A stretch of DNA of 18,973 nt from Candidatus Altiarchaeota archaeon (lineage in GTDB: Archaea > Altiarchaeota > Altiarchaeia > IMC4 > SCGC-AAA252-I15). The position numbers were made by a program, and so were the translations under genes. Location: assembly GCA_043800705.1 (NCBI GenBank), contig JAZDMS010000033.1:1-18973 (forward strand), in the 5' to 3' direction. The notes under the pieces are model-generated. The model made no database searches and was not told the origin of the DNA. It saw only the letters and a list, made by a program, of their open reading frames with translations. This document shows, in pieces, positions 1 to 18,973 of this stretch (position 1 is its first letter; each line of letters opens with the position of its first letter).

Positions 1-1
1 G

Positions 2-1885
2 GCCGACAGGCTCAGGAAGACCCCGGACGAGGTCCTTCTGGAATTCGACGAGATCCTCAACAACATGGGCATCCTAACCGTCGTGGAGAATCCCAAGTTT
101 CACATTCGCTTTCGCAACATCCCGAAGGAGAAGGGATATACCGTCGCTGTAAGGAACATTACGACCGAATACATCGGCAGGTTCCTCGCAGTCGATGGGC
201 TCGTCAACAGGATAAGCGACGTGTTCCCGAAGGTGTCAAGCGCCCTTTTCGTCTGCAACCGCTGCGACGAGCACAACTGGCTGCAGCAGGACAAGCGGAT
301 ACTCATCGAGCCGGTACGCTGCCGCTCATGCGGGAAGACCGACTTCAGGTTCATACCCGAGGAGAGCAAATGGATCGATGTCCAGCGGCTTGAGATACAG
401 GAGCCGCTGGAGCTCCTCAAGGGGGGCGAGCAGGCAAGGAAGATTGAGTTGTGGGTCGAGGGGGACATGACCGACGTAGTCACGGCGGGGGACAAGGTCC
501 TGGTGAGCGGAACCGTCAGGCTCAAGCCGCCCAAGCTGAAGGGCTCCGTCTACGACAAGTTCCTCGAAGTGAACCACATAGAGCCCGTGGAGAAGGAGTT
601 CGAGGAGCTGGACATAACCGAAGAGGAGGAGAAGGAGATACACAAGCTCTCCAAGGATCCGAAACTCCACGACAAGATAGTCGACTCCATCGCGCCTTCG
701 ATCTACGGATACCTCGAAGTCAAGGAAGCCATAGCGCTTCAGCTTTTCGGGGGACGGCAGGGCAAGGTCCTCCCGGACGGGACAAAGGCCAGGGGCGACA
801 TACACCTGCTCCTGATCGGAGACCCCGGCGTCGCGAAATCGAGGATCCTCCAGTTCGTCGACCAGATCGCCCCGAAGAGCATCTATGTAACTGGCAAGGG
901 GACGACGGGTGCGGGGCTGACCGCCACAGCGGAGAAGGACGAGATGGCCGAAGGCGCATGGACCCTGAAGGCGGGAGCCCTGGTCCTGGCAGGCGGCGGC
1001 ATCGCAGCCATCGACGAGTTCGACAAGATGGACAAGGAGGACCGCAGCGCCATGCACGAGGCCATGGAGCAGCAGACAATCAGCGTCGCAAAGGCGGGGA
1101 TCATCGCGAAGTTCCAGGCTAACACGAGCATCCTGGCAGCATCGAATCCGAAGTTTTCGAGGTTCGACAACTACAAGCCGCTTGCGGAGCAGTTCGACAT
1201 ACCCCCCACGCTCATCTCCCGATTCGACCTCATATTCCCGATACGCGACATCCTGGACCAGGAAACCGACCGCGCGATCGCCGACAAGATGCTGATGATG
1301 CACCAGTCGGCTGCAGAGATGAAAAAGATCGCACCGATAATCGACGTCGATCTGATGCGCAAATACATCGCATACGCCCGAAAGAACATAAAGCCCGTGT
1401 TGTCGGCGAACACGGCTGAGAAGATAAGGGAATACTACGTCTCCCTTAGGTCCAGGGGGAAGGGCGGGACAGCAGCCGCGACCCCGAGGCAGCTTGAGGC
1501 GCTCGTCAGGCTTTCGGAGGCCTCAGCCAAGCTCAGGCTCTCGAACGAGGTCTCGGTCACGGACGTGGAGCGTGCCATCAAGCTGACGGAGCACGTGCTG
1601 AAGGAGATAGCAACGGACGCGACCACCGGAGAGCTTGACATAGACCGCATCGTCACGGACCATCCCAAGAGCGTCCGCGACAGGATAAGGGCCGTCGAGG
1701 AGACACTGAAGGAGCTGTGCGGCTCATCTTCTGACAACATGGCGAGCCTCGAAGGCATAGTCGACGCGCTGAAGGACAAGAACATCACCAAATACGACGT
1801 CGAAAAGATCCTGGAGGAGCTTCGGAACAAGGGCGTCATCTATACACCCCGCCACGGAAGATACATGTTCACAGAGGAAAGGTAG
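2..1885 (+). CDS. mcm: Replicative MCM helicase, 5'-truncated by the window edge
   Basis: Frame is open from base 2 (ADRLRKTPDEVLLEFDEILNNMG...), so ATG 65 is internal. C4 zinc finger CNRC...CRSC, Walker A GDPGVAKS, Walker B IDEFDKM, AMHEAMEQQTIS, arginine finger SRFD, TPRQLE, C-terminal winged-helix-like tail. Stop TAG 1883-1885. Confidence 0.98.
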   Translation, partial: ADRLRKTPDEVLLEFDEILNNMGILTVVENPKFHIRFRNIPKEKGYTVAVRNITTEYIGRFLAVDGLVNRISDVFPKVSSALFVCNRCDEHNWLQQDKRILIEPVRCRSCGKTDFRFIPEESKWIDVQRLEIQEPLELLKGGEQARKIELWVEGDMTDVVTAGDKVLVSGTVRLKPPKLKGSVYDKFLEVNHIEPVEKEFEELDITEEEEKEIHKLSKDPKLHDKIVDSIAPSIYGYLEVKEAIALQLFGGRQGKVLPDGTKARGDIHLLLIGDPGVAKSRILQFVDQIAPKSIYVTGKGTTGAGLTATAEKDEMAEGAWTLKAGALVLAGGGIAAIDEFDKMDKEDRSAMHEAMEQQTISVAKAGIIAKFQANTSILAASNPKFSRFDNYKPLAEQFDIPPTLISRFDLIFPIRDILDQETDRAIADKMLMMHQSAAEMKKIAPIIDVDLMRKYIAYARKNIKPVLSANTAEKIREYYVSLRSRGKGGTAAATPRQLEALVRLSEASAKLRLSNEVSVTDVERAIKLTEHVLKEIATDATTGELDIDRIVTDHPKSVRDRIRAVEETLKELCGSSSDNMASLEGIVDALKDKNITKYDVEKILEELRNKGVIYTPRHGRYMFTEER

Positions 1886-2503
1886 ATGGGCTTGAAGGCC
1901 GTCCTTTTCGACATGGACGGGACCCTTGTCGACAGCGTGCCCGCGTGGCATATGGCCTTTAACAGTGTCCTGAAGCTGCATGGCAAGCCACCCGTATCCT
2001 ACGAATACTTCTGCACCGACATCCTGGGGCAGAGCGCCCAGGCGGACATCGACAGGTTCTTCCCGTCGCTGTCTGTAGCGGGGCTTACGGGCCATTACGA
2101 GCGGTTCTTCCCGGAGAGCATCTCCACCGTGAGGCTCTTCCCGGCGACTCTTACAGTATTGGAATACCTGGACTCAAGGGGCCTGAAGACCGGCGTAGTG
2201 ACCAATACCCCCAGGGGCCTGATGGAGCAGATACTGGAGACGGTCGGCCTTTCGGGCAGGTTCGGCTCCGCCATCTCCGTCGACGATGTGCCGTCGGGGA
2301 AGCCGCAGCCGGACATGATTCACCGCTCATGCGAGATCCTCAGAATCGAAGAAAAGGACGCCCTCATGGTGGGAGACACGATGATGGACGTGGAGGCCGC
2401 GAAGAAGGCGGGGATGTTGTCTGTCGGCGTCGGTATCCAAGGGGACCTGATGATACGGGACATAGGGGAACTGCCAAAGCTGATGGATGGGCTCGGATTG
2501 TGA
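1886..2503 (+). CDS. HAD-superfamily hydrolase (phosphoglycolate phosphatase-like)
   Basis: Motif I FDMDGT, motif II VVTN, motif III GKPQPD, motif IV VGDTMMD. ATG directly follows the mcm stop (TAGATG). Confidence 0.93.
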   Translation: MGLKAVLFDMDGTLVDSVPAWHMAFNSVLKLHGKPPVSYEYFCTDILGQSAQADIDRFFPSLSVAGLTGHYERFFPESISTVRLFPATLTVLEYLDSRGLKTGVVTNTPRGLMEQILETVGLSGRFGSAISVDDVPSGKPQPDMIHRSCEILRIEEKDALMVGDTMMDVEAAKKAGMLSVGVGIQGDLMIRDIGELPKLMDGLGL

Positions 2504-2531
2504 TTATTTACCTCAAGTCCATATCTATTCC
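2504..2531 (+). promoter_or_regulatory. Putative TATA-type promoter for the Nudix gene
   Basis: TTATTTACC at 2504-2512, beginning 28 nt before ATG 2532; no GGTGA RBS. Confidence 0.5.
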
Positions 2532-3038
2532 ATGATCGAGTATTTCGACGTCGTCGACGAGAACGACCAGGTGGTGGGCCGCGCAAGCCGTGATGAATGT
2601 CATAAGAAGCGTCTTCTGCACAGGAGCGTCATGTTCTTCATACTGGACAAGGACGGCAAGATTTTCGTCAACAAAAGGGTTGCGAATAAGGACTTCTTCG
2701 GCGGACAGTGGAGCATAGTGTTCGGAGGCCACGTCGAATGCGGGGAGCGGTACGACACCGCCCTTGTGAGGGAGGCCGAGGAGGAGGCAGGCCTGAGGTC
2801 GAAGCCGTTCAAGCTGGGATTCTTCAAGAAACGACTTCCCGAGGAGAGGGAGAACGTCTGGGTCTACGGGATCGTTGCGGAGCGCAAGCCGCAGCTGCCG
2901 AAGGAGGAGATAGAGTCAGGCACCTTCATGACGCTGGCGGAGGCGGAGGAAAAGATAAGGAAGGATAAGTTCATCCCCGAAACTCTGCAGCTTCTGCCGA
3001 TGCTCAGGGACTACTTATCCAAGAATCCCGTTCACTGA
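2532..3038 (+). CDS. Nudix hydrolase (YfcD/IDI-1-like subfamily)
   Basis: Nudix box GGHVECGERYDTALVREAEEEAG; N-terminal EYFDVVDENDQVVG...HKKRLLHRSV is typical of this subfamily. Start moved from the track's 2487 (overlaps HAD gene) to ATG 2532. Confidence 0.9.
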   Translation: MIEYFDVVDENDQVVGRASRDECHKKRLLHRSVMFFILDKDGKIFVNKRVANKDFFGGQWSIVFGGHVECGERYDTALVREAEEEAGLRSKPFKLGFFKKRLPEERENVWVYGIVAERKPQLPKEEIESGTFMTLAEAEEKIRKDKFIPETLQLLPMLRDYLSKNPVH

Positions 3039-4021
3039 CCCGCGTCCTGCGGCAGCTGGTATATCATCTGGTTCGAAGGCAGCGCCACGAACTTCGTGTT
3101 CGGGTTCTTGTAAAGCGCCTCCAACACCTGCAGCTGCTTGTAGTCCAACGCCTTCGGATTCTCCCTCATCGCGTCGGCGACGGTCTTCAGCGCCTCGGCC
3201 TCGGCCTTCGCCAGCATGACCTTGGCTTCCACCTCCCCTTTCGCCCTTGCGATGTTGGCCTTCGCATCGCCCTCCGCGACGGCGACCTGCTGGTTGGCGG
3301 TTCCCAGACCCTGCAGCTTCAGCCGTTCGGCCTCCTTCAGCGTCAGGTCGACCTCGTACTGTTTTTTCATGGCTGTCTGTTCCATGGTCTGCTTGTCCTC
3401 TATGGCGCTGGTGATGTCTGTGGGCATGTCTATCTCCCTGACGAGGACCTCTTCGAGTATGAAGCCGTCCTTCTCCAGTTCGCCCTTCAATCTGTCGAAT
3501 ATCTCAGTCTGCAGCCTCCCCCTGCCAGGGCCGTAAATCTCGGTGACGGACATTCCGCCTGAGACGTCCCTCACTATCGACCTTATTCTCGGCATGATAG
3601 TCCCCCTCCTGTAGTCCGGGGTAAGCTCCTGGACGAGCTTCGGGGCCACGCCCGGCTTTATCCTATAAAGGACCGAGACATCGGTGGTGACGAGGAGGCC
3701 CTCCTTGGTGGGCGCGGTCACCGGCACGTCATCCCCGCCGGGATAGAGGTTGACTGTGTCCCTTGCGGTCTTTACCATGTAGACCTTCGTCACGATCGGG
3801 AGCTTGAAGCTCCATCCCGGCTCCCTGACCCTGTCCATGTTTATCCCGCCCCAGGCGTTGTAGTCGACGCCCACGTATCCGGGCTGTACGACGACCAGGA
3901 CGTCGAATATCGAGGACAAAAGGAGGATCGCGATGAAGAACCCCGCAACCGCTGTTAGAACCCACTTGCCTATCCTAGACCCGTCGACGGCTTCGACGCC
4001 GTCCATACTGTATCTGACCAT
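3032..4021 (-). CDS. SPFH/band-7 (prohibitin-like) membrane protein
   Basis: N-terminal TM helix, VVQPGYVGV, TKEGLLVTTDVSVLYRI, LEEVLVREIDMP, Ala-rich coiled-coil tail (AEGDAKANIARAKGEVEAKVMLAKAEAEA). Confidence 0.92.
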   Translation of the reverse strand: MVRYSMDGVEAVDGSRIGKWVLTAVAGFFIAILLLSSIFDVLVVVQPGYVGVDYNAWGGINMDRVREPGWSFKLPIVTKVYMVKTARDTVNLYPGGDDVPVTAPTKEGLLVTTDVSVLYRIKPGVAPKLVQELTPDYRRGTIMPRIRSIVRDVSGGMSVTEIYGPGRGRLQTEIFDRLKGELEKDGFILEEVLVREIDMPTDITSAIEDKQTMEQTAMKKQYEVDLTLKEAERLKLQGLGTANQQVAVAEGDAKANIARAKGEVEAKVMLAKAEAEALKTVADAMRENPKALDYKQLQVLEALYKNPNTKFVALPSNQMIYQLPQDAGQ

Positions 4022-4095
4022 GAGAGATACTTTATCGTCTCCGATAAAAAGTCCATCATCGGGGTTTTTTTATATTCCGCATCTTAAGCTTATTC
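4022..4095. promoter_or_regulatory. Divergent promoter region SPFH / aroA
   Basis: 74-bp AT-rich gap. TTTATAT 4069-4075 lies ahead of the aroA ATG; TTTTTATC on the minus strand (4050-4043) lies ahead of the SPFH ATG. Inverted repeat TTTATCG-N4-CGATAAA at 4031-4048. Confidence 0.55.
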
Positions 4096-5364
4096 ATGGA
4101 CTTTGTCGTCTCCCCTGTCAAAACGCTGCGAGGCAGCGTCCAGGCTCCTGCAAGCAAGTCATACACCATAAGGGCGGTCCTTTCGGGGCTTTTGGCGGAC
4201 GGTGTGTCGACCATCCGCTGCCCGCTCCTTTCCCGGGACACCGAGGCCGCATTCAACGCGTGCCGGATGTTCGGCGCAAAGGTGGAGGAAGCAGGGGGCG
4301 GGGTGAGGATAACCGGCACCGCGGGGAAGGTCGCGACTCCTAAGGCCGCGCTCGACACGCTGAATTCGGGGACCACGATACGTCTCTGCACAGCGATCGC
4401 ATCGCTGTGCGACGGCGTTGTGTCCCTCACCGGGGACGCGTCCATCTGCAGGAGGCCGATCAAGCCGCTCCTTTTCGCGCTCGCGGACCTCGGAGTGAAG
4501 ACGTCGTCCGACGAAGGCAATCCCCCGGTGACGGTGGAGGGTCCCCTGCGCGGCGGAGTGTGCGAGATCCGCGGCGACGTCTCAAGCCAGTTCATCAGCG
4601 CGCTCCTCATGGCGGCCCCTTATGCGAAGAATGACGTGACCGTGAACATCAGCTCGAAGCTGAAGAGCAGGCCCTACGTGGATCTCACCCTCAACATGCT
4701 GAATCTCTTCAAGGTCGATGTCGAAAACGAAGGATATGCCCGGTTCAAGGTCCCATCCGGCCAGACCTACAAGGCGACGGACTACACGGTCGAAGGGGAC
4801 TTCAGCTCGGCGGCGTTCATCATCTCGGCGGCGGCGCTGACGGGCTCGGAGGTCACGGTAACGAACCTTTTCAGGGATTCCCTTCAGGCCGACAGGAGGA
4901 TAGTCGACATAGTCTCTAAGATGGGGGCGAAGGTCATGGTGGAAGACGACTCGGTCACCGTGAAGTCTGACGGCCGGCTTTCCGGGATACGGGTTGACAT
5001 GTCCGATTCCCCGGATCTCGTGCCGATAGTCTCCGTCCTCGGGGCTCTGGCCGACGGCAGGACGGAGATAGTGAACGCATATCATGCACGGCTGAAGGAG
5101 TGCGACAGGCTGAAGGCGATGGCAAGTGAGCTGAAGAAGCTGGGCGCGGATGTCACTGAGGAGGAGGATGCCCTCCTAATCAACGGGGGCAAATTGAATG
5201 GCGGCAGGGTGGACGGCTGGCTCGATCACAGGATAATCATGTCGATGGCGGTCGCAGGCCTGCGGGCCGATGGAGACGTCGTGATCTCCGGCGCGGAGCA
5301 TGTGGACGTCACCTTCCCGGGCTTCAAGTGCGCCATGGCAGGCTTGGGGGCGAAGATTACCTGA
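4096..5364 (+). CDS. aroA: 3-phosphoshikimate 1-carboxyvinyltransferase (EPSP synthase)
   Basis: PASKSYTIRA, NSGTTIR, SSQFISALL, SRPYVDLT, EGDFSSAAF, RLKECDRL, DHRI motifs; 422 aa. Confidence 0.97.
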   Translation: MDFVVSPVKTLRGSVQAPASKSYTIRAVLSGLLADGVSTIRCPLLSRDTEAAFNACRMFGAKVEEAGGGVRITGTAGKVATPKAALDTLNSGTTIRLCTAIASLCDGVVSLTGDASICRRPIKPLLFALADLGVKTSSDEGNPPVTVEGPLRGGVCEIRGDVSSQFISALLMAAPYAKNDVTVNISSKLKSRPYVDLTLNMLNLFKVDVENEGYARFKVPSGQTYKATDYTVEGDFSSAAFIISAAALTGSEVTVTNLFRDSLQADRRIVDIVSKMGAKVMVEDDSVTVKSDGRLSGIRVDMSDSPDLVPIVSVLGALADGRTEIVNAYHARLKECDRLKAMASELKKLGADVTEEEDALLINGGKLNGGRVDGWLDHRIIMSMAVAGLRADGDVVISGAEHVDVTFPGFKCAMAGLGAKIT

Positions 5365-5393
5365 GCTTATAGACGGAAACATAATGGTATAAC

Positions 5394-6227
5394 ATGGCCC
5401 TTTTAACCTGCGTGATTCCGGCATACAACGAGGAGCGGGTCGCAGAGACCGTGAACGGCCTGCAGAGCGTCCTGAAAGGGGTCGTCGGCTTCGAGATCAT
5501 CGTCGTGGACGACGGCAGCGCCAAACCGGTGGAGCTGAAGGGCGTCACCGTCATCAGGCATCATGTGAACATGGGATACGGGGCCGCGCTGAAGACTGGC
5601 ATGCTTCGGGCCAAGGGGGATCGGATACTCATAATAGACGCAGACGGCACATATCCTGTCGAGGACGTCCCCAAGCTGTTGGATGACGACTACGACATGG
5701 TGGTCGGGGCAAGGACCAAGGTGGATGCTAAAATAGAGCTCTACAGAAGGCCCGCCAAGTGGTTCCTCGGGCGACTGGCGAACTATCTTGCGAGGACCAG
5801 CATCCCCGACCTGAACTCCGGCATGCGGGTCTTCCGCAGGGAGGTCGCGATGAAATACCTCCACCTATACCCCCGGGGCTTCTCCTTCACCACGACCATC
5901 ACACTGGCGATGCTCTGCGACGACTACAGCGTGAAATACGTCCCGGTCGACTACAACGTCCGAAGAGGCAAATCCAAGATCCGGCCGCTCAAGGACGGCC
6001 TCAACTTCATCGCCATCATCCTGCGGACCATACTGTACTTCAACCCCCTGAGGATATTCCTGCCGATCAGCATGGCCATAATAGCGGCGGGGCTTCTCGT
6101 TTTCGCCTACACGTCAATCGTGCTCGGACGCGTCATGGACATAACCGTCGTGACCCTGATACTGTCAGGAGTCCAGGTCGCGCTATTCGGGATGCTCGCA
6201 GAGCTGATTGTGAAGCGGGCTCAATGA
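5394..6227 (+). CDS. Glycosyltransferase family 2 (DPM/DPG synthase-like) with two C-terminal TM helices
   Basis: VIPAYNEE, IIVVDDGS, NMGYGAALKTG, DADG, DLNSGMR motifs; hydrophobic C-terminus. Confidence 0.93.
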   Translation: MALLTCVIPAYNEERVAETVNGLQSVLKGVVGFEIIVVDDGSAKPVELKGVTVIRHHVNMGYGAALKTGMLRAKGDRILIIDADGTYPVEDVPKLLDDDYDMVVGARTKVDAKIELYRRPAKWFLGRLANYLARTSIPDLNSGMRVFRREVAMKYLHLYPRGFSFTTTITLAMLCDDYSVKYVPVDYNVRRGKSKIRPLKDGLNFIAIILRTILYFNPLRIFLPISMAIIAAGLLVFAYTSIVLGRVMDITVVTLILSGVQVALFGMLAELIVKRAQ

Positions 6228-6571
6228 GACAAAGTCTCCCTGTTTTTCCCGTCGACGGAGACAATCTTCGGCTTGTGGTCCTCGGCCTCCTTCTCGTCGA
6301 ACAGTCCGAACGACATTATGATTATTTTATCGCCTACGTTGACGAGTTTCGCAGCCGCCCCGTTGGCTTCGATCGCGCCCTTTCCCCCCTCGATGACGTA
6401 GGTCTCGAAGCGCTCCCCGTTAGTGATGTCCGACACGAGGACCTTCTCCCAGACGCAGAGGCCGACGGCCTCCATCAGGGCCTTGTCGATGGTGATGCTG
6501 CCGACATAGTCTACCCTGCATCCCGTCACCGTGGCACCGTGTATCTTGGACTTTAACATGCTTCTCATCAT
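6221..6571 (-). CDS. panD: Pyruvoyl-dependent aspartate 1-decarboxylase
   Basis: MLKSKIHGATVT, YVG|SITID self-cleavage site, NGERFETY, NGAAA, GDKIII. Start is ATG 6571 or 6568. Confidence 0.96.
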   Translation of the reverse strand: MMRSMLKSKIHGATVTGCRVDYVGSITIDKALMEAVGLCVWEKVLVSDITNGERFETYVIEGGKGAIEANGAAAKLVNVGDKIIIMSFGLFDEKEAEDHKPKIVSVDGKNRETLSH

Positions 6572-6608
6572 TGTTAGTTCATATACTGCCTTGATAAAAT
6601 AATAACAG

Positions 6609-7190
6609 ATGAAGCGGCTTTTGAAGGTTTTTCTGGCGATTGGGGTCGTCCTGTTGTTTGCAGCCGCCTATATTCTGATATTCGGCGTAGTCCCCCTGGA
6701 AGTCCGGCAGTCCTTTGAAGACTTCACGGAGTCTGGCAATCTCAGCATCCTTTGGTCGAAGTCGTGCACGATGGATCTGAGCGACACGGATAACCTGGTA
6801 GTCATGGCGCGTCTTCGGGAAAAAGGCTCTGACGCGGAGCTCGCGTGCTGGTGGAACCGCAAACCGGTCGGGTTCAGGGCGGGTGAGGGGCTGGTTTTTA
6901 ACGGCAGCACAGTCTACATGGATCAGTCCTGGATTGGGTGTGGAAAGGACTCCAACTTCACGCGGAATCTGCGGGAGGCGATATACGGGCCAGGGAGCGT
7001 AATCTATCTGGACGACAGGCCGGCCCGCAGGGAATATGGCACCTACTACGTCCTCGTCTCAAAATGCGCCTCCGGGTGTTGCGCATGCGGATGCAGTGCA
7101 GGGGGGCAGTCCAACCAGACCCCATCCGCCAACGCGACCTCCGCAGCGTATGCGGTCCTGGACGCCAAGACGAAGAGGATATACTGGTGA
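6609..7190 (+). CDS. Hypothetical membrane-anchored/secreted Cys-rich protein
   Basis: 193-aa ORF fills the gap between panD and the fumarase operon. Basic N-terminus plus hydrophobic helix, 8 Cys including CASGCCACGC, five N-X-S/T sequons. Confidence 0.75.
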   Translation: MKRLLKVFLAIGVVLLFAAAYILIFGVVPLEVRQSFEDFTESGNLSILWSKSCTMDLSDTDNLVVMARLREKGSDAELACWWNRKPVGFRAGEGLVFNGSTVYMDQSWIGCGKDSNFTRNLREAIYGPGSVIYLDDRPARREYGTYYVLVSKCASGCCACGCSAGGQSNQTPSANATSAAYAVLDAKTKRIYW

Positions 7191-7203
7191 TACCAGAAAA
7201 AAA

Positions 7204-7752
7204 TCATCGAATGAGCGCATTCAGCCTTTTGGCCGATTCCTCCTCGACCTGTCTGTATAGGTTGCCGCCTCTTGTGTCCATGGCGACTATGAGAGGTAAG
7301 TCTTCGACCTCGAAGAGCCAGAATGCCTCCGGCATCCCGAACTCGGAGAGCTTGTAGACGTCCCGCACTTTTATGATCCTCTCCGCCATGAGGGCTCCCG
7401 CCCCCCCTACGGCGGATAGGTAGACGCATCCGTATCTGGCGAGGGCCTTCCGGGTCTTCTCACCCATTCCCCCCTTCCCTATAACGGCCCGCACACCGAA
7501 CATCCTTATGATGTCCGCCTCGTACGGCTCCTCCCTTATGGAGGTCGTCGGCCCTGCTGACACCGCTTTGCCGTCTTTCACTATGGGGCCGCAGTGGTAG
7601 ATGACGTTCAGCGGGAACGGGGCCTTGCCGCCTTCTATGAGATATTTGTGGGCCATGTCGCGGGCTGTTACGATGTTCCCCGACAGCTCAACCCTGTCCC
7701 CGACGCAGAGCCTTCTTGTGTCATCCTCCGTCAGCGGGGTACGCAGCCTCAC
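7204..7752 (-). CDS. Class I Fe-S fumarate hydratase / tartrate dehydratase family, beta subunit
   Basis: LCVGDRVELSG, TARDMAH, YHCGP, SAGPTTSIR, IGKGGM, GMPEAFW, MDTRG. Start set to GTG 7752, which overlaps the alpha stop (GTGA) and follows a GAGGTGA RBS, rather than the track's 7791. Confidence 0.93.
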   Translation of the reverse strand: MRLRTPLTEDDTRRLCVGDRVELSGNIVTARDMAHKYLIEGGKAPFPLNVIYHCGPIVKDGKAVSAGPTTSIREEPYEADIIRMFGVRAVIGKGGMGEKTRKALARYGCVYLSAVGGAGALMAERIIKVRDVYKLSEFGMPEAFWLFEVEDLPLIVAMDTRGGNLYRQVEEESAKRLNALIR

Positions 7753-8600
7753 AGGCTCACCTCGATGCGGCCTCTTCGGCAGGCCCAGCACATGAAGGAG
7801 ACAGCGACGAAATACGACGCCGGGGCCCGGTGCATCTTCCCCGCCTTCACAGCCAGTGCCGTCGTCTTTCCCCCGAGCCCCATGGGGCCGATACCGAGCG
7901 AGTTGATGTCATCCAGCAGCTTTTTTTCCAGTCCGGCAAGTCTCTGGTCCGGGTTCCGGTCGGAGAGCGTTCGCATGAGCTGTCTCTTGCTCAGCGTCAG
8001 GGTCTCGTCCGCCAATCCACCGATCCCGACGCCGACGACATACGGGGGGCATCCCCTCCCCTGCGCCTTGTGGACGGCGTCCAGCACGCACCTGGCGACT
8101 CCATCCATGTCCCTGCCGGCCTTCAGGGGGGCGTCTGGGAGCCTGTAAAGCTGTGTCATGTTCTCGCTTCCGCCGCCTTTGAGCATAAGTTCGATCCGCA
8201 CCTTTTTCCTGCCCCATTCCCCGAAATGGATTACCGGGAAGCCGATGCCGGTATTGTCCCCGCTGTTGGCGCCTGTCACAGGATCGACGGCGTTTGGTCG
8301 CAGGGGGACGGTGCGTGTAGCGTCTCTCACCGCAGCCAAAATCTCCATCCTGATATTTTCCCTGTCGTAGGCTTTCGGGCTCGTCACATAGAATATGGGC
8401 GTGCCCGTGTCCTGGCACATGGGGCGGGAAAGCCTCCTTGCGGCCTTGATGTTCTCAAGCAGCGTCTCGATTATATCTTTGCCAGTCCCCCGCTCCCTCC
8501 TGTATGCGGTTTCAAGCGCGGATTGCACGTCTTTGGGAAGGCCGGTCGCGCATCTTCTCAGAAGCCCCCCTATGAGCTCACGCATCTTAATACGATTCAC
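7749..8600 (-). CDS. Class I Fe-S fumarate hydratase / tartrate dehydratase family, alpha subunit
   Basis: Fe-S ligand motifs PMCQDTG, GCPPY and CWACRR; KGGGSEN; GIGPMGLGGKTT. GTG start overlaps the malic enzyme stop (GTGA). Confidence 0.94.
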   Translation of the reverse strand: MNRIKMRELIGGLLRRCATGLPKDVQSALETAYRRERGTGKDIIETLLENIKAARRLSRPMCQDTGTPIFYVTSPKAYDRENIRMEILAAVRDATRTVPLRPNAVDPVTGANSGDNTGIGFPVIHFGEWGRKKVRIELMLKGGGSENMTQLYRLPDAPLKAGRDMDGVARCVLDAVHKAQGRGCPPYVVGVGIGGLADETLTLSKRQLMRTLSDRNPDQRLAGLEKKLLDDINSLGIGPMGLGGKTTALAVKAGKMHRAPASYFVAVSFMCWACRRGRIEVSL

Positions 8601-9859
8601 CCGAACGCCTTATATACCCTTTGAGCCTCCTCCACCATGGCCCGGACGTTTTTGGCGACTTCCCCCGGCTTTACGCGCCTTCTTGCCACGTCGCTTCTCA
8701 TGGCTGCGTCGGCGACCGCCGAAGCGACAGCGGGGACGACTTCGGGGTTCAGCGGATTCGTTATGATGCACTCTTTACTCAACTCGTCGTCCCTCACCAG
8801 CGAGGCGATCGCGTGCGCCGCTGCCATCTTCATCTCCTCGTTGATGCACTTCGCGCGCACATCCAATGCTCCGCGGAAGATTCCCGGAAAGCCGAGGACG
8901 TTGTTTATCTGGTTCGGATAGTCGCTGCGGCCGGTCGCGACCACCCTCGCGCCCGCAGCCAGCGCCTTTTCCGGAGCGATCTCCGGGTCCGGGTTCGCGC
9001 AGGCGAAGACGATCGCATCCTTGCCCATTGACCTTACCATCTCCTCCGAGACGACGTTGCCGACGGAGAGGCCGACGAAGATGTCGGCGCCCGCCATCGC
9101 ATCCGCAAGCGAGCCTTCAATGCCCCCCTTATTGGTCTCCTTCGCGATCTCATGCTTGTAGGGGTTCATCCCCTCGGTGCGGCCTTCGTATATTGTGCCT
9201 TTGGTGTCGCACATTATGACGTCATTGACTCCCGCGCTGAGGTAGAATTTTGCGCATGCCAGGGCTGCGGCTCCGGCTCCGTTGAATATTATCCTGACGT
9301 CGCCGATGTCCTTTCCGACGACCTTGAGGGCGTTGATGAGCCCCGCAAGCGTGACGATGGCGGTCCCGTGCTGGTCGTCGTGCATCAGCGGAAGCTTAAT
9401 CTCCTCCTTGAGCCTGCGCTCTATCTCGAAGCACCTGGGCGAGGCGATGTCTTCGAGGTTGAAGCCTCCGAACGACGGCTCCAGGGCCTTGACCGTCCTG
9501 ACGATCTCGTCAATGTCCTTCGTCCTTAGGCATATCGGGTAGGCGTCGACTCCCGCCAGCATCTTCAGGAGCACGGCCTTCCCCTCCATCACAGGAAGCC
9601 CCGCTTCGGGACCGATGTCGCCGAGGCCCAGGACCGCGGACCCGTCCGATACGACGGCGACGGCGTTGCCTTTGTTGGTGTAGTCGTAGACCCTTTCCGG
9701 GGACTTCTCTATGGCCCGGCAGGGCTCCGCGACTCCGGGGCTGTAGGCGAGGCTCATGTCCCTCATGTCGGAGAGCGGCGTCTTGGCTATGACCGAAAGC
9801 TTGCCTTGGCGCCTTGCATGGTACTCCAGCGCCTCGTCGGCTGTGAATCTGACTGACAT
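8597..9859 (-). CDS. NAD(P)-dependent malic enzyme (no phosphotransacetylase domain)
   Basis: LAYSPGVAEPC, DGSAVLGLG, PVMEGK, NLEDI, HDDQHGTA, GAGAA, ANPDPEI, TGRSDYPNQINN. Start uncertain (9886, 9871 or 9859); 9859 preferred because AAGGGGA precedes it and a TATA-like TTTTAT sits at 9890-9885 on the minus strand. Confidence 0.95.
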   Translation of the reverse strand: MSVRFTADEALEYHARRQGKLSVIAKTPLSDMRDMSLAYSPGVAEPCRAIEKSPERVYDYTNKGNAVAVVSDGSAVLGLGDIGPEAGLPVMEGKAVLLKMLAGVDAYPICLRTKDIDEIVRTVKALEPSFGGFNLEDIASPRCFEIERRLKEEIKLPLMHDDQHGTAIVTLAGLINALKVVGKDIGDVRIIFNGAGAAALACAKFYLSAGVNDVIMCDTKGTIYEGRTEGMNPYKHEIAKETNKGGIEGSLADAMAGADIFVGLSVGNVVSEEMVRSMGKDAIVFACANPDPEIAPEKALAAGARVVATGRSDYPNQINNVLGFPGIFRGALDVRAKCINEEMKMAAAHAIASLVRDDELSKECIITNPLNPEVVPAVASAVADAAMRSDVARRRVKPGEVAKNVRAMVEEAQRVYKAFG

Positions 9860-9983
9860 ATTCCCCTTCATTGAATTCGCATCCATAAAAACCCGGCGGT
9901 TTCCTGGAGGAATCCTGGAATATTGGTTCGATCATGCAGATGGCCGCATTTATTTTGCGTACCCTTCAATACATATCAGTAAA

Positions 9984-11075
9984 ATGAACACATTCGGCTC
10001 GCTCTTTAGAGTTACCACATGGGGCGAAAGCCACGGGCCCGCAGTCGGCTGCGTCGTGGACGGATGCCCAAGCAACCTCGAGATATCCGTGGAGGAGGTG
10101 CAGAGGGAACTTGATCGCAGGAGGCCGGGGCAGAGCGAAGTCACCACGCAAAGGCAGGAGCCGGACGCAGTGGAAATCCTATCCGGGCATTTCGAGGGGA
10201 AAACCACAGGCTCCCCGATAAGCATGCTCGTCAGAAACAGGGACTCCGATCCGACAAAATACAGGGAGTTCATCGACAAGCCCAGGCCAGGCCACGCGGA
10301 CCTGACGTGGAGGATGAAGTTCGGGCACGTCGACTGGCGCGGCGGAGGGAGAGCCAGCGCGAGAGAGACTGTAGGCAGGGTTGCGGCCGCTGCAGTAGCA
10401 AAAAAAATCCTTCAAAGATTCAAGATCCAGACGATAGCCTACACGAAACAGATAGGTGGAATCAGGTCTGAGGAGGTCTTCGACTCACCTGTGAAGGGAC
10501 TCACAGACCTCATAGACTCAAACACAGTAAAGGCCTTGGACGCAGCGGCCGCGCATGAGATGGAGGCTGCTGTCAAGGAGGCCGCACGCCAGGGCGACTC
10601 ACTCGGGGGGATAGTCGAATGCGTCGTGTTCAATGTTCCGCCGGGCCTCGGGGAGCCCGTCTTCGGGAAGATGAGCTCGGAGCTTGCCGCCGCCATGATG
10701 TCCATTCCGGCGTCGAAGGGCGTGGAATTCGGCATCGGCTTCAAGGCCGCGTCGATGGCGGGAAGCCAGGTCAACGACGAATACTTCAACGAAGGCGGCA
10801 GCGTGCGCACGAGGACAAACAACGCCGGCGGCATACAGGGAGGCATCACCAACGGGATGCCAATAATTTTGCGGGTCGCGTTCAAGCCTACGGCCTCGAT
10901 CAGAAAAAGACAGAAGACCGTGGACCTGAAGACCGGAAAACCCGCCTACATTACGATCGAAGGCCGCCACGACCCCTGCGTAGTCCCGCGGGCGGTGCCA
11001 GTCGTGGAGGCCATGGTGAACCTCGTATTGGCCGACCAGATGATGCTGGCGGGGCATATACCGCGCAGACTCTGA
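9984..11075 (+). CDS. aroC: Chorismate synthase
   Basis: MNTFG..FRVTTWGESHG, RRRPGQS, RPGHAD, RGGGRASARET, SIPASKGVEFG, NNAGGIQGGITNG, FKPTASI, GRHDPC. Start is ATG 9984; the track's 9756 start overlaps the malic enzyme gene. Confidence 0.98.
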   Translation: MNTFGSLFRVTTWGESHGPAVGCVVDGCPSNLEISVEEVQRELDRRRPGQSEVTTQRQEPDAVEILSGHFEGKTTGSPISMLVRNRDSDPTKYREFIDKPRPGHADLTWRMKFGHVDWRGGGRASARETVGRVAAAAVAKKILQRFKIQTIAYTKQIGGIRSEEVFDSPVKGLTDLIDSNTVKALDAAAAHEMEAAVKEAARQGDSLGGIVECVVFNVPPGLGEPVFGKMSSELAAAMMSIPASKGVEFGIGFKAASMAGSQVNDEYFNEGGSVRTRTNNAGGIQGGITNGMPIILRVAFKPTASIRKRQKTVDLKTGKPAYITIEGRHDPCVVPRAVPVVEAMVNLVLADQMMLAGHIPRRL

Positions 11076-11094
11076 CCTGCTCAAGATTTTCGCA

Positions 11095-11250
11095 TCACAT
11101 CTGCTCGAGCTCCTTCTTCAGTTTCGCGAGTTCCTCGTGGTTCTTCGGGTTCTTCCTGAGTGGGTCCATCCTGCATTTCTGCTCCAGCTCCTCGATTCTC
11201 GCCTTCAGCTTCGTCTTCCCCTTCGCAAGGTCCCTTTTGCTCATGCCCAT
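11095..11250 (-). CDS. Small basic helical protein, 51 aa (MGMSKRDLAKGKTKLKARIEELEQKCRMDPLRKNPKNHEELAKLKKELEQM)
   Basis: Hand-translated; below the ORF-track cutoff. GAGGTGA RBS at 11261-11255, host-like AAG/GAG/CTG codons, fills the aroC-pstS gap. Confidence 0.8.
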   Translation of the reverse strand: MGMSKRDLAKGKTKLKARIEELEQKCRMDPLRKNPKNHEELAKLKKELEQM

Positions 11251-11313
11251 ATGTTCACCTCGTTGGTATCATGTTTGGCTTAAACATATATTAATCGCCA
11301 AGCAGATTGTTAA

Positions 11314-12243
11314 GTGATGCGCAAGGGTTTATCCGCGGTTTTTATCCTGATAGTGCTTATAGCAGGCTGCGAAAGCAGGCAGGAATCGATCAAGGTATCG
11401 GGCGCGTTCGCATTGTATCCCCTGATGGTGAAATGGGCCGACGAGTACCAGAAGCTCCACCCCGGCGTGAGGATCGAGGTGTCGGCGGGCGGGGCCGGCA
11501 AAGGGATGTCGGACGCGCTTTCCGGCCTTGTCGAGATCGGGATGATTTCACGGGACATCGACCAGTCCGAGGTCGACAAGGGGGCGTTCTACGTTGCCGT
11601 CGCGAAGGATGCGGTCGTGCCGACGGCGAACCGGAACAATCCCTTGGCGCAGGAGCTGAAGGGTCGCGGACTCACAAAGGCGGAGTTCAAGGAGGTCTTC
11701 GTCATCGGCAACCGGACGCGGTGGGGCAGCCTCGTCGGCGCCGACGCGGCGGACGATAGGATATCTCTCTACACCAGGGCCGACTCCTGCGGCGCAGCGG
11801 ACATATGGGCCAAGTTCATGGGCGCCAAGCAGGAGGACCTGAAGGGCATCGGAGTAAACGCCGACCCCGGCATCGCGGATGCTGTCTCGAGGGACAGAAA
11901 CGGGATGGGATACAACAACATCGGATTCGCATACGACGAGAAGACCGGCAAGCCGATGGGCGACCTCATGATCCTGCCGATAGACATAAACGGCGACGGA
12001 AGGGTCAGCGAGGACGAGAGCTTCTACGACGACCGTCAGAGCATACTCGACGCCATACTGGCCGGCAAATACCCGTCTCCGCCGGCAAGGGACCTCTACA
12101 TCGCGACGAAGGGGAATTTCAGCGGCTCCGCCGGGGAATTCGTCAGGTGGATGCTGACCGACGGCCAGCAGTATGTCCCCGAGGCCGGATACATCCCGCT
12201 AGCAAAGGACCGGCTGCAGGAGCAGGTCAGGAAGCTGGGTTAG
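11314..12243 (+). CDS. pstS: Phosphate ABC transporter substrate-binding lipoprotein
   Basis: Lipobox-like LIAGC after a hydrophobic signal; SGAFALYPL, SAGGAGKG, GMISRD, VAKDAVV, YTRADSCGAA; precedes pstCAB. Start is GTG 11314 or ATG 11317. Confidence 0.92.
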   Translation: MMRKGLSAVFILIVLIAGCESRQESIKVSGAFALYPLMVKWADEYQKLHPGVRIEVSAGGAGKGMSDALSGLVEIGMISRDIDQSEVDKGAFYVAVAKDAVVPTANRNNPLAQELKGRGLTKAEFKEVFVIGNRTRWGSLVGADAADDRISLYTRADSCGAADIWAKFMGAKQEDLKGIGVNADPGIADAVSRDRNGMGYNNIGFAYDEKTGKPMGDLMILPIDINGDGRVSEDESFYDDRQSILDAILAGKYPSPPARDLYIATKGNFSGSAGEFVRWMLTDGQQYVPEAGYIPLAKDRLQEQVRKLG

Positions 12244-12247
12244 CCGT

Positions 12248-13135
12248 ATGGACCGGGTGAAGCTCGACAAGGCGGCGGGCATCCTGATGAAGGCCCTAGC
12301 ATCCTCCTCCCTGCTCATACTTTTCTTGATCGTGATAGGCCTGCTCTCCAAGTCGGAGATGATACTCTCCGCGGAATCGCTCCCCCAGCTCATCCTCTCG
12401 TCGGACTGGAAGCCGTCGAGGGGGCTCTTCGGCTTCTACCCGTTCATAACCGGGACCATCCTCGTCACGTTCTCGACGATGGTCTTTTCGGTCCCCCTCT
12501 GCCTGCTTGCCGCCATATACCTCGCTGAATACGCTAGCAAGGGATTCAGGTCGACGGTGAAAGGGGGGATAGACACGCTGGCGGGGATACCGTCGGTCAT
12601 ATTCGGGCTGTGGGGGGTCCTTTTCATCGTCCCCTTCATCCGCGACTTTGTGGCGCCGGCGTTCGGCTATGAGACCTCGGGCTACTGCATACTCTCAGGC
12701 TCGCTCGTCCTGACTCTCATGGTCGTCCCCATCATGCTCTCCATCATGCAGGAGATAATCATGTCGGTCCCCCAGGACCTGAAGGAATCGTCCTACGCGG
12801 TGGGTGCGACTAGGTGGGAGACGATAAAGAAGATAATACTCCCGAAGACGTCGGCCGGGCTTTTCTCCGCCGTCATCCTCGGATTCAGCAGGGCCTTCGG
12901 CGAGACGATGGCAGTCCTGATGGTTGTCGGCAACGTGGCCTCCAACGCCCAAAGCCCGTTCGATCCCGTCTACCCTCTGACGGCGCTGATAGCGAACAAC
13001 TACGGGGAGATGATGTCGGTCCCCCTGTACGAGTCTGCGCTCCTGTTCGGCGCCCTACTCCTTCTGATGCTCGTAGTCGCATTCGACCTCTTCGCCAGAT
13101 ACGTCATTAGAAGGCTGCATGCGGAGGGCTGTTAG
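12248..13135 (+). CDS. pstC: Phosphate ABC transporter permease PstC
   Basis: AIYLAEYA, LAGIPSVIFGLWG, VPQDLKESSYAVGATRWETI, RAFGETMAVLMVVGN. Confidence 0.96.
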   Translation: MDRVKLDKAAGILMKALASSSLLILFLIVIGLLSKSEMILSAESLPQLILSSDWKPSRGLFGFYPFITGTILVTFSTMVFSVPLCLLAAIYLAEYASKGFRSTVKGGIDTLAGIPSVIFGLWGVLFIVPFIRDFVAPAFGYETSGYCILSGSLVLTLMVVPIMLSIMQEIIMSVPQDLKESSYAVGATRWETIKKIILPKTSAGLFSAVILGFSRAFGETMAVLMVVGNVASNAQSPFDPVYPLTALIANNYGEMMSVPLYESALLFGALLLLMLVVAFDLFARYVIRRLHAEGC

Positions 13136-13987
13136 ATGGATGCAAGACGGCTTGAAGAGGCTGCGTTCAAGGCTCTGGGCCTCGCGTCGATACTGATAAT
13201 AATATCCTGCCTTCTTCTGATGATCCTCACTATCCTGATAAAGGGATTGCCGGGATTGAGCTGGGCGATGGTGAGTCAGGAGCCCCAAAGCGGATTCTAC
13301 CTCGGCGGCGGAGGCGGGATACTCAACGCGATAATCGGCTCGATCTACCTCGCTGCCGGAGGGACCGCGCTGGCGTTCGCCGTCAGCCTCCCGACGGCGA
13401 TATTCCTGCAGAGGGAATATTCCGACGGGTCGGGGCTGGCCGAGGCCATCAGGTCATGCCTCGACATCCTCTGGGGAATACCCTCTATCATATACGGGGC
13501 GTTCGGGTTCATCATCATGCTCTACCTTGGGATGAGGGCGTCCCTGCTTGCAGGCATCCTGTCCCTGGCGTTCGTCGTCTTCCCGATAATGACCCGCTCA
13601 TTCGACGAGATACTCAGGACCATCCCACCGGAACTCAAGGAGGTCTCCTACGCGGTCGGGGCGACCCGCCTGGAGACGATGCTGTCCGTGACCCTCAGAC
13701 AGGCGGCCCCCGGTATATTGACGGGGATCATACTGTCCTTCGGCAGGGCCATAGGCGACGCGGCCTCGATCCTGTTCACCGCGGGATACTCTGACCAGGT
13801 GCCAAGGTCGCTGATGGACCCGGTGGCGTCGCTGCCCCTTGCGATATTCTTCCAGTTCGGCACCCCCTACCAGGCCGTCCAGGCGAGGGCCTACACGTCG
13901 GCGGTCATTTTACTCCTTATAGTGCTATTATTGACTTCGATGACCAGGATCATGAGCAGCATATCCAGGAGGTATCTCATACGATGA
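13136..13987 (+). CDS. pstA: Phosphate ABC transporter permease PstA
   Basis: GGGILNAIIGS, LWGIPSIIYGAFG, ELKEVSYAVGATRLET, GRAIGDAA; TAGATG junction with pstC. Confidence 0.95.
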   Translation: MDARRLEEAAFKALGLASILIIISCLLLMILTILIKGLPGLSWAMVSQEPQSGFYLGGGGGILNAIIGSIYLAAGGTALAFAVSLPTAIFLQREYSDGSGLAEAIRSCLDILWGIPSIIYGAFGFIIMLYLGMRASLLAGILSLAFVVFPIMTRSFDEILRTIPPELKEVSYAVGATRLETMLSVTLRQAAPGILTGIILSFGRAIGDAASILFTAGYSDQVPRSLMDPVASLPLAIFFQFGTPYQAVQARAYTSAVILLLIVLLLTSMTRIMSSISRRYLIR

Positions 13988-14979
13988 CGGAGGAGTACAT
14001 ACGGATCGAGGACCTGAACATCCTGCAGGGGCAGAAGGACCTATTGAAGGACATCAACCTCCAGATCCCTGAGAAGAGGATAATATGCGTCATCGGCCCT
14101 TCAGGCTGCGGGAAGACCATATTCCTGCGGTGCTTCAACAGGTTCATAGACTACAACGAGGACCTGAAGGCGACCGGCAGGATACTCATCGACGGCATGG
14201 ACGCCCTCGACCCCGCAATCGACGTCATCAGCCTCAGGACGACCGTTGGCATGATACTGCAGACGCCGTATCCCCTGCCTATGAACATCTACGACAACGT
14301 CGCATACGGGCCCAGGCTCCACGGGATAAAGGACAAAGTGGCGCTAGACGGGATCGTCGAAGGCAGCCTCAAGCAGGCCGCCCTCTGGGAGGAGCTGAAG
14401 GGCAGGCTGCATGAACCTGCCACGAGGCTGTCAATCGGCCAGCAGCAAAGGCTCTCGCTCGCACGGGTCCTCGCAGTCAAGCCGAGGATACTCGTATGCG
14501 ACGAGCCCACCTCCGCCCTGGACCCAGTCTCCTCGAAGAAGATAGAGGAACAGCTCCTGAAGCTTCGGAAGAACTACACCATCATCCTGTCGACGCACAA
14601 CATCCACCAGGCAAAGCGCCTCGCGGACTACGTCATCTACCTCTACCTCGGCAGCCTCATCGAGCACGGCCCCGCGGACGAAATCTTCAACAACCCCAAA
14701 CACGAGCGGACGAAGGCATACCTCAAAGGCGAATACTACGAGGATTACACGGTCGACAGGGAACTCGACCTCAGGGAATACGGCTCTCCCGCGAACTTCC
14801 TCAAGGCGAAGGAGGCCATAGACGGGCTCCGGCTGGAGCAGGTCCTGAGAATCGTCGTGAACACGCGGGAAGCCCTCCGAGACATTCCCCCCGGCCTCGA
14901 GACCGAAGGCCACAAGATCATCCACCGCAAGAAGCTGAACGACGTAGACTGGGAGATAGTAGTCAGGAAGATGGAGTAG
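13984..14979 (+). CDS. pstB: Phosphate ABC transporter ATPase PstB with C-terminal TusA/SirA-like extension
   Basis: Walker A GPSGCGKT, NIYDNVAYG, signature LSIGQQQR, Walker B DEPTSALDP, THN switch, PstB end IFNNPKHERTKAYLKG, then about 80 extra residues. ATGA overlap with pstA. Confidence 0.94.
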   Translation: MTEEYIRIEDLNILQGQKDLLKDINLQIPEKRIICVIGPSGCGKTIFLRCFNRFIDYNEDLKATGRILIDGMDALDPAIDVISLRTTVGMILQTPYPLPMNIYDNVAYGPRLHGIKDKVALDGIVEGSLKQAALWEELKGRLHEPATRLSIGQQQRLSLARVLAVKPRILVCDEPTSALDPVSSKKIEEQLLKLRKNYTIILSTHNIHQAKRLADYVIYLYLGSLIEHGPADEIFNNPKHERTKAYLKGEYYEDYTVDRELDLREYGSPANFLKAKEAIDGLRLEQVLRIVVNTREALRDIPPGLETEGHKIIHRKKLNDVDWEIVVRKME

Positions 14980-15015
14980 GATGATGCTCCGCATGGTTGC
15001 ATCCCGGATACGGGC

Positions 15016-15969
15016 TCATGGATGAATCGCTCTCCCCTTCGAATCCAAGACGATGCCGAAGCATTCCCTGAATATCCTCACGCAGTCAGCCTCGTCCTGC
15101 GCGTTGAATACGGCGTATCCTTCCGGGACGCCGGTGCCTTTGTCGTTGACTGCGACATAAGTCTCAACCCTCAGGGTGTCCCTGATCTCCTTAAGGAGGT
15201 TCAGCTGCTGCTGCAGGTCGGCCTGCGGGTCGATGATGTAAAGGACGAAGTCTGCGAGGTGCCTGATGGCGAGTATCGCCTGCAGCTCCACGTGGTTTCG
15301 TTCGCTCATCGGCCTGTCAAGGATCCCCGGCGAGTCGATTATCTGGTATTCGTCGTGCCTTATGCTCTTGTAGCCGATCATTATGTCCGTCGTCGTGAAA
15401 GGGTATGATGCGACCTTGATCTTGGAGCCCGTAAGCGTCCTCACGAACGTGCTCTTTCCCGCGTTCGGTATCCCTGCCACGACGAGCGTCGGCTCGTCCT
15501 TGAAGAATGGGAAGCTCCTCAGCGCCTTCTTGACATCCTGGAGGAACTTAAGGTCGGATTTGACCCTCTTCACGAACGACGCCGCCCTGCCTAAAAACGG
15601 CATGCTCTGCTCGGTGTCCTTCGTCGTCTTCAGCTTCCTGAGCGTCTTCTGCTGGAGGGATTCGACGCGGTCCGCGGCCCAGTTCACTGCCCCGATGCTC
15701 TTCTTGTACTTGTCCTTCTTGACCCTCAGGTCGAGGAGGTACTGGTGGAACTCGGACAGGTCCTCGAACTGGGGGAAGCGCTCGACGATCGCGTTCAAAT
15801 GGCCTGTGATGATGTTGCCTGCGACCAACACCCTCCTGATTTCCCCTGTCAGTATCTTCTCAGGGACCTTCGGCCCCATGGCACGGGCCCTCTTCGCCTC
15901 CATCGACCCGGCCTTATAGGCCTTGTCTATGAGGTCCTCTGCGGACGGGACGTCGGGAATCTTAAACAT
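15016..15969 (-). CDS. NOG1-family (OBG-like) GTP-binding protein
   Basis: Helical N-domain (VPSAEDLIDKAY...FPQFEDLSEF), G1 GIPNAGKS, G2 YPFTT, G3 DSPGILDRPMSERN..ELQAILA. Confidence 0.93.
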   Translation of the reverse strand: MFKIPDVPSAEDLIDKAYKAGSMEAKRARAMGPKVPEKILTGEIRRVLVAGNIITGHLNAIVERFPQFEDLSEFHQYLLDLRVKKDKYKKSIGAVNWAADRVESLQQKTLRKLKTTKDTEQSMPFLGRAASFVKRVKSDLKFLQDVKKALRSFPFFKDEPTLVVAGIPNAGKSTFVRTLTGSKIKVASYPFTTTDIMIGYKSIRHDEYQIIDSPGILDRPMSERNHVELQAILAIRHLADFVLYIIDPQADLQQQLNLLKEIRDTLRVETYVAVNDKGTGVPEGYAVFNAQDEADCVRIFRECFGIVLDSKGRAIHP

Positions 15970-16014
15970 AGTATATTATAACCCCGCACTAGTATAATAT
16001 CAGGTGATATCCAA
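15970..16014. promoter_or_regulatory. Compact bidirectional promoter with RBS
   Basis: 45-bp gap with ATATTATA (15973-15980) and its reverse complement TATAATAT (15993-16000); AGGTGA RBS at 16002-16007 before ATG 16015. Confidence 0.6.
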
Positions 16015-16365
16015 ATGGCAAAACAAACGGTAAAGGTCAAGCATCTGGGTCTGGTATCTACAGGAAAATTCTTTGCGGTGTTCTGGTTCATCTTCAGCCT
16101 GATTCTGACCGTGATATTCGGCGTATTCTTCGGCTTCTTCGCCCTATTGTCGACGGTGTTGGGCCTAGGTTTCGGCGGGTCGGATGCCATCCTGCCGACG
16201 ATCATGATGCTTGTCATGAACGTCGGCTTTTTCCTGGTGATGGCGGTAATCCTGCTAGTAGTCTATCCGATAATGGGATGCATCATCGGCTTCGTGGGCG
16301 CGTTCGCCTTCAACATGGTAGTGAAGCTTTCGGGAGGCCTGTCGTTCGACGCGGAGATCGCCTGA
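16015..16365 (+). CDS. Small two-TM membrane protein, DUF3566-like
   Basis: VKVKHLGLVSTGK, two long hydrophobic segments, C-terminal FNMVVKLSGGLSF resembling the DUF3566 YN..a...GGi pattern (recognised by eye); good RBS. Confidence 0.75.
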   Translation: MAKQTVKVKHLGLVSTGKFFAVFWFIFSLILTVIFGVFFGFFALLSTVLGLGFGGSDAILPTIMMLVMNVGFFLVMAVILLVVYPIMGCIIGFVGAFAFNMVVKLSGGLSFDAEIA

Positions 16366-16369
16366 GGGT

Positions 16370-17449
16370 ATGGCGAATCTGGCCTTCATCGGAGACTGCC
16401 ACCTCGGATTCAGGCATAGGGGCAAGGTCCAGAGGCTCAGGGACTACTCCAAGGCCTTCGAGGAGGCGGTAGACAAGGCCCTTCAGCGGAAGGCGGACGC
16501 AGTCGTCTTCATGGGCGACCTCGTCCACCACTCCAAGCCCGACCCCGTCAGCCTCAGGACGGTCCTGAAGAAGCTCATGGAGGCCGCACAAAAGATCCCA
16601 GTGATCGTCTGCATAGGCAACCACGAGATTGAGGGGCATTTGGGCACTACGTATTCGCCGATCTACGGCGACGTCCACCCCGGCATCCACGTCCTCACCT
16701 CGGAGCATCCGCACGTCGAGATCAGCTTGGGCGGCAGGTCCTACGGGTTCCACGGGTTCGAATACACGCGGTCGAGGGAGTCGGCGGAGGACAAGCTCAA
16801 GGGACTCTCCCAGGGCGCGAAAGCCGACGTGAACATCCTGTGCCTCCACCAGGCCATAGAGAAGTACCTGAGCCCCTGCGAGATATCCCTGTCGGCGCTC
16901 AGGCACGCGGCCCCCTCCTACGACCTGATCGTGTCCGGCCACGTCCACAAGCACCAGGAACTCAGGGAGATCTCGGACGTCACGCCCACATTCTACTGCG
17001 GCTCCACGGAGCGGATCAGCTTCAACGAAGCGGAGAACGATAACGGCTTCATGTTCTTCTCAGGCGACGGATGGGCCGCTGCGGAGTTCGTCCACGTGGA
17101 TTCGGCGCCGATGGCATACGTCCGCGAGGAATTCCAGGGCAGCGCAGCCGAACTGAACACAAGGGTCGAAAAGATCATTGCGGCAAATCCCGCGAAGCTC
17201 CTGAAGATCGAGGTCCTGGCCGACCTGAAGGGGGACATCATAGACGTCCGAAGGGACTGGACCGCATTCGAGGACGGCAGGACCGTCCTTGAGGTATCGG
17301 TGATGCCGAAGACGCAGGAGGCCGAGATCCAGCTGGAGAAGGTGGAACTCAACGAAGACCTGATCAGGGAATACTTCAGGAAGTCAGGCAACGAAAACAA
17401 AGAGATGGAGGGCCTATGCATCGACCTCTTCAGGAGATACGGCGCCTGA
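16370..17449 (+). CDS. mre11: Mre11/SbcD-family DNA repair nuclease (metallophosphoesterase)
   Basis: Phosphoesterase motifs GDCHLG, GDLVH, GNHE, CLHQ, SGHVH, plus YCGSTERISFNE; capping region and C-terminal helical tail; 359 aa. Confidence 0.85.
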   Translation: MANLAFIGDCHLGFRHRGKVQRLRDYSKAFEEAVDKALQRKADAVVFMGDLVHHSKPDPVSLRTVLKKLMEAAQKIPVIVCIGNHEIEGHLGTTYSPIYGDVHPGIHVLTSEHPHVEISLGGRSYGFHGFEYTRSRESAEDKLKGLSQGAKADVNILCLHQAIEKYLSPCEISLSALRHAAPSYDLIVSGHVHKHQELREISDVTPTFYCGSTERISFNEAENDNGFMFFSGDGWAAAEFVHVDSAPMAYVREEFQGSAAELNTRVEKIIAANPAKLLKIEVLADLKGDIIDVRRDWTAFEDGRTVLEVSVMPKTQEAEIQLEKVELNEDLIREYFRKSGNENKEMEGLCIDLFRRYGA

Positions 17450-17465
17450 GACAGATGACTAAAGC

Positions 17466-17496
17466 TTATTTACCGGAACGCCGCCATCTATTATCC
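17466..17496 (+). promoter_or_regulatory. Putative TATA-type promoter for radB
   Basis: AAAGC then TTATTTACC at 17466-17474, beginning 31 nt before ATG 17497. Confidence 0.5.
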
Positions 17497-18183
17497 ATGG
17501 TCATACGGTTCAACACCGGCTTCGACGACCTCCTAGGCGGAGGCGTCCTGGAAGGCGTCATAACCCACTTATTCGGCCCTCCCGCGTCGGGGAAGTCCAA
17601 CCTGGCATTGGTCGCGGCTGCCAACGCCATCGGCCAGGGCAAGGTACTCTTCGTCGACCCCGAAGGCGGCTTCAGCGTCGAGAGGCTCAGGCAGGTCTCG
17701 GGGGACCGGTTCATGGACGTCCTAAACAACATCATCCTCGTGCAGCCTACCACCTTCGAGGAGCAGAAGGCAGCGATCGCGAAGCTGGAAGACGTCGTGA
17801 CGTCGATGAAGGTGGCACTCATTGTGGTCGACAGCATCGCCATGCTCTACAGGATGGAGGAGGACAAGGACGTCAGGATGCTCGGCAGGACTCTCGCCCA
17901 GCTTCTTCGCCTGGCCAGGAAATATAACCTCCCAGTCCTCCTCACCAATCAGGTCTACAGCGAATACGACACCAACATAGTCCGGCCGATCGGCGGAACC
18001 ATAACCGAATACTTCACGAAGAACATGGTCGAACTCGGGCGCGACGAACGGAACATGAGGATAGCGACCCTCAAGAGGCACCTGTTCAAACAGGAAGGAG
18101 AATCATTAACGTTCAGGATAACGCAGAAGGGTGTCGAGACAGAGCGAGTGACTGTATCTGGAAGTATAGATAACAATGTATGA
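17497..18183 (+). CDS. radB: DNA repair and recombination protein RadB
   Basis: RecA-like core without the RadA N-domain: TGFDDLLGGGV, Walker A GPPASGKS, FVDPEGGFSVERL, Walker B LIVVDS, LLTNQV, RPIGG. Start moved from 17416 (overlaps mre11) to ATG 17497. Confidence 0.92.
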   Translation: MVIRFNTGFDDLLGGGVLEGVITHLFGPPASGKSNLALVAAANAIGQGKVLFVDPEGGFSVERLRQVSGDRFMDVLNNIILVQPTTFEEQKAAIAKLEDVVTSMKVALIVVDSIAMLYRMEEDKDVRMLGRTLAQLLRLARKYNLPVLLTNQVYSEYDTNIVRPIGGTITEYFTKNMVELGRDERNMRIATLKRHLFKQEGESLTFRITQKGVETERVTVSGSIDNNV

Positions 18184-18343
18184 GCATCATCTGGCGACTT
18201 CACCCTCAAGACGGGTGACAGGTATAATCAATCGGCCCTAAACGCAAAGATCCTACGAATTGCGCAACACAACAGAATAAAACATCAGCGGACGAATATC
18301 GGGAGAATCTATGGTTAAAAACGTGTAATTCTCCATTATTAAT

Positions 18344-18973
18344 ATGGTCCTTGTGGAAAATGCAGTCCCTACCGTCAGGCAAACTCAGGAACAAAAAAGC
18401 CAGCAGACTGTGTTTCCCGGAATATTGGGCAAAAATGAAGGCGGATTACCCCCGATTTTAGCTAGTCAAACTGGTCAATCCCATATCAAAACAGCTGAAA
18501 GGCAGAAAACAGGAAGGAGATCGGCCATCCATCATAAGCTGGCTTTCCTGGATACTCGATCGTATATGGATGGAATTCATAGTGCTGAGGAACGTGGATA
18601 TATCCTGTATTTTCCAGATAATCCAAACCGGGAAAATTATGAATCCTGGAAATATGAACATATTTTTGATAAGTGGAAGCATCTGCCTTATGAAAATCCT
18701 ATCTATGAAAGTATTTTTGATCCGAAAATATCTCTTTACACGCCGCCAAATAAACTATTGCACCCCCTGGGAGAAGCATGCATTTGTTTAAATGGAGTAG
18801 GATATCCGAATCAGGCAAGAGACACTCCCGGTGGCAAGATAGCAGAAGAAAACTCCAGGAAACTTTCAAAAGTGGGGGAAATTGGCATCAGATACTACGG
18901 GGGTCATTTTGCTCCAAGATGGCTCGAACTGGGTGCAGGCATTGGTGTGGCAGCATCTAGAGTTAATCAAGAG
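18344..18973 (+). CDS. 3'-truncated AT-rich ORF, putative class I SAM-dependent methyltransferase
   Basis: Hand translation gives 210 sense codons with no stop (MVLVENAVPTVRQ...FAPRWLELGAGIGVAASRVNQE). Motif I-like WLELGAGIG at 18920-18946; TTAAAAA at 18315-18321 upstream. The ORF is well supported; the function rests on one motif. Confidence 0.7.
   Translation, partial: MVLVENAVPTVRQTQEQKSQQTVFPGILGKNEGGLPPILASQTGQSHIKTAERQKTGRRSAIHHKLAFLDTRSYMDGIHSAEERGYILYFPDNPNRENYESWKYEHIFDKWKHLPYENPIYESIFDPKISLYTPPNKLLHPLGEACICLNGVGYPNQARDTPGGKIAEENSRKLSKVGEIGIRYYGGHFAPRWLELGAGIGVAASRVNQE

Follow-up and report, generated by a model that had tools for sequence, protein, structure and literature searches.

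Why should the ATPase of a phosphate-type importer carry at its C-terminus the fold of a sulfur-carrier protein without the cysteine that carries the sulfur, and what does such a transporter bring into the cell? The question is raised by four genes in the window, by which we mean the whole stretch of 18,973 nucleotides that was analysed, from a contig of a Candidatus Altiarchaeota archaeon (JAZDMS010000033.1). The features of the locus are collected in Table 1.

The fusion is real in the sequence. The original prediction placed a PstB-like ATPase and a TusA-like fold in a single frame, and past the ...TKAYLKG segment the ATPase frame does stay open, with exactly the sequence given at that time. 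The gene begins with an ATG that shares bases with the stop codon of the permease gene before it (ATGA, 13984-13987). The nucleotide-binding domain has a Walker A motif (GPSGCGKT), an ABC signature (LSIGQ), a Walker B motif (ILVCDEP) and an H-loop (STHNIHQAK); its best family match is the PstB equivalog model TIGR00972, which covers residues 6-250 and scores below its cut-off. In the AlphaFold2 models the extra domain folds separately, following an eight-residue linker of which Tyr-255 is invariant in all 21 full-length close relatives. The predicted exchange of Cys-Pro for Ser-Pro is likewise as described: the Ser268 codon is preceded by GGC (Gly267) and followed by CCC (Pro269), and there is no cysteine at all in residues 250-331.

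Table 1. Features of the Pst-like locus in the window
Feature	Position	Strand	Basis
Substrate-binding protein, PstS-like, divergent; start uncertain (GTG as listed)	11314..12243	+	Pfam PBP_like_2 110.4 bits; TIGR02136 110.8 bits
PstC-type permease	12248..13135	+	TIGR02138 259.1 bits, cut-off 196.45; Pfam BPD_transp_1
PstA-type permease, stop overlaps ATPase start (ATGA)	13136..13987	+	TIGR00974 212.4 bits, cut-off 193.45
Whole fused gene, PstB-like ABC ATPase + TusA-fold tail, 331 aa	13984..14979	+	ORF/translation; Pfam ABC_tran + TusA; architecture also in relatives
Nucleotide-binding domain, residues 1-250	13984..14733	+	TIGR00972 313.7 bits, below cut-off 343.2; motif table
Short linker, residues 251-258 (YYEDYTVD)	14734..14757	+	Alignments; conserved in the window's clade
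TusA-fold domain, residues 259-329	14758..14970	+	Pfam TusA; AlphaFold2; Foldseek
Codon TCT = Ser268, site of the TusA persulfide-carrying Cys	14785..14787	+	Read from sequence

Our assignment of the tail relies on both profile and structure comparisons. The Pfam TusA profile (PF01206) matches the whole protein at residues 259-329 from end to end (profile positions 1-70 of 70, 42.3 bits, E 6.6e-11) and the tail alone with 46.4 bits (E 3.6e-12), above the gathering cut-off of 28.6 bits; this is the sole TusA match in the window's assembled genome. The full-length AlphaFold2 model has a pLDDT of 90.2 and the model of the tail alone one of 90.5. The tail-only model has the topology beta-alpha-beta-alpha-beta-beta (strands 13-16, 41-46, 65-71 and 77-82; helices 24-34 and 49-61), giving the two-layer alpha/beta sandwich of the TusA/SirA family. 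Foldseek returned nine matches in the PDB at E <= 0.001, all of them TusA/SirA/YeeD-like and headed by the YeeE-YeeD complex (8j4c), YhhP/TusA (1dcj) and IscS-TusA (3lvj). Entries 1dcj, 3lvj, 3hz7 and 8j4c match at E <= 7e-4, and E. coli YhhP/TusA (1dcj) does so with a TMq of 0.79 and an rmsd of 1.6 Å. No NIL/ACT-like or TOBE fold was found in the tail, Pfam and Foldseek returning TusA only. The curated YeeD-like model NF041048 gave 17.6 bits, far under its cut-off of 147.5. A complex prediction for the tail paired with itself (alignment A3), run without its controls, scored 0.00 (mark 0.42) and gives no answer.

The tail thus has the family's fold and lacks its conserved reactive cysteine. 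Persulfide carriage requires a thiol, and since this cysteine is replaced, carriage by the tail of this organism is impossible; in this respect the original prediction of a non-sulfur-carrying domain stands. The suggestion that the serine serves instead as a modification site does not survive the alignment. Among 24 close relatives column 268 is occupied by T 9, P 5, A 5, E 3 and S 2 (T8 P5 A3 E3 S2 in the 21 of full length), and because the position varies in this way Ser268 is not a conserved modification site. We also considered an active relay of sulfur via some other residue or a cysteine of a partner protein. The fold and the nearest structures, YeeD and TusA, would suit such a role, and cysteine-bearing relatives may well work so; for a tail free of cysteine, in a clade with T, P, A, E or S at the equivalent position, a chemistry that needs a thiol is scarcely credible.

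Few tail columns vary as much as position 268; the neighbouring G267, P269 and N271 are invariant. Asn271 is found in the window protein and in nearly all fused relatives, and occupies what we take to be the place of the second proline of the CPxP motif. Outside position 268 the tail and the ATPase are conserved to the same degree: among the 21 full-length close relatives, any two of which share 60-90% identity, the pairwise mean is 72-73% for the tail and 75% for the ATPase domain. Of the 77 tabulated tail columns (residues 255-331), 28 are invariant, W323-E324-I325-V326 among them, and tail length is the same to within two or three residues in all 21. The question whether orthologues read CP or SP has a divided answer. 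None of the 24 close relatives has cysteine at this column, whereas beyond the window's clade it is present in 19 of 23 fused relatives; Cys-Pro is kept by more distant fused proteins of Methanoperedens and several Planctomycetota. The seven nearest stand-alone TusA-like proteins inspected all have the cysteine. Because both groups carry it, we regard the cysteine as ancestral. As read from these alignments, the fusion is old, with Cys-Pro its original state, and the cysteine has been lost in the window's archaeal clade, where the site drifts freely.

The fusion is not an assembly error, since it recurs in many independent relatives (24 database relatives, 25 species genomes and four genomes of the same family), which excludes a lost stop codon also. 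Of 42 candidates in a search with the tail, 25 proteins (counting the query) reached E <= 0.001, and each of these combines PF00005 with PF01206. In contigs representing one genome per species at least 599 stretches were matched, from Bacteroidota, Omnitrophota, Chloroflexota, Planctomycetota, Methanoperedens and other archaea; 25 of the best 80 loci align through residue 329 or further, and among the best loci listed many fused forms come from Methanoperedens and anammox-type Planctomycetota. Within the window's own order the fused form is present in five of 49 genomes, that of the window included. One source gives a close relative the automatic name WtpC-like. The belief that the fusion had not been described holds for the open-access literature searched, in which we found neither a PstB-TusA fusion nor a Pst-like sulfate importer; the architecture itself is not rare in metagenomes.

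Fused and unfused genes are interleaved on the ATPase tree, which does not yield a single fused clade. The fused label needs seven changes, at least three of them forced by well-supported branches; the fusion may have arisen once or more than once. No split form, with a stand-alone TusA-like gene beside an unfused operon, was found at 55 such loci. The only stand-alone TusA-like neighbour gene lies at a fused locus (L033); it bears the cysteine and adjoins an APS kinase gene. At one Methanosarcinaceae locus (L042) the protein is 282 aa long and diverges just past Cys-Pro. Such loss or truncation of tails elsewhere, the interleaving of unfused genes, the missing cysteine and the free variation at position 268 would all fit a vestige, that is, a former sulfur-carrier domain decaying neutrally and without function in this clade. 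We hold this to be very unlikely, given a tail conserved as well as the ATPase, its invariant columns, its constant length and its confidently predicted fold.

The ATPase and the binding protein are set apart from canonical Pst. Against the PstS family model TIGR02136 the binding protein of the window falls far below the cut-off of 206.6 bits, as do all six branch binding proteins (87-123 bits), whereas the five canonical PstS proteins of related genomes all lie above it (228-265). TIGR00972 scores in the order are bimodal, with 24 canonical proteins at 366-427 bits and the five fused ones at 305-330. The CysA model TIGR00968 gave only ~120 bits on fused relatives. A quick IQ-TREE analysis of 129 ATPase domains separates 23 canonical PstB rows from 106 branch rows (SH-aLRT 100). 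The signature is LSIGQ in 106/106 branch rows, which were partly picked by this pattern, and LSGGQ in 23/23 canonical rows. At four pocket motifs the binding protein departs from canonical PstS, and these changes are shared throughout the branch, by fused and unfused, archaeal and bacterial members alike; SGA[FW]A.YP, GGAGKG and RSD[AS]CGA stand in place of GSTT, GGGSG and RE.GSGT, the ligand positions compared being those that we take to be the E. coli PstS sites. The two types of PstB also coexist, in three of five bacterial genomes tested and in a genome of the window's genus (G039, 92% complete), which has a canonical pstB-phoU pair plus the fused gene on another contig. Judged by sequence, the ATPase and binding protein belong to a distinct, widespread Pst-like branch.

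The absence of PhoU from the window, noted in the original prediction, extends to the assembled genome (87.55% complete), in which no PhoU was found. It was proposed that the tail might stand in for PhoU. Of the 24 canonical PstB genes in the order, 22 have a phoU gene no more than 400 bp downstream, as none of the five fused genes does, and in G039 phoU is directly 3' of the canonical pstB. The unfused branch members do not have it either: PhoU is absent from the first two downstream ORFs of all 55 unfused loci (49 had an ORF to scan). Since these members also lack an adjacent PhoU, its absence from the neighbourhood is a trait of the branch and not of the tail. At one fused locus of 25 (L024) a PhoU gene does occur, 2.8 kb away on the opposite strand. 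The counts at the fused and unfused branch loci come from Pfam scans. All five other fused genomes tested hold PhoU, and the stand-in role is therefore not borne out.

These data bear on the view that the system does import phosphate, as a second type of Pst in which the tail is a built-in regulator doing the job of PhoU. Both permeases pass their equivalog cut-offs and the PstB model heads the matches of the ATPase. Neither a second PstB nor a PiT was found in the window's genome at its 87.55% completeness, so that, should the system not import phosphate, no importer of it has been identified in this genome. PhoU is missing from three of the five fused genomes of the order and from four of the 44 others, although the three fused genomes concerned are only 71-88% complete. 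Four bacterial fused loci have phosphate-flavoured genes in their neighbourhood: L027 and L030 genes of the phosphate-selective porin family, L025 a PhoB/PhoR-like two-component pair and L024 its PhoU. Against this view stand the congeneric genome with both systems, the presence of PhoU in the other fused genomes, the lack of any correlation between tail and PhoU loss, the remodelled pocket of a binding protein that scores far under the PstS cut-off, and the sulfate-assimilation genes that neighbour the bacterial loci. We consider a second phosphate system unlikely. The scores below the curated cut-offs, the separate branch and its link to sulfate-assimilation genes in bacteria argue against the original description of the protein as the phosphate ATPase.

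The sulfur genes recur at the bacterial loci. PAPS_reduct, APS_kinase or ATP-sulfurylase genes flank three of the 11 bacterial fused loci (L028, L029 and L033) and occur in the first two downstream ORFs at seven of the 55 unfused loci, or at 16 of 55 when Rrf2 regulators, PALP enzymes, sulfatases, an arylsulfotransferase, a CysQ-like phosphatase and a chromate transporter are added; the counts cover loci of the Pst-like branch alone. In bacteria the recurrent neighbours are genes of sulfate activation and reduction and of cysteine synthesis. No sulfur genes were found beside the archaeal fused loci, that of the window included. In the window's genome a CysD-like gene is paired with a CysN-like one, and a homologue of cysteine synthase is also present; the CysD-like gene reaches 225.6 bits where the equivalog cut-off is 396.6. 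No SulP transporter, Sat-type ATP-sulfurylase, APS kinase or sulfite reductase was found in this 87.55% complete genome. CysD-like genes, all below the equivalog cut-off, are present in 13 of 49 genomes of the order (3/5 fused, 10/44 others), and a phyletic link between the fusion and sulfate activation within the order is too weak to count as support.

From the gene neighbourhood and the pocket comparison we infer that the transporter probably belongs to an undescribed Pst-like branch whose cargo is a sulfur oxyanion rather than phosphate. An alternative cargo would be another tetrahedral oxyanion (such as molybdate, tungstate or selenate), with the tail tying uptake to molybdenum-cofactor or selenium metabolism. 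Methanoperedens and anammox-type Planctomycetota, in which fused forms are common, depend on Mo/W enzymes, and the WtpC-like name of a close relative and a weak match of the tail to the selenium-related YedF model (19.7 bits, cut-off 79) point the same way. A TusA-like protein has reportedly been linked to molybdenum homeostasis (PMC3568144). Yet the NCBIfam matches are far under their cut-offs, no molybdenum-cofactor or selenium genes were found among 198 scanned neighbour ORFs, and the recurrent neighbours belong to sulfate activation and reduction. Other oxyanions are in our judgement quite improbable.

The reading that we prefer, and to which we give roughly even credence, is a Pst-derived sulfate/thiosulfate importer with the TusA tail as a cysteine-independent regulatory or docking module. 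The binding protein, two permeases and ATPase would form a four-gene ABC importer that descended from the phosphate system Pst as a separate branch and takes up sulfate or thiosulfate, not phosphate. In the window's organism the tail would be a cytoplasmic accessory module without sulfur chemistry. It would most likely bind the anion taken up, or a sulfur metabolite further along the pathway, or dock a partner, and thereby tune the ATPase and transport, in a trans-inhibition like that of the C-terminal domains of MetN, ModC and CysA. In relatives that bear the cysteine the tail may additionally take sulfur from thiosulfate where it leaves the transporter, in the manner of YeeD on YeeE. The kind of function first suggested, regulatory or accessory by analogy with the tails of MetN, ModC and MalK, still seems the most reasonable. 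A more far-reaching version we hold less likely than not. The system would then be a sixth, hitherto unrecognised sulfate/thiosulfate importer family of prokaryotes, derived from Pst, with an LSIGQ ATPase and with Ala, aromatic, Lys and Cys residues replacing the Ser/Thr that ligate phosphate in PstS. In part of this family the TusA-fold tail, joined to the ATPase, would be an exit-side receiver. With the cysteine it would strip sulfur from thiosulfate; lacking it, as in the window's archaeon, it would sense an anion or metabolite and close the pump at sulfur sufficiency.

If the sulfur assignment is correct, genes that automatic annotation now names 'phosphate ABC transporter' would, in hundreds of species, encode sulfur importers, nutrient-cycle inferences based on metagenomes would change, and one more family would join the five recognised kinds of sulfate transporter. 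We know of no earlier case of a sulfur-carrier fold as an accessory domain of an ABC ATPase; the tail would be the first, and as a sensor it would introduce a fold new to the trans-inhibition of ABC importers. The natural variants with and without the reactive cysteine are a ready experiment on the change from carrier to regulator. The assignment bears too on sulfur acquisition by the nitrate-dependent methane oxidiser Methanoperedens and by anammox-type bacteria. Were phosphate carried instead, this would still be an undescribed, PhoU-independent type of Pst with a built-in domain.

Compared with known systems, the locus shares with canonical PstSCAB-PhoU a four-gene layout, permeases that pass the PstC and PstA models and an ATPase whose best family is PstB. 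It departs from it in the sub-cut-off ATPase and binding protein, the LSIGQ signature, the remodelled pocket and the lack of an adjacent phoU, and in that systems of its type occur as paralogues alongside the canonical one. With SulT (CysPTWA/Sbp) it has in common an ABC importer served by a periplasmic binding protein, cys neighbours in bacteria and the sulfate/thiosulfate role proposed here; it nevertheless belongs to a separate lineage, as the low CysA scores indicate. Regulatory tails are familiar in the ATPases of type I ABC importers, as the C2/NIL domain of MetN and the TOBE-type C-terminal domains of ModC, CysA and MalK; the classical sulfate ATPase CysA thus bears one as well. The window's protein resembles these in having an extra domain directly after the importer nucleotide-binding domain, from which control from the cytoplasmic side might be expected, and differs in that the fold is TusA-like, not NIL or TOBE. 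A review of five sulfate-transporter families does not contain 'Pst', 'PhoT' or 'phosphate ABC' in its main text (PMC5840216).

The tail itself resembles TusA/SirA/YhhP (PF01206; 1dcj, 3lvj) in its end-to-end profile match, its fold and the proline after the cysteine position; it is, however, free of cysteine, has Asn271 at the second proline and is fused to an ATPase, where TusA is a free protein of ~80 aa. Its best structural match is YeeD (TsuB), the partner of the thiosulfate channel YeeE (TsuA; PDB 8j4c/8k1r); aligned by structure, the two are 17-19% identical. The window's tail is joined to an ABC-importer ATPase instead of a YeeE-type channel, and it lacks the conserved cysteine, the residue that is modified in YeeD (PMC11073785). 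The likeness would lie in a TusA fold on the cytoplasmic side of an importer of sulfur oxyanions, the importer role being proposed in our case. YeeE-YeeD was crystallised as a transporter-TusA fusion (PMC11073785) and provides a precedent for joining a transporter to a TusA module.

The plus strand of the window carries a four-gene ABC importer operon, and the window is archaeal in character (MCM, RadB-like, Mre11-like and NOG1-like genes are present). Walker A, Walker B and H-loop are all present in the ATPase. Beyond the stretch ending TKAYLKG its frame runs on for 82 residues (250 to 331). The Pfam TusA model (cut-off 28.6 bits) matches the whole ATPase over residues 259 to 329 with its full profile at 42.3 bits, and the tail alone at 46.4 bits. 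In the AlphaFold2 model (pLDDT 90.2 for the whole protein, 90.5 for the tail) the tail has beta-alpha-beta-alpha-beta-beta topology. Foldseek against the PDB gave nine matches at E ≤ 0.001, every one of the TusA/SirA/YeeD kind, headed by 8j4c, the thiosulfate-uptake complex YeeE-YeeD, and 1dcj, E. coli YhhP/TusA (rmsd 1.6 Å). Codon 268, at the Cys site of TusA proteins, is TCT (Ser) and the tail is without any Cys. These results uphold in every detail the original prediction of an ATPase frame extended into a TusA-like, Cys-free domain with Ser at the Cys position. Profile and fold both place the tail structurally within the TusA family, but it lacks the functional hallmark Cys.

Coordinates of the operon and of other features noted in the analysis
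Feature	Location	Strand	Remarks
PBP_like_2 binding protein	window 11314-12243	+	
PstC-type permease	window 12248-13135	+	
PstA-type permease	window 13136-13987	+	
ATPase, 331 aa	window 13984-14979	+	own ATG overlaps stop of PstA-type permease gene
ORF, 193 aa	window 6609-7190		N-terminal hydrophobic segment; Cys-rich near C-terminus; no Pfam match at E ≤ 1e-5
Chorismate synthase ORF	window 9756-11075		as listed, ~80 extra N-terminal residues; Pfam match from residue 84; true start probably further downstream
PAPS_reduct-family gene (265 aa) adjoining EF-Tu-like GTPase (519 aa)	L090:6231-8239 (own genome, contig C42)	-	AbiEii-type gene and glycosyltransferases nearby
Stand-alone TusA-like gene, 79 aa	L033:1679-1915		intact Cys-Pro-x-Asn-Phe; directly upstream of APS kinase
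Methanosarcinaceae relative of the ATPase, 282 aa only	L042:5989-6834		nested inside fused Methanoperedens clade

The tail was searched against 5.8 billion proteins, with a whole-protein length window retained. Counting the query, 25 proteins among 42 candidates matched at E ≤ 0.001 and all 25 carry precomputed ABC_tran and TusA domains; tail identity to the query is 64–82% in 23 matches and 43% in one. Scanning a set with one genome for each species returned at least 594 relatives of the window ATPase, and among the best 80 of these, 25 (L010 to L034) align through residue 329 or further. They derive from an uncultured archaeon, many Candidatus Methanoperedens, Planctomycetota (one Brocadiaceae genome included), Omnitrophota, a Desantisbacteria genome and one genome labelled Deltaproteobacteria. 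Within the window's order the fused form occurs in 5 of 49 genomes, all of them from the window's family. An explanation by misassembly or a lost stop codon is excluded, since relatives across species in all three sets carry the same architecture. Public annotation calls the relatives ‘phosphate transport system ATP-binding protein’, ‘ATP-binding cassette domain-containing protein’ or WtpC-like. The short Methanosarcinaceae sequence tracks the tail as far as Cys-Pro, then diverges and ends; its tail may be frameshifted or truncated. Five order genomes with no fused gene (G012, G031, G032, G045 and G047) have stand-alone ORFs of 83–94 aa that are 34–40% identical to the tail.

At the Cys site the window clade (24 sequences, 21 full-length and three partial) has Thr in nine, Pro in five, Ala in five, Glu in three, Ser in two and Cys in none; the surrounding G267, P269 and N271 are invariant. 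The tail in this clade has no thiol. Ser268 is not conserved, and its proposed role as a modification site therefore falls away. Checking orthologues for Cys-Pro or Ser-Pro located Cys in the distant fused lineages, at 19 of 23 sequences: all 12 of the Methanoperedens group (Cys-Pro), the representative P0025 and six of ten other bacterial rows, two of which (L031 and L032) read Cys-Ser. Cys-Pro is also found in two Methanoperedens genes cut off by contig ends. Four bacterial fused genes show Tyr or Ala at the site or have no motif that aligns, and three fused representatives or fragments (P0026, P0055, P0068) are also without Cys. The nearest stand-alone TusA-like proteins inspected all have Cys (7 of 7). 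Because Cys is present in these and in most distant fused sequences, the fusion must have started with a normal reactive motif, the Cys being lost more than once. Among the 21 full-length relatives mean pairwise identity is 72–73% for the tail and 75% for the ATPase. No variation is seen at 28 of the 77 tail columns tabulated; the tail is not decaying. Other TusA-like fusions among the representatives are JAB/MPN-TusA proteins and longer proteins. P0079, P0088 and P0171 have a JAB/MPN-type domain and a TusA-like C-terminal domain, with Cys-Pro in P0079 and Leu-Pro in the other two. Given the Leu proteins, Cys-less TusA-like domains are not unique to the ABC ATPase fusion.

The gene is not the ordinary PstB it was first taken for. 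Against the PstB equivalog model it reaches 313.7 bits, short of the cut-off of 343.2. Scores within the order form two separate groups: the five fused genes lie at 305–330 bits and the 24 canonical matches, which come from 23 genomes and have open frames of about 244–303 aa, at 366–427. A quick IQ-TREE analysis of 129 ATPase domains under a mixture model separates 23 canonical rows from 106 others by a branch with SH-aLRT 100. The 106 carry the ABC signature LSIGQ and the canonical rows LSGGQ, a split that is partly circular as the one-genome-per-species loci were retrieved with the pattern LSIGQQQRL; the fused genes from the tail search and the family model are independent of this pattern. 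The fused system is a paralogue running alongside the classical Pst-PhoU system, because G039 (window's genus, 92% complete) holds canonical PstB besides the branch gene, and of five bacterial branch genomes three also have a second PstB that scores higher.

As first noted, the window has no PhoU domain, and none was found in the assembled genome (87.55% complete). PhoU lies ≤ 400 bp downstream of 22 of the 24 canonical PstB genes in the order; it is 2 kb off in one of the other two and a contig ends in the other. None of the five fused genes of the order has an adjacent PhoU. Among the 25 fused loci of other species it occurs once, 2.8 kb off on the opposite strand. It is absent from the 89 ORFs scanned downstream of 55 unfused branch loci (the first one or two ORFs, with at least one at 49 loci). 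All five other fused genomes have PhoU somewhere, and G039 holds canonical pstB-phoU and the fused gene on separate contigs. Since unfused loci also lack an adjacent PhoU while fused genomes hold it elsewhere, the missing PhoU is a property of the branch and not a consequence of the tail, and the idea that the tail stands in for PhoU is not borne out. G022, a genome of the order, carries canonical pstB-phoU twice on one contig (C29), with about 5 kb between the two sets.

The binding proteins differ too. All six branch proteins scored on the PstS-family model fall under its cut-off of 206.6 bits (87–123), one more candidate, in fused locus L024, has zero match, and those of five canonical operons score 228–265. 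Aligning 63 branch proteins with the five canonical ones revealed four consistently different motifs: SGA[FW]A.YP in the branch against GSTT..P, GGAGKG against GGGSG.G, a variable residue against Glu after Ser-Arg, and RSD[AS]CGA against RE.GSGT. The E. coli phosphate-binding protein holds its ligand with Thr10, Ser38, Asp56, Arg135, Ser139 and Thr141, and by this protein we take the four motifs to be the ligand-contacting segments. If so, Ala, an aromatic residue, Lys and Cys would take the place of the hydroxyl donors in the branch pocket, and a conserved acidic residue would be gone. The pocket of the sulfate-binding protein characteristically has no acidic acceptor. The Cys of RSD[AS]CGA is kept in the window protein and 62 related extracytoplasmic binding proteins, where canonical PstS has Ser; a conserved pocket Cys is unusual in such a protein. 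The window ATPase works like PstB yet falls short of the curated PstB cut-off, as its binding protein does for PstS; we regard it as unlikely that the system truly imports phosphate and that the tail regulates this.

Bacterial branch operons sit among sulfur-assimilation genes. Fused locus L033 has, on the upstream side, the stand-alone TusA-like gene (Cys-Pro), APS kinase and a gene of the PAPS-reductase family; on the downstream side are ATP sulfurylase, a PALP enzyme of the cysteine-synthase type, ThiF and a JAB protein. The tail of the fused ATPase of L033 itself has no Cys. At other fused loci we find ATP sulfurylase downstream (L029), a PAPS-reductase-family gene upstream with a Cys/Met PLP enzyme fused to ThiS and ThiF downstream (L028), a PALP enzyme and chromate transporter upstream (L024), an Rrf2 regulator (L034) and a DsrE-like gene (L025). 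PAPS-reductase-family genes, some CysD-sized, follow the ATPase in 7 of 55 unfused loci (with APS kinase, an EF-Tu-like CysN-type GTPase and Rrf2 once each). Adding Rrf2, PALP, sulfatases, arylsulfotransferase, a CysQ-like phosphatase and chromate transporter gives a sulfur-linked neighbour in 16 of 55, counts that cover branch loci alone. Because the operon in bacteria is often bordered by porin genes (Alginate_exp in six Bacteroidota loci, L053, L072, L076, L077, L082 and L084; Porin_O_P or Porin_5 in fused loci L027, L030 and L028), a route through the outer membrane dedicated to the anion is suggested. No archaeal fused locus, the window included, has sulfur-gene neighbours. The window's genome has a cysteine-synthase homologue and, on another contig, a CysD-like gene (225.6 bits on TIGR02039, under the equivalog cut-off of 396.6) next to a CysN-like GTPase; Sat-type ATP sulfurylase, APS kinase, sulfite reductase, SulP and PiT were looked for in the assembly and not found. 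For the bacterial members the sulfur reading is thus well grounded; for the archaeon it is an extrapolation by way of the pocket of the binding protein, which is highly conserved and common to both.

Sequence and predicted structure show an importer that derives from Pst but forms its own branch; each of its ATPase subunits ends in an eight-residue linker and a strongly conserved TusA-fold domain whose fold is predicted with confidence. It would take up sulfate or thiosulfate. Regulatory domains of MetN, ModC, CysA and MalK sit under the ATPase dimer, and the tail may lie there likewise, sensing the imported anion or a sulfur metabolite through putative ligand binding, or docking a partner, to adjust transport. 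In Cys-keeping relatives the same domain may accept sulfur from thiosulfate at the transporter exit. We give about an even chance to the composite of a Pst-derived sulfate/thiosulfate importer with a sensing or docking TusA tail; what phosphate import leaves over is shared by a vestigial tail, another oxyanion and a residual sulfur relay. More interesting than the fusion itself, the whole operon is probably misnamed.

The PstB-TusA architecture is real, conserved and apparently undescribed: as first suspected, the open-access full texts searched hold no description of such a fusion, nor of a Pst-like sulfate importer. A review of sulfate transporters (PMC5840216) lists five families, and its main text does not mention Pst; Pst, ABC and TusA are absent from the main text of a study that compares sulfur assimilation among methanotrophic archaea. 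Other ABC ATPases that carry regulatory tails are alike in arrangement but differ in tail fold. The closest functional precedent is YeeE-YeeD, where such a handover of sulfur is reported for a channel-type importer: YeeD is reported to be essential for thiosulfate uptake with YeeE, and its conserved Cys becomes modified (PMC11073785).
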